From NCBI GenBank assembly GCA_963580965.1, contig CAUZNJ010000001.1, positions 1 through 29,073 on the forward strand: 29,073 nt of DNA, given 5' to 3'. The notes under the pieces were generated by a model. It saw nothing but the letters and a program-made list of their open reading frames with translations. It had not been told where the DNA came from and did not search any database. Positions 1 through 29,073 of this stretch are shown here, piece after piece (within the stretch, counting starts at the first letter, position 1; each line of letters opens with the position of its first letter). The DNA comes from Alphaproteobacteria bacterium (GTDB lineage: Bacteria; Pseudomonadota; Alphaproteobacteria; Rhodospirillales; CAMCUA01). Position numbers and translations under genes: made by a program.

Positions 1-1762
1 CTCTAAATCCACCCGGGCTGGGTTCGATCGATACAGGATCAGACTGCAATAGCTCGGCAGCCGCATCGCGGCCTTGAGCAAAGATGTCGCGGCAAGCAAA
101 AATGAGGGCCGACCCGCCCACGGTCAAGGAGCGCGACGCGCCCGTGCCATTGCCGGTTGCGACGCGGTCGGTATCGCCCTGGACGATGCTGACATCATCA
201 GCTGCACAGCATAGAGCCTCTGCCACGAGTTGGGCATAAACCGTCTCGTGTCCTTGGCCGTTTGACATCGTGCCAATCAACAACACAATCTGCCCGTCAT
301 CGCCAATCTGAATCGTCGCTTCTTCATCAACGTGCATACCGCACGCTTCGATCGTTGACGATAAGCCGATACCACGCAGCCGGCCCCGGCCAAGTGCCAA
401 ATCTCTCCGGGCAGAAAAGCCATCAAAATCAGCGAGCAGGCAGGCGCGGGCTAAATTAGCCTGAAAATTTCCCGTGTCGTAGATGACGCCGAGCGCATTA
501 GTATAAGGTAGTTTTTCAGCTGCAATCATGTTGCGCTGTCGTATCACGACCGGTGATATACCAAGCTCGCGCGCCGCCACGTCGACCAAACGTTCAATTA
601 TAAACATGACCTCCGGCTGTCCGGCACCCCGATAGGGTGCCGTCGGCACGGTATTGGTGAACATCGCGCAAACATCAATTTTGGCCGCCGGGATATCATA
701 AACGCCAGGCAACGTCCGTCCCCCGGCAATGGGCGAAACGAGTCCGCGTGGCGAAAAATAGGCGCCGAGGGCTGCAAAAGTAGAAACTCGCACCGCCTGA
801 AAGCGACCGTCCCCGTCAAAGGCCAGGGCCGCCGTTGACACCTGATCGCGTCCCTGGGCATCGCTGACCATCATCTCACTACGGCTGGCGATCCATTGCA
901 CCGGCCGGCCGGTGCGCCGGGCCGCCAATAAGACCAAAACCTGTTCTGGGTAGACATGGTTCTTAGCACCAAAACCGCCGCCGACATCCTCAGTGATGAC
1001 ATGGATGCGGTCTCCTTCCACACCAAGAATGGCTTCAGCAATGACCCGTTGCAGCAGGTGAGGCTTGCTTGCTGCCGCCCGTAAGGTCCAGCGGCCAGTA
1101 ACCGCATTCCAATCACCGGTATAAACACGCGGCTCCATTGGATTGGCTGCGAGCCTGTTATTGACGACGGAAATTTTGACCATATGGCCAGCTTCGGCAA
1201 AGGCCTTATCGACAGCCTCGCCATCACCCTTGTGAAAGCGAAAATAGACGTTTCCGGGATACCCAGGCCACAGCAACGGCGCACCATCGGCCGCCGCCGT
1301 ATCCGGAGCGGTGACGCTGAGCAGAGTTTCGTATCCGATATCGACCAACTCAGCCGCGTCCTGCGCCTGGGCCACAGTATCGGCAACAACGAAGGCCAGC
1401 GGTTCGCCAAGGTATCTTGCTGTGCCCCGTGCTAAAACAGGCTGCAACGGCACGTTTGCACGCTCATCAGCGTTTGGAGGCGGCAGTTCCCATGGGATGA
1501 GGCCAAGCGCTGCGATCTCGGGATCGTCGGCGCCAAGGACGGCTATAACGCCGGGCGCCAAAACCGCCGCTGATGTATCGATGCCAGTAATGCGGGCATG
1601 GGCGACAGGCGATCTTATAACAATCCCATGAGCCAGCCCCGGCGGGTTCCAATCGGCTACGTAACGGCCCCGCCCTGTCAGCAGGCGAACATCCTCTCGG
1701 CGGCTACCAAGGCCCGTCGAGACATCAGCAGAAAAGGTTTTCCTTGGTGTTTCGTCGTTCAT
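1..1762 (-). CDS. Xanthine dehydrogenase / CoxL(form II)-like molybdopterin-binding large subunit, partial (3' end runs off the left edge)
   Basis: Translated by hand from ATG at 1762; 587 codons with no stop (codons 1762 down to 2). Motifs: RREDVRLLTGRGRY, RSPVAHARI, VGGGFGAK, APYRGAGQPE, GQGHET, QGDTD. Absent from the ORF track because it has no stop inside the window. Confidence 0.93.
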   Translation of the reverse strand, partial: MNDETPRKTFSADVSTGLGSRREDVRLLTGRGRYVADWNPPGLAHGIVIRSPVAHARITGIDTSAAVLAPGVIAVLGADDPEIAALGLIPWELPPPNADERANVPLQPVLARGTARYLGEPLAFVVADTVAQAQDAAELVDIGYETLLSVTAPDTAAADGAPLLWPGYPGNVYFRFHKGDGEAVDKAFAEAGHMVKISVVNNRLAANPMEPRVYTGDWNAVTGRWTLRAAASKPHLLQRVIAEAILGVEGDRIHVITEDVGGGFGAKNHVYPEQVLVLLAARRTGRPVQWIASRSEMMVSDAQGRDQVSTAALAFDGDGRFQAVRVSTFAALGAYFSPRGLVSPIAGGRTLPGVYDIPAAKIDVCAMFTNTVPTAPYRGAGQPEVMFIIERLVDVAARELGISPVVIRQRNMIAAEKLPYTNALGVIYDTGNFQANLARACLLADFDGFSARRDLALGRGRLRGIGLSSTIEACGMHVDEEATIQIGDDGQIVLLIGTMSNGQGHETVYAQLVAEALCCAADDVSIVQGDTDRVATGNGTGASRSLTVGGSALIFACRDIFAQGRDAAAELLQSDPVSIEPSPGGFR

Positions 1763-1807
1763 CAGAACAGATATTTTGCGGCAACTGGGGAGTGCCAGGG
1801 GGCTAGC

Positions 1808-1835
1808 TTGACAGGGTACATATTGTGATCAGAAT
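1808..1835 (+). promoter_or_regulatory. Putative sigma70 promoter of the six-gene operon
   Basis: Perfect TTGACA at 1808-1813, 16-nt spacer, CAGAAT at 1830-1835, inside the 117-bp divergent intergenic region. Confidence 0.45.
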
Positions 1836-1879
1836 AAGACATTATAGCCATCTGCACCACCCGATAAGGACCAACTGCC

Positions 1880-3040
1880 GTGCCAACAATTGCCGCCGTT
1901 GAGACCATCCTTGTCCAACTTCCAACCCGGCGCGAACATCGGTGGACCGGCCTGACAGAGCCCATTGGTCGATATCTTCTGATCCGCGCCGTTGATAGTG
2001 ATGGGCGTGTTGGATGGGGTGAAGCACCTGCCCTAAAGGATTGGGGCGGCGAGTTTGGCCGCTATTTTGGCGAATCACCCCAGATCGCCCGAACCGTTAT
2101 CGAAAATTATCTAGTGCCCGCCGTTATCGGCGTCGAGCTTGGAAATATTTCTGAACTACACGCCCGTATGGACGCCATCATCAAAGGCTATCCTTACTCC
2201 AAGGCGGCGGTTGAATTTGCCGTTTACGATCTGACCGGACGGTGGCTCGATGTTCCTGTTCATACCCTACTCGGCGGACGGGCGCGCAACACGGTACCAG
2301 TCACCCATTCCATCGGCCTCATACCCATCGAGGACGCGGAACGCGAAGCTGCCCAGGTCGCCGCCGAAGGCATACGCACAATTAAGATAAAAATTGGAAT
2401 CGACCCCAAGCGCGATGTCGATATCGTCCGCGTCGTGCGCAGCGCCGCAGGCGATGATGTCGATATCTGCGTCGATGCCAATGAAGGTTACGAGACGCCG
2501 GGCCAAGCTATCAACGTGGTTCGCCAGATCGAAAAATATCGCATCAAGTATGTCGAACAGCCCGTCATGGGTATCGAGCGGCTAGCTGAGGTTGCGCGCG
2601 CCATCGACCCGCCGGTGATGGCCGACGAATCAGCCTGGAATAGTCACGACGTCATTCAAATAATCGAGCACCGTGCAGCCCAAATCGTCTCCATTTATAC
2701 GACCAAGCCAGGCGGTCTATACAAGGCCATGGAGGTCGGTGCGACGTGCCGGGCCGCCGGCATCATCTGCAATGTTAACGGATCGGTGGAAACTGGCGTC
2801 GGCAATCTCGCTAACATCCATCTCGCAGCAGCCGCCCCGGCAGTGACGCTATCTTGCGTAGTGCCAGTTTCGACACCCGCCGAATATCTCGGCGGGAGAA
2901 TCGGCGGTATCTATTACCGCGACGATCTAATCAAACAGCCGATGAAGCTGGTCGATGGCCATATAGAAGTACCGACAGGGCCCGGCATGGGCATTGAGGT
3001 CGACTTGAGCAAAATTGAAACCTATCGCGTGCGTGACTGA
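1880..3040 (+). CDS. Enolase-superfamily enzyme, muconate cycloisomerase (MLE)-like, non-canonical active site
   Basis: GTG start with upstream AAGGA. GWGE capping-domain motif, KxK (K169/K171), metal ligands in DANE, EQP and DES. Strand-6 motif is IYTTKPGG. Confidence 0.9.
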   Translation: MPTIAAVETILVQLPTRREHRWTGLTEPIGRYLLIRAVDSDGRVGWGEAPALKDWGGEFGRYFGESPQIARTVIENYLVPAVIGVELGNISELHARMDAIIKGYPYSKAAVEFAVYDLTGRWLDVPVHTLLGGRARNTVPVTHSIGLIPIEDAEREAAQVAAEGIRTIKIKIGIDPKRDVDIVRVVRSAAGDDVDICVDANEGYETPGQAINVVRQIEKYRIKYVEQPVMGIERLAEVARAIDPPVMADESAWNSHDVIQIIEHRAAQIVSIYTTKPGGLYKAMEVGATCRAAGIICNVNGSVETGVGNLANIHLAAAAPAVTLSCVVPVSTPAEYLGGRIGGIYYRDDLIKQPMKLVDGHIEVPTGPGMGIEVDLSKIETYRVRD

Positions 3041-3069
3041 TCCATCGCTACGTTTAACGGAGTGCGTTT

Positions 3070-4206
3070 ATGCGCAAAGAGATCGTCAGGCGTCAGGTCG
3101 CCGCGATGGCCGAACATGGCCTAGACGCCATCGTTTGTTGCTCACCTGAGAATTTTGCGTATACGGCGGGATTTGTCGTTCCTTCTCAACCACTGATCCG
3201 CCACCGCCATGCCATGACCATCGTTGATGCCAATGGTCAAACAGCTGTAGTCGGCGTTGATATGGAAGCGACGACTATCACCGGCAGACTGCCCGAAGTC
3301 AGAAGCCGCATATGGCGGGAGTTCTCCGACGATGCCATGGCGGTACTCGCCGACTTCCTGACGGAACTTGGTCTCGCACAGGCGCGCATTGGCATTGAGA
3401 TGGACTATTTGCCAGCCGGGGATTGCGCCCGATTGGCGGCTGCCCTTCCGTCGGCGCACTTAAAACCTTGCGAAAGCATCTTGGCCGGCCTACGCCAAAT
3501 CAAGACACCGGACGAAATCACTCTCCTCCGCCGGCTGTCCCGGATCGCCGATCAGGCCATCACCGACGCTCTCAGTGCCGTCAAGGCCGGCGATACGGAA
3601 TTAGATATTGCTGGCCATATGACCCAGCATTTGTACACACTCGGCGCCGAGAACTTCAAGTTGATGATCGTTGCCACCGGCGAACGCAGTCAGTTTCCTA
3701 ACGTCGGTCCGTCGGAGCGAAAATTGCGGCGCGGCGATGTTTGCCGGGTCGAAATATTCTCGGTTATTGGTGGCTATCAAGCTGGCGTCTGCCGGACGGC
3801 GGTCGTACAGGAGGCCCCACCGCATGCTGAACGCATCTGGCAGCATCTTGTCGACTGCAAATACCGAATCATGGAGATGGTAAAGCCAGGTGCCAGTTGT
3901 CTCGTTATCTACAATGCCTTCATCGCCCAACTAGCAGAGATGGACCTGCCGCCCATCTCCTTCGTTGGCCACGGCATTGGCTTGCATCTACACGAGGATC
4001 CTTATCTCGGCGAAACGCCAATCCTCGGACAGCCCGGTAGCGACGCGATGCTGGAGGCCGGTATGGTACTTGGTTTTGAACCTCTGTGTTACCGCACCGG
4101 TTACGGCTTCGGCATGCAAAACAAGGACATGTTATTGGTCACCGGCGGCGGTTCAGAACTGCTGTCGGATTACGCCAATACCGACCAGCTTCTGGTGGTC
4201 GAATGA
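3070..4206 (+). CDS. M24 (creatinase/prolidase, pita-bread fold) family hydrolase, probably metal-independent
   Basis: Creatinase-like N domain (SPENFAYTAGF), LRQIKTPDEI, GHGIGLHLHE, GFEP. Several metal-ligand positions are substituted. Confidence 0.88.
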   Translation: MRKEIVRRQVAAMAEHGLDAIVCCSPENFAYTAGFVVPSQPLIRHRHAMTIVDANGQTAVVGVDMEATTITGRLPEVRSRIWREFSDDAMAVLADFLTELGLAQARIGIEMDYLPAGDCARLAAALPSAHLKPCESILAGLRQIKTPDEITLLRRLSRIADQAITDALSAVKAGDTELDIAGHMTQHLYTLGAENFKLMIVATGERSQFPNVGPSERKLRRGDVCRVEIFSVIGGYQAGVCRTAVVQEAPPHAERIWQHLVDCKYRIMEMVKPGASCLVIYNAFIAQLAEMDLPPISFVGHGIGLHLHEDPYLGETPILGQPGSDAMLEAGMVLGFEPLCYRTGYGFGMQNKDMLLVTGGGSELLSDYANTDQLLVVE

Positions 4207-4222
4207 AGCACAGAGCATACCA

Positions 4223-5305
4223 ATGAAAGTTACGATCCTCGGCGGTGGTAGCGGGGGGGCGGCATCCGCCGTGGAGCTAACCCTCGCCGGCCACGAGGTC
4301 TGCCTATGGAGCCGAGCAGCGGAAACACTCGATCCATTTCGTACTGCTGGTGGTATTGCTTACGATGGCGTCCTCGGCGACGGCACTGTGCCGGTACGCC
4401 TTACGAATGACATGACAATAGCCATACAGGGGGCGGAAGCCGCCGTCGTCGCACTGCCTACCTATGCACATAACGCCGTGGCGCGTGCCCTGTCCGCCGC
4501 CCAATGGCCGGAAGACCGGCCAGTGATTCTCAATCCGGGACACACGGGCGGCGCAATGGAATTCACAACTTCCTATCAGCGGACCGGCGCCACGGCCCCG
4601 CCAATTGCAGCGTTCTCGACTTTGACCTACGTAGCACGAAAATATAGCCCTAAACGCGTCACCATCAGCGGCCACGCCAAGGCCGTGCGCATGGCTTCTC
4701 TGCCCAGGGCCGAGGCCGCCATGGTTGTCGGTGCGGCATTGTTTTCCTCCGCCCAGCCCGTTGCTGACGTGCTAGCCGCAGACCTCGCAAACGTCAATAT
4801 GGTCCTGCACCCACCCGGCGCAGTTCTGGCTGCCGCCTGGGTCGAAGCGCGCGACGGCGATTTTTCCTTCTATGTTGATGCCATGACCCCCGGTGTCGCC
4901 CGGGTCATGCGCCAACTCGACGATGAACGCCGCGCCGTTGCCCGTTCCTTTGGCCATGATTTACCCAATCTAATCGCGGAAATGCAACGCATCGGTACGG
5001 TCGAGTCGAATATCACAGACACCAATGATTTCCCCGCCGCAATCGCTACCGGAGAGGCCAATCGCCATATCAAAGGTCCAGATTCCCTGTGCCATCGTTA
5101 CTATCGGGAAGATTTCGGCCACGGGCTACTGCCTTTCCTCGAACTGGCCGCCATCGCCGGGGTTGCAACGCCAACTGCGCAATCACTATTCACACTGGGT
5201 GCAGCGCTGTCCGGAAATGATTATCATAAGGGCGGACGTACCGCCGAGGCCATGGGCATCGCCGGCCTGAACAAAGAACAATTACTACAACGGGTGAAAA
5301 ACTAA
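4223..5305 (+). CDS. NAD(P)-dependent opine (octopine/nopaline; N-carboxyalkyl-amino-acid) dehydrogenase family protein
   Basis: Start moved to ATG 4223 (MKVTILGGGSGG, Rossmann motif); the 3965 ORF start overlaps the M24 gene. Family motifs: NVNMVLHP, TPGVARVMRQLDDERRAVA, HRYYREDFGHGLLP. Confidence 0.88.
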   Translation: MKVTILGGGSGGAASAVELTLAGHEVCLWSRAAETLDPFRTAGGIAYDGVLGDGTVPVRLTNDMTIAIQGAEAAVVALPTYAHNAVARALSAAQWPEDRPVILNPGHTGGAMEFTTSYQRTGATAPPIAAFSTLTYVARKYSPKRVTISGHAKAVRMASLPRAEAAMVVGAALFSSAQPVADVLAADLANVNMVLHPPGAVLAAAWVEARDGDFSFYVDAMTPGVARVMRQLDDERRAVARSFGHDLPNLIAEMQRIGTVESNITDTNDFPAAIATGEANRHIKGPDSLCHRYYREDFGHGLLPFLELAAIAGVATPTAQSLFTLGAALSGNDYHKGGRTAEAMGIAGLNKEQLLQRVKN

Positions 5306-6195
5306 TGAAGTGGGAAGAAAGAACGATCGCTATCGTCGCCGGCGACCGGCGAGAACAGGAAATCGCCCGCTGCGTTGCTGCCACTGGCGCCGATGTACGC
5401 GCCTATGGGTTTCCATGGCCTGATGAGGGCATTAATGGCGTGACCCACGCCCCTTCCGCCGCCGCCGCCCTGGCTGGCGCCGAAATCGCCTTATTTCCCA
5501 TTCCCGGCATTGCACCGGACGGTGCTCTATTCGCACCTTTATGCAATGAACGGATCATCCCCAACCGCGTCATGCTGTCGGCCATGAAACCCAATCCTAA
5601 TATTATTCTCGGCTGGCCCGACGCCAAGCTAAAGGCCTTATGCGAGGAATTGTCGATTAAATATCACGAATACGAGGCCGACCGCGGTTTAATGCTGCTG
5701 CGCGGGCCCGCCATCGTCGAAGGCATGCTTCAAGTCATCATCGAAAATACCGACATCACCATCCACAAGGCCAATATTGTTATGGTTGGTTATGGCACCA
5801 TCGGCGAGCTATCGGCGCGGACCCTCGTGACGCTCGGCGCCAACGTCACAGTGGCCGCTCGAAACCCGGTGCAACGAGCCGCCGCCTATGCCACTGGAGC
5901 CGAGACGATGGAATTATCCGGCCTCGACGACATCCTTCCCGGAACCGACATCCTGATCAATAGCGTTCCAGTGCAACTTGTGACCCGAGCGATGCTAGAA
6001 AAAATGCCGAAACACGCCCTTCTCGTCGATCTAGCGGCGCCGCCGGGCGGCATTAATCGAGATGCCGCCGAGGCACTGGGCCTGCGCTTCGTTTGGGCCC
6101 GCGGCCTTGGGTCGCGCGCGCCAGTCACGGTAGGGCGCAGCCAATGGACGGGTATTCGTCCGCGCATCGAGAAGATTTTTGAGAACTACGCCTGA
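5305..6195 (+). CDS. Dipicolinate synthase subunit A (SpoVFA/DpaA)-like NAD(P)-binding oxidoreductase
   Basis: IAIVAGDRREQEI vs Bacillus IAVIGGDARQLEI; AIVEGML..TDITIH vs PTVEGTI..TDYTIH; GYGTIG Rossmann motif; LGANVTVAAR; VDLAAPPGG vs LDLASRPGG (Bacillus motifs recalled from memory). TAATG overlap with the upstream gene. Confidence 0.8.
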   Translation: MKWEERTIAIVAGDRREQEIARCVAATGADVRAYGFPWPDEGINGVTHAPSAAAALAGAEIALFPIPGIAPDGALFAPLCNERIIPNRVMLSAMKPNPNIILGWPDAKLKALCEELSIKYHEYEADRGLMLLRGPAIVEGMLQVIIENTDITIHKANIVMVGYGTIGELSARTLVTLGANVTVAARNPVQRAAAYATGAETMELSGLDDILPGTDILINSVPVQLVTRAMLEKMPKHALLVDLAAPPGGINRDAAEALGLRFVWARGLGSRAPVTVGRSQWTGIRPRIEKIFENYA

Positions 6196-6248
6196 ACCAG
6201 GCGCTTATAAATCGAGCTTTAATCGGACGATAGCAAAGGAGAAAAATC

Positions 6249-6443
6249 ATGCCGTTCGTCGTCGTTGAAATGTGGGAAGGCCGAACCGTTGACCAAAAGC
6301 GTAATCTTGTGAAAGCAATCACCGACGCCATGGTCGAGCACGCCGCCTGCAAATCTGAGCACCTGCACGTCGTCATTCACGATACCCCGAAAAATAGCTG
6401 GGGCCGCAACGGAAAACTCGGCATCGATATGGAGGAAAACTGA
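6249..6443 (+). CDS. 4-oxalocrotonate tautomerase-family protein
   Basis: 64 aa, Pro-1 after Met removal, EGRT..QKR motif (Arg-11), strong AAGGAG RBS. Confidence 0.9.
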   Translation: MPFVVVEMWEGRTVDQKRNLVKAITDAMVEHAACKSEHLHVVIHDTPKNSWGRNGKLGIDMEEN

Positions 6444-6444
6444 T

Positions 6445-6825
6445 ATGGCCGAAACATCAGAGCAACCCCGTCCCGTAGCATTTGGCCACATATTGCTTAG
6501 AGTCGACGATATCGAACGCTCCGTGAATTTCTACGTCGACGGCGTCGGCTTTACTATCCGCCCTGCCAAACCCCTGGCCGACGGCCGCGCCTTCACCGCC
6601 TTCCACCATGGATTTTCCCTGATTGCTGGTAAGGATAAAGCCCATCAACAGATCGATCATATTGCCTTTGAGGTTGATAATGTACGCGCCCTGAGCGAAC
6701 GCCTAAAGGCGCGTGGTACGCATTTTCAGGAAGAACTACACGACGGCCCCTACGGCCTAACGATCTACGTCTCCGACCCTGACAACAACCGCATTGAACT
6801 GTATCAGGTGGGGCTTAAGGCTTAG
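6445..6825 (+). CDS. VOC (glyoxalase/bleomycin-resistance/extradiol dioxygenase) family protein
   Basis: GHILLRVDDIERSVNFY..GF, DHIAFEVD, DPDNNRIEL; starts 1 nt after the upstream stop. Confidence 0.88.
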   Translation: MAETSEQPRPVAFGHILLRVDDIERSVNFYVDGVGFTIRPAKPLADGRAFTAFHHGFSLIAGKDKAHQQIDHIAFEVDNVRALSERLKARGTHFQEELHDGPYGLTIYVSDPDNNRIELYQVGLKA

Positions 6826-6924
6826 AAAAGTACTGTGAAATGTTCGAGTTCATAAGGCCAAAAGTGACCCAGACCCCCGGATTATGTCACTTAACTTTGA
6901 ATCTTTGTAACCGATTTATAACTC

Positions 6925-6970
6925 AATAAAAAATCAACGGCCTAGCTGTTTTCAGCTAAGCCGTTGATTT
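6925..6970 (-). terminator. Rho-independent terminator of tRNA-Lys; the hairpin may also stop the convergent operon
   Basis: Inverted repeat 6931-6948 / 6953-6970: 18-bp stem, perfect apart from one U-G pair on the minus-strand transcript, 4-nt loop, followed by UUUUUUAUU. Confidence 0.75.
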
Positions 6971-6973
6971 AAA

Positions 6974-7049
6974 TGGTGGGCCCGACGGGGTTCGAACCCA
7001 TGACCCTCTGATTAAAAGTCAGATGCTCTACCAACTGAGCTACAGGCCC
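6974..7049 (-). tRNA. tRNA-Lys (UUU), 76 nt, CCA encoded
   Basis: Minus strand reads GGGCCTGTAGCTCAGTTGGTAGAGCATCTGACTTTTAATCAGAGGGTCATGGGTTCGAACCCCGTCGGGCCCACCA. Acceptor stem pairs, GTTCGAA T loop, CTTTTAA anticodon loop. Confidence 0.97.
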
Positions 7050-7086
7050 ACAACGTGGCGCGCGACGTAACGCAAATTAAGGCGGC

Positions 7087-7115
7087 AACATAGGAACCGT
7101 CCCGCCGCCGGTCAA
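7087..7115 (-). promoter_or_regulatory. Putative sigma70 promoter of tRNA-Lys
   Basis: TTGACC-17 nt-TATGTT followed by a GC-rich discriminator (GCCGCC), typical of stable-RNA promoters. Confidence 0.6.
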
Positions 7116-7185
7116 CCACCCCCTCGCTGATAGAGGACTTGCTCAGCAAAAAGGGGAGTTACATCGCCATTCCGGGGTAATCGAG

Positions 7186-7713
7186 TCAATCTACAGATCC
7201 CCTAGCCAGCTTTTTCTGCATAAGCGCGCGTACGGCGGGTGTAACGAACGGCGTTATGTCACCGCCCAGACGCGCAACCTCCTTCACCAATTTCGAGGCG
7301 ATGAAGTGGTTGTTCTCCGATGCCGTCAGGAACACCGTTTCTACATCAGGGTTAAGTCGGGCATTCATACCAGCCATCTGGAATTCATACTCAAAATCGG
7401 ATACAGCGCGCAGGCCACGAATAATGATGCTGGCCCCCTCCGCATTGACAAAATCTGTCAGAAGATTGTCAAAGGAGCGCACAACGATGCGCTTATCATA
7501 ACCATTAGGTAGCTTGGCGACCGCAGAATCAACCATTTCTACCCGTTCCGCGACCGAGAATAAGGGGCCTTTACCAGCATTTATGGCAACCCCAACGATC
7601 AGCTTGTCAACCACCCGCAAAGCCCGGGTAATGATGTCGAGATGACCCACCGTCAGGGGGTCAAACGTGCCGGGGTATACCCCCGTCCGCGGCCCTTCTT
7701 CAGCTGGGCTCAT
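7186..7713 (-). CDS. coaD: Phosphopantetheine adenylyltransferase
   Basis: [36 protein letters not shown]; ATGA overlap with gyrA. Confidence 0.97.
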
Positions 7714-10541
7714 GATTTATCGCCTTCTTGGTCACTCGTTCTCTCGGTGTCATTCACGGGAGCACCAGTTTCCGCACCACCATCCCCAACTCCGGATACG
7801 TCCATCTCGGCGAGATCGTCGTCCTCATCCGTGTCGCCAACATCACGGAAGCGAGTGACGGACATGATCCGCTCGTCCTCCGCGACCCGAAATAGGGACA
7901 CGCCTCGGGTTCTCCGACCGACGACGCTGACATCATCAACAGGTACGCGAATAAGCTGCCCGCCATCGGTGACCATAACAATCTGGTCGTTATCGATGAC
8001 CGGAAAGGCAGATATTGTACGCGCTCCCGGTTTTCCAGCTCGCCGCAGATCGATGCCATCGATGCCCTGGCCACCGCGCTTGGTGATACGATATTCATAA
8101 GACGACGAGCGCTTGCCAAGACCATCATCCGTGATGGTAAGCACAAATTGCTCAGCGGCCTGCATACATACAAAATCTTCCTCGGGCAGGCGCTTGGCCG
8201 TATCCTCGTCGCGCTGGCTATCATCTTCGCGACCCATGTAGTCGCCAGTTGCCAGTCGGCGCCGAGCGCTGACAGCACGCAGGTAATCATCCCGCTCCTG
8301 CGAGACCGCATCGACATGGGTCAGCGCCGACATGGTAATGACTTCGTTGCCCTTGGCCAGACGAATTCCGCGAACCCCGGTCGAAGTGCGGCCACTAAAA
8401 ACGCGAACGTCGGTAACGGGAAAACGAATACACTTGCCGTCGCGGCTGTTGAGTAAGATATCATCACCCTCGGTACAAGTGCGCACCCGCACTAGCCGGT
8501 CCCCCTCATCCAGCTTCATGGCTATCTTGCCATTAGACATGACGTTGGTGAAATCGCTAAGGCGATTACGCCTGACGCCGCCACTGGCCGTCGAAAACAT
8601 AATAAACAGATCACCCCAGCTTTCCTCGTCTTCGGGCAAGGGCATGAGGGTGGAAATACTTTCGCCCTGCTGTAACGGAAGCAAGTTAATTAACGGTCGG
8701 CCGCGCGTCGTTGGCGTGCCGACGGGCAGCTTATAGACCTTCATTTTGTAGACCATGCCGGTCGATGAGAAAAATAACACAGGCGTGTGGGTAGTCGTCA
8801 CGAATACTTCGGCGACAAAGTCTTCATCCCGCGTTGTCATTCCGGACCGGCCCTTGCCACCACGGCGCTGAGAACGATACGTGCTGAGTGGCACCCGTTT
8901 GACGTAGCCCGTATTAGTTACGGTGACGACCATGTCCTCGCGCTGGATCAGGTCTTCAAGATCGTGCTCAAATTCGCTGTCCTCGATCGCAGTCCGGCGC
9001 GGCGTCGCAAACTGCTCCTTTGCCGCTAAAAGTTCGGCGCGCATGATGCCGAATAGCTTCTCGCGAGAGCTTAATATTTCAAGGAATTCAGCAATTCGTA
9101 GGCCAATTTCGCGCAGGTCATCGCCAATTTTATCGCGCTCCAGCCCCGTTAAACGATGCAGGCGCAAATCCAGAATTGCGCGGGCCTGCTCATCTGACAG
9201 ATTATAGTTCCCATCAACGACCTGGCGGTCCGGCTCGTCGAGAAGCTCGATCAATGGGCGTACGTCCTCAGCCGGCCATGGTTTGGCCATCAGTGCGGCG
9301 CGCGCTTCCGCCGGGCTGCCAGCGGCACGGATCAGGGCGATCACTTCATCCAAATTGGCAACAGCGACGGCGAGGCCGGCCAAAACATGTGCCCGGTCCC
9401 TAGCCTTCCCAAGTTCGTAAATGGTACGTCGGCGAATTACCTCTTCTCGGAATTCGATAAAGGCCGCAATTATTTGCAGCAGATTCAACTGCTCAGGGCG
9501 TCCGCCGATCAGCGCTAGCATGTTGACGCCAAAGCTCACCTGCAGCGGCGTGAACCGGTACAACTGGTTCAGAACGACTTGGCCTTCAGCATCACGGCGC
9601 AGCTCGACAACCACACGAATGCCGTTGCGGTCTGATTCATCGCGAAGATCAGATATACCCTCGATTTTCTTGTCACGGACATGCTCGGCGATGATTTCGA
9701 TCATCCGCGACTTGTTGACCTGATAGGGCATTTCCGTAACGACGATGGCGAATCGATCCTTGCGGATTTCTTCAATCCCCGCCTTGCCACGGATGATCAC
9801 TGAACCGCGGCCAGTCAGGAAACCCGACATGACACCGGTACGACCAAGAATAATACCACCCGTCGGAAAATCGGGGGCAGGAACGTGGTTGGCGATCACC
9901 TCTTCGATGGTGATGTCGGGGTTATCGATATAGGCGCAGCAGGCGTCGATTACCTCACCAAGATTGTGCGGCGGAATATTGGTGGCCATCCCAACGGCGA
10001 TACCGCCTGCACCATTGACCAATAAGTTTGGAAACTGGGCCGGCAAGACGACAGGTTCGTGGACGGTCTCGTCATAATTCGGCTGAAAATCGACGGTTTC
10101 CCTATCGATATCTTCCAGTAGAAAGTGGGCGGAGCGGGCAAGCCGTGCCTCAGTGTAACGCATTGCTGCCGGAGGATCGCCATCCATGGAACCAAAGTTA
10201 CCCTGTCCGTCTACGAGAGGTAGACGCATGGCAAACCATTGCGCCATACGAACCATGGCATCGTAGATCGCGGAATCGCCGTGCGGATGATAACGACCCA
10301 TTACATCGCCGACGATGCGCGCTGATTTACGGTACGGCCGGTTCCAGTGGAAGCCGTTTTCGTGCATCGAATAGAGGATGCGACGATGCACTGGCTTGAG
10401 ACCATCGCGCACGTCAGGCAGCGCCCGGCTAACTATGACGCTCATAGCGTAATCGAGGTAGGAGCGCTGCATCTCCTCTTCAATGGTAACTGGGGAGACG
10501 TCGTGCTCAGGCGGTGGAGGGGTAGCGGAAGAAGTGGTCAA
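7710..10541 (-). CDS. gyrA: DNA gyrase subunit A
   Basis: [45 protein letters not shown] catalytic Tyr, GyrA box QRRGGKG (distinguishes it from ParC), acidic tail; TTG start. Confidence 0.97.
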
Positions 10542-10621
10542 GGAACGGCCTTAACAGCAATTATTAGAGGGGACTTGAAATAGGCTCGACGGAGAATCTA
10601 ATGACCGGCGAGAGCAGCAAA

Positions 10622-10651
10622 ACTATACCATGCACCAAGCGCCGCGTGCAA
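10622..10651 (-). promoter_or_regulatory. Putative gyrA promoter
   Basis: TTGCAC-18 nt-TATAGT with an extended -10 TG. Confidence 0.45.
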
Positions 10652-10855
10652 CACCACAGAAGCACACGAAATCATATTACTATCAATGCCTTAAGTGGTA
10701 TTTTTCAATCACCGATTATCCATTCGCCAAGGTCATATTTCCCAAACAATTCGCAGCGGCAGCAATCCTTATGAAGAGGGCCCCAAAGTGCCGCTTCAAG
10801 ATTTTCCTTTTTAGGGTAAAATCATGCAATCCTAGTGTGAACAGGTGGAGCAATC

Positions 10856-11038
10856 ATGCCCGAAGCAACATTCGGAATTTTCAATACGATGGCAAATTTA
10901 GTAACTGTCGCGGCCATACTCGGTTATCTCAATCACCGTTTCATCGGCTTACCGCACACGATTAGCCTAACCATCATGGACGCGCTTTCATCCGTCAATT
11001 CAACGCATCCCCCCCGACATAGCCCCAATTTCGTTTAG
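10856..11038 (+). pseudogene. N-terminal relic of an NhaP/CPA1 Na+/H+ antiporter
   Basis: Good RBS (AGGTGGAG). LVTVAAILGYLNHRFIGLPHTISLTIM matches the first helices of NhaP-type antiporters, then similarity stops after about 45 aa; the full family is about 400 aa. Confidence 0.7.
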
Positions 11039-11286
11039 GAACGCGCCTCAGCAGCAACACCATCCCAGGACCAATAGTGATCAGCGTCCCCCACAGTTTT
11101 TAATTTTCGTTGTGCGCAAACGACACATGCCTTTCTTATCAAGGAAATGGTCAGCGCGTTTAAAGCTAGGGCAGCATGCTGGATAGTGATGCAGGCAACT
11201 ATTATCCTGAAGTATACTGTCATTCCAATCTGGAAATATCCGGAGACAGGACGTTCCACCATCACCGATAGCATAGTATTTCAACC

Positions 11287-11967
11287 ATGACCCTGCCACA
11301 CGATGCCTTTATCGATGACGAAGGCGTTTGGAATCAGATATTCACCGGCACCAAAGGTAGCTCAGGAGGCGCGCTATTCCTCGACCGTGACGGCGTGGTA
11401 GTGGAGGAAGTTCACTACCTACACAAGGTCGACGATATCCGTCTCGTTCCAGCGGCGGCCACGGTCATCGCTGGGGCAAACCGGCTTAATGTTCCTGTCG
11501 TCATCGTCACTAATCAAGCCGGCGTTGGTCATGGTCTCTATAACTGGGCTGACTTTGCTATTGTCCAGAGGCACATCCTAAATAATCTATCACTATTGGG
11601 GGCGCGGATCGACGCAGTTTATGCCTGCCCCCATCATCGCGACGCCGATACCCTGTGGGCCCACCCCGATCATCCGGCGCGCAAGCCAAACCCGGGAATG
11701 CTAATGCGCGCGGCGACCGCGCTTGGCATCAACCTTTCCTCATCTTGGATAATCGGCGATCGCGCCGGTGATCTGGAAGCAGGCCAACGGGCAGGCATAG
11801 CGGGCGGTCTCCACGTCATGGCCGGCCATGGCACGGCACCCGGCGAACGCGATCAGGCCCTGGCGACAGGAACTCCGCACTTTCGAGCCATCGGCATCAC
11901 GGATATCAGCGAGGCGCCCAGGCACATTCCACTGTTACAAGGGCAAGAAACGCCGCCACAGTCTTGA
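11287..11967 (+). CDS. gmhB: D-glycero-D-manno-heptose-1,7-bisphosphate phosphatase-like HAD IIIA hydrolase
   Basis: LFLDRDGV, VTNQAG, CPHH...RKPNPGML, IGDRAGD. Confidence 0.85.
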   Translation: MTLPHDAFIDDEGVWNQIFTGTKGSSGGALFLDRDGVVVEEVHYLHKVDDIRLVPAAATVIAGANRLNVPVVIVTNQAGVGHGLYNWADFAIVQRHILNNLSLLGARIDAVYACPHHRDADTLWAHPDHPARKPNPGMLMRAATALGINLSSSWIIGDRAGDLEAGQRAGIAGGLHVMAGHGTAPGERDQALATGTPHFRAIGITDISEAPRHIPLLQGQETPPQS

Positions 11968-11998
11968 CCCAAAATCCCAAACGCTAGGCGTGATGGGT

Positions 11999-12134
11999 AT
12001 TCAATATTTTTCGCGTCATAGTCGCGATCGCCACTCATCCTCCGGTCTGCCGGCGGGGTCCGGCCAATGCTTTCATAGTATCGGATTATCTGAGCCAGAG
12101 CGCCGGACTGTTGGGGCGCAGTGCCGATATTCAT
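11999..12134 (-). pseudogene. cueR: Decayed MerR-family Cu(I)-responsive regulator (N-terminal HTH only)
   Basis: MNIGTAPQQSGALAQIIRYYESIG..PPADR..SGDRDY resembles CueR MNIG.AA..SG.SAKMIRYYE.IGL.P.A.R..SGYR.Y. It has an AGGAAG RBS 20 nt after the copA stop. Similarity is lost after about 45 codons and the frame runs antisense into gmhB, with no coiled coil or C-terminal Cys pair. Confidence 0.75.
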
Positions 12135-12154
12135 GGACGGGACCGCTTCCTAGA

Positions 12155-14494
12155 TTAAATGCGCGTCCGGCACAGGCGCAACGCATTGCCTATAACCAAG
12201 ACAGAACTCAGACTCATCGCAGCAGCGGCGATCATCGGACTCAGCAGAACCCCGAATACCGGATATAGAACGCCTGCGGCGATAGGCACACCAAGCGCGT
12301 TGTACACAAAAGCTAGGAACAGGTTTTGGCGAATGTTCGTCATCACCGCCTGGCTCAGCCGCCGCCCCCGTACAATCCCGGCAAGGTCACCCTTGACCAA
12401 CGTAATACTAGCACTTTCGATGGCGACATCCGTGCCCGTTCCCATGGCGACACCTACGTCAGCCTCGGCCAAGGCAGGTGCATCGTTAACACCGTCACCA
12501 ACCATCGCGACGACCCGCCCCTCGCCGCGCAGGCGACGCACAGCAGCACCTTTTTGCTCGGGCAAAACCTCCGCCTCGATAGCATCGATCCCAAGATTTT
12601 TCGCGACGGCATTTGCCGTAGTACGATTATCACCAGTCATCATAACGATGTGCACACCCTGCGTACGCAGGTCTTTCAGTGCTTGTACCGCTGATTTTTT
12701 AATCGGGTCGGCAACAGCGATCAGTCCGACAAGCGCGCCATCAGCTGCGACATACATCACGGTCGCCCCATCGCGGCGCAAATCTTCTGCACGTTTTTCA
12801 ACACCTACGATATCGATGATAAGATCGCCCATCAGCGTCCTATTGCCTAGCGCCACCGAATGGCCATCAACGATGCCCCGCACGCCCTTGCCCGTCTCGC
12901 CTTCAAACCGTGACGCCTCGCCAAAATGTATGCCGCGCTCTTGGGCTGCCGTGACAATTGCTGCCGCAAGCGGATGCTCGCTGCTGCGCTCCAGCGCCGC
13001 GGCTAGAGCCAAAATATCAACGCCATCACCAATGGGCTCGACAGCAGTTACCTTTGGCTTACCTTCGGTCAAGGTGCCCGTTTTATCGACGACAAGAGTA
13101 TCGACCTTCTCGAATCGTTCGAGCGCCTCGGCATTTTTAATCAGTACACCAGCCTGGGCACCACGCCCTGTGCCGACCATGATTGACATCGGCGTGGCCA
13201 GTCCCAGTGCACAAGGGCAGGCAATAATCAGCACAGAAACGGCAGCGACCAGAGCATGGGCGATGGCCGGCGCCGGACCCCAAATCAACCAGACAATGAA
13301 GACAATCACAGCTATAGCTATCACAGCGGGAACAAACCAACCCGCCACCTGATCAGCGACCCGCTGAATCGGTGCCCGGGTGCGCTGCGCTTCGCCGACC
13401 ATGGCTATAACACGCGCCAGCATCGTTTCTGCACCGATTTTCTCAGCCAACATGATGAAACTGCCGGTGCCATTTACGGTGCCGCCTATAACTAGGTCCC
13501 CTAGCCCTTTTTCCAACGGAATTGGCTCGCCAGTAATCATTGATTCATCAACACTGCTGCGGCCTTCCGTGACCACACCGTCGACCGGGATCTTGCTGCC
13601 GGGCAAAACGCGAAGTTGCATGCCTGCGGTAATGTCAGACAGTGATATTTCCTCGTTATCACCATCGGCGCGGATACGACGCGCTGTCTGCGGAGTCAAA
13701 TCCAGCAATGCGCGCAAGGCCCTGCCGGTTTGTTCTCGGGCGCGAATCTCTAAGACCTGCCCAATCAGAACCAGGATAATGATGACGGCGGCCGCCTCAT
13801 AATAGACGGCAACGGCCCCGTCATGTCCGCGCATGGATTCTGGAAATAGAACCGGAGAAAATGTTGCAACCAGGCTGTAAAGATAAGCTGCACCAGCACC
13901 CAAGCCGATCAAGCTGAACATGTTGAGGCTGCGGTTTATCACCGAGGCCCAGGCACGTTCGAAGAAGATAGCCCCCCCCCACAGAACAACCGGTGTAGCC
14001 AGAACGAATTGCGCCCAATTCCAGGCTGATGATGGCAGAAAATGTTTTAGGTCAATGATTTGCCCGCCCATCGCAATGATTAGCAGGGGAACCACCAACA
14101 CGCCCCCTACCCACATGCGCCGGGTCATGGCGATGAGTTCCACGTTCGGCCCCGCGTCCCCCGTCACGTCCATGGGCTCCAGTGCCATTCCGCATTTCCG
14201 ACAATCTCCCAGTCCTATCTGGACTATTTCCGGATGCATAGAACATGTGTACTGCGCACCGGGAACAGACGCAGATTTTGCTCTCTGGCAACCAAGAAAT
14301 TCTTCTGGATCAGCGGAAAAGCGATCATGACAACGGGCGCTGCAGAAATGATAGGCCGTACCGGCATGCTCTAAATGGTGGGCCGTCTTCATCGGGTCGA
14401 CCGTCATGCCGCATACGGGATCAACAGCAACAACCACCAAATCAGGGGCGGCGTAACCAGCAGTGTGATAGCCAGGGCTGGCGTCAGCGGCCAA
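12155..14494 (-). CDS. copA: P1B-1 Cu(I)/Ag(I)-translocating P-type ATPase with N-terminal YHS and heavy-metal-binding domains
   Basis: DPVCGM...[15 protein letters not shown]...[48 protein letters not shown] start with AGGGG RBS. Confidence 0.93.
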
Positions 14495-14534
14495 ATCAAG
14501 TCCCCCTATATATGATTCCTGTTTACTGGAAACT

Positions 14535-14565
14535 TATATAGGGCTTCCAAATACTTGAAGGTCAA
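14535..14565 (-). promoter_or_regulatory. CueR-type MerR promoter of copA
   Basis: TTGACC (14560-14565), 19-nt spacer, TATATA (14535-14540). Dyad ACCTTCA-N7-GGAAGCC (14542-14562) vs the CueR consensus ACCTTCC-N7-GGAAGGT. Confidence 0.85.
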
Positions 14566-14608
14566 GGGACCCTTAGAAAGAGCATGCTCTAGGAATGATC
14601 CCGCCTCC

Positions 14609-15508
14609 TCACCCCCGCCCCAAAGCCGCCTTGATCTGCACCGGAATATCCTTCAGATCGGCAGCAATACGAACACCGGATTGGCTCAGCATCTTCTTCT
14701 TTTCCGTCGGGCCATCGCCTTCGCCAGCAATGAAAGCGGCTGCGTGGCCGAAGCTAACGCCCACCGGCTGATTTTCCTGGAAGGTACCGGCGATGAGAGC
14801 AACGACCGGCTTCTTTACGCCATTGGCGCGCAAGTGTTCCGCAACCTCCCGTTCGTTGGGGGTGCCGGGTTCGCCAAACAATGCGATGGCCTTAGTCATC
14901 GGGTCATCCTCAAACATGCGGACGTAGTCGACCATACGCCGCCCGGTAATAGCGTCACCGCCCATGGCGACCGCAGTAGAAACTCCAAGACCGCCTTTCT
15001 TTAAAGCCCAGGCGACCTCCGCCACCATGCCCCCGGAGCGTGAGCAGATACCGACGGTTCCAGGTGCGTAAATCTCATCAGGATCGAGCCCCCCCATGCC
15101 ACCCATGCGCGCCTCACCGGGCGTGATGATGCCTACCGTGTTGAAGCCAACCATCACAGCGTCAGTTTTGCGCACGGCATCGACAACCTTGGCTGCGTCG
15201 TTGAGTGGCACCAATTCAGCTGGCGCAACGATCAAATGGATACCGGCAACCAGCGCTTCGAGAACCGCATCCTTGGCAGCTAGCGCCGGGACATAGACAA
15301 GACTAGCTTCCGCGCCATGTTGCTCAACCGCTTCGCGCACCGTGTCATAAACCGGGATTCCTTCGACGTCCTGACCGCCACGCCCCGGCGTCACGCCAGC
15401 AACAATGTGAGTACCATAATCGCGGCAGACCAGCGTATCCACGCGAGCCTGGGTGCCGGTAATCCCCTGGACGACAACGCGGGTGTTTTTCTCAAGAAGG
15501 ATGCTCAT
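14609..15508 (-). CDS. Succinyl-CoA synthetase alpha-like subunit of a divergent ADP-forming acyl-CoA ligase
   Basis: MSILL...RVVVQGITG, AGVTPGRGG, SRSGG, GGD, FGEPG, phospho-His motif FGHAAA (canonical MGHAGA), GFNTVG (canonical GPNCPG). Confidence 0.88.
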   Translation of the reverse strand: MSILLEKNTRVVVQGITGTQARVDTLVCRDYGTHIVAGVTPGRGGQDVEGIPVYDTVREAVEQHGAEASLVYVPALAAKDAVLEALVAGIHLIVAPAELVPLNDAAKVVDAVRKTDAVMVGFNTVGIITPGEARMGGMGGLDPDEIYAPGTVGICSRSGGMVAEVAWALKKGGLGVSTAVAMGGDAITGRRMVDYVRMFEDDPMTKAIALFGEPGTPNEREVAEHLRANGVKKPVVALIAGTFQENQPVGVSFGHAAAFIAGEGDGPTEKKKMLSQSGVRIAADLKDIPVQIKAALGRG

Positions 15509-16710
15509 TGCGTTACCCCCGTGCGGGTCAGGTCAACGATCAAACGGCAAGCGTCCTCCAGTGGCGTACCTGACGGCAGATAGTGGACCCCAGGCACCAT
15601 GGCAGCAGCTTCGCGCGCTTCAGCCTCGCGCGGACCGAACATACGAATGACGACGGGAAATTTGGCGTAGTCGATGCCCCGTTCGGCCAGCACCTGCATT
15701 ATCGGCTCAACCTTGCGGTCAGCACGGGTCATCTGCAAGTGGTTGGCGCTAATCAGCAAGCCACGGATGTTAGGGTTGTCAAGAACAGCGTGGGCCAGCG
15801 CCTTGATCTTATCCTGATTGATACCATTCATGTCCGAATGGTTGGCGGGCCGCCCTCCCATGGCGAGGATAAGATCATGCTGTAACAGCCCTGCACCGCC
15901 TCCGTTGAAGATCAGGCCGATATCGCCGTCGAGCTCGCTATAGCGAATCATCCCGCCGCGGTACCTCTGATTGGCAGCGAAAACCGCTCGTTCCCGTTCG
16001 TTGAGATTGCGACCGGCAAACATCCATTCGGGCTTAGCCTCGTCGGCAAGCCAGCTTGCCTGACGGCCCAGCGCGTCATCGTCAATGCCAACCATGGCAC
16101 CAACGAGTGACAGCTTCCCGTCTGTTTGGACGCAAAGGGGGTTTATCTCGAGCATCAACGCATCAGCGGTCTGAAAGGCGGTAAACAGGGAAGCAGTCAC
16201 CGCGCCCAATCTGGGCAGAATTTCACCATTAACGCCGGCAGATTTCCAGGCAGAAACGGCATCCCATGGGTTCAGGCCCTCAGTCGGATCGAGATCGATG
16301 ACGGTTATTGCATCAGGATTGGTCGCCTGGGTCTGTTCGATGTCGATACCGCCATGGCAGCTGAGTAGCAGCCGGGGCGGAAAACTTTCTAGATTGATAC
16401 TGAGATAGTATTCAGCAGCTATTTCGACCCTAGTTTCGACGTAAACCTCGTCCACACGATGGCCCTGCACGTCCGTTCCGAGCAAAGAATGGGCCGCCTC
16501 GGCCGCAGCCTCCGGAGAATTCACCACACGTACGCCGCCCGAAATTCCACGCCGCCCGGTTGGCACCAAAGCCTTGACGACGGCACTACCACCGAAACGG
16601 GCCGCAGCCTCAGCAGCTGCTCCGGGGGTTACCACCACAACACCATCCGGCACTGGAAATCCTTGGCGACGCAGCCAAACTTTTGCTTTATCTTCCGTCA
16701 GAGGCAGCAT
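15505..16710 (-). CDS. Succinyl-CoA synthetase beta-like subunit of a divergent ADP-forming acyl-CoA ligase
   Basis: ATP-grasp motifs VVKALVPTGRRGISGGV, EYYLSI, GGIDIE, LEINPL; ligase domain GDIGLIFNGGGAG, GGRPAN; ATGA overlap with the alpha subunit. Confidence 0.88.
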   Translation of the reverse strand: MLPLTEDKAKVWLRRQGFPVPDGVVVVTPGAAAEAAARFGGSAVVKALVPTGRRGISGGVRVVNSPEAAAEAAHSLLGTDVQGHRVDEVYVETRVEIAAEYYLSINLESFPPRLLLSCHGGIDIEQTQATNPDAITVIDLDPTEGLNPWDAVSAWKSAGVNGEILPRLGAVTASLFTAFQTADALMLEINPLCVQTDGKLSLVGAMVGIDDDALGRQASWLADEAKPEWMFAGRNLNERERAVFAANQRYRGGMIRYSELDGDIGLIFNGGGAGLLQHDLILAMGGRPANHSDMNGINQDKIKALAHAVLDNPNIRGLLISANHLQMTRADRKVEPIMQVLAERGIDYAKFPVVIRMFGPREAEAREAAAMVPGVHYLPSGTPLEDACRLIVDLTRTGVTQ

Positions 16711-16719
16711 GAATTTGCT

Positions 16720-17160
16720 TTAAACTCCTCGCAGGATGCCAGTGGCAGAACCGGCAAGAACAGTCACGCCATCCTGGTTATCGCAGCCAATTTCCAGGGC
16801 GAATTTCACGCCGTCGTCTAAATCTTCGCGTTCCGCAACAACGGCCCAGGGAGTGATAACGTCGTCCTCCAGCACCATACGAATGAACTTGGTTTCAATG
16901 GTGCCTCGGCTTAGCCAACCCGTACCGAATAGATCGAGCATCATCTGGATGACGTAACCTTGCCACTGGGTGCCCGAGGCATTGCGCTTCTTCAAGCCGC
17001 AACTTTCGGCATGGGCGAGGTCGGTATGGATATTGACCAGTGGCCAGCCGTCCATCTCAAACGGACCGCCAGAAAAGGCACGCATACGCGCCGGCGATAA
17101 CCGATAGTCTCGGCCACGCATCTCTGCGCCCGGCTGACTGGCAGTAGTCAGGTCAGTCAT
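16720..17160 (-). CDS. MaoC-like hotdog-fold acyl-CoA dehydratase subunit
   Basis: NIHTDLAHAESCGL..RNASG resembles the MaoC hydratase motif; KFIRMV..DDVITP and C-terminal beta strands. Confidence 0.72.
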   Translation of the reverse strand: MTDLTTASQPGAEMRGRDYRLSPARMRAFSGGPFEMDGWPLVNIHTDLAHAESCGLKKRNASGTQWQGYVIQMMLDLFGTGWLSRGTIETKFIRMVLEDDVITPWAVVAEREDLDDGVKFALEIGCDNQDGVTVLAGSATGILRGV

Positions 17161-17591
17161 GCCTCCCCACCCTTGATGTGAGTGTTGTGGCTAAAACGGC
17201 GAAAAATATCCCGGCCATCCTCGTCAATTACACGGCAGTCAATAACCATGAAGTCCCGTCCGCGCCTTTTATAGCGTTCGCAGACCGTCCAAGTAACGTT
17301 GAGCTTTTTGCCGACATAGGCCGGGCTGATAAATTCAATAATATCCTTAGCATGCAGGACGCTATGGCCCTCGGGCATGTAGAAAGAAGGGCTACGTGTG
17401 CGGTTGGACATGTTAAGGATCAGAGCCGGGTGAACGAGTGGCGGGTCGCCACTATCGCCCTGCCTGTAACGGGAGTCGTAGTCTTCCTCAGCGTAGCAAT
17501 ACTGCTCGTTGAGATCCGGTGTGACGTGAAAGCTGTAGGGCGCGTAAGACTCACCAACCGCCAAGTCGGTCGCCACTTTGCGTTCGCTCAT
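17157..17591 (-). CDS. Hotdog-fold (MaoC N-terminal/HadA-like) protein
   Basis: LAVGE, PPLVHPAL, VLHA...EFISPAYVG, ERY.RRGR.FMVI..RVIDEDG. ATG 17591 chosen over TTG 17630; ATGA overlap with the next gene. Confidence 0.7.
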   Translation of the reverse strand: MSERKVATDLAVGESYAPYSFHVTPDLNEQYCYAEEDYDSRYRQGDSGDPPLVHPALILNMSNRTRSPSFYMPEGHSVLHAKDIIEFISPAYVGKKLNVTWTVCERYKRRGRDFMVIDCRVIDEDGRDIFRRFSHNTHIKGGEA

Positions 17592-17675
17592 AATCGCTAC
17601 CGCTGATGCGCACTGACGAAGCAGTGACAAAAATAGAAGCAGCCGGATCCCATTGGAATTCTGACTGTAGGCAAC

Positions 17676-17705
17676 AAATTAGCGCTAATGCACGGACAAT
17701 GACAA
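17676..17705 (-). promoter_or_regulatory. Putative promoter with overlapping LacI-type operator for the hotdog/CoA-ligase operon
   Basis: TTGTCA (17700-17705)-18 nt-TAATTT (17676-17681). A perfect 12-bp palindrome ATTAGCGCTAAT (17678-17689) overlaps the -10. Confidence 0.5.
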
Positions 17706-17726
17706 GTCCGCCCCCGCCGCTCGCCC

Positions 17727-17755
17727 TTGACGCTTCGCCGGACCGGCTTCATTCT
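17727..17755 (+). promoter_or_regulatory. Putative sigma70 promoter of trpG-trpD-trpC-moaC-moeA
   Basis: TTGACG-17 nt-CATTCT. Confidence 0.45.
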
Positions 17756-17825
17756 GGGAGAAAGAGAGCCTAGATCATCCTTAGAATTATTTTTAAGATT
17801 TAGAAAAACCATATAAGTTATTGCA

Positions 17826-18413
17826 ATGTTTCTTCTTATTGATAATTACGATAGCTTCACTTACAACCTCGTCCACTTTTTAGGGGATCTGGGCGCAACG
17901 GTTGAGGTGCGGCGTAACGACACCTTGACGCCCAACGAGGCGATGGCAATGAGGCCTGAGGGAATCGTCATATCGCCGGGGCCGTGCGACCCCGACCGTG
18001 CCGGAATCTGTCTTGATCTCATCGCCAAGGCGGCTGGTCATGTCCCCATCTTCGGTGTCTGCCTTGGACATCAGTGTATCGGCCAATATTTCGGCGGACG
18101 CATTGTTCGCGCGCTGGCCCCAATGCACGGCAAACTTAGCGCTATCGAACACCAAAATAGTGGTGTATTCGAAGACCTGCCAAGCCCGTTTCAGGCCACA
18201 CGCTATCATTCCCTCGTTATCGATCCGAAAAGTATGCCAGATGAATTGCTAGTGACTGCGCGCAGCGAAGATGGGGTGGTTCAGGGGATCGCACATCGCA
18301 ACTTTCCCATCCACGGGGTCCAATTTCATCCCGAAAGTATCGCCACGCAGCACGGCCATACCTTGCTGAGAAATTTCCTGTCGATTGCCGGCAACAGCCG
18401 CGCGGCGGCTTGA
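17826..18413 (+). CDS. trpG: Anthranilate synthase component II (class I glutamine amidotransferase)
   Basis: [33 protein letters not shown]; adjacent to trpD. Confidence 0.93.
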
Positions 18414-18435
18414 ACCGCGAACCTCGGAGCAAACC

Positions 18436-19458
18436 ATGAAGGATGTTCTGGCCACGTTGGCGACCGGCGCTACATTATCGACCACGGAAGCTGAACGAGC
18501 CTTCGGCATTATCATGTCGGGTGATGCGACCGCCGCGCAAATCGGCGCCTTCCTGATGGCCCTGCGCGTGCGCGGCGAAACAGTGGACGAGATCACCGGA
18601 GCCGTGCGCACTATGCGCGCCAAGGCCCTTCATGTCGCCGCCCCCGAAGGCGCCATTGATATCGTTGGCACCGGCGGTGACGGGTCTGGTTCTTACAATG
18701 TGTCAACCGGCACCGCTCTTGTCGTCGCCGGATGCGGTGTGCCTGTGGCCAAGCATGGGAACCGCGCGGTGTCATCTAAATCAGGCGCCGCAGATGTGCT
18801 TACTGCGCTCGGCGTTAACAACGACGCCGACATGACGTTGGTAAAAAAAGCCATCTGGGAAGCTGGAATCGGCTTTCTGATGGCGCCCCGTCATCACAGC
18901 GCCATGCGCCACGTCGGCGGACCACGTGTCGAAATGGGTATCCGAACGATCTTCAACATACTTGGCCCCCTGTCCAACCCAGCTGGAGTTAAACGCCAGC
19001 TTACTGGTTCCTTTGCCCGCCAGTGGCTCGTGCCGATGGCGCAAACCCTGGCTAATCTCGGCTGCGAAGCGGCATGGGTGGTCCATGGTTCCGATGGCCT
19101 CGACGAACTGACGACAACCGGTCCTAGCTATGTTGCTGCTCTGGAAAATGGCAATGTACGAGAAATGGAAGTAAGTCCATCCGACGCCGGCCTACCTACC
19201 GCCAGCGCCGAAGACTTGCTGGGCGGCACGCCAGAGCACAATGCTCAGGCCATCCGTGACCTGCTCGCAGGAAAGGCTAGTCCCTACCGCGACATCGTTC
19301 TTTTCAACGCCGCAGGCGCACTAATCGTAGCTGGAAAAATAGCCAACCTGAAAGAAGGTGTGGCAATGGCAGCGAAATCAATTGACCAGGGAAAGGCCGC
19401 AGAAGCGCTCGGAAAGCTAATCGCCATTACCAACGAACCTAAACCGGACAAAGCGTGA
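18436..19458 (+). CDS. trpD: Anthranilate phosphoribosyltransferase
   Basis: Start at ATG 18436 (GGAG RBS). [33 protein letters not shown]. Confidence 0.96.
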
Positions 19459-19462
19459 GATA

Positions 19463-20281
19463 ATGAGCGACGTGCTCCAACGCATATGCGCCGACAAGCG
19501 CCAGCACGTGGCCGCACAACAGGCTCGGCACCCCCTGACTGAACTCCAGGAAGCAGCACGCTCAGCGCCGCCGCCTCGCGGTTTCATCTCCAAGCTGCAA
19601 AGGACCATAAGCAGCGGTTACTACGCCCTGATCGCCGAAATCAAAAAGGCGTCGCCCTCTAAGGGACTGATTCGTGCCAACTTCGACCCCCCGTCCCTAG
19701 CCTGCGCTTATGCTGCAGGCGGAGCTACTTGCCTGTCGGTACTGACCGACGTGCCCCATTTCCTGGGTGACGACGCCTATCTTATAGCCGCGCGGGCCGC
19801 AGTTAATCTGCCCATTCTGCGCAAAGATTTTCTGCTCGAGCCTTATCAAATCATTGAATCCCGCGCGCTGGGTGCCGACTGCATCCTGCTGATCCTTGCT
19901 GCGCTAAACGATGCCGAAGCCTCGGAGCTAGAGGGCGTCGCCGTCGATTACGGTATGGACGTTCTGATCGAAGTGCATAACGCCGAGGAAATGGCACGCG
20001 CGCTAAAACTTAAAAGCCCGCTGATTGGCGTCAATAATCGCAATCTCAAGACTCTCGCCGTCGACCTGGCAACAACCGAGGCGCTGGCTGCCATGGCCCC
20101 TTCAGACCGTCTACTAGTCAGCGAAAGCGGCCTCGGCAGCCGTGCCGACCTCGATCGTATGGCCAGCGTTGGCGCTCGATGTTTCCTCATCGGCGAGACA
20201 CTGATGCGCCAGGACGACGTTACTGCCGCTGTGCAGGCCTTGCTGCAACCGGCCATCGGCATACGACAGGCCACATCATGA
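19463..20281 (+). CDS. trpC: Indole-3-glycerol-phosphate synthase
   Basis: [43 protein letters not shown]. Confidence 0.96.
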
Positions 20282-20757
20282 GCAAACTCACCCACTTCGA
20301 CAATGCCGGCAATGCCCGCATGGTCAACGTTGGCGCCAAGGACGTGACGGAACGAACGGCGACAGCCGCCGGCTCGGTAATCGTGGCGCAAGATACCATG
20401 CGTCTGATCCAGGCAGGCGGTGTGAAGAAAGGCGACGTGCTGGCCGTTGCCCAACTAGCCGGCATCATGGGAGCTAAACGAACCCCTGAACTGATTCCGC
20501 TCTGTCACCCCCTACCCCTGGCATCGGTTTCGGTAACATTGACCTGCGACCCCGACCGCAATGCCGTAGACATCACTGCGACCTGTAAAGTCGCCGGAAA
20601 AACTGGCGTTGAGATGGAAGCACTAACCGCCGTCAGCGTCGCTGCGCTGACGGTCTATGACATGTGTAAGGCAGCAGACCGGAGTATGCGCATCACCGAC
20701 ACCCGCCTTCTTCATAAGGCCGGCGGAAAATCGGGCACGTATCAAGCCAAGGACTAG
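20278..20757 (+). CDS. moaC: Cyclic pyranopterin monophosphate synthase
   Basis: Start at ATG 20278 (ATGA overlap with trpC). [38 protein letters not shown]. Confidence 0.96.
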
Positions 20758-20763
20758 CCACAT

Positions 20764-21978
20764 ATGATATCCGTCACCGAAGCCATCGCGAAGGTCACTG
20801 CCGGCGTCACCCTATTGCCGTCGGAACAGGTATCGCTGACAGACGCACTTGGCCGGGTTTTGGCCCGTGACGTCGCCTCCCGGATCACACAGCCGTTCGC
20901 CGATGTCTCCGCGATGGACGGCTACGCCGTTCGTGCTGCGGATGTTGCAGCCGTTCCCGCAAACCTGATACGGATCGGCGAATCTGCTGCTGGTCGTAGC
21001 TTCCACGGCCGTGTAGGTGCGGGCCAAGCAGTTCGTATCTTCACCGGTGCGCCAGTTCCAGATGGCGCTGACACCATCGTCATTCAAGAAGATACCAAGG
21101 CGAGCGGCGATGCCATCACGGTCAACAAAGGCGTACCGGTAGGCCGCTATATTCGCTGCGCCGGCATGGACTTTTCTGAGGGCCAAGTGCTGCTGAAAGC
21201 CGGCCAAATTCTGACGGCACGTGACATAGGCATGGCCGCCGCCATGAATGTACCTTGGTTGACCGTGCGCCGCCGGCCGCGAGTAGCCATCCTCGCCACC
21301 GGCGACGAGATCGTGATGCCGGGGGATCCTCTAGGCCCTAACCAGATTCTCAGTTCTAACAGCATCGCGCTTGGAGCTTACGTTAGGGTTCTAGGCGGCC
21401 AGCCAATCGATCTCGGTATAGCACAGGATACGGAAGATTCCCTGCGCACACTGGCAGCCGGTGTCCGCGGCGCCGACATGCTGGTCACCATCGGCGGTGC
21501 CTCGGTCGGCGATCATGACTTGGTCCGCAAAGTGCTGGGCAGCGAGGGCCTAAAGATCGACTTCTACACCATCGCCATGCGACCGGGTAAACCGCTGATC
21601 TTTGGACACCTAAACGGCGTTGCGATGCTCGGTCTGCCGGGCAATCCGGTCTCCGCCGGCGTTTGTTCAGTGGTCTACCTTCGCCCAGCTCTCCGCGTCA
21701 TGCTGGGGCTACCCATCATCGACGCGACCACGCAAATAGCCCACCTTGGCCGCGATGTCGGCAAAAATGACATTCGTGAAGACTACCTGCGAGGGACCAT
21801 CACACGCGATGATGCCGGAAACCTCATAGCGACACCGTTCGAGCGCCAGGACAGCAACCTGATGGCACTATTCAGCCAAGCCGACTGCCTGATCATTCGG
21901 CCGCCGTTCGCCCCACTGGCAAGAAAAGGTGATACCGCACATATCCTTCCACTGGACATTGGCTCCGTCTCCCTTTGA
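20764..21978 (+). CDS. moeA: Molybdopterin molybdenumtransferase
   Basis: SAMDGYAV, IFTGAPVPDGAD, TGDE, GGASVGDHD, MRPGKP, LPGNPVS. Confidence 0.95.
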   Translation: MISVTEAIAKVTAGVTLLPSEQVSLTDALGRVLARDVASRITQPFADVSAMDGYAVRAADVAAVPANLIRIGESAAGRSFHGRVGAGQAVRIFTGAPVPDGADTIVIQEDTKASGDAITVNKGVPVGRYIRCAGMDFSEGQVLLKAGQILTARDIGMAAAMNVPWLTVRRRPRVAILATGDEIVMPGDPLGPNQILSSNSIALGAYVRVLGGQPIDLGIAQDTEDSLRTLAAGVRGADMLVTIGGASVGDHDLVRKVLGSEGLKIDFYTIAMRPGKPLIFGHLNGVAMLGLPGNPVSAGVCSVVYLRPALRVMLGLPIIDATTQIAHLGRDVGKNDIREDYLRGTITRDDAGNLIATPFERQDSNLMALFSQADCLIIRPPFAPLARKGDTAHILPLDIGSVSL

Positions 21979-22034
21979 ACAAGGGCGCAAGTTCCTAGTT
22001 CACTTTCGGAACGTATTTACTGACTGTCGGGACC

Positions 22035-22088
22035 TTGACTGCCCATAAGAACCAAACTAGAACATATTATGATGTTGTCATTTTGTTC
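22035..22088 (+). promoter_or_regulatory. lexA promoter with alphaproteobacterial SOS boxes
   Basis: TTGACT (22035-22040)-17 nt-TAGAAC (22058-22063). GAAC-N7-GAAC at 22049-22063 overlaps the -10; a second, 1-mismatch box GTTG-N7-GTTC lies at 22074-22088. Confidence 0.8.
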
Positions 22089-22205
22089 TATATCTAGTAG
22101 CGATCCGTTCCGGCCGACACGAATTGCACCCTAACGCGCCACACCAACTTAAAGTTTGGTGTGAATAGAGCACGTTGAACGACCTGAGCCAGGAGGGCAT
22201 AGCCC

Positions 22206-22925
22206 ATGTTGACCCGCAAACAATACGAGCTTCTCGTCTTCATAGAACAGCGGCTAGGAGAAAGCGGTATTTCCCCCTCCTTCGATGAGATGAAGGAAGC
22301 CCTTAGCCTGCGCTCCAAGTCTGGCATCCATCGACTGATCACTGGGCTGGAGGAGCGTGGATTTATTCGTCGCCTGCCGCACCGCGCCCGGGCGCTAGAA
22401 ATCATTCGTCATCCTGAGAATCAGGCCGCAAAAAACGCCCCCAAGATAGCCAAAACAGGACAACAGGACGAAGAGTTTAGACATAATGTTGTACGTGGGA
22501 ACTTTCAAAATCACGGTGCCGAGACGCCAGCCCATACCAGCGAGGCTATAGAACTTCCTTTTCTGGGGCGAATTGCCGCCGGCACACCTATCGAAGCCCT
22601 ACCCGACCACACGCGCGCTATCGGCGTGCCTGCAAGTATGATTGGCAGCGGAGAACACTACGCACTCGAGGTGGATGGCGACTCGATGATCGAAGCAGGC
22701 ATCCAAGATGGCGACACCGTCATCATCCGCCGTACAAACACCGCCGACAGCGGCTGTATCGTTGTCGCCCTCGTTGATGAGAACGAAGTGACACTAAAGC
22801 GCTTACGCCGTAAGGGAGATTTAATTGCTCTCGAGCCAGCCAATCGCGGTTACGAGACACGCACCTTTGGGCCCGAAAGAGTAAGGGTTCAGGGACGCCT
22901 CGTGGGGCTGATTCGGAGCTATTGA
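22206..22925 (+). CDS. lexA: SOS repressor LexA
   Basis: [20 protein letters not shown], Ala-Gly cleavage site IAAG, GDSM (Ser), VTLKR (Lys); AGGAGG RBS. Confidence 0.97.
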
Positions 22926-22939
22926 CCTCTTGTGGCGGC

Positions 22940-23150
22940 TAGCGGGATATACCAACCACAGCCTCCACCCCCGAGCGTTCATTGACATTTATAATCCCTG
23001 CATAACCGCCTTCAAGCCAGACAGCATCCCCTCCATTCCGCAACAAATCAAAATAGTTAATGACCAGGGCTAATTCCTTACAGCCACCGTGGTGATAATC
23101 ACATCAGCAATCCACCAGTCCTAACGGAGCGCAGAGACACTATAGGCCAT
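22940..23150 (-). pseudogene. comEC: C-terminal relic of competence protein ComEC
   Basis: Stitched across one stop (23121-23123) and two frameshifts it reads ALR*DWWIADVII / CKELALVINYFDLLRNGGDAVWLE...NVNER / GWRLW. This resembles the alphaproteobacterial ComEC C-terminus (DC..ADVV...LVIDRFDL.RNGA.A.W...RG.RPW, recalled) and sits in the lexA-comEC-gltX position. Confidence 0.65.
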
Positions 23151-23298
23151 CACCACAGGCGGGTAATGACGCCAGCCACCGAAAACTCAAAATTCCGCGC
23201 ATCCAGGATGCAAATACGCCCATTCCCATGATATAGTAAACGTACACTGTCGGGAAACCGGCTTCTCCTAACCTGCATAATGGGTATCGGTCACCAAG

Positions 23299-24705
23299 AT
23301 GGCTGTTGTCACACGGTTCGCCCCCTCGCCCACCGGATTCCTGCATATCGGCGGAGCCCGTACGGCCCTCTTCAATTGGCTTTTCGCCCGCCATCACGGT
23401 GGCCAGTTCCTGTTGCGTATCGAGGATACAGACCGCGCCCGATCGTCCCAGGAAGCAGCAGATGCCATTGTCGATGGGCTGAAATGGCTAGGACTCGACT
23501 GGGACGGCAAGCCGGTTTCCCAATTTACCCGCCGCGATCAGCACGCCGCCACTGCTCATCGCCTCCTCTCCGAAGGTAGGGCATACCGCTGCTATGCATC
23601 CCAGGAAGAATTGGCAGAAATGCGCGCCCGCGCCAAATCAGAAAGCCGCACTACACTCTATGATGGACGCTGGCGCGACCGTGACCCATCCGAGGCACCA
23701 AAGGGAATCAATCCAGTTATACGCCTGAAAGCGCCGCGTGAAGGTGAAACAGTGATCAATGATCAGGTACAAGGGACGGTGCGCGTAGAGAATAGCCAGC
23801 TCGATGACATGGTCCTGCTTCGTGCTGACGGCACCGCCACATACATGTTGGCCGTGGTAGTGGACGACCACGACATGGCCGTCACGCATGTTATACGTGG
23901 CGACGACCACCTGACCAATGCATTCCGGCAGTGTCACCTTTATCTCGCGCTCGGGTGGGAGCCGCCGAAGTTCGCTCACATCCCACTGATCCATGGGCCA
24001 GATGGGGCCAAACTATCAAAACGACATGGTGCCCTTGGCGTCGAATCTTACCGCGATATGGGGTACCTGCCAGAGGCGATTTGCAATTACCTACTCCGCC
24101 TAGGTTGGAGCCATGGCAACGAGGAAATCATCAGCCGACAGCAGGCAATTGAATGGTTTGGGCTTAAATCAGTAGGCCGCTCTGCCGCCCGTTTTGACTT
24201 CACAAAGCTAGAAAGCCTTAACGGCAACTACATTCGGCAGACAGATGACGATAGGCTTACGTCGCTGGTTATGCCGGAATTACAAACTATGCTTAATGGA
24301 AAGCTTGCTGAAGGTAGTGAAAAACGGATAAAGAAGGGCATGCGCAGCCTCAAAGGTCGTGCGAATAATATCGTAGAACTATCTGATAATTCAGCATTTT
24401 ATGCACTATCTCGCCCTTTAATCCTAGATGAAAAATCCTCCCGCTTAATTAAAGATGAGACCTATTCCCTACTCCGTCAATTGCGTGATCAGTTCTCAGG
24501 TATAGAAAAATGGAACGCCGACAGCCTCGAAAGATATGTTCGAGAATGCGCTGAGGCTGCTGGCACGAAGCTTGGTATGATCGCACAGCCACTTCGTGCT
24601 GCCATGACCGGCAGGAGCGTCTCTCCAGGAGTTTTTGAGGTCATGGAGATTTTGGGAAAAGACGAAACGCTGGGACGACTCGATGATGTGATTGCCAATA
24701 AATAA
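23299..24705 (+). CDS. gltX: Glutamate--tRNA ligase
   Basis: [35 protein letters not shown]. Confidence 0.96.
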
Positions 24706-24805
24706 GGGCTTTGAGATAGCCCCACGCGCCAAAACGTATGAATAAACTAGTTTCCCTGAGGCCGATTTACGTAGCAGCGGCAATATTATTTAAAGGACCA
24801 CGAGC

Positions 24806-26134
24806 ATGGTAACGAAAAAGTCGGACAATAAGACCTTTACCCTTACCGACAACGTTGGTGGAAAACGCTACGAGCTCCCAGTTATGGACGCCGCCATAGG
24901 CCCAGCGGTCATAGACATGCGTAAATTATATGCGGACACCGGTCATTTTACATTTGATCCAGGCTACGGGTCGACGGGCAGCTGCGAGTCCAAAATCACC
25001 TACATCGACGGTGAGGAAGGTGTGTTGCTGTATCGTGGCTATCCCATAGAACCGCTGGCCGAGAACTGTGACTTCCTCGAAGTTTGCCACCTGATCCTTT
25101 ACGGCGAATTGCCCAACATTGAACAGAAATCAGCGTTTGTGAGCGATGTAACCAACCACACGATGCTGCATGAGCAAATTAATAACTTCTTCAGGGGATT
25201 CCGCCGCGACGCCCACCCGATGGCCGTCATGTGCGGCGTAGTCGGTGCTTTGTCGGCTTTCTATCACGAAGACATCGATATCAGCGATCCACACCACCGC
25301 ATGGTCGCCTCGTTCCGGCTAATCGCTAAGATGCCAACCATCGCCGCAATGGCCTACAAATACTCTGTCGGCCAGCCCTTTATCTATCCGCGTAACGACC
25401 TCGACTACACCGAGAACTTTTTGCATATGATGTTTGCTACCCCGTGCGAGAAGTATGAGGTTAATCCAGTAGTAGCCAAGGCCATGGACCGAATCTTCAT
25501 TCTCCATGCGGATCACGAGCAGAACGCATCGACCTCCACGGTACGACTGGCCGGTTCCAGTGGTGCAAACCCATATGCCTGTATTGCCGCCGGCATCGCT
25601 TCTCTCTGGGGCCCTGCTCATGGTGGAGCCAACGAGGCAGTATTAAAGATGCTGGAGGAAATCGGCGACCCGAAGAACACCAAGAAGTTTGTCGAAAAAG
25701 CCAAAAACCCGAAAGATGACTTCCGCCTGATGGGATTTGGCCATCGAGTTTATAAAAACTACGACCCGCGCGCCCGAGTGATGCAGCAGTCCTGCCACGA
25801 AGTTCTAAACGAAATGGGGGTCAAGGACGAGCCCTTGCTCGACATCGCTATGGAACTCGAGCGTATAGCCTTGGAAGATGAGTATTTTATCGAGAAGCGC
25901 CTATATCCGAACGTAGATTTCTATTCAGGAATCATTTTCAAGGCCCTGGGCATTCCGACTTCCATGTTCACTGCCCTCTTTGCCTTGGCGCGAACCGTCG
26001 GCTGGGTTGCCCAATGGAATGAAATGATCGAGGAGCCAGGCCAACGCATTGGGCGGCCGCGTCAGCTTTACACCGGCGCTAAGGAGAGAAAGTTCGTGCC
26101 GCTTGAAAAGCGGTCTCTTAAGAAGCGTAATTAA
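24806..26134 (+). CDS. gltA: Type II citrate synthase
   Basis: [50 protein letters not shown]. Confidence 0.97.
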
Positions 26135-26168
26135 CAGCGGAATTTTTATTTACGATTCGCGCCAGCTA

Positions 26169-27365
26169 TCAGGTGCCGGCCAGCAGGTTCCTCTGTCGAT
26201 CCACGGCCGACAGAACCTCGCAGGCTGCGCGCCGTCCAGGTGATTTGCCGCCGTAGCCTAACAGGGACAATGCCTCTCCAGCCGCTACAGTCTGCGCCGA
26301 AGATTCTTCTGGGTCATCTAAGAGGCGCGCTAATTCATATGCTAATCGTTCCCCCCTGCAATTCTCCTGCAATAGTTCAGGCACGACGCATCTATCCAAT
26401 ATAATATTGATAAGATTGGCGTAGCGCACCTTAACGAGACGTCGCGCTAGCCAGGCCGTAAGTGGATTCATACGATAGGCGATGACGGCGGGTATGCGGG
26501 CCATTGCAAGCTCAAGCGCCACCGTTCCTGACGCTGCCAACGCGGCGTCAGCAGCCGCGAAAGCAGCGAACCTTTCCCCCCGATCACGCACGACGATTGG
26601 ATTCCCCGGCCAGCTATTGACGATGAATTTAACACTATCGGCCAATACATCGATTGTTGGAACGACGATGCGCAGACCTGGCCGCTCCGCCATAAGGTAC
26701 GCCATAGCATCGCCGAATATGGGCAGATGCCGGCCTATTTCATTTTGCCGGCTTCCTGGCAAAACGGCGATCACCTGAGCCTTGGCATCAATACCATGGC
26801 GCCTGCGAAAGCCGACCCCGTCACCCTGATCAGCGCCGCTTTCGACCACCGGGTGACCAACGAAAGAACAGCGCAAGCCGACAGCCTCAAAATATGGTGG
26901 CTCAAACGGTAAAAGGGTAAGAAGATGATCTACGACGCGGGCCATCTTAGGTGCCCGCCCGGGCTTCCACGCCCAAACGGTCGGCGCTACGTAGTGAACG
27001 ATAAGAATACCTTTTCCCTTTAGCCGCTTCGCCAGGCGCAGCGTAAATCCTGGTGAATCGATGGTAATCACGACGTCTGGCTTGAGAGCGACGATAGCCT
27101 TTTCTGTCTCACAGAGGCGGCGTACAAGGGCCGGTAGGCGTGGCAAAACCTCAACCAGTCCCATAATTGACAGTTCCGACATCGGAAATTGGGTGGCAAG
27201 ACCAACCTTTGTCATCATTTCACCGCCAATTCCGGCGAAGCACACATTTCCTCCAGTTTCTTCCACAAGAGCTGTCATGAGGCTGCCGCCCAGGGCATCT
27301 CCAGACGGCTCACCGGCAACGATAAAAACGGATAAGCTTTCCGCCTCTTCGTTGCGCTCACTCAT
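26169..27365 (-). CDS. lpxB: Lipid-A-disaccharide synthase
   Basis: AGEPSGD, IMGLVEV, IDSPGF, HYVAPTVWAWK, FVGHP, LPGSR, ASGT..LE. Confidence 0.95.
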   Translation of the reverse strand: MSERNEEAESLSVFIVAGEPSGDALGGSLMTALVEETGGNVCFAGIGGEMMTKVGLATQFPMSELSIMGLVEVLPRLPALVRRLCETEKAIVALKPDVVITIDSPGFTLRLAKRLKGKGILIVHYVAPTVWAWKPGRAPKMARVVDHLLTLLPFEPPYFEAVGLRCSFVGHPVVESGADQGDGVGFRRRHGIDAKAQVIAVLPGSRQNEIGRHLPIFGDAMAYLMAERPGLRIVVPTIDVLADSVKFIVNSWPGNPIVVRDRGERFAAFAAADAALAASGTVALELAMARIPAVIAYRMNPLTAWLARRLVKVRYANLINIILDRCVVPELLQENCRGERLAYELARLLDDPEESSAQTVAAGEALSLLGYGGKSPGRRAACEVLSAVDRQRNLLAGT

Positions 27366-28210
27366 GAACCACCATCATCGAAGGAACCTATCCCTATCAG
27401 GAAAATTTCAGCCGCCTCCGCAGCCGCGATAGTGGTAGCCCGATCCACAATCAGACTTGCTCCTGCCTCAACAGCAATGCCCCGCAGGCCGGCGGCAGCG
27501 GCAGCCCTAACCGTTTCGGGACCCACTGTCGGCACGTCGACACGCTTCTCCTGCTCAGGCTTCCGGGCTTTAACCAAAACACCGCCAAGGCCTGGCCGGG
27601 CCAGAAACCCACAGCGCTCCAACATGGCATCCGTACCCTCTGAAGCCTCAACCGCAAGAACGATACCCTGTTGGACGACGACGCCTTGCCCGACATCGAG
27701 AGCTCCTAGACCACGTGCAACGTCGAATCCGCGGCGGATATCTGCCATGGCCTGTTCGTCAGGTTCCGGGCCGGAAAGTCTGCCTTCCGGCGCCAGTATC
27801 TCTGGCAAAACGGCATCGACGCCGACGACACTTAACCCAAAGCGGTCCTCAATCTCGCCAACGACGGCACGTAACAACCCATCATCACCTAAGGCAGCCG
27901 CGCCGGTGCGGATAAGAAAAGAAGCTGTGTACATGTCAGGCCGCAAGTCAGACAAAGACGGGCGGCGAATGGCGCCAGCCATGACGACTTCTGCTACACC
28001 AGCATCACGAAGGGCCTTTAGTATCTTTTCACCCGCTCCTAGACGCAGCCAAGTATGCTCTGTGCCTTCGACAATTTCGGGATCAGTCTGACCTTCAATG
28101 GCAATGATGAAGCAGGGCCGCCCCACATGTCGGCAATAATTGATAATCTGCTCCGGCAACTTCCCGCTGCCGGCCAGCACACCCAACTTCGAGCCTGCAC
28201 CCACATTCAT
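27362..28210 (-). CDS. lpxI: UDP-2,3-diacylglucosamine diphosphatase LpxI
   Basis: LGVLAGSG.LP, DVGQ.VVV, AVEASEGTD, K..KP.Q..RVDVPTVG; lies between lpxA and lpxB. Confidence 0.92.
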   Translation of the reverse strand: MNVGAGSKLGVLAGSGKLPEQIINYCRHVGRPCFIIAIEGQTDPEIVEGTEHTWLRLGAGEKILKALRDAGVAEVVMAGAIRRPSLSDLRPDMYTASFLIRTGAAALGDDGLLRAVVGEIEDRFGLSVVGVDAVLPEILAPEGRLSGPEPDEQAMADIRRGFDVARGLGALDVGQGVVVQQGIVLAVEASEGTDAMLERCGFLARPGLGGVLVKARKPEQEKRVDVPTVGPETVRAAAAAGLRGIAVEAGASLIVDRATTIAAAEAAEIFLIGIGSFDDGGS

Positions 28211-28249
28211 AATTTTCTGCCGTATGGCATCAAATTATGAATGTATGCA

Positions 28250-29050
28250 CTATGCAACATCGTCCAGAACGGGCTGGCAAATCGCCCTTGCCGCATCGAC
28301 CCGGATGAAATTGACGATCTCCATAACCGGCTCCGTATCGACGAAAAGCTGAGCCACATCGTCGATTCGCTCAGCCATCGTGCCTTCCTGGGCAAAAAGC
28401 AAACGATAGGCATTGCGCAAGGTGTGAATCGTGTCGCGGGTGAAATTGCGGCGTTTTAACCCAACGACGTTAAGCCCCGATAAGCGCGCCCGGTTACCGA
28501 GCACGGATCCATAAGGAATAACGTCGCTCTCCACACCGGACATACCGCCAACCATGGCGTGGCGACCGATACGGACATACTGATGCACAGCGGACAATCC
28601 GCCAAGAATGGCCCATTCACCTACCTGCACATGACCAGCTAGCGTGGCGTTATTGACCAGGATAACGTTGTCACCAATGTCACAATCATGCGCAACGTGA
28701 GAACCCACCATGAACAAGCAGTTGTTACCAACACGAGTCACCATTCCGCCGCCCTCAGTGCCTGGATTCATGGTGACATGTTCGCGAATGATGTTATTGC
28801 ATCCGATAATCAATTGTGATGGCTCACTCCGGTACTTAAGATCCTGGGGCGCCAATCCGATTGCAGCGAATGGAAACACTTTGGTATTGGCACCGATGCA
28901 GGTACGGCCCGCTACAACCACGTGACCATGAAGATCAACGCCGGCTTCCAGCACAACATCACTACCTACAATACAGAACGGACCGACCGTTACATTTTCA
29001 CCGACCTGAGCACCGTCTTCGATGATTGCTGTTGAGTGAATAGAGGTCAT
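28250..29050 (-). CDS. lpxA: Acyl-ACP--UDP-N-acetylglucosamine O-acyltransferase
   Basis: IHSTAII hexapeptide repeats, PQDLKY, IREHVT, HVAHDC, AVHQY. Confidence 0.96.
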   Translation of the reverse strand: MTSIHSTAIIEDGAQVGENVTVGPFCIVGSDVVLEAGVDLHGHVVVAGRTCIGANTKVFPFAAIGLAPQDLKYRSEPSQLIIGCNNIIREHVTMNPGTEGGGMVTRVGNNCLFMVGSHVAHDCDIGDNVILVNNATLAGHVQVGEWAILGGLSAVHQYVRIGRHAMVGGMSGVESDVIPYGSVLGNRARLSGLNVVGLKRRNFTRDTIHTLRNAYRLLFAQEGTMAERIDDVAQLFVDTEPVMEIVNFIRVDAARAICQPVLDDVA

Positions 29051-29073
29051 CAGCGGTCTACGATCATTGCAGA
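29050..29073 (-). CDS. fabZ: Last 7 codons of a gene, probably FabZ (starts outside the window)
   Basis: SAMIVDR-stop with a TGATG overlap onto lpxA; position fits the fabZ-lpxA order. Too short to prove. Confidence 0.6.
   Translation of the reverse strand, partial: SAMIVDR

Follow-up and report, generated by a model that had tools for sequence, protein, structure and literature searches.

The window, the whole 29,073 nt stretch of DNA that we analysed, comes from a seawater bacterium whose genome is 79% complete. Its open reading frame list includes six co-directional genes on the + strand between positions 1880 and 6825, with gaps of 29, 16, -1, 53 and 1 nt (Table 1), and these form a real operon. 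The ORF coordinates confirm the gene arrangement and spacing given in the initial annotation, and Pfam matches bear out its assignment of the products to the MLE, M24, opine dehydrogenase (ODH), DpaA, tautomerase and VOC families. The ODH gene is taken to start at 4223 because this fits the N-terminus of its orthologues, MKVTILGGG, and its stop overlaps the start of the DpaA-like gene by 1 nt. Expression from a single promoter had also been proposed, and a candidate site is present upstream, with a conserved block overlapping its -10 region in an 81% relative; sigma-70-like sites are, however, no commoner in the scan than in shuffles (4 vs 3.9), so this promoter is plausible rather than established. 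The operon ends near the tRNA terminator as originally described, and the hairpin there is likely a two-way terminator common to the operon and tRNA-Lys. Beyond the tRNA lie only housekeeping genes (CoaD, GyrA, Cu-ATPase, TrpD/C, MoeA, GltX, GltA, LpxB/I), and the window contains no transporter or regulator gene and no deaminase, hydantoinase or isochorismatase gene. Contigs at least 99% identical in four seawater RNA libraries cover all six genes and bridge the DpaA-tautomerase and tautomerase-VOC junctions, with a low signal at about the depth of coaD/gyrA that DNA carry-over could explain.

Table 1. Features of the operon and its borders
Feature	Position	Strand	Details
CoxL-type molybdenum hydroxylase large subunit	2-1762	-	587 aa seen, cut by contig end; divergent from operon
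Promoter candidate, sigma-70-like	1808-1835	+	TTGACA-16-CAGAAT, 10/12; 45 nt before first start codon
Enolase-superfamily enzyme, MLE subgroup, Tyr type	1880-3040	+	386 aa; Pfam MR_MLE_N+C
Creatinase_N + Peptidase_M24 (pita-bread) hydrolase	3070-4206	+	378 aa; Pfam
Opine dehydrogenase (ODH) family NAD(P) oxidoreductase	4223-5305	+	360 aa; Pfam Octopine_DH 2.5e-34
DpaA/SpoVFA-like two-domain NAD(P)-binding protein	5305-6195	+	296 aa; Pfam DpaA_N 1.4e-20 + Rossmann domain
4-Oxalocrotonate-tautomerase (4-OT) family protein	6249-6443	+	64 aa; Pfam Tautomerase 9.1e-18
Single-domain VOC (glyoxalase/dioxygenase-fold) protein	6445-6825	+	126 aa; Pfam Glyoxalase 9.5e-19
Hairpin, 18-bp, GC-rich, A/T runs both sides	6931-6970	.	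105 nt past last stop
tRNA-Lys(UUU)	6974-7049	-	abuts hairpin; right border

The MLE-type enzyme has the strand-2 KxK motif, D/E/D Mg ligands and barrel of muconate cycloisomerase (3i4k, 1muc), N-succinylamino-acid racemase (2p88, 1sja), Ala-Glu epimerase (1jpm) and a further MLE-subgroup relative, cis-3-hydroxy-L-proline dehydratase; aligned to 3i4k, 2p88 and 3my9, it keeps K169-x-K171 and the metal ligands D199/E226/D249. The strand-6 catalytic Lys of the subgroup, in contrast, is Tyr throughout its clade (Tyr273 here). This Tyr and the motif SIYTTK[PAS]GG are each found in 59/59 orthologues, and Tyr is present in every MLE representative at 39% identity or above and in 51/123 overall. No characterised member of the MLE subgroup among the PDB matches is known to us to carry a Tyr here, and the window protein falls below every curated equivalog cut-off. 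Its pairing with an amide hydrolase is a trait that it shares with dipeptide epimerases and racemases.

That partner shares the Creatinase_N + M24 fold of prolidase (1pv9, 5cdl), creatinase (1chm) and ectoine hydrolase DoeA, and scores far under all curated cut-offs. The prolidase 1pv9 ligands D209/D220/H284/E313/E327 correspond to E228/G241/H301/E338/K352, an arrangement kept in about 60 orthologues; His301 and Glu338 are retained, whereas three of the five positions are changed (D209 to E228, D220 to G241 and E327 to K352), and two of these changes are non-conservative. Judged by these residues, the protein is without the canonical dinuclear metal site, and it is predicted to be a C-N (amide, lactam or amidine) hydrolase. 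Creatinase is itself a metal-free member of the M24 family.

The ODH has the Octopine_DH fold of octopine dehydrogenase (3c7a) and of N-(1-D-carboxyethyl)-L-norvaline dehydrogenase (CENDH, 1bg6), its nearest structure (E 1.7e-46, residues 4-351), and keeps their His/Arg/Asp set as H196, R292 and D297, invariant in 64 orthologues. Unlike known opine dehydrogenases, it lies among hydrolases and an enolase-superfamily enzyme and is translationally coupled to the DpaA-like gene. The DpaA-like protein in turn shares a DpaA_N domain, a GxGxxG Rossmann domain and 25-28% identity with Bacillus dipicolinate synthase subunit A (DpaA/SpoVFA; 2rir, 3d4o), aligning over residues 5-278 of 296. Its structural model (pLDDT 87) gives TM 0.68-0.80 to DpaA, followed by transhydrogenase dI/AlaDH, but its scores are under the cut-offs of both curated DpaA models (NF006162, 204.7 against 261; the second, 179.9 against 319.65). 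At E<=1e-40 it had no match in any of 400 further genomes drawn from across the phylum. In contrast to Bacillus DpaA, an opine dehydrogenase can take its place (below), and it sits in a catabolic cluster with no sporulation context and no DpaB partner. The initial annotation held that three of the six proteins have altered active sites or lack their usual partner; this stands for the MLE (Tyr273) and M24 (ligands), and in the third case DpaB (TIGR02852) was found neither in the 79%-complete genome nor in the mapped part of the retrieved loci. The DpaA-like protein appears to work without DpaB.

The tautomerase scores above the NF002571 cut-off (59.9 against 55), and its M1-P2 (Pro1) and R12 do not vary among 80 orthologues, nor do H15, H72 and E118 of the VOC protein, an intact His/His/Glu metal triad, together with its H99, Y103 and Y108. 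The divergent CoxL-type gene (Pfam Ald_Xan_dh_C, MoCoBD_1 and MoCoBD_2) has a full-length orthologue of 817 aa at another locus, whose nearest relatives are CoxL, quinoline 2-oxidoreductase and 6-hydroxypseudooxynicotine dehydrogenase. A CoxL-like gene is present in 14/23 short loci (defined below) and lies within 5 kb upstream of the MLE gene in 18/69 loci; it likely encodes an accessory feeder enzyme.

The operon's genes were found co-clustered, which is the test that the initial annotation had proposed, at about 160 loci in Alpha- and Betaproteobacteria, and also in MAGs labelled as other phyla. The six are inherited together in more than 150 loci, and because of this co-clustering the view that they form a functionally linked, conserved set is supported. 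Cultured bacteria that carry the cluster include Variovorax, Bradyrhizobium, Aminobacter and Siccirubricoccus. The six genes are not the self-contained pathway first supposed, but a cut-down form of a larger, modular cluster that typically has 11-15 genes; the exact six-gene order was seen only in the window and the 81% relative. The long form adds a deaminase, a hydantoinase-type hydrolase, a 226-aa protein, an isochorismatase::VOC fusion with the VOC behind the isochorismatase domain, and, in answer to which regulator and transporter travel with the genes, GntR-RidA-CobW and an ABC importer. The short form, to which the window belongs, often has a Mo hydroxylase and TctC as neighbours, and carboxylate-type transporters (TctC/TctABC) accompany it. 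M24 directly follows MLE in 78/80 MLE-seeded loci and DpaA-tautomerase-VOC is contiguous in 22/23 short loci, both linkages far above chance, while ODH adjoins the DpaA-like gene in 54/57 long but 5/23 short loci. The genes divide into an MLE(Tyr)-M24 sub-module, to which ODH may or may not belong, and a second one, (ODH/)DpaA-like-tautomerase-VOC. ODH and DpaA-like genes were counted in the 31 loci with MLE, M24, tautomerase and VOC all in view: the 20 long ones have both (19) or DpaA only (1), and the 11 short ones have both (3), DpaA only (5) or ODH only (3), the last (L173, L180, L182) being the window operon without DpaA. Each is therefore dispensable, and one replaces the other.

In separate paralogous operons the Tyr-type MLE is again accompanied by an amide/lactam hydrolase (M24, M19 or HyuAB), and several of these contexts include an ODH as well. 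Acetobacteraceae have a second tight operon, ODH'-M24'-MLE' (36/32/47% identity), in which MLE' again has Tyr at strand 6 and the M24' site is again non-canonical. A third variant (43% identity) reads GntR - ODH - TAXI-TRAP - MLE(Tyr) - FMN_red - M24, and other Tyr-type MLEs adjoin HyuA/HyuB or an M19 dipeptidase and are accompanied by ABC genes of the SBP_bac_5/oligopeptide type. ATP-dependent lactamases are among the members of the HyuAB family (PMC8453981).

Among homologues closer than about 30% identity, none has a known substrate. Our leading, though tentative, reading is that this is a catabolic operon for a compound built around a secondary amine or a cyclic imino acid with one or more carboxylates. 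Such a substrate would be a cyclic imino (di)carboxylate or an N-(carboxyalkyl) amino acid of the opine type, or else the lactam of such a compound. We infer the following step order and redox direction. M24 would hydrolyse a C-N bond, opening a lactam or amidine ring or removing an N-acyl or carbamoyl group. The Tyr-type MLE, with one Lys base, would remove the proton alpha to a carboxylate, leading either to epimerisation or to beta-elimination/cycloisomerisation. ODH and/or the DpaA-like protein would convert a C-N bond to an imine with NAD(P)+, or carry out the reverse imine reduction; the Pro1 tautomerase would interconvert imine/enamine or keto/enol forms, and hydrolysis would free a 2-oxo acid and an amine or ammonia. 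The carbon product would then be isomerised or cleaved by the metal-dependent VOC. The divergent Mo hydroxylase probably channels an N-heteroaromatic acid into this route, and the deaminase, hydantoinase-type and isochorismatase-type hydrolases of the long clusters would channel a nitrogen-richer ring into it. The tautomerase and VOC roles are the weakest part of this proposal. The secondary-amine/imino-acid chemistry suggested at the outset gains indirect support from the ODH/DpaA-like interchange and the paralogous Tyr-MLE + hydrolase operons (with or without ODH), which carry carboxylate or peptide/opine-type transporters.

An aromatic or ureide ring would account at least as well for the frequent Mo hydroxylases and for the long-form deaminase, cyclic amidohydrolase and isochorismatase. 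An alternative, on balance a doubtful one, is that the cluster degrades a pyridine-, pyrazine-, pyrimidine- or purine-like N-heteroaromatic carboxylic acid reductively. A Mo hydroxylase (in long clusters an aminohydrolase) would make an oxo/lactam form, and NAD(P)H-dependent ring reduction by the DpaA-like protein and/or ODH would run the DpaA reaction backwards. The tautomerase would shift the enamide, the ring would be opened by M24 or by the hydantoinase-type enzyme, and MLE and VOC would finish the carbon chain. The known DpaA substrate is a dihydropyridine dicarboxylate, and the divergent CoxL-type gene, the occurrence of such a gene in 14/23 short loci, complete CoxS/L/M/G sets, which belong to two different subfamilies, the occasional pair of hydroxylases with an Amidohydro_2 decarboxylase, and long clusters with deaminase-, allantoinase/hydantoinase- and RutB/BiuH-type hydrolases, RidA and an NMT1-type ABC importer all point the same way. 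The hydroxylase is nevertheless not core, since it is missing from most long loci and its types are non-orthologous, and aromatic-ring reduction is hard to fit because opine dehydrogenase can fully replace the DpaA-like protein. Tyr-type MLE + hydrolase (with or without ODH) is also found without a hydroxylase or ring hydrolase, and known nicotinate, dipicolinate and homarine pathways use other genes. The ring-reduction route overlaps the preferred reading if the ring first becomes an N-substituted amino acid.

It is improbable that the cluster is a poorly annotated known pathway (dip, hom, pic, reductive nicotinate, or creatinine/N-methylhydantoin). Some variants do have around them the Mo hydroxylase, GntR/FadR-type control and carboxylate transporters of the dip, pic, hom and Hnr/enamidase routes, and the nicotinate route shares the logic of hydroxylation/reduction before hydrolytic ring opening. 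To our knowledge, no pic (picolinate) enzyme belongs to the DpaA-like, ODH or MLE families. The substrates named at the outset are still conjectural, and dipicolinate itself has a separate, partly characterised cluster, dipA-dipM (GenBank CP021641, afa_17785-17845), which in the available part of its description depends on a DipD monooxygenase, works without Mo cofactor and has a DipR box, GTATAC, in all types (PMC11472048). That account overlaps with our loci in its GntR/FadR-type regulator and some of its hosts (Caldimonas, Acetobacteraceae and Bordetella-labelled MAGs), but GTATAC is missing from the promoter regions of 23/25 short loci and has few occurrences elsewhere. The hom genes (FAD protein, TgnB-like protein, peptidase, aldehyde dehydrogenase) and the proteobacterial reductive nicotinate cluster with its Hnr homologue differ from the window genes, and no dip, hom or nicotinate enzyme as described is DpaA-like, ODH or MLE. 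The creatinine deaminase - N-methylhydantoinase - N-carbamoylsarcosine amidase route resembles only the long-cluster extras, which comprise its three enzyme types (aminohydrolase, cyclic amidohydrolase and isochorismatase-family amidase) beside a creatinase-like protein, all scoring far under the curated cut-offs; these three are missing from the window, and MLE, ODH, DpaA-like protein, tautomerase and VOC would be left unexplained. The initial statement that the operon matches no known pathway thus holds, in that dip (compared by its partial description, not a gene list), hom, reductive nicotinate and creatinine give no one-to-one correspondence. Opine dehydrogenases are biosynthetic in staphylopine-type pathways, as is DpaA in dipicolinate synthesis, and the window's matches to both families would suit an operon building an opine-type metallophore, dipicolinate-like chelator or osmolyte, with both enzymes reductive. 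This biosynthetic reading is already disfavoured and seems very improbable: neither the loci nor the genome yielded a nicotianamine-synthase-like gene, ligase, exporter or DpaB, the distribution is patchy like that of accessory catabolic islands, and the conserved partners are importers (ABC, TctABC, TRAP), GntR/FCD repressor-type regulators, RidA and several hydrolases. Where the initial annotation had the operon either degrade or build its compound, the context, and context only, favours degradation, with GntR/FCD, RidA and importers as the catabolic signs in the loci.

The operon is most likely a catabolic one built from known superfamilies, and its pathway is uncharacterised. Pfam and NCBIfam profile searches returned exactly the six families named in the initial annotation, and re-measurement from the ORFs gave the same co-directional arrangement with gaps of 29, 16, -1, 53, and 1 nt. 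The single promoter proposed for the six genes is less secure; a sigma-70-like site is present upstream, but shuffled versions of the region hold equally many such sites, so the promoter call is not significant by itself. A block overlapping this candidate is kept in L001, the closest relative (81%). It reads CATATTG(T/C)GATC..AATA.G.CAT.AT, overlaps the candidate -10 region and may be an operator for some regulator. The operon does end near the tRNA terminator, where an 18-bp hairpin adjoins the tRNA-Lys(UUU) gene; past this point the window contains only housekeeping genes, and no regulator or transporter for the operon lies within it. On the same contig, 14 kb from the divergent CoxL-like gene, is a gene for MoeA (molybdopterin molybdenumtransferase), so the cofactor pathway of the Mo hydroxylase is present there. 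The ORF listing also contains a four-gene set of two hotdog-fold genes and SucCD-like subunits.

Coordinates of the operon genes and of other features in the window, its genome (contigs C65, C66, and C81), and fetched relative loci (L-numbers)
Feature	Sequence	Position	Strand	Remarks
CoxL-type molybdenum hydroxylase gene	window	upstream of operon	divergent	Pfam; cut by contig end
Sigma-70-like site	window	1808-1835		candidate promoter
Conserved block	window	1819-1846
Conserved block	L001	about 5270-5300
MLE ORF	window	1880-3040	+	MR_MLE family (Pfam/NCBIfam)
M24 ORF	window	3070-4206	+	Creatinase_N + Peptidase_M24
ODH (opine dehydrogenase) ORF	window	4223-5305	+	Octopine_DH
DpaA-like ORF	window	5305-6195	+	DpaA_N + Rossmann domain
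Tautomerase (Taut) ORF, 64 aa	window	6249-6443	+	4-OT family
VOC ORF, 126 aa	window	6445-6825	+	VOC family
RNA contig bridge, DpaA-like/Taut	window	6158-6320
RNA contig bridge, Taut/VOC	window	6211-6641
18-bp hairpin	window	6931-6970
tRNA-Lys(UUU)	window	6974-7049
Four-gene hotdog/SucCD-like set	window	14609-17630	-	ORF listing
MoeA gene	window	20764-21978
Aminohydrolase (479-aa type) orthologue	C81	1485-2915		78% identity
RidA	C65	4306-4749		63%
Second VOC copy	C66	7990-8265		N-terminally incomplete
226-aa long-cluster protein	L015	12231-12911
MLE-M24-ODH-Taut-VOC	L173	5266-9369		betaproteobacterial MAG; CoxL-like gene nearby
MLE-M24-ODH-Taut-VOC	L180	5449-9623		betaproteobacterial MAG; CoxL-like gene nearby
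MLE-M24-ODH-Taut-VOC	L182	10001-13988		betaproteobacterial MAG; CoxL-like gene nearby
ODH'-M24'-MLE'	L123	16479-21157		also L167, L183; few kb from main cluster, behind TctABC; M24' site E,T,H,P,E
DpaA-Taut-VOC, CocE/NonD, TPP	L096	4343-11876
DpaA-Taut-VOC, CocE/NonD, TPP	L092	11562-15667

Proteins with 57-85% identity to the DpaA-like protein occur in many Alpha- and Betaproteobacteria, and annotated Variovorax and Bradyrhizobium contexts make a larger conserved cluster visible. When 18 reference proteins were mapped on 80 loci seeded with the DpaA-like protein and 80 seeded with the MLE protein, the homologues were found to co-cluster in other genomes, the opposite of the outcome that would have refuted the initial annotation. 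A long form accounts for 57 of the 80 DpaA-seeded loci, in the order MLE, M24, aminohydrolase (479 aa), in some cases D-amino-acid dehydrogenase, ODH, DpaA-like, cyclic amidohydrolase (448 aa), a protein of 226 aa, Taut, and an isochorismatase::VOC fusion; GntR/FCD-RidA-CobW and an NMT1-type ABC importer are additionally present. The other 23 loci, the window's relatives among them, are of a short form in which DpaA-like, Taut, and VOC are contiguous (22 of 23) and the MLE-M24 pair is close by (inside the fetched stretch in 11 of 23). A CoxL-like gene is found in 14 of the 23, accompanied where checked by CoxM, CoxS, or CoxG as a complete Mo hydroxylase, and TctC or TctABC is often there, as are an Amidohydro_2 decarboxylase, an alpha/beta hydrolase, a split TPP enzyme, or a CocE/S15 hydrolase. 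We saw the exact six-gene order in the window and L001 only. Of the 80 MLE-seeded loci, 78 have M24 directly after MLE, whereas a sample of 400 other genomes from across the phylum gave no DpaA-like match at E<=1e-40; thus the set is rare, patchy, and strongly co-inherited. At least about 240 bacterial species share it, and these include soil rhizobia, Variovorax, freshwater Burkholderiales, and seawater Alphaproteobacteria. Among cultured bacteria, Variovorax sp. HW608, Bradyrhizobium liaoningense, and Aminobacter aminovorans carry the long form, as do the marine Cucumibacter marinus and Nitratireductor pacificus, and Siccirubricoccus phaeus carries the short form. Exact-protein look-ups gave no match, and we found no literature naming this gene combination. 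Close and distant short-form relatives (L096 and L092) have a CocE/NonD (S15) hydrolase and a split TPP enzyme after DpaA-Taut-VOC; the L096 genes for these sit behind a DDE transposase gene, together with MetE-like and CysK-like genes. All of these may encode further accessory steps.

Three members were said to have altered active sites or to lack their usual partner, and this is borne out for MLE, M24, and the DpaA-like protein. The best profile of MLE is muconate cycloisomerase TIGR02534, with 237.8 bits against a cut-off of 334.95. Alignment to 3i4k, 2p88, and 3my9 shows that the Mg2+ ligands at the ends of strands 3, 4, and 5 (D199, E226, and D249, matching those of 3i4k and 2p88) are conserved and that the strand-2 KxK is kept as K169-I-K171 (TIK[IV]K[IV]G in 57 of 57 orthologues), but the catalytic Lys of strand 6 (alKttK in 3i4k, niKlmK in 2p88) is replaced by Tyr273 (SIYTTKPGG). 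Tyr is present here in 59 of 59 orthologues, in every representative of at least 39% identity in an exhaustive search, and in 51 of the 123 representatives alignable at this position among the 150 best; this Tyr is thus the mark of a large uncharacterised clade and no isolated case. The M24 fold is complete (Creatinase_N PF01321, 4.2e-15; pita-bread PF00557, 6.3e-36). Its five ligand positions read E228/G241/H301/E338/K352, where Pyrococcus furiosus prolidase 1pv9 has D209/D220/H284/E313/E327. About 60 orthologues share these residues, which rules out a canonical dinuclear site. Unlike these two proteins, the tautomerase, VOC, ODH, and DpaA-like proteins have no apparent active-site loss. The tautomerase (PF01361, 9.1e-18; NF002571, 59.9 against a cut-off of 55) has an invariant N-terminal MP (Pro1) and keeps Arg12. 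H15, H72, and E118 of VOC are invariant in 80 orthologues, and by their position, compared with FosA and GloA, we take them to be the His/His/Glu metal ligands.

The ODH protein (PDB 1bg6, E 1.7e-46) combines an N-terminal Rossmann domain, with GGGSGG at the N-terminus, and the Octopine_DH helical domain (PF02317, 2.5e-34). Its H196, R292, and D297 are invariant in orthologues and show the same R-x4-D spacing as Pecten OcDH, whose catalytic His-Asp pair and substrate Arg (His212, Asp329, and Arg324) they may match. The DpaA-like protein scores below the curated DpaA cut-offs (NF006162, 204.7 vs 261; TIGR02853, 179.9 vs 319.65). Its model (pLDDT 87) superposes on DpaA with TM 0.68-0.80, and next on transhydrogenase dI/alanine dehydrogenase. 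The flavoprotein DpaB (TIGR02852), which is encoded alongside DpaA and works with it, has no match in the window's genome, a 79%-complete MAG, and none turned up among those genes of the fetched loci that were mapped. Judged from the 31 loci that show MLE, M24, Taut, and VOC together, ODH and the DpaA-like protein are each dispensable: long clusters have both (19) or DpaA-like only (1), and short clusters have both (3), DpaA-like only (5), or ODH only (3). The last three (L173, L180, and L182) amount to the window's operon without DpaA-like. Most simply read, ODH and DpaA-like catalyze NAD(P)-linked steps of one kind, at the same or successive C-N centers.

The pairing of a Tyr-type MLE with a hydrolase, with or without ODH, recurs independently. 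Acetobacteraceae have a second tight operon, ODH'-M24'-MLE' (36, 32, and 47% identity), where the strand-6 Tyr recurs and the M24 site is once more non-canonical; these loci (L123, L167, and L183) also hold a further, divergent ODH paralogue. Further Tyr-type MLE proteins lie in the contexts GntR-ODH-TAXI-TRAP-MLE-FMN_red-M24 (43% identity) and IclR-MLE-HyuA-HyuB-SBP_bac_5 (40%), or adjoin an M19 dipeptidase and an oligopeptide-type ABC ATPase (46%). Several contexts include ODH, and carboxylate or peptide/opine-type importers stand alongside. The HyuAB family covers ATP-dependent lactamases such as 5-oxoprolinase, caprolactamase, and N-methylhydantoinase (PMC8453981), and so the Tyr-type MLE is habitually paired with an amide or lactam hydrolase.

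The initial annotation held that the operon matches no known pathway, and comparison with the dip, hom, reductive nicotinate, and creatinine routes gave no one-to-one match; in PDB sequence searches no homologue was close enough to carry a substrate over. Dipicolinate degradation in Alcaligenes faecalis (JQ135, CP021641) uses the Mo-independent dip cluster (dipA-dipM, with the DipD monooxygenase), and the DipR operator 5'-GTATAC-3' is found in promoter regions of every dip cluster type (PMC11472048). This box is absent from the promoter regions (from the regulator to DpaA-like, and ahead of the operons) of at least 23 of 25 short loci, the window included; on that absence and the Mo-independent monooxygenase chemistry we set the operon apart from the dip cluster, and it is very improbable that it is one after all. 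The homarine operon homABCDER encodes HomA (FAD), HomB (TgnB-like), HomC (peptidase), and HomD (aldehyde dehydrogenase), and by Pfam none of the HomA-HomD families is in our operon (PMC13236597). The reductive route from 6-hydroxynicotinate to THON is rejected because in Bradyrhizobiaceae and Azorhizobium it is served by a cluster of Hnr homologues (PMC3511419). The creatinine/N-methylhydantoin route has its likeness only in the hydrolases that the long form adds, and is rejected since the window, and its genome as assembled, are without them.

Orthologues of long-cluster genes are scattered over three contigs of the window's genome: the aminohydrolase, beside a TPP enzyme and with a TGA reported at the match edge; RidA; and a second VOC copy, 85% identical to the window's and adjacent to an ammonium transporter. 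Searches of this 79%-complete MAG gave no hydantoinase-type gene, 226-aa gene, or isochorismatase domain, and neither the 230-aa nor the 243-aa ORF beside the C81 deaminase is the 226-aa protein. That protein is conserved and has no Pfam or NCBIfam match; its model (pLDDT 88) weakly resembles PhyH-type Fe/2OG oxygenases (E 1.7e-4, TM about 0.4), and given this weak match and no conserved HxD...H we rejected it as an Fe/2OG equivalent of the Mo hydroxylase. The Mo hydroxylases beside the variants belong to different subfamilies, CoxL/quinoline-oxidoreductase-like vs XDH-like with a fused Fe-S domain, and no more than 18 of 69 loci have one in the 5 kb upstream of MLE; most likely they serve as accessory feeders outside the core.

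We tentatively favor a core that handles a secondary-amine or cyclic imino carboxylate, possibly arriving as a lactam or N-acyl form. M24 would hydrolyze a C-N bond, and MLE would act on the alpha-proton next to the carboxylate, leading to epimerization or elimination. ODH and/or the DpaA-like protein would interconvert amine and imine with NAD(P), the Pro1 tautomerase could handle imine/enamine or keto/enol forms, and the VOC metalloenzyme might isomerize or cleave the product. Feeder modules would differ between variants: the window's Mo hydroxylase suggests an N-heteroaromatic acid precursor, and the deaminase, hydantoinase-type, and isochorismatase-type hydrolases of the long form suggest a nitrogen-richer ring. 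The main rival, in which the core itself reduces and opens a hydroxylated heteroaromatic ring, partly overlaps this reading and is somewhat less likely. A biosynthetic role, which the initial annotation allowed, is unlikely because importers, repressor-type regulators, RidA, and hydrolases accompany the cluster. The earlier catabolic, imino-acid reading is partly supported: a linked set outside the pathways compared stands; the self-contained six-gene route does not, the window's operon being a reduced variant.

What is new here is the marine short variant, the either/or pattern of ODH and DpaA-like, the recurring trio of Tyr-type MLE, hydrolase, and ODH, the wide extent of the Tyr-type clade, the explicit dismissal of the dip, hom, and nicotinate routes, and the RNA-library signal. 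The either/or pattern and the trio narrow the chemistry enough for a focused substrate screen. Finding the substrate would place a further route in the turnover of dissolved organic nitrogen and give a first function to the non-sporulation DpaA homologues, the large Tyr-type MLE clade, and the M24 family devoid of its metal site. A more far-reaching proposal, unlikely to hold in all its parts together, is that an undescribed ocean and soil pathway consumes a natural imino-dicarboxylate or opine-type compound (algal piperidine-2,6- or pyrrolidine-2,5-dicarboxylates, invertebrate opines, or their lactams), that the stand-alone DpaA homologue shares its function with ODH as an NAD(P)-dependent cyclic amine/imine oxidoreductase, and that the Tyr-for-Lys enolase clade performs a new reaction.

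At least 14 metagenomes of 2019-2025, from seawater or estuaries, contain a 5.3-kb stretch nearly whole, and six seawater metatranscriptomes contain parts of it. RNA depth is low, like that of the neighboring coaD and gyrA, and there is hardly any coverage of the CoxL gene. Four RNA libraries yield contigs, at least 99% identical, that touch all six genes and bridge the DpaA-like/Taut and Taut/VOC junctions. This signal fits in situ transcription as one unit, DNA carry-over being another possible source.

Follow-up and report, generated by a model that had tools for sequence, protein, structure and literature searches.

The minus strand of the window, by which we mean the whole 29,073-nt stretch of DNA analysed here, carries four co-directional and tightly packed genes, designated hdA, hdB, beta and alpha (Table 1). 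hdA overlaps hdB, and beta overlaps alpha, by 4 nt (ATGA), and 9 nt separate hdB from beta. A TTG codon lies farther upstream of hdA (17630); the homologues begin at ATG. An earlier reading, made from the sequence only, had described these genes as a single operon without a sucAB or mdh context. The minus-strand ORFs, both overlaps and the recurrence of the gene order in other genomes (see below) agree with the first statement, and the flanking genes in the window, a copper P-type ATPase gene on one side and trpG-trpD-trpC-moaC-moeA-lexA on the other, agree with the second, as neither sucAB nor mdh is among them. The operon itself includes no transporter, lyase or regulator gene. Promoter and terminator scans of the operon gave nothing above chance, no RNA families were found near it, and the intergenic region upstream of hdA has neither a gene nor an Rfam family and lacks a convincing sigma-70 consensus.

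Table 1. Features of the operon and its upstream region (positions refer to the window).
Feature	Position	Strand	Description
hdA	17157..17591	-	HadA/FAS1_DH_region-type hotdog subunit, 144 aa; ATG start
hdB	16720..17160	-	MaoC-like hotdog subunit, 146 aa; motif His, without hydratase-2 Asp
beta (SucC-like)	15505..16710	-	ATP-grasp domain and strongly diverged acid-binding C-terminal domain, 401 aa
alpha (SucD-like)	14609..15508	-	CoA-binding domain and phosphohistidine domain, 299 aa
intergenic region hdA/trpG	17592..17825	.	234 nt, divergent; presumed operon promoter, from position alone

Beta and alpha are, by domain content and motifs, members of the SCS/ACL superfamily of NDP-forming acyl-CoA synthetases, and ADP-forming activity is predicted for them. 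Beta matches Pfam ATP-grasp_2 (134 bits) and alpha matches CoA_binding, Succ_CoA_lig and Ligase_CoA; together with the retained catalytic residues (the phosphohistidine loop FGHAAA and the glutamates of GEPGT and LEINPL), these domains confirm that the ATP-grasp and phosphohistidine motifs have been kept, as had been claimed. The C-terminal 151 residues of beta match no Pfam family even at E 10, Citrate_bind (PF16114) included. Both subunits fall below the equivalog level of their NCBIfam models, beta scoring 208.7 bits against NF001913 (SucC; cut-off 370) and alpha 279.7 bits against NF004230 (SucD; cut-off 336); against NF010647 (MtkA; cut-off 604) beta scores 161 bits. Identity to the canonical SucCD of a same-genus genome (G001) is 31% for beta and 39% for alpha. 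The best PDB sequence match is 3ufx_B (SucC) at 191 bits, with 6hxq_B reaching only 116 bits.

All three acid-side loops of beta and four motifs of alpha are replaced relative to SucCD. In beta, NGGGAGLLQHD stands in place of NGAGLAMATMD, ANHSDMNG in place of ANFLDVGG, and SANHLQMTRAD, which is one residue longer, in place of NI-FGGIxRCD; in alpha, GFNTVG replaces GPNCPG. Every motif quoted in the sequence-only reading is therefore present and aligns as claimed, but the rewriting is not specific to this gene: at about 80 loci the beta loops read GGGGAGLLQHD, PANH[ST]D and N[FH]LQ[LM], and the alpha motifs read GFNTxG, SRSGGM, GEPGT and FGH[VA]AA, so that the catalytic His and Glu are retained. 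The rewritten loops are a signature of the whole ligase family. In trees built by quick searches (branch support by SH-aLRT, no bootstrap), this family forms a well-supported clade of its own (97-99%), outside SucC, MtkA, two other paralogue groups and the Citrate_bind (CCS/ACL-like) proteins, the last being set off by a very long branch. True MtkA proteins (L094 and L095; 686 bits) group with SucC, away from the window's family. The ligase is a distinct paralogue family, large and uncharacterised, and a sister to succinyl-CoA synthetase. Homologues were not found on plasmids (none among 72,556 at E 1e-60), no fused form of beta of at least 703 residues was found (weak evidence), and our search of the full-text literature turned up neither a characterised family member nor any reference to aconityl- or tricarballylyl-CoA; a candidate paper on dicarboxylate RB-TnSeq proved not to be relevant.

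The products of the two upstream genes share the MaoC-type hotdog fold of (R)-hydratases and HadAB, according to confident structural models of each subunit made separately. HdB (model pLDDT 94.8) scores 17.9 bits against Pfam MaoC_dehydratas (PF01575), under the 27-bit gathering cut-off; its subfamily profile matches PDB 1q6w (E 2.5e-8) and PhaJ, and its Foldseek matches include MaoC-like dehydratases, PhaJ1, HadAB, ChsH1-ChsH2 and mesaconyl-CoA hydratases (8hgn, 4e3e). HdA has no Pfam match. Its AlphaFold model (pLDDT 93.3) finds HadA of the M. tuberculosis HadAB heterodimer as the top Foldseek match, followed by other MaoC-like hydratases and, at lower rank, FlK-type thioesterases, and its ESM Atlas neighbours carry PF13452 (FAS1_DH_region). 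We infer that the two products form a heterodimer.

In hdB the motif His is the invariant His45 (NIHTD). An invariant Gly (SGG) occupies the usual Asp position, and after it come 8 inserted residues that include an invariant Trp-Pro, in accordance with the earlier description of a motif His lacking its D-x4-H Asp; the invariant residues are S30-G31-G32, W39-P40, N43, H45, D47, S62-G63 and Q65. Of the hdB subfamily's 149 best library representatives, a single one has the canonical SGDxNPxH motif. HdA holds no conserved Asp-His dyad. A D-x4-H sequence in hdA (GDPPLVH) was considered as a catalytic dyad and rejected as it is not conserved among homologues, and matching hdA 'EDFDPRY' by eye to the PhaJ motif disagrees with the HMM alignment, which is gap-free. 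The invariant V53-H54-P55 of hdA aligns with the 'VHG' of PhaJ at the start of the central helix rather than with the catalytic His, and E36 and D37 are almost invariant. HdA is probably the non-catalytic, substrate-shaping half of the pair, of the HadA/FAS1_DH_region type.

Because the canonical Asp-His dyad is missing, hydratase activity is not assured, and the pair could instead be a thioesterase, an isomerase or a non-catalytic partner. The Gly and insertion of hdB, the rarity of the canonical motif in its subfamily and the FlK-type matches of hdA are all consistent with this. We nevertheless consider it unlikely, as (i) structure and profile comparisons rank (R)-hydratases and HadAB first for both proteins; (ii) in sister clades of the ligase family (L022, L026 and L088) a crotonase enoyl-CoA hydratase gene lies directly upstream of beta, in the place of the hotdog pair; (iii) the invariant motif His and several polar residues argue for catalysis and (iv) a thioesterase beside a ligase would make a futile cycle.

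We favor the possibility, at a probability of roughly 55%, that the operon activates and then hydrates a substituted di- or tricarboxylic acid, with the two enzymes acting sequentially on one acid. Beta and alpha would carry out the first step as a heteromeric ADP-forming acyl-CoA synthetase, following the SCS mechanism: the conserved His of alpha would be phosphorylated by ATP that the ATP-grasp domain binds, the phosphate would move to the acid to give an acyl-phosphate, and attack by CoA would yield the thioester. The acid pocket has been rebuilt, with several loop residues changed to His or Gln and one loop lengthened by one residue, and therefore the substrate should be neither succinate nor malate. 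The likeliest candidate is a C4-dicarboxylate with a substituent, or else a tricarboxylate (itaconate, mesaconate, methylsuccinate, citramalate or aconitate type). In the second step, hdA and hdB would act as a HadAB-like heterodimer, a split double-hotdog 'hydratase 2', adding water to or removing it from the CoA ester. Cleavage or reduction of the product would fall to enzymes from other loci of the genome, which contains 18 HpcH/CitE-type genes. We infer the directions of these reactions. The sequence-only reading had proposed a module that CoA-activates and (de)hydrates an organic acid, and the paralogue clade and the hotdog folds lend support to this proposed function.

The association of the four genes is not peculiar to the window. 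They are adjacent in 17 other species-level genomes spread over four clades of the ligase tree (neighbourhoods here and below come from crude ORF calling), so that a check on their co-occurrence leaves the sequence-only reading standing. In two of the 17 (L075 and L079) hdA and hdB are fused as one gene, and further hotdog fusions, about 300 aa long, are numerous among the library representatives. The wider context is not conserved in the three closest genomes, apart from a D-2-hydroxyacid dehydrogenase gene in two of them (L015 and L016); this enzyme has no clear orthologue in the window's genome, where the best match among 21 paralogues is 38% identical.

Across the ligase family, the commonest partner is a carboxyltransferase, the hotdog pair being one of several. 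Other neighbours include TctC, TRAP (DctP) and TAXI receptors, MmgE/PrpD proteins, biotin carboxylase, BCCP, a maleate-isomerase/AMDase-like gene, fumarate-reductase-like flavoproteins and TcuA (478 bits; cut-off 369), and a citryl-CoA lyase gene (NF004864, 387 bits; cut-off 261) comes after alpha in L022 and L026. These neighbours point to substituted acids of the succinate, fumarate or citrate type. The MmgE/PrpD enzymes that have been characterised all use substituted 1,4-dicarboxylates, and itaconate activation has been reported for succinyl-CoA synthetase (PMC12290011). A further clue to the substrate class is that Pfam Citrate_bind scores of 27-28 bits, just above the cut-off of 26.8, are seen in some family members (genuine Citrate_bind proteins score 60-71), and the 'GGGA' of loop 1 and the longer loop 3 are common to the two groups. 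The citryl-CoA lyase, TcuA and PrpD neighbours belong to subclades other than the window's. A TcuA link for the window's own wider clade was rejected, the L017 flavoprotein scoring 136.9 bits against the cut-off of 369.

The same neighbourhoods allow a different reading, in which the ligase activates a small monocarboxylate (3-hydroxypropionate, acrylate or another 3-hydroxy or enoic acid) and the hotdog proteins are the dehydratase of a split propionyl-CoA-synthase-like route to propionyl-CoA. In the nearest clade outside the genus (L017-L019), hdB and beta are separated by an MDR-type reductase gene, which completes a ligase-dehydratase-reductase set, and elsewhere the ligase adjoins carboxyltransferase, biotin carboxylase, BCCP and PrpD-family genes, representing the two classical fates of propionyl-CoA. 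However, PrpD, PccB and AcuI orthology was rejected on scores. In the window's wider clade the carboxyltransferases (300-330 bits; cut-off 998) and PrpD-like proteins (54-85 bits; cut-off 950) are far under the equivalog level, and the subfamily closest to the MDR protein is a generic quinone oxidoreductase one. We have down-weighted the propionyl-CoA route because these neighbours are not the expected orthologues, and as polycarboxylates account better for the TctC receptors, citryl-CoA lyase, TcuA and Citrate_bind-like features, it seems to us an outside chance.

It is also conceivable that the module runs in the opposite sense. The SCS reaction is freely reversible and proceeds toward free acid and ATP in the TCA cycle; a CoA ester made elsewhere could be (de)hydrated by the hotdog pair and cleaved by beta and alpha to free acid and ATP, serving energy conservation and CoA recycling, and no gene of the operon encodes a transporter that would take up an acid from outside. 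Sequence cannot reveal direction, but many ligases of the family adjoin solute receptors (TctC, DctP, TAXI) and catabolic regulators, a pattern of uptake followed by activation, and we regard the reverse scheme as improbable.

With regard to the canonical enzyme, no sucC or sucD of this type is assembled in the window's metagenome-assembled genome (MAG), which is 79% complete. One of its contigs (C311) stops inside mdh, at a point where G001 runs on into sucC-sucD, and G001 holds both a canonical SucC (605 bits; mdh-sucCD) and the four-gene module; a further genome, G002 (94% complete), has the canonical enzyme only and lacks the module. Because C311 ends within mdh, the canonical sucCD of the window's genome is most likely present and unassembled, and the second-ligase reading is not refuted by the search for a canonical sucCD elsewhere in the genome. 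The idea that the operon encodes a diverged housekeeping succinyl-CoA synthetase of the TCA cycle, for which one could cite the lack of any other sucC or sucD in the assembled MAG and the fact that the closest solved structures are succinyl-CoA synthetases, is highly improbable given the sub-cut-off scores, the low identity of beta to the genus's canonical SucC, the separate clade, the replaced succinate-side loops, the gene content of G001 and G002 and the position of the break in an incomplete MAG.

A bolder form of the preferred activation-hydration reading is that the ligase family is a third, unrecognised functional lineage of the SCS superfamily, through which substituted C4-dicarboxylates and tricarboxylates would enter CoA-dependent catabolism. 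The ligase would join CoA to an unsaturated polycarboxylate, for instance aconitate, itaconate or mesaconate, and the Asp-less heterodimer would hydrate the ester by a novel catalytic pairing of His45 of hdB with an acidic residue of hdA, to give a citryl-, citramalyl- or malyl-CoA-type ester for a lyase, making the system a catabolic, split analogue of ATP-citrate lyase. In this full form we hold it to be rather doubtful. The family has hundreds of members in Alpha- and Betaproteobacteria and is found in many different orphan catabolic clusters, and succinyl-CoA synthetase paralogues are routinely annotated as sucCD or 'ATP-grasp domain-containing protein'. Identifying the substrate would assign a function to all of these clusters at once, and could bring to light routes that an ATP-dependent CoA ligase initiates for branched di- and tricarboxylic acids; the routes known at present mainly use CoA transferases. 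The Asp-less 'NIHTD' hotdog subfamily also raises the question of how (R)-hydratase chemistry runs without the canonical dyad.

The window's ligase resembles SucCD (EC 6.2.1.5; E. coli 1SCU/2SCU, Thermus 3UFX) in its beta-alpha order, translational coupling, ATP-grasp, CoA-binding and phosphohistidine domains, and catalytic His and both Glu; it differs in scores, loops, clade and the absence of an mdh/sucAB context. MtkAB is likewise an SCS paralogue and activates a substituted C4-dicarboxylate for a downstream lyase, but MtkA keeps SucC-like loops (NGAGLAMATMD, ANFLDIGG, NIFAGINRCD) and groups with SucC, and beta falls far short of its model. CcsAB with Ccl (Hydrogenobacter; PDB 6HXQ) and ATP-citrate lyase also use an SCS-superfamily ligase, theirs taking a larger polycarboxylate whose CoA product is cleaved by a lyase. 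The family's loop 1 'GGGA', longer loop 3 and 'GP' motif resemble those of Citrate_bind proteins, and the citryl-CoA lyase genes of L022 and L026 recall Ccl. In contrast, the window's beta has no Citrate_bind match, is closer to SucC than to 6hxq_B and is separated by the long branch, and its operon has no lyase gene.

For the hotdog pair, HadAB/HadBC, the (3R)-hydroxyacyl-ACP dehydratases of Mycobacterium, and ChsH1-ChsH2 offer precedent for adjacent, overlapping small hotdog genes of FAS1_DH_region (HadA) and MaoC (HadB) type, and are top structural matches. Identity to them is 13-19%, however; HadB has the Asp-x4-His dyad where hdB has Gly and the Trp-Pro insertion, and the window's partner is a CoA ligase, as opposed to fatty-acid synthase II or steroid catabolism. 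In the Ict-Ich-Ccl(-Mcd-MmgE) itaconate/methylsuccinate cluster (PMC12290011), activation is by a CoA transferase, as opposed to the ATP-dependent SCS-like ligase predicted here, and the window's putative hydratase is split in two genes and has no canonical Asp, with no citramalyl-CoA lyase in the operon. Even so, the logic of this cluster and of Mch/MeaC resembles that proposed for the window, in which a branched dicarboxylate is activated with CoA and a hydratase of the MaoC double-hotdog type acts next. MmgE/PrpD proteins often adjoin the ligase family, and mesaconyl-CoA hydratases are among the structural matches of hdB; the likeness of Ich to the window's hotdog proteins is one of logic.

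Our results confirm the gene arrangement described in a sequence-only reading and support its view that the four genes form a module consisting of a ligase and a predicted hydratase; they place the ligase in an uncharacterized paralogous lineage of the succinyl-CoA synthetase (SCS) superfamily. Model scores, clade membership, synteny and predicted folds all favor this view. The genes (hotdog pair hdA and hdB, SucC-like beta and SucD-like alpha) are tightly packed, with ATGA overlaps at the hdA/hdB and beta/alpha junctions and a spacer of 9 nt between hdB and beta. We place the start of hdA at the ATG at 17591, as in its homologues, which do not use the upstream TTG. The module is flanked by a copper P-type ATPase gene downstream and trpG-trpD-trpC-moaC-moeA-lexA upstream; since these are unrelated housekeeping genes, we take the four genes to be a self-contained unit. 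The ATPase gene shares the strand of alpha and is separated from its downstream end by 114 nt; it was excluded as an operon member because it does not follow alpha in the related loci L015 and L016. No RNA family was found near the module in Rfam, and a promoter/terminator scan gave no convincing consensus.

Features of the module and other annotated genes in the window
Feature	Coordinates	Strand	Remarks
hdA	17157-17591	-	ORF
hdB	16720-17160	-	ORF
beta	15505-16710	-	ORF
alpha	14609-15508	-	ORF
copper-type P1B ATPase	12155-14494	-	N-terminal YHS and HMBD metal-binding domains
tRNA gene	6977-7049	-	sole Rfam match in the window

According to Pfam, beta has an ATP-grasp_2 domain and alpha has CoA_binding, Succ_CoA_lig and Ligase_CoA domains. 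Both subunits fall below the NCBIfam equivalog cut-offs: beta scores 208.7 bits with the SucC model NF001913 (cut-off 370) and 161 bits with the model for the malate thiokinase subunit MtkA (NF010647, cut-off 604), and alpha 279.7 bits with the SucD model NF004230 (cut-off 336). No Pfam family matched the C-terminal acid-binding domain of beta, even at E 10. The altered motifs quoted in the earlier reading are all present and align to the SucC and SucD motifs as it claimed. The ATP-grasp and phospho-His motifs that it described as retained are likewise in place: besides the ATP-grasp_2 domain, the catalytic His (FGHAAA) is kept, as are the alpha Glu in GEPGT and the beta Glu in LEINPL. Given these residues, a phosphohistidine, ADP-forming mechanism would be expected for beta/alpha.

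The predicted models of the hotdog proteins are confident (pLDDT 94.8 for hdB and 93.3 for hdA). For hdB, the top structural matches are MaoC-like dehydratases, PhaJ, HadAB, ChsH1-ChsH2 and mesaconyl-CoA hydratases; for hdA the best match is HadA, and its ESM Atlas neighbors carry FAS1_DH_region. The pair is therefore predicted to be a HadAB-type hydratase 2 whose double hotdog is split over two genes. hdB had been noted to lack the usual Asp, and indeed an invariant Gly stands in its place, with an insertion of eight residues after it that contains an invariant Trp-Pro; His45, in NIHTD, is invariant. Of the 149 best representatives of the hdB subfamily, just one has the canonical motif; the deviation is therefore stably maintained in a subfamily of some size and does not reflect decay. 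In hdA the counterpart of the conserved His is the 'VHG' where the central helix begins, not the catalytic His. Glu36 and Asp37 of hdA are nearly invariant and might complete a dyad across the interface between the two subunits.

Relatives of the ligase number in the hundreds in the protein database (~45-57% identity, Alpha- and Betaproteobacteria) and, if named, are labelled 'ATP-grasp domain-containing protein', 'acetate--CoA ligase family protein' or succinyl-CoA synthetase beta subunit. Homologues total roughly 960, and cultured strains that carry the family include Roseinatronobacter bogoriensis DSM 18756 (crotonase type), Lutimaribacter degradans, Falsiroseomonas sp. CW058 and Paludibacillus litoralis HZG-20 (carboxyltransferase type). 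A scan limited to a single genome for each species yielded 116 loci, 79 of which were fetched; beta adjoins alpha in the examined loci. The four-gene arrangement recurs, with the hotdog pair directly upstream of the ligase in 17 loci besides the window. In the ligase tree these belong to four clades: one with L081, one with L068 and L091, one of nine members, and one that unites the window and L015-L019. The hotdogs are fused into one gene in L075 and L079, and an hdB-type domain lies in the C-terminal half of many library representatives of ~300 aa. The clade adjacent to that of the window has a gene for a crotonase-type enoyl-CoA hydratase directly upstream of beta (L022, L026 and L088). That another kind of hydratase takes this position is the strongest indirect argument for a hydratase role of the hotdog pair on the product of the ligase. 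L022 and L026 also have a citryl-CoA lyase gene (387 bits, cut-off 261) directly after alpha, followed by a TctC receptor gene; with the order crotonase-beta-alpha-citryl-CoA lyase-TctC, these heterotrophic Proteobacteria have a gene set like a split ATP-citrate lyase.

An alternative is that beta and alpha are the only SucCD of this organism. In its favor, no canonical sucC or sucD is present in the window's own assembled MAG (79% complete, 335 contigs). However, contig C311 of this MAG (L108, L109) terminates within mdh, leaving an open-ended MDH fragment of 175 aa, and in the same-genus genome G001 sucC-sucD directly follows mdh (mdh-sucC-sucD). In G001 a canonical SucC (605 bits) coexists with the four-gene module (identity to the window 74% for hdA, 69% for hdB, 72% for beta and 85% for alpha), and another genome, G002 (94% complete), has the canonical enzyme only. 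For these reasons, canonical sucCD most likely falls in a gap of the assembly, and the module would be an accessory paralogue.

With regard to other partners of the ligase family, 37 of 78 loci have a carboxyltransferase gene no more than 2.5 kb away, commonly accompanied by biotin carboxylase and BCCP genes. Further recurrent neighbors are MmgE/PrpD-family proteins, TcuA (478 bits in L054, cut-off 369), Amidohydro_2, TctC/TRAP/TAXI receptors and GntR or LysR regulators. Most neighbors score well under orthologue cut-offs; only TcuA and citryl-CoA lyase pass, and neither occurs in the window's immediate clade. Individual loci add an MDR reductase between hdB and beta (L017-L019), an adjoining D-2-hydroxyacid dehydrogenase (L015 and L016), a ThDP enzyme near the ligase (L068 and L091) and a maleate-isomerase/AMDase-like gene near the module (L019). 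In L015, the closest complete relative, an aconitase X (AcnX) gene, its end overlapped by an ORF of 178 aa, is found 1.5 kb upstream of the module; past alpha, a gene of the gamma-glutamyltranspeptidase family starts after 5 nt, and a further FAS1_DH_region protein, of 296 aa, is encoded just beyond (flanking genes at L015:2802-4462 and L015:10108-11763).

Two other arrangements were observed. A Rhodobacterales cluster (L072, L073, L077, L080, L082, L086, L090) has a conserved order ending with the ligase (GntR, BCCP, carboxyltransferase; carboxyltransferase, biotin carboxylase; third carboxyltransferase; ligase), and three carboxyltransferase genes per cluster are unusual for an acyl-CoA carboxylase. 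In L028, L029, L031 and L036 the ligase is followed by a ~200-aa protein, FAD-binding and molybdopterin subunits (xanthine-dehydrogenase-type) and then a crotonase, with PrpD-like, flavoprotein (FAD_binding_2) and carboxyltransferase genes upstream; the flavoprotein falls in the same BLAST cluster as the L054 TcuA. This layout resembles the furoyl-CoA dehydrogenase cluster hmfABCDE.

The window's MAG (2.2 Mb) is itself unusually rich in organic-acid and acyl-CoA lyase genes: it encodes 18 lyases or aldolases of the HpcH/CitE type, along with 21 paralogous D-2-hydroxyacid dehydrogenases (L110-L117 and L126-L133, on C60, C4, C57, C45, C177 and other contigs), several of them in adjacent pairs (e.g. 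C60:6828-7748 with C60:7962-8633).

As to the substrate of the module, a substituted di- or tricarboxylic acid is most likely. We favor one of the succinate, fumarate, malate or citrate type, and infer this partly from other subclades. Our reasoning is that all characterized MmgE/PrpD enzymes act on substituted 1,4-dicarboxylates, that succinyl-CoA synthetase is able to activate itaconate (both from a 2025 paper, PMC12290011) and that tricarboxylate receptors recur beside the ligase.

In trees (quick searches without bootstraps), the ligase family forms a separate supported clade (97-99% SH-aLRT), outside SucC, MtkA, two further SucC-like paralogue groups of relatives and, across a very long branch, the Citrate_bind (PF16114)-bearing proteins of Pseudomonadota that resemble citryl-CoA synthetase/ATP-citrate lyase (CCS/ACL). 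The two SucC-like groups, from relatives of the same order, score ~340-380 and 240-260 bits with the SucC model (G015:C96, G006:C24, G005:C16 and G004:C13, L100, L101, L106, L107; G003:C82, G023:C53 and G016:C661, L102-L104); each has its own altered loops (e.g. NF-CGAFARCD) and neither is MtkA. Citrate_bind proteins of ~427 aa with the full domain, each accompanied by an alpha-like partner of >445 aa, were found in 43 of 301 sampled Pseudomonadota genomes (L118-L125); these CCS/ACL-like systems are fairly common in some proteobacterial families. Throughout the ligase family the acid-side loops GGGGAGLLQHD, PANH[ST]D and N[FH]LQ[LM] are kept, the last being one residue longer than its SucC counterpart, as are the alpha motifs GFNTxG, SRSGGM, GEPGT and FGH[VA]AA. 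In the window's beta, the loop residues Gln277, His278, His291, His321 and Gln323 are candidates for lining the acid pocket. Relative to SucC, MtkA is much less altered than this family. The Citrate_bind proteins, by comparison, are like the family in the 'GGGA' of loop 1, a longer loop 3 and a 'GP' motif; a few family members barely attain the Citrate_bind cut-off, and ESM Atlas neighbors agree with this likeness.
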